Source: a virus
Taxonomy: Duplodnaviria; Caudoviricetes
IMG/VR virus record: IMGVR_UViG_3300017766_002123
Span: 1-41,510 of that record
Reading direction: 5' to 3' (one strand)
DNA length: 41,510 nt
Every line of letters begins with the position of its first letter. The stretch's first letter is position 1. This document shows, piece by piece, positions 1 through 41,510 of this stretch. Under the pieces are notes generated by a model, which was given only the letters and a program-made list of their open reading frames with translations, was not told where the DNA came from and made no database searches. The position numbers and the translations under genes were made by a program.

Positions 1-123
1 CAGATGGTTCGTTTTACGATACTAAATTGAGTGATGAAATGAATTTAGATTTTTTGACAGAGTTCTTATGTGGTGGTGCAGGTTTTATTTTGATTGATGC
101 TACTTGTGGTCAGGTGTGTTTGA
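1..123. repeat. Terminal direct repeat, copy 1 (probably circular-assembly overlap)
   Basis: Identical to 41388-41510. An ORF reads continuously across the junction. Confidence 0.95.
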
Positions 124-154
124 ATAAGTCTGCAATTGTAAAAATTATTAAATT

Positions 155-364
155 ATGAAAATGCTTAAAGTAATAGCAGGGATATTGTTAATGCCGATAT
201 TCCTTGCTTTGTTTGTTTGGGATAGGATTGTTACTATTCCTTTGGTTTGGATTCCTACTTCTTCTTTGATGGATTGGTTTAGGGATAATCAGAAGATGAC
301 TAATAGTGTTATCAGAGGTGGTATAGTTGGATTAATAGTTATTTTGTTATGGTTCATATTTTAA
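155..364 (+). CDS. Small membrane protein with two hydrophobic segments
   Basis: Hydrophobic N- and C-terminal segments; ATGA overlap with the junction-spanning ORF. Confidence 0.7.
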   Translation: MKMLKVIAGILLMPIFLALFVWDRIVTIPLVWIPTSSLMDWFRDNQKMTNSVIRGGIVGLIVILLWFIF

Positions 365-483
365 AGTACGGAAAAGCGGAATTAAGGTATTTACGTAGAA
401 AGTTTCGTGAGAACCATAGAGCAATTAATAATCGTAGAGCCTATATTAGGAATTTGTATAACGAGTTAAACGATATGAACTAA
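349..483 (+). CDS. Small basic hypothetical protein (44 aa, MVHILKYGKAELRYLRRKF...), not in ORF track
   Basis: Open frame filling the 364-483 gap; TAATG coupling to the next gene. Confidence 0.55.
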   Translation: MVHILKYGKAELRYLRRKFRENHRAINNRRAYIRNLYNELNDMN

Positions 484-968
484 TGGCGGATAGAAGACAT
501 CATGCAGTTGCTAATGATTGGGCGACTAAGTTTTACTTGACTAATGCTACTGGACATAAGTACCAATCAAGAAGATGTGTTTACTTGGCTATTGAAATGA
601 TGTTTCAGGCATTAGAGAATGAGGAGTTACCTTACTTTGAGTTTAAGGGTAAACCTGAGTTTTGGTTAGAATTTAAGAAGTATTGGGAAGATGCTCGTGC
701 TTATATGATAAGTACAGAGAAATCATCAGGATTAAGTGCAGGTATTAACGATAAACACCCTAATACTAACAAGATTCAGGCTAACAGCAGGATTATTAAG
801 GATTTTTGGGATATTACACCAAGAATTGCTGAATCAGGTAAGTTAAATCGTAATAAAAAGGCAAAAGAGTTAAGAGAAAAAGAAAAACTAAAAAAGAAGT
901 ATGCAGATGTATTAAGACATAAAAATGATATTGATTTGTCTGATAAAGGTGCAGGATTTCTTGGTTAA
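483..968 (+). CDS. Hypothetical protein
   Basis: 161-aa ORF in operon context. Confidence 0.75.
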   Translation: MADRRHHAVANDWATKFYLTNATGHKYQSRRCVYLAIEMMFQALENEELPYFEFKGKPEFWLEFKKYWEDARAYMISTEKSSGLSAGINDKHPNTNKIQANSRIIKDFWDITPRIAESGKLNRNKKAKELREKEKLKKKYADVLRHKNDIDLSDKGAGFLG

Positions 969-978
969 AATTAAAAGT

Positions 979-1272
979 ATGAAAAAAGAAGTGTTAAAAT
1001 GGGCGGACGACAAGGGTCTGTTGAAAGAAGAAAACAAGTTTGTACAGTTAGCGAAACTTTTAGAGGAATCAGGAGAGTTAGCAAAAGCAATTATCAAAGA
1101 CGACAGAGTAGAGCAGATTGATGCTATTGGAGATTGTGTGATAGTTTTAACGATACTTGCTAAGCAATTGGACTTAGATATTGATTGGTGTACAGAAAAA
1201 GCGTTTAGCGTTATTAAACATAGAACTGGAGAACTAAGAAATGGATCATTTATAAAATCAGAGGACTTATGA
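979..1272 (+). CDS. MazG-like NTP pyrophosphohydrolase
   Basis: Motifs W..DKGL, QLAKLLEESGELAKAI, DAIGD and IKHRTG. Start moved to ATG 979. Confidence 0.85.
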   Translation: MKKEVLKWADDKGLLKEENKFVQLAKLLEESGELAKAIIKDDRVEQIDAIGDCVIVLTILAKQLDLDIDWCTEKAFSVIKHRTGELRNGSFIKSEDL

Positions 1273-1763
1273 GAAGATTAAAAAGAGGAGATGTAGTTGA
1301 GTTTATACAAAATTACAAAGATGTAGTTAAAAAAGGGGAAACTCATTTAGTTGACAAGGCTATGTACGTTGATGGTGTGTTACAATGTGTTTATATCAAA
1401 GGAGAAACTAACTATATCTATTTTGATGGTGGAGACTTTGAATGGTTTTGTAAACCATACGAAAATAAAAATGTAGAATGCAAAGTGGTGTATGAATATC
1501 TTAATGCTAAAAAACAAATGGAAAAAGAAATAAAAGAATACGATTATATAAACCCTAATCACTACAAACAAGGAGATAAAGAGGTTATAGAAATGATGGT
1601 AGATATTTGGGGTGCTGAAGATGTTGCGAAATATTGCTCAATGAATGCGTTTAAATACAGAATGCGTATGGGTTTTAAGCCTAATCAACCAGTAGAACAA
1701 GAGTTAAAGAAAGCTACGTGGTACGAAGACAAAGCAAAAGAGTTAAGAAATGAGCAAAAATAG
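1269..1763 (+). CDS. DUF3310-family protein (C-terminal domain)
   Basis: INPNHYKQGDKEVIE...NAFKYRMR.G.K...ELKKA.WY pattern. Confidence 0.8.
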   Translation: MRRLKRGDVVEFIQNYKDVVKKGETHLVDKAMYVDGVLQCVYIKGETNYIYFDGGDFEWFCKPYENKNVECKVVYEYLNAKKQMEKEIKEYDYINPNHYKQGDKEVIEMMVDIWGAEDVAKYCSMNAFKYRMRMGFKPNQPVEQELKKATWYEDKAKELRNEQK

Positions 1764-1953
1764 ACGAGAAAAGCGAAAATTGGCAAGATTATCAAAGAAT
1801 CCTAACTATATTAAGCCTTACAACTATAAAGTAAGGCAACATAATGGAAAAATAAGAGAATTTAAGTTAAAAGACAGAAAAATTGAACTTGGATTAACTT
1901 TAGGAATAATTATAACAACTTTAGTATGGATTTCGATGATTTACACGAAATAG
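1750..1953 (+). CDS. Small basic protein with C-terminal TM helix
   Basis: K/R-rich N-terminus, hydrophobic C-terminus. Confidence 0.6.
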   Translation: MSKNRREKRKLARLSKNPNYIKPYNYKVRQHNGKIREFKLKDRKIELGLTLGIIITTLVWISMIYTK

Positions 1954-2180
1954 ACGACTTGGACTTATCAGGAGGGGATTTTAACCTCTCCTTGTCGTTT
2001 GAAGAAGAAAATAAGGCTATAAACTCACAATTTGTAGTGATTTGTGAAAATGATGAGCAAGATGATTACATAAGACAAGTATTTAACTTAGGTGTTAGAA
2101 CAAAATCAGGCAGAGGAAAGTACGAAACTAATGTAATTGATGCTGATAAACTGATAAAAATGCTGAAAAATGAAAGATAG
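1926..2180 (+). CDS. Hypothetical acidic protein
   Basis: ORF overlapping its neighbours in the operon. Confidence 0.65.
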   Translation: MDFDDLHEIDDLDLSGGDFNLSLSFEEENKAINSQFVVICENDEQDDYIRQVFNLGVRTKSGRGKYETNVIDADKLIKMLKNER

Positions 2181-2766
2181 ACGAGTAAAAAGAGGTAAAT
2201 ATGTAAAAAGTGGAACAGTACCACCATTAGAGCCTTTATCTGAAGAAGCACAACAACTATTAATTTCTGATAACGAAAAAAAGAGATTGAGAAAGGAACA
2301 GAGGGAAGAAATGGAAATCTTAGACACCGAAGAAGTAAAACCGCAAGAAATCAAGAAAAAAGTAGGCTCGATTAAAGGTAAAAAGAATAGAAGCACAGTA
2401 GTTAGAGAAATATTAGACACTACTACTTATGGTAGAAATCCTTTAACTGGTACTGATGATCTTATTTCACAAGAATATAGAATTACACTTGCAGTATTGT
2501 CCAAGGCACTAAAAGGAGATGTAAATGCCTATAAAGCACTAATGGATAACGCATACAAACCTCATACACAAGAAGTTGACACTAAAATACAAACTATTGA
2601 TTTAAGTCAATTTAGTTTTGATGAATTAAGAGGTTTCTTAAAAGACCAAGATGATTATTTACCACCAAACTTATTAACAGATGGAATTGGAACAAATGAA
2701 CAGCCTACCTATCCAAGTGAGACAAGCACTGGAACTTCAAGTGAGGGCGACATTAGCGAGAGATGA
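2170..2766 (+). CDS. Terminase small subunit (putative)
   Basis: Directly upstream of terL; GSIKGKKNRSTVVRE and KALKGDVNAYKALMD pattern typical of TerS-like proteins. Confidence 0.7.
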   Translation: MKDRRVKRGKYVKSGTVPPLEPLSEEAQQLLISDNEKKRLRKEQREEMEILDTEEVKPQEIKKKVGSIKGKKNRSTVVREILDTTTYGRNPLTGTDDLISQEYRITLAVLSKALKGDVNAYKALMDNAYKPHTQEVDTKIQTIDLSQFSFDELRGFLKDQDDYLPPNLLTDGIGTNEQPTYPSETSTGTSSEGDISER

Positions 2767-4066
2767 TTTTTGGGAGTTTTGTAAAATGTATGATAAGGAT
2801 TTCTTTATAAAAAGACCTTTTCTACAGAAGATTGCTAAAGCCTTTATGTTAGTTGAACGTGGAGAAATTAAATCATTATCGGTATCATTACCACCAAGGG
2901 GTGGAAAATCATACATTACCTCACTATTTTGTGCTTGGGCATTAGGTAGAAATCCTACCGAATCAGTAATGCGTAATACTTGTACTGCTACACTATTCCA
3001 AAAGTTTTCTTATGATGTTAGACAGATAGTAAAATCAGAAAAGTTTGCTATGGTATTTCCCGATGTAGAACTTTCTTCTGATAAAGCCAATCTACAAGGT
3101 TGGAATACCAATAAATCAAGACAGGTAGGTTACTTTGGAGCAGGTGTAGGTGGTACTATTATTGGTTTTGGTGCTACTATGTTGGCTATTACCGATGACT
3201 TGTATCGTGGTATTGAAGATGCACTATCTGATGTAACTAACGACAGAATCCTACAATGGAAAGAAGGTACTCACGATTCACGACTTGAACGTAACTGTAA
3301 AAAGATTGATATAGGTACAAGATGGTCAACAAACGATGTTATAGGCAAGAATGTAACGAATAATGAGTATGACTTGTCAATTATTGTTCCTGCATTAGAC
3401 GAATATGAAAAAAGTTTCTGTGAAGATGTAATGAGTACAGAACAATACTATGCTATACGTAAAAGAATCAATCCTGAAATATGGTCTGCTGAATATATGC
3501 AAGAACCAGTCGATTTAAAGGGTAGATTATTCTCTAACTTACGATTCATAGACAAAAGTGATTTCGATGCAATTAAACACAAGGCAAGTGGTTCTGTGGC
3601 TTATATTGATGTATCAGATGCAGGTAGCGACTTTACAGCAATGGCTGTTGCAACAATTATTGACAAAGTGGTTTATATTTCTGATTACGTATTCAACAAA
3701 GGTAACACCGATGTAACTATTCCAATATGTGCTGAAAGAATAAACCGACTAAACGTAGTGTATTGTAGAGTAGAATCCAACTCAATGGGTGCTGTATTCG
3801 GTAGATTACTCCAAACTAAAGCAAGAAGATGTAAAATACTAAAAGTACATAACACTCAAAATAAGATTACCAGGATCATTATGCAATCATCTACAATTAT
3901 CAACTCATTTGTCTTTGTAAAGCACGATACTAACGAATACCATCAGTTTATGAGTAACCTATTAAGTTTCTCTAAAGAAGGTAAAAACCGCAATGATGAT
4001 TCGCCCGATTGTCTTGCAGGTTTATCAATGTTTTTGAAATCTTTATTCAAAAAGTTGGAATTGTAA
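2681..4066 (+). CDS. terL: Terminase large subunit
   Basis: Walker A SLPPRGGKS, Walker B AITDD, GTRW motif, nuclease YIDVS...DFTA, C-terminal NDDSPD. Confidence 0.95.
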   Translation: MELEQMNSLPIQVRQALELQVRATLARDDFWEFCKMYDKDFFIKRPFLQKIAKAFMLVERGEIKSLSVSLPPRGGKSYITSLFCAWALGRNPTESVMRNTCTATLFQKFSYDVRQIVKSEKFAMVFPDVELSSDKANLQGWNTNKSRQVGYFGAGVGGTIIGFGATMLAITDDLYRGIEDALSDVTNDRILQWKEGTHDSRLERNCKKIDIGTRWSTNDVIGKNVTNNEYDLSIIVPALDEYEKSFCEDVMSTEQYYAIRKRINPEIWSAEYMQEPVDLKGRLFSNLRFIDKSDFDAIKHKASGSVAYIDVSDAGSDFTAMAVATIIDKVVYISDYVFNKGNTDVTIPICAERINRLNVVYCRVESNSMGAVFGRLLQTKARRCKILKVHNTQNKITRIIMQSSTIINSFVFVKHDTNEYHQFMSNLLSFSKEGKNRNDDSPDCLAGLSMFLKSLFKKLEL

Positions 4067-4084
4067 AGATTATTACTAATTTTG
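4055..4084 (+). promoter_or_regulatory. Bacteroidota-type primary sigma promoter (TTG-19-TAATTTTG) for the putative sRNA
   Basis: TTG 4055-4057 and TAATTTTG 4077-4084. No ORF lies between it and the downstream terminator. Confidence 0.65.
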
Positions 4085-4087
4085 AAA

Positions 4088-4157
4088 TGTTTTCCAATGG
4101 CTACTGCCTTTAATTGCTTTCTTTAAAATTTCCCCTCTAACAAAGAGGGGTTTTTTT
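4088..4157 (+). ncRNA. Putative trans-acting antisense sRNA targeting AAAGCAAT start-codon motifs
   Basis: Own promoter and terminator. TAATTGCTTTCTTT (4111-4124) is the perfect reverse complement of 32887-32900, and its core ATTGCTTT complements four more start regions. Confidence 0.6.
4132..4157 (+). terminator. Intrinsic terminator, probably bidirectional, between convergent terL/sRNA and portal
   Basis: CCCCTCT-AACAA-AGAGGGG followed by T7. Confidence 0.85.
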
Positions 4158-5388
4158 ATTTATAAACACCCTTTTTCAATCCCAAGAATACTTTCTTCTC
4201 ATCATCAGATAAAGTAATACCTAATTCTTGTTCAATCTTAATTAATGCAGATGCTCTGTAGTCGAATCCCTGAGATTCTTGTAAGTAATCTTTTTGCAGG
4301 ACAGGCAAATGTTCGTAGTCTGCTACTAATCTTAATCCTTCTTTTTCTAATCCTAATTGTTCACTAATGTTGTTATAGATATGCTCTGCTTCAGGAATAA
4401 TAGTAGTAGTATACGCTAATCTTTCCCCATAATTCACGTTAGAATACGTTGAACCGCTTTCATTAGAGAAAATATAGTAGTTAAGACCAAAAGCATCTAT
4501 AATCGCAAGTTTGTCTGCTTTAAGTTCGTCAAACAACATCAAGTCTTTTGTAGGGAATGACATTGGTGTCCATTTAACATCAGATTCAGAGATTATCAAC
4601 TCATCTTTACTTCTATTGTACCAATCTCTTTGTATTTGTTCACGTTCTTCAGGAGACATAGGTAAAGCACCACCTAAATCAGAGTTTACTGCTGATAAGA
4701 TACCAATAGCACCAATATTTTCTAAAAGCACGTTACGTTTGTTGTATTGAGCCTTAATATTAGATAATGGGTATTTTAAACTTTCTATTTTAGATACTGA
4801 ATTTAAGATATTAACACCATCAGTTGTTTGAATGATAATAACTTCATCATTTGTTAATAACTCTTTGTTGTCTTCATTAAAATTATATACATAATCCTTG
4901 ATTAATCCACCTTTTTCCATCTGTTTCAAGGAACGACCTGATGTATTAATCTGTACCTTGTGAGTAGCAAGTGGAACAAACAAATTAACTATTCCAAAAC
5001 TTCTTTTTGGTGCGTAACACAATGCTGTAGAGTATAAACTATCATTAACTGATATTGAGTAGATTACATCTTGCCAAGATTGCATAGGATTAGGGTTTTT
5101 AATTAAATCAAGTACCCAATGTGATTCTACTTCTGATCCATCAGATTCTTTTACAAGTCTTGGCTTACCATTTGCTAACATTTGAGCCTTTTTATCTACA
5201 ACTGTTCGTAATTCAGGTATTTCGATATATGCTTTGAATGGTTTTGAAGTGTCCATCCATATAGCAGTTTTCTTACCATAGAAGTCGTGTTGATAAGCAC
5301 GAGTGGTATCAAATAGGTCGGAAATATTCCTAATAGGCTTTTTTATTTCAGTTCCAAAGAAAGCATTCCAAAAAGAAAGTGTACTCAT
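4156..5388 (-). CDS. Portal protein (HK97-like), inverted orientation
   Basis: L...IKNPNPMQSW, SKIESL, KW.PMSF...DLML, AFGL...STYSN portal motifs. Start taken at ATG 5388. Confidence 0.9.
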   Translation of the reverse strand: MSTLSFWNAFFGTEIKKPIRNISDLFDTTRAYQHDFYGKKTAIWMDTSKPFKAYIEIPELRTVVDKKAQMLANGKPRLVKESDGSEVESHWVLDLIKNPNPMQSWQDVIYSISVNDSLYSTALCYAPKRSFGIVNLFVPLATHKVQINTSGRSLKQMEKGGLIKDYVYNFNEDNKELLTNDEVIIIQTTDGVNILNSVSKIESLKYPLSNIKAQYNKRNVLLENIGAIGILSAVNSDLGGALPMSPEEREQIQRDWYNRSKDELIISESDVKWTPMSFPTKDLMLFDELKADKLAIIDAFGLNYYIFSNESGSTYSNVNYGERLAYTTTIIPEAEHIYNNISEQLGLEKEGLRLVADYEHLPVLQKDYLQESQGFDYRASALIKIEQELGITLSDDEKKVFLGLKKGVYK

Positions 5389-5401
5389 AATAAATTTTTT
5401 A

Positions 5402-5430
5402 TATTTTTGCAATATTAAAGAACAAATTTA
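5402..5430. promoter_or_regulatory. Crossed divergent promoter pair for prohead protease (+) and portal (-)
   Basis: TATTTTTG 5402-5409 on +; TAAATTTG 5430-5423 on -. Confidence 0.6.
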
Positions 5431-5436
5431 ATAAAT

Positions 5437-6198
5437 ATGAATAACAAAGTAAATTCGGCTTACAAAATAAAATCTCATTCGTTACAAGTTAAAGATGTAG
5501 ATGCTTCTTCTCGTAAGGTTGCGATGTATCTTGCTCACTTCAATAACATAGATTCAGACAATGATATGATTGTTAAAGGTGCGTTTGCAAAGTCTTTACA
5601 AGAAAGAGGTGTAGATTCAAATTCTAACAGAAAAATTGCATTTTTAAGACATCACGACTGGAAGTGGCAAATTGGAAAGTTTATCGAATTAAAAGAAGAT
5701 GAAAACGGTCTTTATGCTGTTGGAGAGTTGGGAACTTCTACATTAGGCAATGATGCTTTGTGTGATTACCAAGATGGTATCATTAAAGAGCATTCTATAG
5801 GATTTAGATACATTAAAGATAAATTAAAGTGGATTGATGATGAATCAATGCTAAGCAAAGGGTATTACCAAGTAAACGAGGTTGCACTTTGGGAAGGATC
5901 AGCAGTTACTTTTGGTGCTAATGAAATGACACCAGTATTAGAGGTAGGTAAATCATTAGAAAGTAAAGGAGAGATTATTACTTCTATTACTAACCAAATG
6001 GAAACTATCGTTAAAGCATTAGGTAATGGTAATCGTACAGATGAATCTTTATATTCACTTGAAATGCGACATAAATTCTTATCATCTCAATTAGCAGAGA
6101 TTGCAGGAATGACTGTAGAGCAAACTGATGTAAAACAAAACCTAATAACTGAATTGAAATCCTTTGATTGGAGTACAGTATTTAATAACGTAAAATAA
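5437..6198 (+). CDS. HK97-family prohead protease
   Basis: FNNIDSDND.I.KGAF, H-D..IG, SIGF, LWEGS.VTFGAN motifs. Confidence 0.92.
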   Translation: MNNKVNSAYKIKSHSLQVKDVDASSRKVAMYLAHFNNIDSDNDMIVKGAFAKSLQERGVDSNSNRKIAFLRHHDWKWQIGKFIELKEDENGLYAVGELGTSTLGNDALCDYQDGIIKEHSIGFRYIKDKLKWIDDESMLSKGYYQVNEVALWEGSAVTFGANEMTPVLEVGKSLESKGEIITSITNQMETIVKALGNGNRTDESLYSLEMRHKFLSSQLAEIAGMTVEQTDVKQNLITELKSFDWSTVFNNVK

Positions 6199-6204
6199 AG
6201 AGAT

Positions 6205-6450
6205 ATGGCTAAGAAAAAAATAGAAAAGGTAGTTTTAGACACTAAAGTTGCTAAAGTAGAGTTAGAAGTAAAGAATGAGCCTATTTTAGAGGTTGCTAAA
6301 GAAACTTTCGGATTAGATTTAGAAAAAACATATAGATTCTTATCTAATGGCAAAAGTCCTTACATAAAAGAAGGTCAAGAAGTATATGTAAGTGGAAGTA
6401 TGGCAATTATGTTTATTGAAAGAGGTTATGGCAAAGTTCTTAACGATTAG
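6205..6450 (+). CDS. Small head-module protein
   Basis: 81-aa ORF inside the structural operon. Confidence 0.65.
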   Translation: MAKKKIEKVVLDTKVAKVELEVKNEPILEVAKETFGLDLEKTYRFLSNGKSPYIKEGQEVYVSGSMAIMFIERGYGKVLND

Positions 6451-6931
6451 TGATTTTACAAACAAATTTGAAGTAACGACTGGATTGTATCAAAACGATA
6501 AGATTCAGTCTTACTTGGATAGATACGAAGATGAATACCTTGTTAAGTTATTTGGTGTAGAATTGTATGATTTGTTTATTGCTGATTTAGATGTAAACAA
6601 TGATCCGCAAGATGCTAAATTTATTCAAGTATTTGAACCTTTTAACTATCAGGAAGGATTCAGTCTATTAATTTCTCGTGGAATTAAAGATATGTTATTA
6701 GGATTCTTGTATTTTGAGTATATGAAGGATTTAGTGGTGCAGACTACAAGTGTAGGTGTGGTTAAACCTGAAGAACAAAATTCTAAAGTTGTTTCAGCAC
6801 ATACACCTATTTACCTTAAATACAACGAAAGCATTAAAACTTACAATGCTATACAAGAGTACATTTTATTAAATATGACAACGTACCCTGAATATAGGGG
6901 AAGACAAAAACAATACGCATACTGGCTATGA
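6428..6931 (+). CDS. Putative head-tail adaptor/connector
   Basis: Size and position; start moved to ATG 6428. Function inferred from synteny. Confidence 0.55.
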   Translation: MAKFLTISDFTNKFEVTTGLYQNDKIQSYLDRYEDEYLVKLFGVELYDLFIADLDVNNDPQDAKFIQVFEPFNYQEGFSLLISRGIKDMLLGFLYFEYMKDLVVQTTSVGVVKPEEQNSKVVSAHTPIYLKYNESIKTYNAIQEYILLNMTTYPEYRGRQKQYAYWL

Positions 6932-7605
6932 GAGATATTAGTGTTTTATTTGAAGAATTGGTTTCGCAGATTGATAGTACAATTACCATTAAAAGCAAAG
7001 TTGGTAATGTGTTTAACACTTGTGATACTAAATGGTTAAGAGTAGGTAAAAAAGTTTGGGGATTAACTTCTACAGATGTACTGAAACAAACTACTGTTAA
7101 AACACTAACAAAAGATACTTCATTTGAACTTAATGACAACACAATAGTAAAGGGGATATATATATCATCTCCTTTCGCTATTGTAGGTACAAAGATTGCT
7201 ACTAACAACGAGTTTATTTTAAAGGGTAGAAATCTATTGGATAAGACACCTCTTATTTGGTTGTTAGAATCACACAACGAAAAAGTATATAATACAGAAG
7301 CAAGTTTGGAAAGAGATATAAAAATGAGGATCATCTTTCTTGACGAAACAAATGTAGCACAATACAAGACTACAGACCATAGACTACAAGTAGTAGAGCC
7401 AATGATTGCTTTACAAGAAGAATTTATAAAAGTTCTTAACAAAAAGCCAATTTACAAAACGTTAAAAGATTTCAATAGAAATGTATTTAGTAGATTTGGT
7501 GTCGAATCAGATAAAGGTGTAATACAGAATATCCTTGACGCTGATTTAAGTGGAATAGTAATTGAGTTTACGACTTCCAAGTACAAAGAACCGTGTAAAT
7601 GTTAG
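6928..7605 (+). CDS. Putative neck/tail-completion protein
   Basis: 225 aa in the structural cluster; function inferred. Confidence 0.45.
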   Translation: MRDISVLFEELVSQIDSTITIKSKVGNVFNTCDTKWLRVGKKVWGLTSTDVLKQTTVKTLTKDTSFELNDNTIVKGIYISSPFAIVGTKIATNNEFILKGRNLLDKTPLIWLLESHNEKVYNTEASLERDIKMRIIFLDETNVAQYKTTDHRLQVVEPMIALQEEFIKVLNKKPIYKTLKDFNRNVFSRFGVESDKGVIQNILDADLSGIVIEFTTSKYKEPCKC

Positions 7606-7696
7606 TTCAGTCATAGAGCCGATTTAATAATCACTTAGTAACTAAACCCAACATAGGTCGAAAGATTTATCGTTTAATTATTAAATTTTATTAAAA

Positions 7697-8905
7697 ATGG
7701 AAATGACTCCTGAACAAGTAGTTGAAAAAATCAACTCATTAATCGCTGAAAAAACAGCAAACTCTGTATCTAAAGATGAATTAGATGCATTTAAATCTCA
7801 ACTTTCTACATTAGAAGGAAAATCAGATGTAACTGAAGTAAAATCTGCTATTGCTAAATTAGAAGGAATGGTAGAAGGAATGAAAGAAGCGAAAACAGAA
7901 AAGAAAAATGTTTTCAAGTCAATGGGAGAAGCAATTGCTGATGCTTTTGAAACTTCAATTGAAAAGATCACAGAAGTAAAAGAAAATGGTGGTTTAATTA
8001 ACCTTGATGTGAAAGCAGTAGGTACAATGACTATCACTAACAACTACTCAGGTGGTACAGTTGCATTATCTCAATTAGAAGCAGGTGTTGCTCGTATTGC
8101 TCGTAGAATGCCTTTCTTGCGTCAATTAGTTAACACAGCAGGTACAACTTCAAAGTATATCACTTACTTACAGTCTAACGGACAAGAAGGTGGTGCAGGT
8201 ATGACTGCTGAAGGTGCTGAAAAAACACAAGCAGATTTCAACTTGGTAGAAACTTCTGTAGAGGTTAAGAAAATCACTTCTTGGATTAAAGTATCTAAAG
8301 AAATGATTGCTGACTTACCATTTATGAGAAACGAAATCAACAACGAATTAATGGAATTGGTTGAGTTGAAATTAGATGAGCAAGTATTATCAGGTAATGG
8401 TTCAGGTCAAAACTTGACAGGTATCTTACAAAATGCTGTTGCTTGGTCTGCAGGTGGTTTCGCTTTATCTATCGCATCTCCTAACGAGTACGATGTATTA
8501 AGAGTTGCTATCTCTCAAATTCAAGGTAACTTGTTTAACCCTAACTACATTGTTTTACACCCTGAAGATGTAGCGAAAATGGAATTAAACAAAACTTCTA
8601 CTGGAGAGTACACTTATGCTATGCATTATACTGCTGACGGAGTTGTTAGAGTTAAATCTATTCCTGTTATTGAAAACACAGGTATTACAGCAGGTACTTT
8701 CTTAGTTGGAGATTTCACTAAATCTAACTTACGTATCAGAGAAGATTTGAACATTCAAGTTGGTTATGTGAATGATGACTTTACTAAAAACTTAATGACA
8801 ATCTTGTGTGAAGCAAGAGCGGTTCATTACGTTAAGTCTAACCACTACAATGCATTTGTTAAAGGTACTTTCTCTACTGCTAAAACAGCATTGTTATTAC
8901 CTTAA
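7697..8905 (+). CDS. Major capsid protein (HK97 fold with N-terminal delta domain)
   Basis: Coiled-coil N-terminus; AEGAEK, KKITSWIKVSKEMIAD, LSGNG...LTGI, LVGDF, DDFTKN motifs; strong codon bias. Confidence 0.95.
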   Translation: MEMTPEQVVEKINSLIAEKTANSVSKDELDAFKSQLSTLEGKSDVTEVKSAIAKLEGMVEGMKEAKTEKKNVFKSMGEAIADAFETSIEKITEVKENGGLINLDVKAVGTMTITNNYSGGTVALSQLEAGVARIARRMPFLRQLVNTAGTTSKYITYLQSNGQEGGAGMTAEGAEKTQADFNLVETSVEVKKITSWIKVSKEMIADLPFMRNEINNELMELVELKLDEQVLSGNGSGQNLTGILQNAVAWSAGGFALSIASPNEYDVLRVAISQIQGNLFNPNYIVLHPEDVAKMELNKTSTGEYTYAMHYTADGVVRVKSIPVIENTGITAGTFLVGDFTKSNLRIREDLNIQVGYVNDDFTKNLMTILCEARAVHYVKSNHYNAFVKGTFSTAKTALLLP

Positions 8906-8911
8906 TTAATT

Positions 8912-8942
8912 GAGGGGTAACCAATCCCCTCTTATTTTTTTT
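8912..8942 (+). terminator. Intrinsic terminator after MCP
   Basis: GAGGGG-8nt-CCCCTC followed by a T-rich tract. Confidence 0.8.
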
Positions 8943-8964
8943 ATTCATCAAATACCAATAAATT

Positions 8965-9867
8965 ATGTCATTAGGTTGTAAATGTGATTTAGGTTTATCT
9001 AATACTGGAAAACCAAACTGTGTAACATTACAAAGTGTTACTTCAAAATTAGTTCTTGTTCCTTTGAAGGATTCTACAGGTGCTAAAAACTATTTAGACT
9101 TGGCTACTACTATCAATGAAGCGACATTTACTGCATTGATTAACCAAGCAGATTCTTCTAAAAGATGGTTTCCTTTAGGATTGTTTGAAAACGTTGAAAT
9201 GGCTAAAGCTGATTCTACATTTGAAGAAGCACCATCAGGGCGTAAAGTTTTCATCAAACAAGGTAAACGTTCATTCGCAGGAGAGTTATGGAATGAAACA
9301 CCGCAGTTATTGGGTAAAATCCAAGACAACAGATGTGTTGATTTCGGTGTGTATGTAGTTGATGTTAACGGAAACTTGATTGGATCTAAAGTAGGTACTA
9401 AATTATACCCTATTCCAGTAGATAACGAATCTTTTGAAGCGAAATTAATGTTTGCTACAGATTCAACTGCTCAAAAGGTTATGGTAGCATTTGATTTCTA
9501 CAGATTGTTTGACGAATCTTCTTTATGGTTGGTTACTTCTGATGAAGCATCTTTAGATTTCAACAACTTAGAAGGATTGTTAGATGTTAACTTGGCTATC
9601 GCTACAATTTCTGCTACAGGTGCTGTTGCTACATTGACTTTAGACTATGGTACTGCATTAAATGCAATCAAAGTTAAAGGTCTTCTTGTTGCTGATTTAG
9701 CATTGTTTAATGTTACTGATAATGCATCTGTAACTATTACTTCTGCTACTGAAGGTGCTGATGGTGTTTATACTTTGGTATTCCCATCTCAAACTTCTGC
9801 TGATGTGTTAAAATTGTCTTTAGATAAAGAAGGATATGTAGGTTTCTCTACATTTGTTATTCCTTAA
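8965..9867 (+). CDS. Major tail (tube) protein, probable C-terminal Ig-like extension
   Basis: Highly biased codons; lies after MCP and before TMP; followed by a terminator. Confidence 0.7.
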   Translation: MSLGCKCDLGLSNTGKPNCVTLQSVTSKLVLVPLKDSTGAKNYLDLATTINEATFTALINQADSSKRWFPLGLFENVEMAKADSTFEEAPSGRKVFIKQGKRSFAGELWNETPQLLGKIQDNRCVDFGVYVVDVNGNLIGSKVGTKLYPIPVDNESFEAKLMFATDSTAQKVMVAFDFYRLFDESSLWLVTSDEASLDFNNLEGLLDVNLAIATISATGAVATLTLDYGTALNAIKVKGLLVADLALFNVTDNASVTITSATEGADGVYTLVFPSQTSADVLKLSLDKEGYVGFSTFVIP

Positions 9868-9890
9868 TAGATAACATATCATTTATAATT

Positions 9891-9923
9891 AGAGGGGTAG
9901 CGATTGTTACCTCTCTTTTTTTT
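9891..9923 (+). terminator. Intrinsic terminator after major tail gene
   Basis: AGAGGGGTAGC-GATT-GTTACCTCTCT followed by a T run. Confidence 0.85.
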
Positions 9924-9934
9924 ACCTTTGTTTT

Positions 9935-10423
9935 ATGAGTTTATTCGACAAGACAGCATTAGGCGAGAAATTTGCTAATTTAAAGCGATTACAGACTATT
10001 AATCTGTGGTTAGATAGTTTCGATTCAGAACTAAAAGAATTTGTCTTAAAACTTATCCAATACGACCAATTAATACAAAAAGGTATTAGAGATGATGGTA
10101 GTGTGATTGGTTATTACTCTGAATTGACAGAGCAGATTAATCCTATGAAAAAAGCAGGAACTCCATATACATTATTAGATACTGGAGAGTTTTTTAACAG
10201 TATGTTTGTTGATGTATTAAATGATGGGTTTGTAGTAGATGCAGATGATAAGAAAACAAGTCAAAGAAGAATGGGAAATGAAATAGGAACGTTTGTAACG
10301 CATTTATTTGAGTTGTATGGAAATGGAATAGTTGGATTGACAGAAGATAGCAAGGAAGAACTTATACAAGAATTAAGAATTAAAATGATAGAGAAATGCA
10401 GGGAGTATGTTACAAAAGCGTAG
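9935..10423 (+). CDS. Tail-associated protein (HK97 gp10-like neck protein, tentative)
   Basis: TLLDTGEFFNS motif and position. Confidence 0.5.
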   Translation: MSLFDKTALGEKFANLKRLQTINLWLDSFDSELKEFVLKLIQYDQLIQKGIRDDGSVIGYYSELTEQINPMKKAGTPYTLLDTGEFFNSMFVDVLNDGFVVDADDKKTSQRRMGNEIGTFVTHLFELYGNGIVGLTEDSKEELIQELRIKMIEKCREYVTKA

Positions 10424-10839
10424 ATGAAATGCCTTTATATAATTGGCATAAATGTATGGAAGGGGAATATAAATACGTTAGGCTTGATGAAAAAGAAGAT
10501 GCTAAAAACGTAGAAATGTTTGAGAAAGTTTATTCAGATTATGTAGATAAGTTTGGTATAGACAACAAGTTTAAACAACAAATTGAATTAATTAAAAAAA
10601 TTGCAATCCTACAATGTGAATATTTGATTAGCAAGAATAGATTTAAATTAACTCAAATAGAGGTAGAAAACACTAAATTAGAAGCAATAAAAAAAGAAAC
10701 TGGTGTGGGTATGACTTTGCAACAAACTTTGATACACTTATCTAAATGGTTAGGTTATAGATTAGATTGGAAGCAAATGTCTGTAAGTGAGTATTATACA
10801 ATATTAAACGAAAGTTCAAAACAAGCGAAAAATGGCTAA
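10396..10839 (+). CDS. Putative tail assembly chaperone
   Basis: Immediately upstream of TMP; C-terminal ...MSVSEYY pattern. Confidence 0.5.
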   Translation: MQGVCYKSVDEMPLYNWHKCMEGEYKYVRLDEKEDAKNVEMFEKVYSDYVDKFGIDNKFKQQIELIKKIAILQCEYLISKNRFKLTQIEVENTKLEAIKKETGVGMTLQQTLIHLSKWLGYRLDWKQMSVSEYYTILNESSKQAKNG

Positions 10840-13800
10840 TATAATTAAAAGTGAAGATTTATTTGAAAAGGAATTATTCAAAGTATTAATTGACGAGATT
10901 AATAAAGCAGAAACCGAAGTTAAAAAACTTGAAGGTAATTTAGGTCAATTAGGTTCTAAACTTAAAGAATCATTACAAGGTGCTAAAATTGATAATTTAG
11001 AAAACATCAATAAAATACTTAATGGTTCAAAAGAAGCAAATAAACATCTTGAACAGCAGATTCAACTTGAAAAACAAATTGCAGGATTACAAGAGAAAAA
11101 GAAAAAATTACAAGATGAAATAAATAACAGGTCTGAAAAAAATAGAGTTGCTGAAATAAACTTACAAAAGGCAAGGGAAAAGGCTATAGACAATTTTAAT
11201 AAAAAAGAAAAAGAAGCACAAGATAATATAAATAAAACAACAGAATTGCAAAAACAACAAGCAATTCAAAAGCAAAAACAATTAGAACAAGAAAGATTAG
11301 ACGAGATAAGACTACAAAAAGAAAGAGAAAAAGCATTTGACAATTATGAAAAGAATCTAAAAAAACAAGAAGAACAAAAAAACAAAGATTATCAGCAAGA
11401 AGTAGATAGAATACAAAAAGAGAAAGAATTAAATGAAAAAAAGTCAGAATCAGAAAGGCTTGATGATATTAGGCTACAAAAGGCAAGGGAAAAGGCATTT
11501 GATGATTACGAGAAAAAATTAAAAAGAGAAGAAGAACTAATACAAAAAGCAAATGAAAAACAAATAAATGAAACAAATAAAATTGCAGAAAAAGAAAGAA
11601 TAAGAGCCGAAAAAGAAGCAAATGCTATTGCAAGAGAAAATGCCAAGAAAGAAAAAGAAGCAGGAAAATTAGCCGAAAAAGAAGCGAAAGAAGCAGAAAA
11701 ATTAGCGAACGCATATAATCGTTTAGAGAAAAACACTCGTGAACTTAAAAACGAAAGTAAGCGATTAGGTGCTGAAATGCTTGAATTAGAAAAAGCAGGG
11801 AAGAAAAGCACTAAAGCATATTACGATTTAGAGAAACAATACGATAAAGTAACTAAATCAGCACAAGAGGGGGATAAAGCACTAAAGAAATTAGATAGTC
11901 AAGTAGGAGATAACTTCAGGAATGTAGGTAACTATGGCAAAGCATTAGGTGGTCTTACCCAGTTGTTACAACGTATGGGTATGGCATTTGGTATCTATGA
12001 AGTTGCTCAATTTGGTAAAGGATTATTAACTACACAGGTTCAACTTGACAGATTAAGATTATCTCTACAAAACGTAAGTGGTTCAACAAAAGAATACCAA
12101 GCAAACTTTGCGTTTTTACGTAATATATCATTGAGTTACGGACAAGATTTGCTTTCACTTGTAGATACCTACAAAAACTTTATGGCATCTACCGAGGAGA
12201 GTAATTTGCTATTAGGGGAAAGAAGAAGAATATACGAAAGTATAATCAAGGCAGGTTCGGCACTTGCATTATCCAATGAAGATGTAGAAGGTACTTTAAG
12301 AGCAGTACAACAGATGTTCTCAAAAGGCACTATACAAGCAGAGGAATTAAGACAACAGTTAGGGGATAGATTGCCGGGTGCTTTCTCATTAATGGCAAAG
12401 GCTGTTGGAGTATCTGAAGCAAGATTAGGAGAAATGATGAAAAACGGTCAGATAATGACTGATGAAGTAATGCCTAAATTTGCAATCTTATTAGAAGAAC
12501 AATTTGGTAAAAAAGCAAGTAAAAACCTTGAAACTTTAAATGGTGCTTGGAACGCATTTAAGACTAATCTAACTTTATATATAGACCAAGCACAAGCAAG
12601 TGTTAATATTAATAAGTCTTTGGCTTGGGCAATTAAAAGAGTTGGAGAAAACATAGGTGGAATACTAAAAGCAACAAGACAGGTTGTAACTGCATTTTTA
12701 TTGTATAAAGCAACATTAGTAGCAGTTGATGTTAGACAAAGAGTATTAAGTAGTGGATTTTACAATTTAATAAAATCATTTTTTAAAGGAGAATTATCAA
12801 TAAAATCTTTAATATCATCTTTTAGAGCGTTAAAAGTATCAACAGAAGGATTCTCAAGTTCTCTTAAAAGCATAAGTTTATTTGCTGTTATTCAGGGAAT
12901 TACAACATTAACAGAAAAATTTATTGATTTAGCAAATGGTACTGATTTAGCAAGAGAAAGGTATTTGTTATACCAAGGTGCTGTTTCAAAAGGTAATAAA
13001 AAAGCGAATGATTTTTTAAGAGGTATAAATGATGAGTTTTTTACATATCAAAAAAAGCAACAAGAGGATAGAAAAAAAGGTTTAATTTCTGAAGAACAAT
13101 TAAAAAAGAATATTGCTAATGCAGAATTAATCAGAGAAGAAAAAATACAAAAAAGAATTGGAGAACTACAGCGTTCAATACAGGTAGCAAAAACCAAGCG
13201 AGTAGAAATTAGAGCAGATTATAAAGGAATGTCGCCTGATGAGATTGTTAAAAAACAATTAGAAGCAGGAGATGACTATGAGAAACTATGGGCAATATCT
13301 GAACATTCTATAGACTTTAACAAAAGAGTTGCTAAAACTTATGATATGTTAGGTGCTAATGCTACTGATTTTTCAGAGCAATTAATGGCATTAAACGAAG
13401 AATTAAATAAATATAATGTTTTAGGTCAAGGAACTGCTAAGGTAAATAATAAAACTTCTTACTCATACAAACCAATAATTAAAGATTTAAAAACAGTAGA
13501 GATTGAATATAAAACTATAAATGACTATTTACAAGACCACATCAACTTACTTAATGAAATAGAACTTTATAATAGTGAAAGAGGTGCTACAGTAAGAGCA
13601 ACACAATTTGAAGATGAGTTTAAAAGACAAATGGAAGAAGTTCAAATTAATGGGGAGTATAATTTAGAAATATTAGCAAAACTTAAAAAAGAAGAACGAG
13701 ATTTCTTAATTGATGCCGAAAAGAAACAGACTGAAATTGTAATAAAACAACGTAAAGATGAATTTGAAAAAAGAACGAAATCACTTGAAGAGTCTTTAGA

Positions 13801-14989
13801 TAAGGAAAAACAAGACTATTTAAGCAATTTTGCAGAGCAACAAACTAAATTAGCAACTGCTGAAGAAAATTTAAGTAGAGCAAGGTATAATATTAAAAAT
13901 GAAAAGGTAGGGTCAAAGAAATACGCTAAAGATACAGTAAAAATAAAGCAACTTGAAGAAGAAGTAGAAGCACAAAGAAAAATATACGATACTTTGACTT
14001 TAGAAGCACGTGCAAAGTTTGATGAAAGAAGTGCTGAATTACAAAAAGCAAGAGAATCAGAATCAAAAGAAATAGGTAGATGGGAGATTCAAAAAGCAAA
14101 AGAATTAGAAGATAAAGTATCAGACATTAAGAAAAAGGCTTTTGATGAAAGAACTCAAGAAGAAAAAGATTTGATTTACGCTCACGATGAATGGAGATTA
14201 AACAATATTAAAAAACTATCTAATTCTACTAACGACCTTATACAAATGGGTATGGATGCTTATGTAAAATCACTTGAACGTAACATATCATTAGTAGAAG
14301 ATAGAATGAATCGTTTAAACCAAAGTATTGACTTCTTACAACAAAAAGCGGCTACTGGTAATATTACTGCAAATGAATCACTTGCAAAAGCACAAGAAGA
14401 CCAGTTAAACGCTGAAAAAGAAAAAGCAAAGTTCCAACGTACAATACAACGTATGCAATTTGCTATGACTATTTTCAATGCTTACAACTCAAATATTCAA
14501 AACGCTAAAGTTGGAGAAAATCCATTCACTAAAACAATTACAGATATTTCTGCTCTTACAGCGTTTGTAGGCTCACTTCCTACATTCTATGAAGGTACAG
14601 ACACAACAATCAAAGATGCGTTAGGAAATCCTCATTTACAAGGCAAAGATGGATATGTAGTTCGTGTTGATGGTAGCGAGAAAGTTCTTAATCCTTACTT
14701 ATCTGCTAAAACTGGTAATTTAACAACAAGAGATATTGCCCAAATAGCAGAGGACAGATTAAAAGGTAAATTGGTTTATGGTAATGAAATAAACTCTACT
14801 GCAAATAATATGTGGGCGAATATGCAATTAATTGACGAAATTCAAGACTTAAAATCAATTATTAAGAACAAGCCTGAAACAAATATTGCTATGGGAGAAA
14901 TAGTAGGTGGTGTAATGAAGATTGTAGAAACTACTAAAGTTGCCAACACTACTACAAGAAATATTCACAGATTCAATAAGAAGATATGA
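10832..14989 (+). CDS. Tail tape measure protein
   Basis: 1385 aa, long coiled coil, tape-measure domain QMFSKGTIQAEELRQQLGDRLPGA. Confidence 0.92.
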   Translation: MANIIKSEDLFEKELFKVLIDEINKAETEVKKLEGNLGQLGSKLKESLQGAKIDNLENINKILNGSKEANKHLEQQIQLEKQIAGLQEKKKKLQDEINNRSEKNRVAEINLQKAREKAIDNFNKKEKEAQDNINKTTELQKQQAIQKQKQLEQERLDEIRLQKEREKAFDNYEKNLKKQEEQKNKDYQQEVDRIQKEKELNEKKSESERLDDIRLQKAREKAFDDYEKKLKREEELIQKANEKQINETNKIAEKERIRAEKEANAIARENAKKEKEAGKLAEKEAKEAEKLANAYNRLEKNTRELKNESKRLGAEMLELEKAGKKSTKAYYDLEKQYDKVTKSAQEGDKALKKLDSQVGDNFRNVGNYGKALGGLTQLLQRMGMAFGIYEVAQFGKGLLTTQVQLDRLRLSLQNVSGSTKEYQANFAFLRNISLSYGQDLLSLVDTYKNFMASTEESNLLLGERRRIYESIIKAGSALALSNEDVEGTLRAVQQMFSKGTIQAEELRQQLGDRLPGAFSLMAKAVGVSEARLGEMMKNGQIMTDEVMPKFAILLEEQFGKKASKNLETLNGAWNAFKTNLTLYIDQAQASVNINKSLAWAIKRVGENIGGILKATRQVVTAFLLYKATLVAVDVRQRVLSSGFYNLIKSFFKGELSIKSLISSFRALKVSTEGFSSSLKSISLFAVIQGITTLTEKFIDLANGTDLARERYLLYQGAVSKGNKKANDFLRGINDEFFTYQKKQQEDRKKGLISEEQLKKNIANAELIREEKIQKRIGELQRSIQVAKTKRVEIRADYKGMSPDEIVKKQLEAGDDYEKLWAISEHSIDFNKRVAKTYDMLGANATDFSEQLMALNEELNKYNVLGQGTAKVNNKTSYSYKPIIKDLKTVEIEYKTINDYLQDHINLLNEIELYNSERGATVRATQFEDEFKRQMEEVQINGEYNLEILAKLKKEERDFLIDAEKKQTEIVIKQRKDEFEKRTKSLEESLDKEKQDYLSNFAEQQTKLATAEENLSRARYNIKNEKVGSKKYAKDTVKIKQLEEEVEAQRKIYDTLTLEARAKFDERSAELQKARESESKEIGRWEIQKAKELEDKVSDIKKKAFDERTQEEKDLIYAHDEWRLNNIKKLSNSTNDLIQMGMDAYVKSLERNISLVEDRMNRLNQSIDFLQQKAATGNITANESLAKAQEDQLNAEKEKAKFQRTIQRMQFAMTIFNAYNSNIQNAKVGENPFTKTITDISALTAFVGSLPTFYEGTDTTIKDALGNPHLQGKDGYVVRVDGSEKVLNPYLSAKTGNLTTRDIAQIAEDRLKGKLVYGNEINSTANNMWANMQLIDEIQDLKSIIKNKPETNIAMGEIVGGVMKIVETTKVANTTTRNIHRFNKKI

Positions 14990-16662
14990 AACACTTTATA
15001 AATGGTACAGAAATAACACCGAGAAACCTTGAAGATATAGGAATCTCGGTTGACTTTTCTAAAGATGTACAACAAGAATCAATCAATATAGACAACTTAA
15101 TTATTCCTATGGTTGGTAGAGATTTGGTAATGAATCACTTAAAAAACATTGGAATATCAGAAGGAATACCATATCAAATATCTTTTGGTAATAAAAAGTT
15201 ACCATACTACATAGATTTACTTGAAGGATTAAAGATAAGGTCAAACGAAGTCGAAGTAAAGATTAAGCAAAGGTATGCTCACGACAACTTTATTGAAAAT
15301 GCTGATTCATTAACATTCGATTTCCTGAACTCTAAAAAGAAATTGCCAGTATATGATGCAAAGTATCGTATCATTCAGCAAGAGCCTTTATTTAAAGCAA
15401 TAGTGGTGTCTATTACTATTTACTCGGTGTCAAGAACAATACAAGATCAAATCAGGGAGTTGGCAAAAACTGCTAAAGAATTTGCATCTGCAATAGCATT
15501 CGCACCATTTGCTGTACAAGGTAAAGTATTAGAAGCAGGATTACAATTAGCAATTCAGATTACATACTTGGCAATATTAATAGTTCAAGTTAAAAAGTTA
15601 GCAGAGGAGTTAAAAGAATTGATATTTCCTAAAACAAGAGTGTATAATGCTTGTAAGGTAATTGACTTAATGAAATATGGTTGTGAGCATTTAGGATATA
15701 CTTTTAAGTCTACATTACTTGAGGGAGAGTATAAAAATCTCGCAGTAGTATCTACACCACAAAACAGGGGTAAAAAAGGCATATTAGATTATTTAGAATC
15801 TGAATTAAACTTTGCTTTTAACACTGGTTATCCTACTGTATCTGATTCTACACCAACATTAGGTTCACTTATTCAGGCTATGCAAACAATGTTTAATGCT
15901 AAAATCAAAGTAAGAAACAGTATAGTAGAGTTTGAAAGATGGGATTATTGGTTAACACAATCACAAGGATTAGTAAACGTAGCATTACCAGTTCAGGAAG
16001 ATGCTGTAGATGAATTTGAGATTGATACAGAAAGAAACTATAAAAGGTATCTTATCCAATACCAAACTGACTTTTCTGATATGACTACACTTGATAATTA
16101 TCAAAATACAGCAAGTGAATTTTCAGCAGAACGACAAACTATCGTAAACCAAGATTTAAACCTCTTAAAAGGACTTACAAGCGTAAACATACCATTTGCT
16201 AAGGCAAAGAGAAAAACATCTGTTAATTGGCTTGAAAAGCAGTTTCTAAAAATGTTTAAGGTAATTGATTCTACATTCGGAACTAATTACGCAAGTACAA
16301 AATCTCCTTTGGGTGTAATGGAAGTAACAAGCCAGTATTTTGCATTGTCTAAACTTATTTTGGTAGATAATGGTGGTAAGTTATTGCCTGATGATATAAT
16401 GCATCCAAGTTATTTATGGGATAAGTTTCACTCTATTAATGATCCTAATTTGTATTCGTGGATTATTAGAAGAAAAGTTCCTACAGCTATGACTGAAGAT
16501 GAGTTTATTAAGATACTTGATAATAACTATGCACCTATAAATGGTAATGTTTGTGAGATATTATCAATAGAATATTTACCAATGCAAAACAAGGCTTTGT
16601 TAGATTATAAGCAAAAGGTTAAGTTTTACAAGAACAATGTGATAATTCAGAAAATTTATTAA
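14986..16662 (+). CDS. Tail tip/baseplate structural protein
   Basis: 558 aa directly after TMP. Confidence 0.6.
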   Translation: MKHFINGTEITPRNLEDIGISVDFSKDVQQESINIDNLIIPMVGRDLVMNHLKNIGISEGIPYQISFGNKKLPYYIDLLEGLKIRSNEVEVKIKQRYAHDNFIENADSLTFDFLNSKKKLPVYDAKYRIIQQEPLFKAIVVSITIYSVSRTIQDQIRELAKTAKEFASAIAFAPFAVQGKVLEAGLQLAIQITYLAILIVQVKKLAEELKELIFPKTRVYNACKVIDLMKYGCEHLGYTFKSTLLEGEYKNLAVVSTPQNRGKKGILDYLESELNFAFNTGYPTVSDSTPTLGSLIQAMQTMFNAKIKVRNSIVEFERWDYWLTQSQGLVNVALPVQEDAVDEFEIDTERNYKRYLIQYQTDFSDMTTLDNYQNTASEFSAERQTIVNQDLNLLKGLTSVNIPFAKAKRKTSVNWLEKQFLKMFKVIDSTFGTNYASTKSPLGVMEVTSQYFALSKLILVDNGGKLLPDDIMHPSYLWDKFHSINDPNLYSWIIRRKVPTAMTEDEFIKILDNNYAPINGNVCEILSIEYLPMQNKALLDYKQKVKFYKNNVIIQKIY

Positions 16663-16674
16663 TAATTTTGATGT

Positions 16675-16866
16675 ATGAATGGATTTGACGAAATAATTAG
16701 TGGTTTAATTGCTGAAACGGAAAAGACAATAATGAATTTGTCAAATGTAGAAGGTTCAGAAAATATACAAGCCTTACTAAAAGAAGTACAAGATGCTATT
16801 AAAAGCAACGATACAGATAAACTCAATCAAATAATGGAACAGTATGGCGATAAGATTAGTAGATAG
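16675..16866 (+). CDS. Small hypothetical protein
   Basis: 63 aa; TAATTTTG ends 4 nt before the ATG. Confidence 0.6.
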   Translation: MNGFDEIISGLIAETEKTIMNLSNVEGSENIQALLKEVQDAIKSNDTDKLNQIMEQYGDKISR

Positions 16867-19180
16867 TACATTTTACGATGTATATGGTAATACATCAAAG
16901 GAATTTAAAGCCAATGCTGGAGATACAATAACAGCAAAGCATATATTTGAAGTTGAAATAAGTTGCGTATCAAGTGTACAAAATCAATTGACTATTGACA
17001 AACTTGAAAATAAACTATCAAGAGGTCAAGGTTCATTCTTGAATGATGGATTTAGAAAAGGGCAGTTTTGTTCGTTAATATTGGTTAATAACATAAACAA
17101 TATAACTGAACTTTATAGACCAATGGAAATATTGGCTGTTTCAGATTTACAGATGACTATAACAGAGTTACCAAATAGAAACAACTGGACTACTGGAACT
17201 GATTATACTGCTGTTTTAATATGTGATGATGCTGTTTATGATACTGTAAATACTGCATTTAATTTTGTAGATAATGATTTACCTAAAGATGCATCTTTAT
17301 CACTTGAATCTTTAATTGACCAAGAAACAAGTAAATTTATCGCTGATGGTATTAGTGCTTTAGCTATAAATGGAAGTATAACAATGACACAGATAGGAAA
17401 GAAATCAGGTCAATTTACTGCGAGTGCTACAATACAAAGAATAGCAAATTTAGTTAATCCATATACAGCTTTTACTTCAATAAGAAGAAGATATGAGGTA
17501 AGTATCACAATGATATTTCCTGCTATGTTTGATTCTAATAGTTTTATTGGAGATAGATGTTTAAAGTATTTTTCAAGAACTTCATTTAGGATCAATTCAA
17601 ACGACAATCTTGCACCTACAATATTTGACTATAAAGAGAAAGCAACAACAGGTTTATGGGATGAAGCATACAATACAGATAGACCAAACATTGTAAATCG
17701 GAATTATGTATCTGATTTATATTATAATGCATTAAATACATTTACATTAAATATTTATACACCAACATCATTAAATATCACAAATATTGAGATAGGTGCT
17801 ATGTATTTAACTGTAGATGATGATTTAAATAAGAACAAACAATTACCACAAGATTTATTGTTACCTTTCGTAAAGACAGGATTAATAAACACTTCAAACA
17901 TAGGAGATACATTTTATCCTGATTACGATAATCAATTTGAGTTAAAAATAGATAATTTAACTGTTATAGATTCAGGTGGAACAAGAGTGCATCAGTTATT
18001 GTTAAAGTTAGACCCATATTATGATTCTACTATTGGATTTGGTAGATTTATTGAAAACAGAGGGGAATTAGATAGAACATTTGTATTGTGGGTAAAAGCA
18101 GGAAATACTAATGCTGTTTTTTATAATGGTCAATTAAAATACAAAGAAATAGTAGGAGTTGAAATTGAGCCTATAAATCAAACAATAATAAATCACGATA
18201 ATAATAGAGATTATAAAGATTTAACCATAAACAATAATTTATCTGATAGCGATTTTAATTTAGAGGACGATATTGCATACATTACTGAATTTGCATTAAA
18301 TACTTTTGTATCTAACGAATCTGTAACAGCAAAAGTCGTAGTCGCAGATACTTTAGGAACTGCTGAATTTGTATTAGATAAAGTTTATTTTGATATAAGA
18401 AATTCAGTATTACAATATTTTGTTAATCAAACAACATCTGTATCTAATAATTTACCTAATTCATCTAATAAAAAAGAAGCGTTTTTATATAAAGTTTCTG
18501 CATTATATGAAGGTTTTTATAAGTTTAGGCTATATTACCCTATTCTTATAGATTGGAGATACTGGGAAGATATATTAAGCACCGACCCTTATTTTCAATC
18601 ACAAGATAAAGACAACAAGAATTGGTTTAATTATATAAGTAATGCTTGGAAAGTATTTATCAAGATAGAAATTCAAAGAAATGGAATAACTGATTATTAT
18701 TATAAAGAATTACCATTTAAAACTTATGATGATTGGTTAGGCACTTCAACTATTGAGCTATTTGATGAAACTGAAACTACTCAATATACAAGTTTACAAG
18801 AAAACAAAAAGATGCTAATTAAAGCAACTCACGTTTTTCCTACACCTTACGCAGGTTATCCTTGGGGTATGATTACAATAGAGCCTAAAGAAAACTCTCC
18901 AAGATATATAATGTCAACTGAAATAGACAAAACACAAGTTGATAATCCATTAATTGGTGTGTCAAATGAAAAAAGATGTGATATTCAATTTCCTGACCCA
19001 GTAACAATTGTATTGAGAAGTTATGTTAATACAAACCTATTAAATGGAAATGATTTTTGTATAACTTCGAAAATATCTGAAGAAGGGGAATTAAACAATA
19101 TGCCTATAGAAGTTAAAATTACTGAAGCAGGAGAAGATAAATTAATTGAAACAGGAACAGAAACAAAAATAACTGATTAA
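16844..19180 (+). CDS. Large tail structural protein
   Basis: 778 aa, beta-rich composition, tail module. Confidence 0.6.
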   Translation: MAIRLVDSTFYDVYGNTSKEFKANAGDTITAKHIFEVEISCVSSVQNQLTIDKLENKLSRGQGSFLNDGFRKGQFCSLILVNNINNITELYRPMEILAVSDLQMTITELPNRNNWTTGTDYTAVLICDDAVYDTVNTAFNFVDNDLPKDASLSLESLIDQETSKFIADGISALAINGSITMTQIGKKSGQFTASATIQRIANLVNPYTAFTSIRRRYEVSITMIFPAMFDSNSFIGDRCLKYFSRTSFRINSNDNLAPTIFDYKEKATTGLWDEAYNTDRPNIVNRNYVSDLYYNALNTFTLNIYTPTSLNITNIEIGAMYLTVDDDLNKNKQLPQDLLLPFVKTGLINTSNIGDTFYPDYDNQFELKIDNLTVIDSGGTRVHQLLLKLDPYYDSTIGFGRFIENRGELDRTFVLWVKAGNTNAVFYNGQLKYKEIVGVEIEPINQTIINHDNNRDYKDLTINNNLSDSDFNLEDDIAYITEFALNTFVSNESVTAKVVVADTLGTAEFVLDKVYFDIRNSVLQYFVNQTTSVSNNLPNSSNKKEAFLYKVSALYEGFYKFRLYYPILIDWRYWEDILSTDPYFQSQDKDNKNWFNYISNAWKVFIKIEIQRNGITDYYYKELPFKTYDDWLGTSTIELFDETETTQYTSLQENKKMLIKATHVFPTPYAGYPWGMITIEPKENSPRYIMSTEIDKTQVDNPLIGVSNEKRCDIQFPDPVTIVLRSYVNTNLLNGNDFCITSKISEEGELNNMPIEVKITEAGEDKLIETGTETKITD

Positions 19181-19181
19181 A

Positions 19182-20090
19182 ATGGGAAAAAAGATTACAC
19201 AATATCCTAATAACGTAAGTGTAAGTCCTGATATGGCATCACTTTTAGATTTAAGTGAGAAAACAGGAACAAGTACTTATGAGAGTAGAAAGTGGTCATT
19301 AAGTGCTATGATGACTTGGCTTAATGCAAATGGAGCAGGTGGAAAAAGTGCTTATGAAATAGCAGTAGATAATGGATTTGTAGGTACAGAAGCACAATGG
19401 TTAGCATCATTAGAAGGAGCAGATGGTGCAAATGGTACAAATGGTACAAACGGAACGAATGGTTTTACACCAATAGTTTGGACAAGTTACGATGCATCAG
19501 GATTCACATTAAGCACAGGAGTAAAACAAATATATATACCAACAACTACTTATGTTGGTTGGAGTGTTGGAACAAGAATTAGAATGTTTCACAATGCTAC
19601 TAACTATATGGAAGGTATTGTTACAAGTCCTATGTCTTATCCAACTCCTGGTGCTACATATATTTCAATTGATATTGATTATGTAGTAGGTTCAGGTACT
19701 TATTCAACTTGGAAAGTTTGTATAGCAGGAGATCCTGGCAAAAAAGTTATTCAATTAAAAGCATCTGATGAAACCACAGCATTAACAACAGGTACTAATA
19801 AGATTTCATTTAGAATGCCACACGGAATGATTTTAAATGAAGTTAGAGCATCTTTAGCTACAGCACAGACAAGTGGTAATATATTTACAGTTGACATCAA
19901 CGAAAATGGTACTTCTGTTTTATCAACTAAACTTACTATTGATAATGCTCAAAAAACAAGTAAAACAGCAGTTACACCACCAGTTATTAGTGATACTGTA
20001 TTGACAGATGATTCAGAGATTACTATAGATATTGACCAAATAGGAGATGGTACTGCTAAAGGTTTAACAATAACTTTAATTGGATATTAG
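19182..20090 (+). CDS. Tail fibre-like protein with short collagen-like G-X-N repeat
   Basis: GKSAYEIAVDNGFVGTEAQWLASL motif followed by GADGANGTNGTNGTNG. Confidence 0.7.
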   Translation: MGKKITQYPNNVSVSPDMASLLDLSEKTGTSTYESRKWSLSAMMTWLNANGAGGKSAYEIAVDNGFVGTEAQWLASLEGADGANGTNGTNGTNGFTPIVWTSYDASGFTLSTGVKQIYIPTTTYVGWSVGTRIRMFHNATNYMEGIVTSPMSYPTPGATYISIDIDYVVGSGTYSTWKVCIAGDPGKKVIQLKASDETTALTTGTNKISFRMPHGMILNEVRASLATAQTSGNIFTVDINENGTSVLSTKLTIDNAQKTSKTAVTPPVISDTVLTDDSEITIDIDQIGDGTAKGLTITLIGY

Positions 20091-20092
20091 TT

Positions 20093-20806
20093 ATGATAAT
20101 TAATCCTTATTCATTTACTCCTCCATCATCTTTAAATAATGGTTTGCTTGGGGTGTGGAATGCTGATAACAATGCAAATGATTCTTTTGGAACTAATAAT
20201 GGAACTCCTTATGGTGGTACCACATATACAAATGGTAAAATAAATCAAGCTTTTAATTTAAATGGCACTAATTCATATATTCAATTACAAAATAACACAC
20301 TTCATTTACAAGAATTTTCATATAGTCAATGGGTATATTATAAAGCATTTGCCACAAGTGAATCCTACACATTAGCTGCAACTAACGGTAACGCTATAAA
20401 TGAAAATTATGGTGTGTCTTTTGGCGTTATTAGCGGTAAATTAACATTAGGTGTTTTTAATAATACAAATGCATCTATTTGGCAATCTTCTACTTTGAGT
20501 ATAAATCAATGGTATTTATTATCAGTAACAAAAAAATCAAGCGAAGCACCTAAATTTTATGTTAACGGAAGTTTACAATCAACAACCCTACTAACAGGAA
20601 GTAATACACTTAACCCAGCATATACTGGTGGAATATATACAACTACACCTCCTATGATTGGTGTGTATGCATTTAATAATGTAAATAGTGGTTATGCTTA
20701 TGCAAATGCTTTAGTTGACTGTACAAATGTATGGAATAGAGAATTAACAGCGAGTGAGATATCACAATTATATAATAGTGGAAACGGTAAACAATACCCT
20801 TATTAA
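20093..20806 (+). CDS. LamG/concanavalin A-like lectin domain protein (candidate RBP)
   Basis: GKINQAFNLNG, FSYSQWV, NQWY, FYVNG, WNRELTASEI..LYNSG motifs. Confidence 0.85.
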   Translation: MIINPYSFTPPSSLNNGLLGVWNADNNANDSFGTNNGTPYGGTTYTNGKINQAFNLNGTNSYIQLQNNTLHLQEFSYSQWVYYKAFATSESYTLAATNGNAINENYGVSFGVISGKLTLGVFNNTNASIWQSSTLSINQWYLLSVTKKSSEAPKFYVNGSLQSTTLLTGSNTLNPAYTGGIYTTTPPMIGVYAFNNVNSGYAYANALVDCTNVWNRELTASEISQLYNSGNGKQYPY

Positions 20807-20808
20807 TT

Positions 20809-21036
20809 ATGAAAGTTAGAAAATTAACAATTGAACAAAAAGACCTTTTAATAGGCAAGGTTTGGGGTTACGAAAATCAAATTTTTAATCCTACTTTAGA
20901 CGCACAAGGTAATTGGTTTATTTCAAATGAGGAAGTAAACGGATGTACGTTAGCACAAGCTCAATTAATAGGTTGTGATAGTTGGCTATTAACACTTCCA
21001 GAAATTGATTATAACCCTGTAATTGTAGAAATGTAA
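20809..21036 (+). CDS. Small tail-fibre-associated protein
   Basis: FNPTLDAQGNWFISNEEV; follows the LamG gene. Confidence 0.6.
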   Translation: MKVRKLTIEQKDLLIGKVWGYENQIFNPTLDAQGNWFISNEEVNGCTLAQAQLIGCDSWLLTLPEIDYNPVIVEM

Positions 21037-21107
21037 TGAACGAATTAAAAAACATTTTAGAGCAACTGAGAAAAGCGAAATTTACACTATTATTACTTAT
21101 ATTTTAA
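21036..21107 (+). pseudogene. Truncated duplicate of the holin-like gene 5' end (MNELKNILEQLRKAKFTLLLLIF*)
   Basis: First 13 aa identical to the 24225 protein, with synonymous nucleotide differences. Confidence 0.8.
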
Positions 21108-21130
21108 ATTTTTAATATACCAAGATAATT

Positions 21131-23224
21131 ATGCCTGAATTAAGTCCAGTTAAAATATATGTAAAAGGTAACTATCTCATTTACACAAATGAGACAGACC
21201 TTTTCTTTGCTGATAATGTAGAAAACATCTTATTAAGCAAAAACACTACTACATCTACTTCTTATTACTTGTATATGAGAGGTATCAACAAGTTAATCAA
21301 CGACATAGCATTTTCTACTATAGTTGATGAAGGTTATGAATCTTATATTTCACAAGCGTACTTTGAGAACTACATTTATACTAATACAGGAAATAGAGTT
21401 AGTTTACCATTAGTAAGCATTGGAGAGTTAAACGATGTAGCAATTTCAGCACCTTCTAACGGACAAGTATTAGAATATAACGCTACAAGTGGTCAATGGG
21501 AAAATGTATCTCCAAGTGCTTTAGGTGGCGATATGACACAAGCAGTTTACGATTACGATGGAGATGGTGTAGTAGATAGTTCAGAGAAACTTGAATTTAT
21601 AGGTAAAAACTCAACAGGTGTTACAATAGGGAAAACTAAAGTCGTTTACATAAGTGGTGCAACAGGACAAAAACCGAACATTACATTAGCAGATGCAAGT
21701 TTAGAAATATCAAGTTCAAAAACTATAGGTATCACAAGAACATCAATTGCAAACAATGCTGATGGATATGTAATTACTCACGGAACAATACACGATATAG
21801 ATACTTCTGCTTTTGCTGATGGAAATGCTTTGTGGCTATCTGAAACAGCAGGAGAAATAACCAATGTAGTACCTTCTGAACCTGCTCACGCTGTATTTAT
21901 AGGTTTTGTAGCATACGCACACCCAACAGCAGGGAGAATCATTCTACATATACAAAATGGGTATGAACTAAACGAATTACACGGAGTTAGTGTATCTTCT
22001 GAAGTTAACAACGATGTTTTACAATTTGAATCATCTACAGGTCTTTGGAAGAATAAACAACTTTCTTTTAACCAACTAAATAATCATTTTATATTAGTAA
22101 ACCAAAAATCTGATTTACCAACACCATCAACTGGTGTAATTAATTTAAGTGCTAATGTTACTTATTACTTTACTAACGTAGTAGATTTAACAGGGGATAG
22201 ATTAGTTTGCGGTGCTAATACTACAATACTTGGTGGTTCATCTGAAAACTGTAGAATCAAGTCAACAGGTTTAACAGGTACTGCTTTGATTACATCTTCA
22301 TACTCTTTACCTATAAGAAATATTACACTTGAAGCAGATGTTGCTTTAAATTTAAGTGGGGATAGTGTAACAACTGCTTTAGATTGGTTTGGTGTGAACT
22401 TTACTGATTGTAATACTGTAGGTACAATTGCTAATTACTCAAACTTTGTAATGACAGATAGTGCTTTCTTAAATGCACAAGGTTTAACGTTTGATGGAAC
22501 TATCGGAACAATAGGTATAAGCAACTCTTTATTTGATTGTAAGGCATCAGGAACAGCAATAACAATAGCATCAGGTGCTAACATCACTCGTAGATTTAGA
22601 GTTATTTATTCTTCTTTTATTGCTTTAAGTGGAGAAACTGCTATTAATGTAAATGCAAGTGCTACAATAGGAGATGAAAAATACATTTTAGACACAGTAA
22701 ACTTTTCGGGTGGTGGTACTTATACAACTGGAGTTACGCACACTTCTAATAAGGCTTTATTTGTCAATTGTGTAAACATTACTAATACTTCTACAAGAGG
22801 TTTTATGTATATGATAAACAACACTACAGATACAACTATTGGCTCTCCAAATGTAAACGTATGGGTAAAAGCAGGTGGTAATACAACAGCAGGTGCTGAA
22901 AATTCAAAGTTTACTCACGCATCTAATAGACTTACTTATACTGGTGCTTTTTCAAATTCTTTTCAAGTTAGTGTAAATTGTAGTGTTAGGTCAGGTTCTG
23001 TTTCGCAAGTTATATCAATAGGTATTGCTAAAAATGGTACTATATTATCAGAAAGTGAAATGACAGTTAGAACTGATGTTGCCAATCAAGAATACCCAAG
23101 CTCTACCTCTTGTCATTTAACTATGACAACAAATGATTACGTTGAGGTTTTTGTTAGAAATACTTCAAGTTCAAATATGAGGATAGCCGATTTAAATGTT
23201 TCAGTAATAAAAATACCAGTATAA
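21131..23224 (+). CDS. Tail fibre/spike protein
   Basis: Two EL..V......N..VL......G.W.N fibre repeats, a T/S/N-rich beta region, and a C-terminal jelly-roll-like head (NDYVEVFVRN). Confidence 0.7.
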   Translation: MPELSPVKIYVKGNYLIYTNETDLFFADNVENILLSKNTTTSTSYYLYMRGINKLINDIAFSTIVDEGYESYISQAYFENYIYTNTGNRVSLPLVSIGELNDVAISAPSNGQVLEYNATSGQWENVSPSALGGDMTQAVYDYDGDGVVDSSEKLEFIGKNSTGVTIGKTKVVYISGATGQKPNITLADASLEISSSKTIGITRTSIANNADGYVITHGTIHDIDTSAFADGNALWLSETAGEITNVVPSEPAHAVFIGFVAYAHPTAGRIILHIQNGYELNELHGVSVSSEVNNDVLQFESSTGLWKNKQLSFNQLNNHFILVNQKSDLPTPSTGVINLSANVTYYFTNVVDLTGDRLVCGANTTILGGSSENCRIKSTGLTGTALITSSYSLPIRNITLEADVALNLSGDSVTTALDWFGVNFTDCNTVGTIANYSNFVMTDSAFLNAQGLTFDGTIGTIGISNSLFDCKASGTAITIASGANITRRFRVIYSSFIALSGETAINVNASATIGDEKYILDTVNFSGGGTYTTGVTHTSNKALFVNCVNITNTSTRGFMYMINNTTDTTIGSPNVNVWVKAGGNTTAGAENSKFTHASNRLTYTGAFSNSFQVSVNCSVRSGSVSQVISIGIAKNGTILSESEMTVRTDVANQEYPSSTSCHLTMTTNDYVEVFVRNTSSSNMRIADLNVSVIKIPV

Positions 23225-23225
23225 T

Positions 23226-24101
23226 ATGTCAGTAGCGAGATACAATAGAACTAAAAAATGTTTTAGATTATTAAAAAGTAAAAAAAGAAAAACTGAACCT
23301 TTAGAAACTTACGCTAAAAAGGAATGTTGTAATCCTATACTTGTATTAGCACACACGACTGATACAACGTCTTGGAAGAACGATATTACTTCTGCTTGGG
23401 TAAAACTACCTGAACTAACAGATAGTGTAACATTCGAGCTGTTTAAGGATAATGACACGCTTTCTACTTACGTTCCAAGTAAGAATCATATATTTAGAGA
23501 GGATAGAGGATATTATGTTACTATACCTTGGAGAGATGTACTTGCATTAGATGGAATAGGATGTTACTATTTAAAAATCACAACAATTATTAATGGAACT
23601 ACAGAATCCTCTATTTGGGGTAAATATAATTTACAGTCATATACTACTGAAAATGCTCAAAATACTATTCGAGTAAAAGTTGATGTAAACCAATACTATT
23701 CTATTGAGGATATTGACTTTACAGGTACTCACTTAATTGATACATTGAGGTTCGGTGGTTTCTTCGGTAATATGTCGCCAAACTTGAAAATTGACAATCT
23801 TATCTATGAAAATAGAAGATTTGAAAATGTACAAAGAGAAAGAATTGCTACTTATACAATGACATCTGATCCTATAGATTATAAATATACTGGATTACTA
23901 CTTGACTTTTATTTACTTGCAGAAAATAGAATTTGGTTGTCAGATCATAATGAGTTCAATCATTCACAATTTTACAAAGACACAGAGTTAATTGTTAATG
24001 ATACACCAAGCGTAGATTACAAAGAATTTAGTAATTTAGCGACTGTAACTTGTACGTTTACTGATAAAGTACGTAATAATTTGGCAAAATATAATGGCTA
24101 A
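23226..24101 (+). CDS. Structural/tail protein, hypothetical
   Basis: 291 aa at the end of the tail module. Confidence 0.55.
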   Translation: MSVARYNRTKKCFRLLKSKKRKTEPLETYAKKECCNPILVLAHTTDTTSWKNDITSAWVKLPELTDSVTFELFKDNDTLSTYVPSKNHIFREDRGYYVTIPWRDVLALDGIGCYYLKITTIINGTTESSIWGKYNLQSYTTENAQNTIRVKVDVNQYYSIEDIDFTGTHLIDTLRFGGFFGNMSPNLKIDNLIYENRRFENVQRERIATYTMTSDPIDYKYTGLLLDFYLLAENRIWLSDHNEFNHSQFYKDTELIVNDTPSVDYKEFSNLATVTCTFTDKVRNNLAKYNG

Positions 24102-24228
24102 AAAAAGATTTGTTAAAGGTCAAGAGTTTAATGGAAAACAAATAATTGAAGTATATAGTTGTACTTCAGAAACAATGATTTTATTTACTGATAAAACTTA
24201 TTTAGTTTTCAAAAACAAAGACTTATGA
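24094..24228 (+). CDS. Small hypothetical protein (44 aa, MAKKRFVKGQEFNGK...), not in ORF track
   Basis: Fills the gap and overlaps both neighbours (ATGA with the holin). Confidence 0.6.
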   Translation: MAKKRFVKGQEFNGKQIIEVYSCTSETMILFTDKTYLVFKNKDL

Positions 24229-24836
24229 ACGAACTTAAAAACATATTAGAGCAGTTAAGAAAAACAAGAGTATTAATTGTTCTAATATTGTTCTTTGCAT
24301 TTATTGCCTATTTGTATAAATCTCTTATTACTGATGTAGTAACAGAAAGGATAAACAAAGACGAGGTTAAAAAAGACATTAACAACAATGTGCTTATTCA
24401 ACAAATGCTTAACGACCTTATGCTTAAATACAAGGCTGACAGAGCATACATCTTTAGATTTAGCAACTCAATTATCTATTACGATGGACGACATAGGAAT
24501 CTTACTTCGATGGCTTTCGAGGTGTGTGGAAATGGAATAAGTTGTGAAGCACAAGGATTACAAAATTTACCAGTTAGTTTATTTCCTGTTTTTCTACAAG
24601 AAGTAATGTTAGATAAAATGATCTATTCTGACATAGATGAATTGCAAGAAGTATCAACAAGAATATCTTTAAAAAAACAAGGTATTAAATCACTTATGGT
24701 AGCACCTTATTTCAAAGATGGGCAATTCGTGGCTTACATAGGATTGGACTTTGTGAAAGAATACAATAAATTAGATTTTGACTATGATAAGTTTAAATCA
24801 AGAACAAATGAAATAGGTAGAATTTTAACACAATAA
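24225..24836 (+). CDS. Single-TM GAF-domain protein; putative T4 gpT-like holin
   Basis: N-terminal TM; ADRAYIF.F.N and GIKSL.VAP.F.DG.F...IGLDF GAF pattern; lies in the lysis cassette. Confidence 0.7.
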   Translation: MNELKNILEQLRKTRVLIVLILFFAFIAYLYKSLITDVVTERINKDEVKKDINNNVLIQQMLNDLMLKYKADRAYIFRFSNSIIYYDGRHRNLTSMAFEVCGNGISCEAQGLQNLPVSLFPVFLQEVMLDKMIYSDIDELQEVSTRISLKKQGIKSLMVAPYFKDGQFVAYIGLDFVKEYNKLDFDYDKFKSRTNEIGRILTQ

Positions 24837-24845
24837 ACAAATAAT

Positions 24846-25043
24846 ATGAAGTTAATTGAAAGAATAAAAAAACCAAGACCACACTTTTGGGTTAAAGTTG
24901 GAAAAGTTGGTGTAGCACTAACTATAATCGGTGGAGCAATAGTAACACCATTACCATTAGTGGGTGGAATACTTATGACTATTGGAGCGACAACAAAGAG
25001 TTTATCACATTTAGCAATAGAAGATGGACAAACTAACGATTGA
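24846..25043 (+). CDS. Small two-TM protein (holin/antiholin candidate)
   Basis: Hydrophobic hairpin, directly before the endolysin. Confidence 0.6.
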   Translation: MKLIERIKKPRPHFWVKVGKVGVALTIIGGAIVTPLPLVGGILMTIGATTKSLSHLAIEDGQTND

Positions 25044-25503
25044 TAGAATAGAATCAGCACACCCAGTTATTCGTGAGGAATTGCGTGATTTCTATATTGA
25101 GTGCAACAATAAACTACCTAAAGGTGTTAGATTGAGGTTTGCTTACGTTTATAGAAGTCCTGCTGAACAAAATGCTTTATATCTAAAGAAACCAAAAGTA
25201 ACTAACGCAAAAGCATTTCAATCAATCCATAATTATGGTTTGGCATTTGATATCGTTATATTGCGAGATAAAGACAATAACGGAACTTTTGAATCAATTG
25301 ATTGGGATATTAATTCGGAATACTTTAAAACTGTTGTAGCGTACTTTAAATCGAAAGGATATGAATGGGGTGGAGATTGGAAAAACTTTAAAGATTATCC
25401 TCATTTTCAAAAAGCATTTAATTTAACGTGGCAACAACTTAAAAACAGATTAGACATAGGCTATAAAATAGTTGATAAAGGAATTACTTATCCTAAAATA
25501 TAA
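25024..25503 (+). CDS. Endolysin, peptidase M15 (L-Ala-D-Glu peptidase-like)
   Basis: RS..EQ, SIHNYGLAFD, EWGGDW, DYPHFQ motifs. Confidence 0.92.
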   Translation: MDKLTIDRIESAHPVIREELRDFYIECNNKLPKGVRLRFAYVYRSPAEQNALYLKKPKVTNAKAFQSIHNYGLAFDIVILRDKDNNGTFESIDWDINSEYFKTVVAYFKSKGYEWGGDWKNFKDYPHFQKAFNLTWQQLKNRLDIGYKIVDKGITYPKI

Positions 25504-25509
25504 CTGATA

Positions 25510-25540
25510 AAGACGCATTTAGAAATATTTGCGTTTTTTT
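25510..25540 (+). terminator. Intrinsic terminator ending the late operon
   Basis: AAGACGCA...TGCGTTTT followed by a T run. Confidence 0.75.
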
Positions 25541-25551
25541 GTGCAAAATTA

Positions 25552-25582
25552 TTTGTTTTAACAATTATTCATTTTATCTTTG
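25552..25582 (+). promoter_or_regulatory. Bacteroidota promoter TTTG-19-TATCTTTG
   Basis: Consensus -33/-7 boxes at 25552-25555 and 25575-25582. Confidence 0.8.
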
Positions 25583-25598
25583 TTAAAAATTAAATGAT

Positions 25599-25850
25599 AT
25601 GGAAGAAGATTTAGAAAAGTTTTTAATAGAATTAAAATATCAAGCAAACAGACTTGATTTATTAAAAGAATCAGATGTGTGTATTTGTATGTCAAGTATT
25701 ACTGCAAATAAAATAGTAAATGCATATTTAGATATACATTTAGATATACCAGTCAATATAGGTGTAAGTACGTTTAAGTTGTTTGGATATGATGTTTATC
25801 CTTCTGACTTTTTAAAAGAATATAATTTTTTTGTAGGATTTAAAAGATAA
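25599..25850 (+). CDS. Hypothetical protein
   Basis: First ORF after the promoter. Confidence 0.65.
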   Translation: MEEDLEKFLIELKYQANRLDLLKESDVCICMSSITANKIVNAYLDIHLDIPVNIGVSTFKLFGYDVYPSDFLKEYNFFVGFKR

Positions 25851-25855
25851 AAATT

Positions 25856-26251
25856 ATGACAATTGAAAAAATAGTTCAGTACACGATAGGTTATAAACCT
25901 GAACTGGTAAAAAAGAATGAAGTGTTCTTTGAACCATTGCCTGATGACACATCAATCCGTATTAATTATTTAGGTATGGAAAGAGATTTTGAAGTTGAAT
26001 TTGGCGAATGGTTTCCTGTAGAATGGAAAGACGAAGAAGAAGAAGATACTTATGAGCCTTTTACAACTAAAGACCTTATGCTATTCTTCCCTTCGTTTGC
26101 TGATATTAACATTTGTATTGAATGTGAAGGCAAAGGATATTATATGGTTTACCAAGAATGTACAAAACCTGCATCTGACTGCTGTGGTGCTTGTGAAAGA
26201 GAGGTAAGTTGTGATTGTAGTAAACACACTAAATTATTTCCTTATGAGTAA
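25856..26251 (+). CDS. Cys-rich putative zinc-binding protein
   Basis: CIECEGKG...CT...DCCGAC...CDC. Confidence 0.65.
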   Translation: MTIEKIVQYTIGYKPELVKKNEVFFEPLPDDTSIRINYLGMERDFEVEFGEWFPVEWKDEEEEDTYEPFTTKDLMLFFPSFADINICIECEGKGYYMVYQECTKPASDCCGACEREVSCDCSKHTKLFPYE

Positions 26252-26453
26252 AAAACTAATTGACAGTATTGAACACTTTGATAGGTTTGATACAGATAAA
26301 TATGTAGAGGTAGTAAATGCTAAAAATGGTATTTACGATGAAGTAAAAACAAACAAGCAATTTAACCAAGGTTGTATGGAGTTTTTCAAAGCAATAGTTT
26401 TTTTAACAGTATTAACATTTTTAATTTATGCACTATGTTTTATAAAAAGATAG
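26244..26453 (+). CDS. Small protein with C-terminal TM
   Basis: Start moved to ATG 26244; hydrophobic C-terminus. Confidence 0.6.
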   Translation: MSKKLIDSIEHFDRFDTDKYVEVVNAKNGIYDEVKTNKQFNQGCMEFFKAIVFLTVLTFLIYALCFIKR

Positions 26454-26920
26454 CAGTTTTAACATCAGGAGACTTATTTATACACAAGATACCTGATACT
26501 ATGACTAATGATGAGATAGTCGCTTATTTGCAAGATTTAGGGCAAGAAACGACATTCTTTGAAGTAAACAATGTAATTACAAAAGAGGTTTCAATGTACC
26601 GATATAAGCAAATGTTCCCAAGTCAGGAGTTTTTAGGAAGAACAGAGTTAATTAAGGAATATTTAAGTAAGCATAAATCTCGTGATGCAAGTTGGATTCA
26701 AATGAAATCGTTTATTTGCAAATGGCTTTATAACAAAGGACTTACGATGATGGATATTGCACAAATAATGGGGTATGCTAATCACACAAGTATAATTTAC
26801 TTCATTAAGGAATATTCAGACTTTGATAAGGGATTTCGATTTGATGATTTTATGCAGTATGTAGAACAAGGATTATATCCAGTAAATGTAAATGGAATAA
26901 CAAAATTTAAAGAACTATGA
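26435..26920 (+). CDS. HTH protein resembling the DnaA C-terminal/TrpR-like domain
   Basis: GLTMMDIAQIMGYANHTSIIY; start moved to ATG 26435. Confidence 0.55.
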   Translation: MFYKKIAVLTSGDLFIHKIPDTMTNDEIVAYLQDLGQETTFFEVNNVITKEVSMYRYKQMFPSQEFLGRTELIKEYLSKHKSRDASWIQMKSFICKWLYNKGLTMMDIAQIMGYANHTSIIYFIKEYSDFDKGFRFDDFMQYVEQGLYPVNVNGITKFKEL

Positions 26921-27144
26921 CAACAGTACAATATATTAAAAAAATGGTTAATGTAATATTATATCATTTAGATGAAGAAGATACAAAAAGAATTAATGAA
27001 GTTTTTAATGATGCTTTAAAAACAGAAACAAAAGAAACATTAAAAAGACAATTATTTATTGGTAAGGTTTCTGAAGTTATTGGTGCTGAAAAAACTTTAG
27101 AATTATTAAGAGAAGCAAAAAACGAAATTGAAAAATATGATTAA
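26917..27144 (+). CDS. Hypothetical protein
   Basis: Translationally coupled ORF. Confidence 0.65.
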   Translation: MTTVQYIKKMVNVILYHLDEEDTKRINEVFNDALKTETKETLKRQLFIGKVSEVIGAEKTLELLREAKNEIEKYD

Positions 27145-27499
27145 AGGACACGAAGATATTACTCACGAGTTAACTCCTGAGGAATACGATTTAGCAGTAA
27201 GATTAGCACCATTTTTAGAAAAAAGAACCAAGGATAATCCGATACTTGCAAAGCAGATCATTGATGGTGTAAATGAAAAATGGAATCCTAAACCAAAACT
27301 TACTGATGCAAGACTTCGTAAGATTGTAAACTACTACAGAGTACAAGCAATACTACCAGTTATTAGCACTTCTAAAGGGTATTATGTAAGTTATGACGAG
27401 CAAGACATCAATGATATGATGCAGTCTTTATGTCAAAGAGGTAATAGCATAATACAAGCATCATTTGGTATGGGAAAAATTTTAAACAAAATTAAATAA
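27137..27499 (+). CDS. Winged-helix DNA-binding protein (putative)
   Basis: DARLRKIVNYYR...PVISTSKGYY wHTH wing pattern. Confidence 0.6.
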   Translation: MIKGHEDITHELTPEEYDLAVRLAPFLEKRTKDNPILAKQIIDGVNEKWNPKPKLTDARLRKIVNYYRVQAILPVISTSKGYYVSYDEQDINDMMQSLCQRGNSIIQASFGMGKILNKIK

Positions 27500-27513
27500 A
27501 AAGAATAATTTTA

Positions 27514-27521
27514 TATATTTG
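27514..27521 (+). promoter_or_regulatory. -7 promoter box TATATTTG of the replication operon
   Basis: Consensus TAnnTTTG in an intergenic gap. Confidence 0.65.
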
Positions 27522-27527
27522 CATCAT

Positions 27528-27625
27528 AGTTCGGGTCTCAAACATAGTGAACTTAAAGAAATTATTAACCCTTTTCAATGATATAGACGTGAGACCCCTA
27601 TTGATTTGAGAGGGTATTTTTATTT
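27528..27625 (+). ncRNA. Structured leader RNA: two hairpins with 8-bp loop-loop complementarity
   Basis: GGGTCTCA 27533-27540 pairs with TGAGACCC 27590-27597; second stem is followed by a T-rich tract. Confidence 0.7.
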
Positions 27626-27643
27626 ATTTAAAAAATTTATTTT

Positions 27644-27838
27644 ATGATTTACAAATTTGTATGCGTAGAAGGAAATGCAACAATGGAGTTGTATCAAGCA
27701 AATGAGAATGACAAGGAAAGAAACTCATTAGTATTTGACATTTGTGAAAGCGGAACAAGAAATTACATTTGTCTTGACAAAAAAGATGTTTACCATTTAA
27801 TTGGTGCTTTACATTTACTACATAAAGAAATGAAGTAA
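27644..27838 (+). CDS. Small hypothetical protein
   Basis: 64 aa; TAATG coupling to the initiator gene. Confidence 0.65.
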   Translation: MIYKFVCVEGNATMELYQANENDKERNSLVFDICESGTRNYICLDKKDVYHLIGALHLLHKEMK

Positions 27839-28560
27839 TGGAAAAGATGCAATGGTTTAAATTCTCTATTTCGGAATGGAAGATGGGAAAGATTCAAAAA
27901 TGTAAACCTGAAGCAAAATCTGCTTTTATGGAACTTTGTTGTTTGTACTGGATTAATGAAACAAAACTATCTATTGAAGATGCAATAATCGAATGCGATG
28001 AAGATAATTATCATAACCTATTATCTAAAAAAGTTATTAAAGAAGTAGATGGGTATGTTAAGATATATTTTCTTGATGAACAGTTTGAAAATGCTTTAGA
28101 AAAATCTGTAAAAGCAAGAGAATCAGTAGAAAAGAGATGGGCAAAACGTAATACGAACTTAATACAATCGAATAACGAAAGTAATACGAACGTATTAGAA
28201 ACGAATTACGAACGTAATACAGAAGAGAAAAGAAGAGAAGAGAAGAGAGAAGAAAAGAATATAGATAGTCGCAAAACAAGTTTTGCTAATTCTATTAAAC
28301 CTTTTTTAGAAACTTACGGAAAAGAAATGTGTACAGAATTTTACAAGTATTGGACTGAACACGGAGAGAAAGATAAAAAGATGAGATTTGAAAAAGAAAA
28401 AACTTTTGGAATAAAACAAAGATTAGACAGATGGAAATCTAATAAATCTAAATTTTCTACTCCTACACAAAAGAAAGATGTTTTATTTGTTACTCCTGAA
28501 GGAATAGAAATAACAGATTCTCACGTATTACACGTTTACCAACAAACTGGAAAAGTATGA
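27838..28560 (+). CDS. Replication initiator (lambda O-like architecture; DUF1376-like N-terminus)
   Basis: WFKF...W, L...YW N-terminus, KRW linker, internal iterons, EFYKYW C-domain; upstream of the helicase. Confidence 0.75.
   Translation: MEKMQWFKFSISEWKMGKIQKCKPEAKSAFMELCCLYWINETKLSIEDAIIECDEDNYHNLLSKKVIKEVDGYVKIYFLDEQFENALEKSVKARESVEKRWAKRNTNLIQSNNESNTNVLETNYERNTEEKRREEKREEKNIDSRKTSFANSIKPFLETYGKEMCTEFYKYWTEHGEKDKKMRFEKEKTFGIKQRLDRWKSNKSKFSTPTQKKDVLFVTPEGIEITDSHVLHVYQQTGKV
28145..28260. repeat. Iteron-like repeats (GTAATACGAAC variants) plus a purine tract; probable replication origin
   Basis: Variants at about 28145, 28180 and 28206, followed by an almost pure A/G tract at 28221-28259. 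Confidence 0.65.
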
Positions 28561-29534
28561 TTTTAGAAAACGGACACTCGGACAAATACCTGCAAGACTA
28601 TAAAAATGGTTTAATACCACAAGGACTTGGGTTAGACATCTATTTAGATGATTATTTAAGATTCAAGCGTGGTCAACTAAATTTCATTTTAGGACACGAC
28701 AACGTAGGTAAATCCTATTGGGTACTATGGTACTTTCTTGCTTTAGCGGTTAAGCACGATTTAAAGTTTACATTGTTTATGGACGAAAACTCTGTACAAA
28801 CAATAATGAGAGATTTAGTTAGAATGTATTTAGGAAAAAAAATACAAGATTCTTCTGATAAAGAATTAGCAATAGCAATAACTAAAATAGAAAATCATTT
28901 TTCATTTGTTAGCAACTTGCAGAGATATACTCCTGAAGAATTGTTAGAGATTTTTAAAAGTAAAAAATCAGATGCTTATTTAATTGATCCATTTAACGGA
29001 TTAAAAACTGCTTTAAGTTACTCATCAAACTATGATGTATTAAACGATTTAAAAATGTTCTGTAAGCAAAATAATGCTACAATTTACATAAACGCACATC
29101 CTTCTACAGCATCAGGTAGAAGACAAGCAAATTACGAAAAAGGACATACTTGGGAAGGACACGTAACACCACCTATGAAAGATGATATTGAAGGTGGAAA
29201 AAGTTTTTCAAACAAGGCAGATGATTTTATAATTATCCATAGGCTTATTTCTCACGAAACAATGAATACCACAACACTTGTAGATATAAGAAAAGTAAAA
29301 GATACAGATAGTGGTGGTAAACAAACAATCCTAAACCAAAGTATCTATTTTGATTTTAACTATGGAAACGGATTCAAATGCGGTGGTATAGACCCAATCG
29401 TTAGACCTTTTGAAAAAAAGAATTACGTTCAAGAACAAATTAAGTACGAACCAGTCAATTTAACAAAAATAGGTATGGAAGTAAACCATTACTATGAACC
29501 TAAAATTGTTGAAGATGATGATATGCCTTTTTAA
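28557..29534 (+). CDS. DnaB/RecA-family replicative helicase
   Basis: Walker A GHDNVGKS, Walker B YLIDPFN, NAHP, NKADDFIIIHR. Confidence 0.85.
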   Translation: MILENGHSDKYLQDYKNGLIPQGLGLDIYLDDYLRFKRGQLNFILGHDNVGKSYWVLWYFLALAVKHDLKFTLFMDENSVQTIMRDLVRMYLGKKIQDSSDKELAIAITKIENHFSFVSNLQRYTPEELLEIFKSKKSDAYLIDPFNGLKTALSYSSNYDVLNDLKMFCKQNNATIYINAHPSTASGRRQANYEKGHTWEGHVTPPMKDDIEGGKSFSNKADDFIIIHRLISHETMNTTTLVDIRKVKDTDSGGKQTILNQSIYFDFNYGNGFKCGGIDPIVRPFEKKNYVQEQIKYEPVNLTKIGMEVNHYYEPKIVEDDDMPF

Positions 29535-29537
29535 TCT

Positions 29538-29891
29538 ATGAATAGTTTAGATATATTAGTTGCTCGTCAACAAGTAAACATAGTACACGATAAGATAGCG
29601 TTAAGCCTATCAGAAATCGTTTCTAAGCGACCTGATAGGACTGACCTAATAGAAAGTATGTCCGAGAGTAAAAAAGACCTTCAAAACGCATCTATTGTCT
29701 TCTTCGAGTTAGAACGTGAATTTATACAATCAAGAATGTTGACCCAAAGTATGGTAACAGAAAACTTAAAACTTCTTAAACAGATTAGTGAAATGGAAGA
29801 TTTAACAAGTAAATGTGATAAATTAGAGGACGAGTTAATGAAACTTGCATCAGAAAATGAATTGTTAAAGAAAAGATTAAGTAATTTCTAA
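29538..29891 (+). CDS. Coiled-coil hypothetical protein
   Basis: Heptad-rich C-terminus. Confidence 0.65.
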   Translation: MNSLDILVARQQVNIVHDKIALSLSEIVSKRPDRTDLIESMSESKKDLQNASIVFFELEREFIQSRMLTQSMVTENLKLLKQISEMEDLTSKCDKLEDELMKLASENELLKKRLSNF

Positions 29892-30118
29892 TGAAAAAGA
29901 GAAAGAATCGCCCCAGCGGACTCAAGTACAATGTAGTGGCAACTGAAAGAAACAGACCTTTTAATCTCAAGTACAAAATAGAATATATCAAGTGTTTCAG
30001 GTGTGAAAAGATGAAGAACAAGAATACTACTCTATTACTTAAATGGGGTAGGTCTTTCTTTGTTATTTGTAAGCCTTGTAATAACAAGTACAGATTAATG
30101 CCAAATAGAATAAAATAA
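29891..30118 (+). CDS. Small basic CxxC/CxxC protein
   Basis: CFRC and CKPC; TAATG coupling. Confidence 0.5.
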   Translation: MKKRKNRPSGLKYNVVATERNRPFNLKYKIEYIKCFRCEKMKNKNTTLLLKWGRSFFVICKPCNNKYRLMPNRIK

Positions 30119-30178
30119 TTAAGTGTAAATTTGCACAATTAAAATTAATGATTACTTTTACCGAAAAATTTAAAGATT

Positions 30179-30361
30179 ATGGAAGAATTAAAAACAAAGA
30201 TTGACGAATTAAGGTCAACGCTAACTGGAGATTTGTTTGCTGATATGGAAACACAGCAAGAAATTTATGAGTTAAAGAAGCAATTGTCTGCTTTGCAAGG
30301 CATTACGATAGAAGAATACGAAGCAAATGATGATTATTTTTGCGAAAATTGCGGTAGTTAA
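30179..30361 (+). CDS. Small acidic protein ending in CENCGS
   Basis: 60-aa ORF with a C-terminal CxxC. Confidence 0.65.
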   Translation: MEELKTKIDELRSTLTGDLFADMETQQEIYELKKQLSALQGITIEEYEANDDYFCENCGS

Positions 30362-30378
30362 TTAAAAAAAAAAGGAAA

Positions 30379-30828
30379 ATGAAGAAAGTAATTTTAACAG
30401 TAGCAACAATACTAACAGTAGGTTTAGTAAACGCACAATGGACAAAAAAGAATGTTAACAATGGTTTGGACGAACCTTACAAAGTTTGTTACACAGAAAC
30501 GAATAACAATGGTTTTCTAAAATTAGAAGGCGATGGTATAAGAGTTTCTTTTTATGTAGCAGGGAGTTATTATTGCGAAGATTCCCCATTAGTTGACATA
30601 TCTTTTTTGGTAAATGGTAAGTGGCAAAGGCATTCAGTTTGGGGCAATAAAAGTACCGATAGCAAAGTAGTATTTTTATCATTTGATTTAGAAAGCGAGG
30701 AATACTTCAAAGACTTTTTGAATGCAACAAGTGTAAAACTTAGAGTAAACGAAACTTATTGCACTTCTGAAATTTACCAATTCAATATGGCAGGTAGCAC
30801 ATCAGCATTTAAATTTATAAACAATTAA
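30379..30828 (+). CDS. Exported protein with signal peptide
   Basis: MKKVILTVATILTVGLVNA|QW: SPI signal with +1 Gln, typical of Bacteroidota. Confidence 0.75.
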   Translation: MKKVILTVATILTVGLVNAQWTKKNVNNGLDEPYKVCYTETNNNGFLKLEGDGIRVSFYVAGSYYCEDSPLVDISFLVNGKWQRHSVWGNKSTDSKVVFLSFDLESEEYFKDFLNATSVKLRVNETYCTSEIYQFNMAGSTSAFKFINN

Positions 30829-30829
30829 A

Positions 30830-31921
30830 ATGATTAAAGTAGGATCAGATTTTAGCGGAGTTGGTGCATTTAATCAAGCACTTAATAGATTAGGATTAGA
30901 ATATGATGAATTATTTGCTTGTGATATGGATAAATATGCAAGACAAACTTTTATTCATAATTATGGAGAGCCAAAATATTATCCTCAAAATGTATATGAA
31001 CGTGAAATTCCTGAAGAAAGTCTTGATATTTATATGACATCTCCGCCTTGTCAGGCATTTAGTGTTGCAGGTAAAAGATTAGGCAAAGATGATAAAAGAG
31101 GTATATTGTTTTTCAATTCTTATGAATTTATAGAAAAAAATAAACCAAGGTATTTTATATTTGAAAATGTAAGAGGATTATTATCTGATGATAATGGTAA
31201 AACATTTTCTGAATGGGTAAATATGCTTGGTGGAAAATCTGTTAATGGGTTGCCAATATTGTTTGCTTATGAAGAATCAGTACCATATCATTTGTATTGG
31301 AAAGTTCTAAATGCAAAAGACTATGGAGTTCCACAAAATAGAGAAAGAGTTTTTTTAGTTGGTATTCGTGATGATGCTGACAACAACTTTAGATTTCCAG
31401 TTGAAGTTCCATTAAATAAGAAATTAATTGATATACTGGAGAAAAATGTTGATGATAAGTATTTATTGTCTGAAACAATGATTAAAGGTTTCCTGAATAA
31501 AAAAGAGGTATTTGCCAAACAATTTAAACAGAGTTCAGTAGATGATGAATATTTAAAATGCATTACAACTGCACCAACTAATAAGGTAACTTGCAACTTT
31601 ATTAAGGTAAGATCAGCAACATCAAAAGGATATGAATTAGCAACTAATGAAGACAGTATAAATTATCAGCAAATTAAATCAAATACACGCAGAGGTAGGG
31701 TAGGTAAGCAGGTTGCACAAACTTTAGATACTAAATGTGAGCAGGGAGTGTTAACAGAAAATTATAGATTAAGAAAATTAACACCAAGGGAGTGTTTTAG
31801 ATTGATGGACTTTCCTGATACATTTACTTGGAATGTAAGTGATTCACAAGCATACAAACAAGCAGGAAACTCAATTGTAGTAGGTGTTTTAGCAAAAATT
31901 ATAGAAAAATTAAAATTATGA
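30830..31921 (+). CDS. C5 cytosine DNA methyltransferase
   Basis: Motifs FSGVG, SPPCQAFS, ENV, QNRERVF, LTPREC.RL, GNS. Confidence 0.95.
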   Translation: MIKVGSDFSGVGAFNQALNRLGLEYDELFACDMDKYARQTFIHNYGEPKYYPQNVYEREIPEESLDIYMTSPPCQAFSVAGKRLGKDDKRGILFFNSYEFIEKNKPRYFIFENVRGLLSDDNGKTFSEWVNMLGGKSVNGLPILFAYEESVPYHLYWKVLNAKDYGVPQNRERVFLVGIRDDADNNFRFPVEVPLNKKLIDILEKNVDDKYLLSETMIKGFLNKKEVFAKQFKQSSVDDEYLKCITTAPTNKVTCNFIKVRSATSKGYELATNEDSINYQQIKSNTRRGRVGKQVAQTLDTKCEQGVLTENYRLRKLTPRECFRLMDFPDTFTWNVSDSQAYKQAGNSIVVGVLAKIIEKLKL

Positions 31922-32067
31922 AACAGGTAGTATTGACAATTACAGAAGACGAAGAAGGATTTATGGATGTAGAACTTGATTTAGGTGGATATAATACTTT
32001 TGAAGCATTAGACATCATTAAAGAGGTTCAGCAGGGATTAATGGAAGAACAGATTAGATTAAATTAA
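31918..32067 (+). CDS. Small acidic protein (49 aa, MKQVVLTITEDEEG...), not in ORF track
   Basis: ATGA and TAATG coupling on both sides. Confidence 0.65.
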   Translation: MKQVVLTITEDEEGFMDVELDLGGYNTFEALDIIKEVQQGLMEEQIRLN

Positions 32068-32318
32068 TGCTATCTAAAAAACAGATTACATACATTAAAG
32101 GCTATTTGTTCAAGAAGATTGCAGATAGCCTTGATTTATCAGTCAAAGAAGTCGATAGAGAGATTAAAAACAGGTTAGGCATAGAAAGTATCTCCCAATT
32201 GGACAACGATGGCTATATGGAAGTTTGCGTTTATTGTTTTAAATTAGGAGACGAATTAGGACTTGATTTAAACTTTAAAGATAATGACTGGAATAAAATC
32301 TATGACAAAGAAGTGTAA
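32067..32318 (+). CDS. Hypothetical protein (possibly NinB-like)
   Basis: Lies next to ninG; resemblance is weak. Confidence 0.55.
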   Translation: MLSKKQITYIKGYLFKKIADSLDLSVKEVDREIKNRLGIESISQLDNDGYMEVCVYCFKLGDELGLDLNFKDNDWNKIYDKEV

Positions 32319-32838
32319 AGGTTGTGGCGAAAAATTTCAACCTTACAATACTTTACAGAAATATTGCTCAAAACCTGAATGTATAAAAGTTTGGGTAGAT
32401 ACCGAAAAACAAAAACAATGGAATAAGAGAAAGTCTGAAATGAAAAAAGACTTGATGTCCTTGCAAGACTATATTAAGATTGCTCAAACTCATTTTAACC
32501 ATTTTATCAGGTTAAGAGATTCAGGAAATGATTGCATTAGTTGTGGTAAAAAAATATCTAATACAGAAACAGTACACGCATCACACTACAAACCTGCAGG
32601 AACTTGCTATAACGTAAGATTCAATGAAGATAATGTTTGGGTTTCTTGTGTCAAATGCAATACTCATCTTTCAGGGAATATCTCTGAATATAGAACAAGA
32701 TTAGTAAATAAGATAGGATCAGAAAGAGTAGAAGAAGTAGAGAGATTATCCAGTATCACAAGAAAGTTTACCAAAGAAGAACTGGTTGAAATTGCAAATA
32801 TTTACAAGAAAAAAGTAAAACAATTAAAAAATAATTAA
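32302..32838 (+). CDS. ninG: NinG/Rap-family junction endonuclease
   Basis: CKGC...YCS..C; FNHFIRLRD...CISCG...ASHY...RFNEDN....CVKCN.HLSGN. Confidence 0.9.
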   Translation: MTKKCKGCGEKFQPYNTLQKYCSKPECIKVWVDTEKQKQWNKRKSEMKKDLMSLQDYIKIAQTHFNHFIRLRDSGNDCISCGKKISNTETVHASHYKPAGTCYNVRFNEDNVWVSCVKCNTHLSGNISEYRTRLVNKIGSERVEEVERLSSITRKFTKEELVEIANIYKKKVKQLKNN

Positions 32839-32845
32839 TCTATTG

Positions 32846-32875
32846 TTTGTTCTTAAATATAATTGTGTATATTTG
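32846..32875 (+). promoter_or_regulatory. Promoter TTTG-18-TATATTTG
   Basis: Shares ATTGTGTATATTTGCAT with the promoter at 34162. Confidence 0.75.
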
Positions 32876-32899
32876 CATTATATTTAAAAGAAAGCAATT

Positions 32900-33178
32900 A
32901 TGGATTATTCAAAAGCAATTATCGGAGTATTGTCAGGAGTAACAAGTTCCGAACATTCAAATCAAGAATCAGAAGAAGTATCTAAAGTAGTTGAAGATAT
33001 TTTCAATCAGTTAGAGCTAAAGTGTAAAGTATCTCAAAAAGACGATATTTTAATAAAATACCAAGAGGTATTAGAGTTACGTTCATTAATACGAAATCTA
33101 ACAAGTAATTTGTATTTATCAAAATTAATGAGTAACCACCACAGAGAGCAAGTAATTAAATCCTTAAATCAAATATAA
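32900..33178 (+). CDS. Hypothetical protein (best-matched sRNA target)
   Basis: First gene after the promoter. Confidence 0.65.
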   Translation: MDYSKAIIGVLSGVTSSEHSNQESEEVSKVVEDIFNQLELKCKVSQKDDILIKYQEVLELRSLIRNLTSNLYLSKLMSNHHREQVIKSLNQI

Positions 33179-33375
33179 TGAGCAAACCAAAACAAGTAAC
33201 AATTAAGCTACACGATTACGTAGAAAGTGCGATGATTATTTCTGCAAAAGTAGGTCTTCACAAAGGAGTTGACATCACTACAAAGGTAGGTAGAATAGAA
33301 TATGCTTTAGAAATGTTAAATAAAGCAGTAGAACAAGGTAAAATTAGTATTGGAGATTTAGTAAATTTAAAGTAA
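33178..33375 (+). CDS. Small hypothetical protein
   Basis: Coupled ORF. Confidence 0.6.
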   Translation: MSKPKQVTIKLHDYVESAMIISAKVGLHKGVDITTKVGRIEYALEMLNKAVEQGKISIGDLVNLK

Positions 33376-33376
33376 G

Positions 33377-33925
33377 ATGGAAAATTTAGCAATTAACGAA
33401 GTAGCTTATCTATTAAGCAAGATTCAAAACGAGATTAAAGTACAAAAGAATAACTGGAATGCTTTTGGAAAGTACAAGTATCGTTCAGTAGAAGACATTC
33501 AGGTAGCATTAAAACCTATATTGTTAAAGCACGAAAGTTCAGTGATCCTAACAGATGAATCATTTGAGTTGTGTGGAATACCAGTAGTAAGAGCAAAAGC
33601 AACATTTATTTGTCCTTATGGAGAATTGTCAGTAACAGCAGATGCAGGAGTAGATATTCACAAGAAAGGTATGGATTACGCACAGACATTCGGAGCGAGT
33701 TCATCATACGCACGAAAGTATGCACTTGGTGGGTTACTGTTATTAGATGATAGTGCAGATGCGGATGCTACAGAAAAGCACGATAGAACAGAGATAAAGC
33801 CATTAACTGATGCACAAATTAAGTCTGCAATTGAAAAAGGTACTCAATCAAAGGTATTAGAGGGTAACGGAACAAAATGGTCATTAACAGAAGAACAAAT
33901 AAACTTACTTAATGGAAAAGGGTAG
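33377..33925 (+). CDS. erf: Erf-family ssDNA annealing protein
   Basis: KN..N.FGKYKYRS.EDI and AQ..GASSSYARKYALGGL...DD..DAD. Confidence 0.9.
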   Translation: MENLAINEVAYLLSKIQNEIKVQKNNWNAFGKYKYRSVEDIQVALKPILLKHESSVILTDESFELCGIPVVRAKATFICPYGELSVTADAGVDIHKKGMDYAQTFGASSSYARKYALGGLLLLDDSADADATEKHDRTEIKPLTDAQIKSAIEKGTQSKVLEGNGTKWSLTEEQINLLNGKG

Positions 33926-34097
33926 AATCATTAGCCAATTAGTGTTACTTGACACGTCAGAGTTTAGACATAGAAGTTTTATGAAAAACGGAAAGTACAA
34001 ACACGAACCTGCAAGATACCAATTAGAACTTATGGAGATATACAATAAGTTGTCTGAAGAAAACCTGCAAAAATTATTGGTATTAAGAACAAAATAG
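33912..34097 (+). CDS. Small hypothetical protein
   Basis: Overlaps the end of erf. Confidence 0.55.
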   Translation: MEKGRIISQLVLLDTSEFRHRSFMKNGKYKHEPARYQLELMEIYNKLSEENLQKLLVLRTK

Positions 34098-34098
34098 T

Positions 34099-34151
34099 TT
34101 ATAACAGTCGTATAAGGGAAGTTTTTTAATTTCTCTTATACTTTGTTAGAC
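34099..34151. other. attC-like imperfect palindrome (TAAC...GTTAGAC)
   Basis: TAACA-GTC-GTATAAGGGAAG pairs with TTTCTCTTATAC-TT-TGTTA; ends in a GTTRRRY box. Confidence 0.5.
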
Positions 34152-34175
34152 ATTAAATAATATTGTGTATATTTG
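34142..34175 (+). promoter_or_regulatory. Promoter (TTTG...TATATTTG) for the YqaJ gene
   Basis: TATATTTG 34168-34175; twin of the 32868 box. Confidence 0.7.
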
Positions 34176-34204
34176 CATATAATAAATAATTAAAGAATAA
34201 AGCA

Positions 34205-34825
34205 ATGGTAGAAATCAAGAATTTAGAGCAAAAAAGCCAAGAATGGTTAGAGTACAGATTAGGAAAAATCACAGGTACTCGTTTAAAAGAAGTACTTAAA
34301 ACTGATAACTTACCAGTATTGTATGAAATGATAGCCGAAACTTTATCTAAACAAGTTGAGGAGTTTCCAATGAACAATGCTATGAAGAGAGGAGTTGAGT
34401 TAGAGCCAGTAGCAAGACAGTTATACCAAGATAAAACTGGAGAAATAATAGAAGAAATAGGATTCTGTTTATCTGATGAAAACGATTACCTTGGATTATC
34501 TCCTGATGGATTTACATTAGATAGAACAGGAGCAATTGAGATTAAGTGTCCATCTACAAAAACTCATGTTAAGTATATTTTAGACGACAGAATACCTAAT
34601 GAATATCTCCCTCAAGTTTGTATGTACTTTATTGTGAATACAGAGTTACAATGGTTAGATTTTATTACGTATGATGATAGATGTAAAGAAATACCAATGC
34701 ACATTGTTCATATTACAAGAGAAGAACTTTCTGATAAGATATTTGAGTTTAAAACTAAGATAGACAAGTTCACAGAGAAGTTTGAAAAGTATTATAGTAA
34801 GCTATCAAGTAAAATGTTGTTTTAA
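34205..34825 (+). CDS. YqaJ/lambda-exonuclease family recombination nuclease
   Basis: EQ.S.EW...R.G.ITG, M.RG.ELEP.AR, SPDG, IEIKCP, YLPQV. Confidence 0.92.
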   Translation: MVEIKNLEQKSQEWLEYRLGKITGTRLKEVLKTDNLPVLYEMIAETLSKQVEEFPMNNAMKRGVELEPVARQLYQDKTGEIIEEIGFCLSDENDYLGLSPDGFTLDRTGAIEIKCPSTKTHVKYILDDRIPNEYLPQVCMYFIVNTELQWLDFITYDDRCKEIPMHIVHITREELSDKIFEFKTKIDKFTEKFEKYYSKLSSKMLF

Positions 34826-34952
34826 CGGACGGGTATTGGCTTTCGTTGCCTATGCTCAATTAACCACAAATGATTATTAATAGTAAAAACTTAAATATAT
34901 GAACAAACTTTCAAAAGAACCACAAGGTAATGAAGCTAATACCTTGTTATGC
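34823..34952. other. attC-like site (about 130 bp) containing the start codon of the next gene
   Basis: TAAC overlaps the yqaJ stop; arm 34823-34851 pairs with 34925-34949 with bulged bases; ends GTTATGC. Confidence 0.65.
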
Positions 34953-35156
34953 GTAGGTTTTTCTTTTGTAATGCCGTTTGGTAAATATAAAGGAAGAACT
35001 TTGTTTGAAGTTTCAGAAGAAAATCCAAGTTATATAAAATGGCTTGATGAAAAGAGTATTTACAAAATAGAAGATGATTTGTTAATAAAATGCCTAAGCG
35101 ATACGATGTCGCCTGATTTTGAAGATTTACATTCAGATTGGGGATGTCGTGATTAA
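34899..35156 (+). CDS. MPFGKYKG-motif protein (DUF3820/ExoX C-terminal-like) carried on the cassette
   Basis: MPFGKYKG.......P.YIKWL pattern. Confidence 0.75.
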   Translation: MNKLSKEPQGNEANTLLCVGFSFVMPFGKYKGRTLFEVSEENPSYIKWLDEKSIYKIEDDLLIKCLSDTMSPDFEDLHSDWGCRD

Positions 35157-35169
35157 ACTTACGCCTAAC
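34946..35169 (+). mobile_element. Integron-like gene cassette (R' to R'')
   Basis: GTTATGCGTAGGTTT (34946-34960) and AAACTTACGCCTAAC (35155-35169) are a 13/15 inverted match; GCCTAAC fits RYYYAAC. Confidence 0.6.
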
Positions 35170-35228
35170 TAATGGCTAATAGCCATATGTCGCATATACA
35201 ACAAATAAACAAGTAAAAAAGTAAAATT

Positions 35229-35387
35229 ATGACAGTAGTAGAATGGTTAGTAGAAGAAATAAATAAACTAACTGGATTGCAAATTCGAATGGACGAACCA
35301 ATAATTGAAAAAGCAAAAGAAATGGAAAAGCAACAACTTGAAAAAGTTTATCAGGAAGCATTAAGAGAAATATCAAAAAAAGATTAG
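35229..35387 (+). CDS. Small protein (52 aa, MTVVEWL...AKEMEKQQ), not in ORF track
   Basis: Open frame on the coding strand; pattern resembles small Bacteroidota phage proteins. Confidence 0.7.
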   Translation: MTVVEWLVEEINKLTGLQIRMDEPIIEKAKEMEKQQLEKVYQEALREISKKD

Positions 35388-35388
35388 T

Positions 35389-35475
35389 ATGGAAAGATTG
35401 GAAGATATATACCACGAAAGTTTCACAGAGGAACAAATAGAACAAGAGTATTATAATTATTTAAATCAAGAATAA
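35389..35475 (+). CDS. Tiny acidic protein (28 aa), not in ORF track
   Basis: Fills the gap; TAATG coupling. Confidence 0.5.
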   Translation: MERLEDIYHESFTEEQIEQEYYNYLNQE

Positions 35476-35705
35476 TGGAATCAGATAAAGAATTATTAAG
35501 ACAAGGTAATTACCGAGAAGCATTAGGAGATAATTATACCGACAAACCAATATACGTAATGTTATTCAAAGGTCAGGAATTTGTAGATCAACTGGACGAA
35601 AGGTTTACCACCAAAAAAGAAGCGGTAGAATGGCTACAAGCAAACAAGACACTAAAGACTGGAGAAACTTATGCTTTAGGTAATATTAATAGTGAATGGT
35701 TATGA
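35475..35705 (+). CDS. Hypothetical protein
   Basis: Coupled ORF. Confidence 0.6.
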   Translation: MESDKELLRQGNYREALGDNYTDKPIYVMLFKGQEFVDQLDERFTTKKEAVEWLQANKTLKTGETYALGNINSEWL

Positions 35706-36043
35706 GATTATTAGTTTTATCAATATTAGTGTACACTCTCTCCAGTTGGGAGTGTACCTATTACGGAAAAGAATTTGATGCTACTTGGTATTCTCTCGAT
35801 GGTAATTATACAAAATCAGGAGAAATATTTGATTCAAACAGAATGACTGGAGCAAGTAACCATTTTAAATTAGGCACAAAACTAAAGGTAATTAATATAG
35901 AGAATGGTAAGAGTGTAATAGTTAAGATAAATGATACTGGTTCATTTAAGACAAAAACAATTGATTTAAGCAAAAAAGCATTTGAAAAAATCGCTAACCT
36001 TAAACAAGGAAGAATAAAAATATTTGTAAAACGAATTAAATAA
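35702..36043 (+). CDS. rlpA: RlpA-like double-psi beta-barrel lytic transglycosylase with signal/anchor
   Basis: ATWY...T.SGE.FD...MT.AS...LGT.LKV.N..NGKSV.V.IND.G....IDLS..AF. Confidence 0.88.
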   Translation: MRLLVLSILVYTLSSWECTYYGKEFDATWYSLDGNYTKSGEIFDSNRMTGASNHFKLGTKLKVINIENGKSVIVKINDTGSFKTKTIDLSKKAFEKIANLKQGRIKIFVKRIK

Positions 36044-36052
36044 TATAAAATT

Positions 36053-36697
36053 ATGAGTAAGGTAGAGTTGATTAGTGTATGGGGAGACGACAACACAGTA
36101 TGCGATTGTGCAAGAGTATCGTTTAATAAACGTGCTGAAAATTATTCAAAAGAAAACAATGAAAAATTAATCAATTATTTGGTTAAACATAAACATACAT
36201 CAGTATTTAGACACCCACAAGTACAATTTAGAATAGTTTGTCCAATCTATGTAGAAAGACAATTATTCAAACATCAGGTAGGAATGAGTGCAAATAGTAT
36301 AAGCGGTAGGTACGTAGATTTTTCAGATACCTATACTTTGGTTAAAGAATGGAGAACTCAAAGTACAGATAGCAAACAAGGAAGTGCAGAACCATTAGAT
36401 TTCTATGGTCAAGAGGAATGCAATATAATCGAACATAATATTGTTGAAGCGTGTAAGAAAGCATATAAAGATTTAATTGATTTAGGTGTAAGCAAAGAAC
36501 AAGCAAGAACCATATTACCTTTAAACTTAAACACACAATTCATTTGGACTGGTAGCCTATTATCATTCATTCATATGTTCAAATTAAGGCTAAAATCAGA
36601 TGCACAGGCAGAAACTCGTGAAGTAGCAGAACTTATGTTAGAGCAATTGAAAGAAAATGGTAATTTTGAACATTCACTAAAATCATTTGAATTATGA
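36053..36697 (+). CDS. thyX: FAD-dependent thymidylate synthase
   Basis: ARVSF, H.SVF.H, RQL.KH, SISGRY, EQAR..LP, LR...AQ.E.R. Confidence 0.93.
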   Translation: MSKVELISVWGDDNTVCDCARVSFNKRAENYSKENNEKLINYLVKHKHTSVFRHPQVQFRIVCPIYVERQLFKHQVGMSANSISGRYVDFSDTYTLVKEWRTQSTDSKQGSAEPLDFYGQEECNIIEHNIVEACKKAYKDLIDLGVSKEQARTILPLNLNTQFIWTGSLLSFIHMFKLRLKSDAQAETREVAELMLEQLKENGNFEHSLKSFEL

Positions 36698-37065
36698 CAC
36701 TTTCTCAAGACCTGATGAACGATATATCCAAAAATGTTCAAAGTACGCTTAAATCAAAGAAAAAGCGTATAAAAACAGATTTCTCACGATATTCTACTGA
36801 AAGATTAAAGATAGAAATAAAGAAATACGAAGATAATCCAGTAATATTCTTAAAAATCTACTCAATCTTAAAAGTAAGAAGTTACCCTGCTACAATTTGT
36901 CCTAAAGCACAGATACAGTTAGAGAGGGAAAAAGAAAAAAGTATAATTCCAGTACATTATGGGTATAAGAGTGAAGCATACTTTACAGAAGAAGAAATGA
37001 TAAACGGATTCCAATGTACTTATGAAGATTTATCAGAGAGTGAGAAAGTAATTTTTAATATGTAA
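36694..37065 (+). CDS. Hypothetical protein
   Basis: Coupled ORF. Confidence 0.6.
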   Translation: MTLSQDLMNDISKNVQSTLKSKKKRIKTDFSRYSTERLKIEIKKYEDNPVIFLKIYSILKVRSYPATICPKAQIQLEREKEKSIIPVHYGYKSEAYFTEEEMINGFQCTYEDLSESEKVIFNM

Positions 37066-37069
37066 TAGT

Positions 37070-37423
37070 ATGAAAATAGGAGATGTAATAGGAAGTAATC
37101 AGTTAGAGTTAAAAATTGAAAGCATTAATCAATTAATTGTTGAATTAAATAGTAGGGATAGTATATTTTGGCGACATAAATTATACCCAACTGCTTTTAT
37201 TCTTAATTTGAGTGTAAGAAGGTTACAAATAGAGATTAAGTATGGTAGTTTTTGGCTAACCAGTAAGATTGAATCAAAGAAAAGTTATACACCAAGAAAT
37301 AAGTGTGATTGGTGTAACAAAAGAAAAGTATATTGGAAGTTATATTACATTGGAAAAATGGAAAATGGAAAAAAAGAATATAGAATATGTACTGATTGTA
37401 ATTTTCATTATGATGTGATTTAA
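37070..37423 (+). CDS. Hypothetical protein with C-terminal CxxC/CxxC
   Basis: CDWC...CTDC. Confidence 0.55.
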   Translation: MKIGDVIGSNQLELKIESINQLIVELNSRDSIFWRHKLYPTAFILNLSVRRLQIEIKYGSFWLTSKIESKKSYTPRNKCDWCNKRKVYWKLYYIGKMENGKKEYRICTDCNFHYDVI

Positions 37424-37451
37424 CATAAAAATATCTATAAGAAAAAATGAT

Positions 37452-37483
37452 TCCCTGCTAAAACAATAGTAGGGATTTTTTTT
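37452..37483 (+). terminator. Intrinsic terminator ending the middle operon
   Basis: TCCCTGCTA-AAACAA-TAGTAGGGA followed by T8. Confidence 0.85.
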
Positions 37484-37639
37484 GTATAAAAAATTGGAGT
37501 CTTGCCAAGTAATATAATAGAAAAATTTTTCTGTATAAAAAATGGAGTCTTGCTCGACTATTATATATAAAAAAATCTATACCAAAATCTGTAGAAAAAA
37601 TTCTATACCAGGATCTACTCCTGGATCTGCTCCTGGATC
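37483..37639. repeat. Non-coding repeat block: 2x TGTATAAAAAA(T)TGGAGTCTTGC, 2x AAAAA.TCTATACCA, 3x CCWGGATC at 12-bp period
   Basis: 37483-37505 and 37532-37553; CCWGGATC at 37608, 37620 and 37632. Confidence 0.85.
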
Positions 37640-37747
37640 AAGCCGAAACACAGCAGGATGCTATGATTAGGAATTAAACAGGAATTTGATCAAAATTTAA
37701 ACTATTTATAATCATTCTAAATGTTGTAAAAGATTGAAAAAAAACAC

Positions 37748-37785
37748 TGTGCAATGTTGCACATTAATATTTATGTATATCTTTG
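37748..37785 (+). promoter_or_regulatory. Early promoter TTG-18-TATCTTTG with palindrome TGTGCAA-TG-TTGCACA over the -33 box
   Basis: Palindrome 37748-37763; -7 box 37778-37785. Confidence 0.75.
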
Positions 37786-37820
37786 TGATATGAAATTAAA
37801 ACAACGGTTAAAATTTCAAA

Positions 37821-37883
37821 TGTTCTTTGACGTACGAAATTACAAGAATGGTTAAAATTTAGGTTCGACTCCTAAGCGTGTAA
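37821..37883 (+). ncRNA. Leader element: boxA-like TGTTCTTTGAC plus tRNA T-arm-like hairpin
   Basis: TTAGG-TTCGACT-CCTAA at 37859-37875; partial acceptor-like pairing TTACA/TGTAA. Confidence 0.5.
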
Positions 37884-37904
37884 CTAACTAAAAAAAATAA
37901 TAAT

Positions 37905-38267
37905 ATGAAATTAGAAAAAAACAAGGTGTATAACTTTATACCAGCAACAGAAAGATTTAAAGAAAAACAGCCTTTTAAAGTTGTCTTTAGACGAAAAATA
38001 AAAGATCATAGGATTTTTAATAGAATTTATGAATTTGCATATTGTCAGAATAATATGCAAGATCTATCTTTAAGCAATGTATTTTATTTAAATGAAGCAG
38101 AATTGATTCAAATAAGCGACAAAAAACAAGTTAAAGTTTATTCGATATATAAAAACGAGTATAGATTACATTTTTATCCTTGTGAAATCTATGCAAATTA
38201 TATATACAACAAGTATTTGTTTAGTGATATTAAAGTAGAGCTAAAACAAGAAATTATAAACTATTAA
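37905..38267 (+). CDS. Putative early protein, hypothetical
   Basis: First ORF of the A-rich small-gene cluster. Confidence 0.65.
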   Translation: MKLEKNKVYNFIPATERFKEKQPFKVVFRRKIKDHRIFNRIYEFAYCQNNMQDLSLSNVFYLNEAELIQISDKKQVKVYSIYKNEYRLHFYPCEIYANYIYNKYLFSDIKVELKQEIINY

Positions 38268-38277
38268 AAAAAAAGCA

Positions 38278-38547
38278 ATGAAAACAGAAAAACAATTGAT
38301 TAAAAACTTTGCCAGCTTAATTAAGCAGGAGGAAAAAAAAGAAAACAAAGACTTTACAAAGATCTTAAGATTTAAAAGAATAATAGAAATAAGAAAACAA
38401 AAGTTTTTTTGTCAGGAGTATAGAGATTACTATAATGAATATGAAGAAAAAAGATATATAATAGTTGATAAAAATGGCTTTGATTTTATCGGCGAACATT
38501 TCAACCTTGAAGAAGCAAAAAGAGAACTAAGTATTTTAAATAAATAA
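38278..38547 (+). CDS. Putative early protein, hypothetical
   Basis: Starts AAAGCAATGAAAACAGAAAA. Confidence 0.7.
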   Translation: MKTEKQLIKNFASLIKQEEKKENKDFTKILRFKRIIEIRKQKFFCQEYRDYYNEYEEKRYIIVDKNGFDFIGEHFNLEEAKRELSILNK

Positions 38548-38569
38548 TATAAACCTATAAAAAAAAGCA

Positions 38570-39004
38570 ATGAAAACAGAAAACAGAAAAACAATTGATT
38601 CATTAGTTGAAGAAATCAACAACACTTTAGGGTATGAATATATACAAGCACAAGGAAGAAATGGATATATTTATATTGACGAAGTAGCAACAGGCAACAG
38701 CATATTAAACACCGCAACAACAACAAAAGAGGTTATAATAGCTTTAAGAAGTTTCAAGAACGGAATTTATACCGAAAAAAGAAATTTATTAATTGAACCA
38801 TCCGAAAGAATGTTTATGATTGTAACAAGTACTGGAAAGCAATTTTTTTGCTACTTGAAACAATTAAACGCTGTTTGTAAAGATTTAAATCAAGGTTATT
38901 ATACAATCTTTCATTTTTGGAATAATAAACAGCAAAAAGTAACTAAAAAACATTTAAAAGAATTATTTGAAAGCCATAAATTAAAACAAAAATTTTATTA
39001 TTAA
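38570..39004 (+). CDS. Putative early protein, hypothetical
   Basis: Starts AAAGCAATGAAAACAGAAAA. Confidence 0.7.
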   Translation: MKTENRKTIDSLVEEINNTLGYEYIQAQGRNGYIYIDEVATGNSILNTATTTKEVIIALRSFKNGIYTEKRNLLIEPSERMFMIVTSTGKQFFCYLKQLNAVCKDLNQGYYTIFHFWNNKQQKVTKKHLKELFESHKLKQKFYY

Positions 39005-39025
39005 TTAACTAAACAAATAAAAGCA

Positions 39026-39241
39026 ATGAACGAAATAAATATAAATCAATTATCAATTGACTACAATAAAGCAAAAGAGAAATTAAAGGAACTATGCAAA
39101 AACGAAAAAGAGTTTACATATATGCATAACTATTTATTTGAAGAAACAGACAAATACAACACCAAATCACCTAACGAACATATACAAGACTATATTAAAG
39201 AAGTCGAAAAACTAATTAAATGTAGAATAGGAATAATTTAA
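39026..39241 (+). CDS. Putative early protein, hypothetical
   Basis: Starts AAAGCAATG. Confidence 0.7.
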   Translation: MNEININQLSIDYNKAKEKLKELCKNEKEFTYMHNYLFEETDKYNTKSPNEHIQDYIKEVEKLIKCRIGII

Positions 39242-39270
39242 AAGAATAGTATTAATAAATAGATAAAAAG

Positions 39271-39591
39271 ATGAAAAAAATTGACGAAATAGAACTATAC
39301 AGAATAATTATAGTTAAATTTTTACCAGCAACAAACAAAAGAAAAGCAAGGGTAAAACTAACAGAAAAAAAAGATGGAAACAACATCAGTAATACAGTTA
39401 CTAAAATTTTAAACTATGATATGTATGGCGGTCAATACACAGAACAAGCGTATAATTATCTATTACAGCAGGGTTTTAATGTAACAGGACGAGCATATAA
39501 CACTAAAGAATTCTATTTTATTTGCGAACGAAATCTAAACAACACAATTAATAATCATAAAGAAAAACCTTATAAAAACCCGACAATATGA
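39271..39591 (+). CDS. Putative early protein, hypothetical
   Basis: IVKFLPATN.R.ARVKL pattern. Confidence 0.7.
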   Translation: MKKIDEIELYRIIIVKFLPATNKRKARVKLTEKKDGNNISNTVTKILNYDMYGGQYTEQAYNYLLQQGFNVTGRAYNTKEFYFICERNLNNTINNHKEKPYKNPTI

Positions 39592-39743
39592 AGACATATA
39601 TAATTTTAAACGGAAAAAATCTATTTATTAGACAATACGCAACACAAGAAGAAGCAATAACATTTGCTCAAAATTATATGGATCATTCAAAGCCGATATT
39701 CATAAGAGAAATAAACGACATAAACATAAACCTAAATAATTAA
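39588..39743 (+). CDS. Small early protein (51 aa, MKTYIILNGK...), not in ORF track
   Basis: ATGA overlap with the previous gene. Confidence 0.65.
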   Translation: MKTYIILNGKNLFIRQYATQEEAITFAQNYMDHSKPIFIREINDININLNN

Positions 39744-39747
39744 GAAG

Positions 39748-39918
39748 ATGAAAACTAAAAAATATATGTTTATATACTACGATAAACAAAAGAATGAATT
39801 ACACAAAGAAACATACGAATTTGATAATATCAAAGAAGCGCGACAAATAGCAAAAGATATTTATTTCAATAGTATGCTAAATGATTTACACAAGATTAAA
39901 GTAATTAAACTAAACTAA
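39748..39918 (+). CDS. Small early protein (56 aa, MKTKKYMFIYYD...), not in ORF track
   Basis: Fills the gap on the coding strand. Confidence 0.65.
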   Translation: MKTKKYMFIYYDKQKNELHKETYEFDNIKEARQIAKDIYFNSMLNDLHKIKVIKLN

Positions 39919-39925
39919 TAACATT

Positions 39926-40162
39926 ATGAAAACAAATAAATACGTATTTGAACTAAATACAACAGCATACAAAGAAGAAAACATTCTAATACTGACAAAC
40001 ATTAATATGAATGTATTAGAAAAAGAACTAACTAAACTAATTACAAGGTATAGAAAAGAAGAATTTGACGAATATATTAACGAGGATATCATAATCTACA
40101 TAAACAAACTATATCCTGACTACCAATTTGAACAATATTCTATAGAGTATCTAAGTGTATAA
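39926..40162 (+). CDS. Putative early protein, hypothetical
   Basis: 78-aa ORF. Confidence 0.65.
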   Translation: MKTNKYVFELNTTAYKEENILILTNINMNVLEKELTKLITRYRKEEFDEYINEDIIIYINKLYPDYQFEQYSIEYLSV

Positions 40163-40220
40163 AAAATAAATTATAAAGAAATAACCAGTAATTAAGTAGT
40201 ACAATAATAATTTTAAAGAT

Positions 40221-40310
40221 ATGATTAAGTTAATTGAAGAAGTAATAAATTTAGTTTTAGTTGTAACAGTGATTGGAGTAATAATTTCAATGTTAGGAAT
40301 TAAGTTATAA
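40221..40310 (+). CDS. Tiny membrane peptide (29 aa, MIKLIEEVINLVLVVTVIGVIISMLGIKL)
   Basis: Single hydrophobic helix; A/T-rich leader. Confidence 0.45.
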   Translation: MIKLIEEVINLVLVVTVIGVIISMLGIKL

Positions 40311-40408
40311 ATTAGATAGTTAGATAAGTATAAACCTTTAAAAACATAAAAATATGAGATAAAACAAAAAGAAAAACTTGTAAAACAAATCAAATCAAAT
40401 GTAATATC

Positions 40409-40439
40409 AGCCCTTTCGTTCATTCGTTAGGGCTTTTTT
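40409..40439 (+). terminator. Intrinsic terminator ending the early cluster
   Basis: AGCCCT-14nt-AGGGCT followed by a T run. Confidence 0.75.
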
Positions 40440-40483
40440 GTTGTATCATAGTTAGTTAGGATCATATCCAGTACATTCCTGAT

Positions 40484-40497
40484 GCAGATCCAGGAGT
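40484..40497 (-). repeat. 14-bp perfect inverted copy of 37617-37630 (ACTCCTGGATCTGC)
   Basis: GCAGATCCAGGAGT is its reverse complement. Confidence 0.85.
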
Positions 40498-40917
40498 GAA
40501 TACAAACCCGAAAATCCAACACTTTAAAGTTGATCCTTTTTCTTTGTATCCACACGGTGGAGCAACCGCACTTTTATATTAATAATCAATCAATTACAAA
40601 AAGCCTATTTCTGTCAAATTCGAATACATTTATCAATGTGTTAGGCTTATTATAATGAATAGACCCCACCCCATTGCTCGTGGAAAAAGTGAGATTATAC
40701 ATTTCCCCTCCTCTAAAAAATTTTCAAAAAAATCAAATGCAAATTAACGTCATTCACTACATATCTATTGAAAGATCGTTTTACGTGTGTTTTATGCGAT
40801 TTAAGAAACTTTCTTGTATCTTAGGTATAAAGAGTAGGGTGGGGTTATTTTGAATCGTTAAATCAAATATGTGGGAAAAAAATTTCTGTGAAAAATTGAA
40901 TGTAATTTTGTGTAAGA

Positions 40918-40949
40918 TTTGTTTTTTTAATTAATAATAAATAGATTTG
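40918..40949 (+). promoter_or_regulatory. Promoter TTTG-20-TAGATTTG
   Basis: Consensus Bacteroidota boxes upstream of the SSB gene. Confidence 0.75.
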
Positions 40950-40978
40950 TTTCATTATTAATTTAAAGTAGTAGAATT

Positions 40979-41356
40979 ATGGAATTAAAAGGTACATTAA
41001 AGAAGATTAATCAGGTGGTTAATGTTTCGGAAAAGTTTAAGAAAAGGGAATTTGTGGTTAGTATTACAGAGGATAAGTTTCCACAAGACATCTTATTGCA
41101 GTTAAGCCAAGACAACGTTGATTTGGTTGATGAGTTTGTGTTGGGCGATGAGGTTAATGTTGGTTTTAACTTGAGAGGTAGAGAGTGGGTAAACCCTAAA
41201 GATGGTGTGGTTAGATATTTCAATACTTTGGAAGCGTGGAGAGTTAGTAAGGTTACTAAAGTAAAGGCTGAAGTTCCAGTAGCGAAACCGAGTGGTATTG
41301 TTAAGAACTTTCAGGAAGATATGATTAATGAAATGACTGATGATTTACCATTTTGA
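40979..41356 (+). CDS. DUF3127-family OB-fold single-stranded DNA-binding protein
   Basis: FKKREFV...D.FPQ.I...V.FNLRGREW...YFNTLEAWR; C-terminal DDLPF. Confidence 0.88.
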   Translation: MELKGTLKKINQVVNVSEKFKKREFVVSITEDKFPQDILLQLSQDNVDLVDEFVLGDEVNVGFNLRGREWVNPKDGVVRYFNTLEAWRVSKVTKVKAEVPVAKPSGIVKNFQEDMINEMTDDLPF

Positions 41357-41368
41357 TTTGTTTTAGTT

Positions 41369-41510
41369 ATGCATAGATTTTATTTGACAGATGGTTCGTT
41401 TTACGATACTAAATTGAGTGATGAAATGAATTTAGATTTTTTGACAGAGTTCTTATGTGGTGGTGCAGGTTTTATTTTGATTGATGCTACTTGTGGTCAG
41501 GTGTGTTTGA
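41369..41510 (+). CDS. Hypothetical 58-aa protein spanning the circular junction (ends at 158)
   Basis: MHRFYLTDGSFYDTKLSDEM...NKSAIVKIIKL* reads through the terminal repeat. Confidence 0.7.
   Translation, partial: MHRFYLTDGSFYDTKLSDEMNLDFLTEFLCGGAGFILIDATCGQVCL
41388..41510. repeat. Terminal direct repeat, copy 2
   Basis: Identical to 1-123. Confidence 0.95.

Follow-up and report, generated by a model that had tools for sequence, protein, structure and literature searches.

The terL–portal locus

The window (the whole stretch of DNA that was analysed, 41.5 kb) represents a tailed phage with a GC content of 30.5% and nearly all genes on the + strand. PHROGs names were obtained for terL, a convergent portal gene, protease, capsid, tape measure, endolysin, and helicase, and further for methyltransferase, NinG, Erf, exonuclease, thymidylate synthase, and SSB. 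None of 65 proteins of the window was recognised as an integrase, polymerase, or sigma factor (PHROGs; Pfam on 16 and 22 proteins), and no tyrosine integrase was present in any of the five near-complete relatives, although lysogeny of the plasmid type may still occur in this phage family. Operons in the window are preceded by TAnnTTTG boxes, with one common host consensus for the early, late, and small-RNA promoters, and the leaders are A-rich and devoid of Shine–Dalgarno sequences. Since both features match the promoter and leader consensus given for Bacteroidota in the excerpts of PMC7366714 and PMC9723704 that we used, the host is likely a member of this phylum. A search for cultured relatives among 50,697 phage records gave a best TerL match of only 46% identity, and a search of genome contigs for a close prophage or host yielded a single match at 28%.

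Between terL and portal lies a gap of 89 bases containing a promoter, a pyrimidine-rich body, and a terminator (Table 1). The coordinates of the promoter in the preliminary description of this DNA, with a TTG, a 19-base spacer, and TAATTTTG, were correct, as was its claim of a gap with a strong terminator and no ORF: no ORF of at least 50 aa was found there, and the stem at 4132–4150 followed by a T-run was the sole terminator found within positions 3000–5500. The motif TAnnTTTG as such is common, with 63 occurrences over both strands of the window (31 on + and 32 on -). The putative transcription start, G4089, was placed by setting the box at -12 to -5, the rule given in the part of PMC9723704 consulted. 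In its predicted fold (z from -2.6 to -3.0), the RNA has an open body along with a 3-bp hairpin and the terminator. With its own promoter, its own terminator, and no ORF, the unit has the layout expected of a trans-encoded base-pairing small RNA. Rfam gave no matches in the window at gathering scores and none at E <= 1 in seven loci, one of which carries the body of the window. Four RNA-labelled public runs contained low-depth contigs (shares of 0.05–0.17), none of which spanned 4055–4151, and contained too little of this phage for conclusions on expression or habitat. We also considered an attenuator leader of a mobile gene, with promoter and terminator, and rejected it: the folds showed no pairing of the 5' part with the terminator, no gene follows directly on the same strand, the neighbour being encoded on the opposite one, and inserted elements carry promoters of their own.

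Table 1. Features of the terL–portal unit and of its candidate targets in the window. Ranks are positions in co-folding among 66 start regions.
Feature	Position	Strand	Remarks
terL (terminase large subunit)	2681–4066	+	3' end carries the -33 element; its mRNA would stop at the terminator of the RNA unit
Promoter, Bacteroidota housekeeping type	4055–4084	+	TTG at 4055 (-33, in the last terL codons), 19-base spacer, TAATTTTG at 4077–4084
Predicted small RNA, 69 nt	4089–4157	+	Putative start G4089; no Rfam match
5' arm, second and weaker predicted seed	4089–4102	+	Pairs just 3' of the AUG in co-folds
3-bp hairpin	4099–4108	+	Looped out between both arms in the predicted three-way junction (folds, co-folds); weak
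Main predicted single-stranded seed	4111–4124	+	Exact complement of 32887–32900; extendable to 4129 with one unpaired base
Intrinsic terminator	4132–4157	+	Stem 4132–4150 and T-run; common to the terL mRNA
Portal	4156–5412	-	Convergent; transcripts reading through would be antisense to the RNA; stop codon abuts the terminator T-run
Main candidate target region	32868–32904	+	Box 32868–32875, predicted 20-nt leader from 32880, AUG (co-folds); same in sister strain L207
Lead gene, 92 aa	32900–33178	+	Second 10-base seed complement at 32912; rank 1/66
65-aa protein	33178–33375	+	Start overlaps the stop of 32900
Erf single-strand annealing protein	33377–33925	+	Same operon as 32900; starts one base after 33178
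yqaJ exonuclease	34205–34825	+	8-base tag 34199–34206; first gene after its own box at 34168; rank 5/66
Start of gene 38278 (89 aa, swappable cassette)	38272–38286	+	Tag and GAAAACA at start; rank 7/66
Start of gene 38570 (144 aa, cassette)	38564–38585	+	Tag and two GAAAACA copies at start; rank 4/66
Start of gene 39026 (71 aa, cassette)	39020–39027	+	8-base tag; rank 15/66, weakest of five

Complementarity to start regions in the window

The seed had a single complement in the window, in agreement with the exact 14-nt match reaching into the ATG of gene 32900 that had been described. The motif AAAGCAAT occurred ten times on the + strand. Five copies were located in start regions (32891, 34199, 38272, 38564, and 39020), one at +12 of gene 32900 (32912), and four elsewhere; the core of the seed was thereby found to complement the starts of 34205, 38278, 38570, and 39026, as proposed, with tag matches of 8 bases each. 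The five tagged start regions among 66 compare with 0.18 expected, and none of 5000 column shuffles reached this count, for a tag that was chosen after the fact.

Genes were called with a simple script that was blind to the tag and placed some starts wrongly. Start regions made up approximately 4% of the sequence, and each RNA was tested on its own genome with 1000 shuffles. The preliminary description had suggested enrichment at start codons as a genome-wide check, and the outcome was divided: based on dinucleotide shuffles, the p-value was 0.003 for the best start-region helix in the window and 0.014 for the sum of the best five, but only one of the ten best helices genome-wide was at a start region (p-value = 0.14), and co-folding was not significant, with 13 of 86 shuffles equalling the best site and 27 of 86 the best five. 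As full co-folding fails to separate the body from its shuffles, the argument is carried by uninterrupted helices and by the preference of the RNAs for cognate targets. An unconstrained duplex scan, which was too permissive, ranked start regions on average no better than background (-9.3 vs. -10.6).

In co-folds, gene 32900 came first and the other four genes named in the preliminary description between 4th and 15th (Table 1), with the second and third ranks of 66 occupied by the untagged starts 30379 and 10396, the latter belonging to a gene of the structural block. When the hairpin is looped out, 4093–4096 are predicted to pair with 32901–32904. An unbroken run of 18 target bases spanning the AUG of 32900 would then be paired, and the RNA would cover almost the entire leader of this gene. 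Other predicted partners of the 5' arm were GAAAAC of 38278 and 38570 and the AGCC-AUG-AAAAC starts of sister strains. Pairing of a 5' TGTTTTC with GAAAACA had been proposed for 38278 and 38570; GAAAACA is indeed present at 38280 and 38572, but T4088, the first base of the proposed arm, is likely outside the RNA. The predicted three-way junction, with the hairpin looped out, accordingly covers 14 rather than 15 target bases. The adjacent GAAAACA did not hold as the partner at 38570, where the co-fold of lowest energy takes the second copy at 38579. In the duplex with 34205, the hairpin opens.

Gene 32900 could not be assigned to a family in PHROGs, Pfam, or Atlas, and has just 11 close homologs. 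Orthologs were found in two relatives (G001 and G002) and positional homologs with 17–18% identity in three others (G004, G005, and G008). The product of the following gene, 33178, is likely a ribbon-helix-helix DNA-binding protein, judging by its structure model (pLDDT 88.9), for which the scores are inconclusive: the best structure match had Z 4.4, rmsd 3.5, and 61 aligned residues; NikR, Arc, TraM, Mnt, and PutA were among the matches at Z 3.0–3.5; named leads in Atlas scored 0.88–0.89; and Foldseek returned nothing for the model at E <= 0.001.

A candidate DNA-binding protein encoded in the target operon raises the option that the shared motif is a DNA operator, bound for example by the 33178 protein and placed in inverted orientation behind the 4077 promoter. 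An operator would suit the two direct copies at 32891 and 32912, which are spaced by 21 bases and closely follow a promoter. We regard this as very improbable, given that three tags are far from promoter boxes and yet keep a fixed register with the ATG, that the copy in the unit is always antisense within a terminated, unpaired body around which an RNA stem is conserved, and that G001 has a 33178 protein with 100% identity but a different RNA-matched sequence.

The remaining tagged genes were less constant. The cassette with 38278, 38570, and 39026 was replaced in all four near-identical strains whose DNA spans it (L207, L151, L128, and L124). Some of the replacement genes start with AAAGCC-ATG-AAAAC, which the 5' arm could pair with (-13.8 and -14.0). 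In L207, thyX acquires the tag, and in L151, the yqaJ tag has a C-to-T change that would preserve a G–U pair.

Conservation and covariation in relatives

The search with TerL yielded 66 loci, 60 of which reach the stop codon; L056–L058, L060, L063, and L066 end earlier and were left out, and L150, which shares the length and coordinates of the window, was excluded as not independent of it. Judged by eye, promoter, pyrimidine-rich body, and terminator directly followed terL in all 31 loci with TerL identity of 72–100% and in none of the 29 loci with identity of 69% or below. Additional unit-bearing loci were L151, L153, L159, L160, and L188. The TAATTTTG box was retained in every unit-bearing relative. 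Terminator stems varied in sequence between lineages, yet a stem formed in all of them. Approximately seven body types were recognised, with little sequence in common; all were U/C-rich and largely unpaired. In L153, the body complements an A-rich leader that includes an ATG. The body types of L010, L153, and L188 came without an early region on which targets could be tested (G007 includes just its edge), and searches for further lineages with early genes yielded mainly contigs already in the set.

Seven loci, representing approximately four haplotypes, carry the body of the window. Positions 4089–4128 were identical in all seven; the last 300 bases of terL differed at 16–23 positions, and the spacer differed in four of the seven, at 4–5 of the 14 positions outside the box. 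Since the invariance of the body begins exactly at the predicted +1, a start near G4089 is supported.

In the largest lineage, whose seed is UUUCUUU, a predicted 5' stem presents the seed as a loop of 16–17 bases. Over six haplotypes, 47 of 48 cells were paired, with changes on both sides at four of eight positions, in a count that was anchored by hand and is biased in favour of the structure used for anchoring. Single folds in this lineage had z from -2.7 to -5.4. RNAalifold found no consensus structure among 18 sequences of the lineage, probably as a result of stems shifted by the aligner.

Targets were compared in five near-complete and several partial genomes, forming with the window four lineages that are related to one another. 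In three of the four lineages with near-complete genomes (the window, G001, and G002), the best perfect helix genome-wide was located in a start region of the phage's own, with 14 bases at 32900 in the window, 12 bases across the AUG of 11486 in G001, and 13 bases at yqaJ in G002. The best helix fell at a start for 1.5%, 3.9%, and 2.0% of the shuffled bodies, respectively, and the p-values for reaching the observed start-region helix were 0.003, 0.004, and 0.006. In the fourth lineage (G003, G004, G005, and G008), the best helix was outside start regions in four of four genomes, and the best start-region helix had p-values of 0.13–0.17; for the sum of the five best start-region helices, they were 0.008–0.05.

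Gene 11486 of G001 is the ortholog of 32900 (31% identity, same promoter and position). In co-folds, the RNA of the window scored -18.4 on 32900 and -8.7 on 11486, and the RNA of G001 scored -20.1 on 11486 and -11.6 on 32900. The lead gene was first of 66 in the window and first of 64 in G001 with the cognate RNA only; five other RNAs placed it 6th–29th and 7th–56th, respectively. In G002, the ortholog of the lead gene was just 6th of 64, erf being first and yqaJ second. With the terL unit of G004 and G005, ssb was first (cognate RNA only), yqaJ and erf were 2nd–6th, and the lead gene was 20th and 28th. The fourth lineage also has a second unit after endolysin, examined after the fact, with which the counterpart of 32900 was first in G005 and G009 and second in G004; in G003, it was outside the top five. 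Because yqaJ reached ranks 1–7 with several non-cognate RNAs as well, part of its signal reflects base composition.

Of the regulon of five genes that had been proposed, 32900 therefore stands, strong and covarying. As the cassette with three of the genes is replaced, yqaJ also ranks high with several non-cognate RNAs, and 39026 ranks only 15th, the stable core consists of 32900 with a loose outer set.

The tags shifted with the seeds. AAAGCAA was found in 5 of 66 start regions in the window, 1 of 64 in G001, 2 of 64 in G002, and 0–1 in the lineage with a UUUCUUU seed, the genomes of which had AAAGAAA in 7 of 54, 7 of 60, 8 of 62, and 4 of 44 start regions. Among 101 start regions of three distant relatives lacking the unit (partial genomes), AAAGCAA was found in none and AAAGAAA in one. 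Covariation of seed and tag, another check proposed in the preliminary description, was thus observed both as a first rank on orthologous lead genes with cognate RNAs only and as a swap of AAAGCAA for AAAGAAA. The exposed seed covaries with distant starts of the same phage, clearly so in three of four lineages. The unit, its conservation, its complementarity, and this covariation are shown by the sequences.

They might in principle arise from a passive 3' end, the gap being no more than the end of terL with a terminator, and the U-rich body matching A-rich leaders through composition or as a neutral inverted copy. The co-folding shuffles, the frequency of TAnnTTTG in the window, the single start region among the top ten helices, and the distant relatives that do without the unit are all in line with this idea. 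We nonetheless hold it to be quite unlikely, as dinucleotide shuffles that keep composition seldom give the observed helices in three lineages, orthologous lead genes rank first with the cognate RNA only, invariance starts exactly at the predicted +1, a compensatory stem exposes the seed, and a separately placed second unit matches the same gene in another lineage.

A second explanation is that the RNA is directed at the host, either at its A-rich starts or at a pyrimidine-binding protein (Rho, ribosomal protein S1, or an RRM protein such as RbpB), with the matches to phage starts as a by-product. Every body is U/C-rich and largely unpaired, seeds of the FopS type match many host starts and bind RbpB (excerpts of PMC11697453), and phage RNAs acting on hosts, such as PreS and VpdS, are described in the sections of PMC12197685 that we used. 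A conserved seed would be expected if the RNA were aimed at the host or at a protein, and the seed instead follows the phage's own leaders; we accordingly rate this explanation as decidedly improbable.

Joint and fast change of seed and targets between lineages would also be expected if the RNA of a resident phage silenced the early and recombination genes of a relative entering later, seeds and tags forming immunity groups. Differences in c4 render P1 and P7 heteroimmune. L001 and L003/4/5 carry an extra copy of the ATTGCTTT seed under a new promoter just downstream, which exclusion could account for, and the promoter of the unit would fire at once. RNA-based exclusion is itself known from STnc6030 of BTP1, as summarised in PMC12197685. 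Against exclusion, no integrase was detected in the five near-complete relatives or among the annotated proteins of the window, which argues against a lysogen, where immunity matters most, and yqaJ pairing stays strong across lineages, a poor fit to sharp immunity groups. Exclusion appears unlikely on balance.

Proposed action and relation to known systems

The unit likely encodes a trans-acting anti-start-codon RNA of 69 bases with one well-supported, covarying target operon, that of 32900, as judged from sequence comparison. For its action, we propose a delayed brake, by which pairing with the leader and AUG of 32900 would confine the recombination operon to a pulse, a reading to which we assign a probability of roughly one half.

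In the proposed scheme, the housekeeping polymerase of the host would transcribe the RNA from G4089, and read-through from terL, which stops at the same terminator, could add to the pool. The RNA would act in trans on 32900, base-pairing with its AUG and with the short leader before it to form the 18-base duplex with the small hairpin looped out. This would block ribosome access to the A-rich positions -3 to -15, which the phylum uses instead of Shine–Dalgarno pairing; the parts of PMC7366714 consulted name adenines at -3, -6, and -11 to -15 as the drivers of initiation there. Because the start of 33178 lies within the stop of 32900 and a single base separates 33178 from erf, the block would be carried to both genes by translational coupling and would likely lower their expression. 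The AAAGCA tag and the 5' arm may also allow weaker pairing with yqaJ and the lead genes of the cassette.

The most speculative step concerns timing. The promoter of the RNA and the promoters of the target genes follow one housekeeping consensus, and nothing in the former marks timing. As the promoters are alike, timing could come only from accumulation, gene dosage, or terL read-through, and a delayed brake is therefore favoured: the RNA, capped by its terminator, would accumulate over time and as genome copies increase rather than act as a sharp late-gene switch.

The preliminary description knew of no described case, which goes too far as regards the mechanism. Pairing is the means by which P1 c4, P22 sar, and 24B_1 repress genes of phages (excerpts of PMC8198154 and PMC12197685), and FopS and GibS cover start codons in Bacteroides (excerpts of PMC11697453 and PMC7366714). 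FopS-10 in particular binds beside the start codon in genes that come first in operons and blocks their translation, according to the same part of PMC11697453. In architecture, the unit resembles FopS and GibS, having a canonical housekeeping promoter, a single-stranded 5' part, and a terminator hairpin, the definition used in the portion of PMC11697453 consulted. The FopS and GibS RNAs of Bacteroides thetaiotaomicron are chromosomal, with host metabolic targets and a conserved seed, as far as the excerpts of PMC11697453 and PMC7366714 describe them; unlike them, the RNA considered here is phage-borne and would target recombination genes of the phage itself, its seed being redrawn per lineage. 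The Rfam model of the FopS/GibS family (R1 seed sequence) had no match in the window or the seven loci.

In action, the closest parallel is c4 of P1 and P7, which is likewise encoded by a phage, pairs with a phage mRNA at icd, a small lead gene, and in this way shuts off the genes that follow (PMC8198154, in part). However, c4 is encoded in the operon of its target (c4-icd-ant) and secures lysogeny, as stated in the same excerpts, whereas the present RNA gene is located in the packaging region, between approximately 12.8 kb (round the circle) and 28.8 kb from 32900, in a phage family in which no integrase was found; no ant-like gene was annotated, and there was no Rfam match to C4. Other phage RNAs repress, or have been proposed to repress, phage genes by pairing, namely 24B_1, sar, OOP, aQ, PAK_P4as15, and STnc6030; in the sections of PMC12197685 covered here, these are mostly cis-antisense, from temperate phages, and with a single target, and none is from a Bacteroidota phage or directed by a tag at recombination genes. 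T4 offers a likeness at the level of regulation, as single phage products lower many phage mRNAs through a common feature of translation initiation: RegB cuts GGAG in early leaders, and RegA competes with ribosomes at about 30 starts (excerpts of PMC3014915). RegA and RegB are proteins, whereas here the agent would be an RNA, with a tag covarying with it.

By analogy, the unit is built like FopS/GibS and would likely act like P1 c4, as a member of neither. The literature surveyed, the scope of which ended short of most subscription papers and of 38 uncharacterised RNAs in the supplement of PMC12197685, contained no RNA of a Bacteroidota phage covering its own start codons and no RNA of a lytic phage aimed at its own recombination genes.

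With seed and target redrawn together, the window and G001 offer a naturally occurring two-by-two exchange of RNAs and orthologous leaders. More broadly, this family of lytic Bacteroidota phages, without a polymerase or sigma factor of its own, might time infection by short antisense RNAs that coevolve with start-codon tags on the recombination and earliest genes. Such RNAs would arise repeatedly between a stop codon and a terminator (terL, endolysin, and inserted cassettes), and a code written by the phage into its leaders would set both early shut-off and which relatives share a cell. We put this forward as a tentative whole, possible but doubtful. Temporal gene ordering in Bacteroidota phages has been little studied. 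If the proposed brake is real, a lytic phage can use a trans-acting RNA to restrain its own recombination genes where the host does not rely on Shine–Dalgarno pairing; the short promoter–terminator units scattered in such genomes would be explained, and Flavobacterium and Bacteroides genetics would gain a compact part for repression.

The terL–portal gap

The gap between terL and the portal gene, which holds the predicted small-RNA unit in the window, is a hot spot of insertion in the related phage loci L001, L003, L009, L012–L014, L023, L025, L027 and L153. Inserts of the first type are genes of 150–180 aa on the portal strand that have a structured leader in common and, by eye, resemble HNH nucleases; those of the second type are ORF-free elements of 400–550 bases that recur across lineages.

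In two strains near-identical to the window, an insert lies directly past the terminator (L001:4490-4605 and L003:4480-4560). It carries a second TAnnTTTG promoter followed by a further copy of the ATTGCTTT seed, this one with a longer T-run. The best co-fold partner of this seed copy was the start of gene 32900, with genes 38570 and 38278 among the top five. The 5′ part of the L001 insert can also pair with its own terminator loop, an attenuator-like arrangement.

In the window, the portal stop adjoins the T-run at 4156-4158, where the portal strand is without a strong terminator, so late read-through of the portal gene could yield an antisense to the predicted small RNA. A separate portal terminator is inserted in the largest related lineage (seed UUUCUUU).

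Additional promoter–terminator units

The UUUCUUU lineage carries a second such unit after the endolysin gene (see table). Two sites top its target predictions: the gene that corresponds to 32900, and the start of the next gene. The corresponding site holds only a terminator in the window (25503-25545) and in G001 and G002, genomes of two separate lineages. Additional units precede genes in L111 and L116; their terminator loops are complementary to the 5′ part of the same unit, and they are likely attenuators. Approximately 2 kb is repeated at both record ends of genome G005 (L115–L117), genes at 153-1059 recurring at 38968-39874, and was entered once in counts.

Features by location
Feature	Sequence	Position	Strand
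Extended promoter motif TTGTGTATATTTGCA, common to both target operons	window	32863-32878; 34163-34178	
Leader of 120 bases, possible structure, between early-cassette promoter box and first cassette gene	window	37778-37905	
Second promoter–body–terminator unit	L111, L113, L116, L121	60-130 bases 3′ of endolysin gene	
Promoter-to-terminator unit before gene	L111	near 16840-16940	-
Promoter-to-terminator units before genes	L116	near 7540-7690; 11075-11180	

Early cassette and predicted target leaders

The earliest gene cassette of the window (37439-40330) is replaced as a whole in L207, L151, L128 and L124, strains that are 92–99% identical outside it. Its lead genes frequently start with AAAGCC-ATG-AAAAC.

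In G001 and G002, too, the TTGTGTATATTTGCA motif stands at the head of the orthologous operon; it is a possible regulator site. In L111, L113, L116 and L119, the gene after erf has an identical leader ending in AAAAGAAAGAAAG-ATG. As this leader heads four different genes (of 73, 78 and 80 aa, and yqaJ), the tag is retained as the gene that follows it varies.
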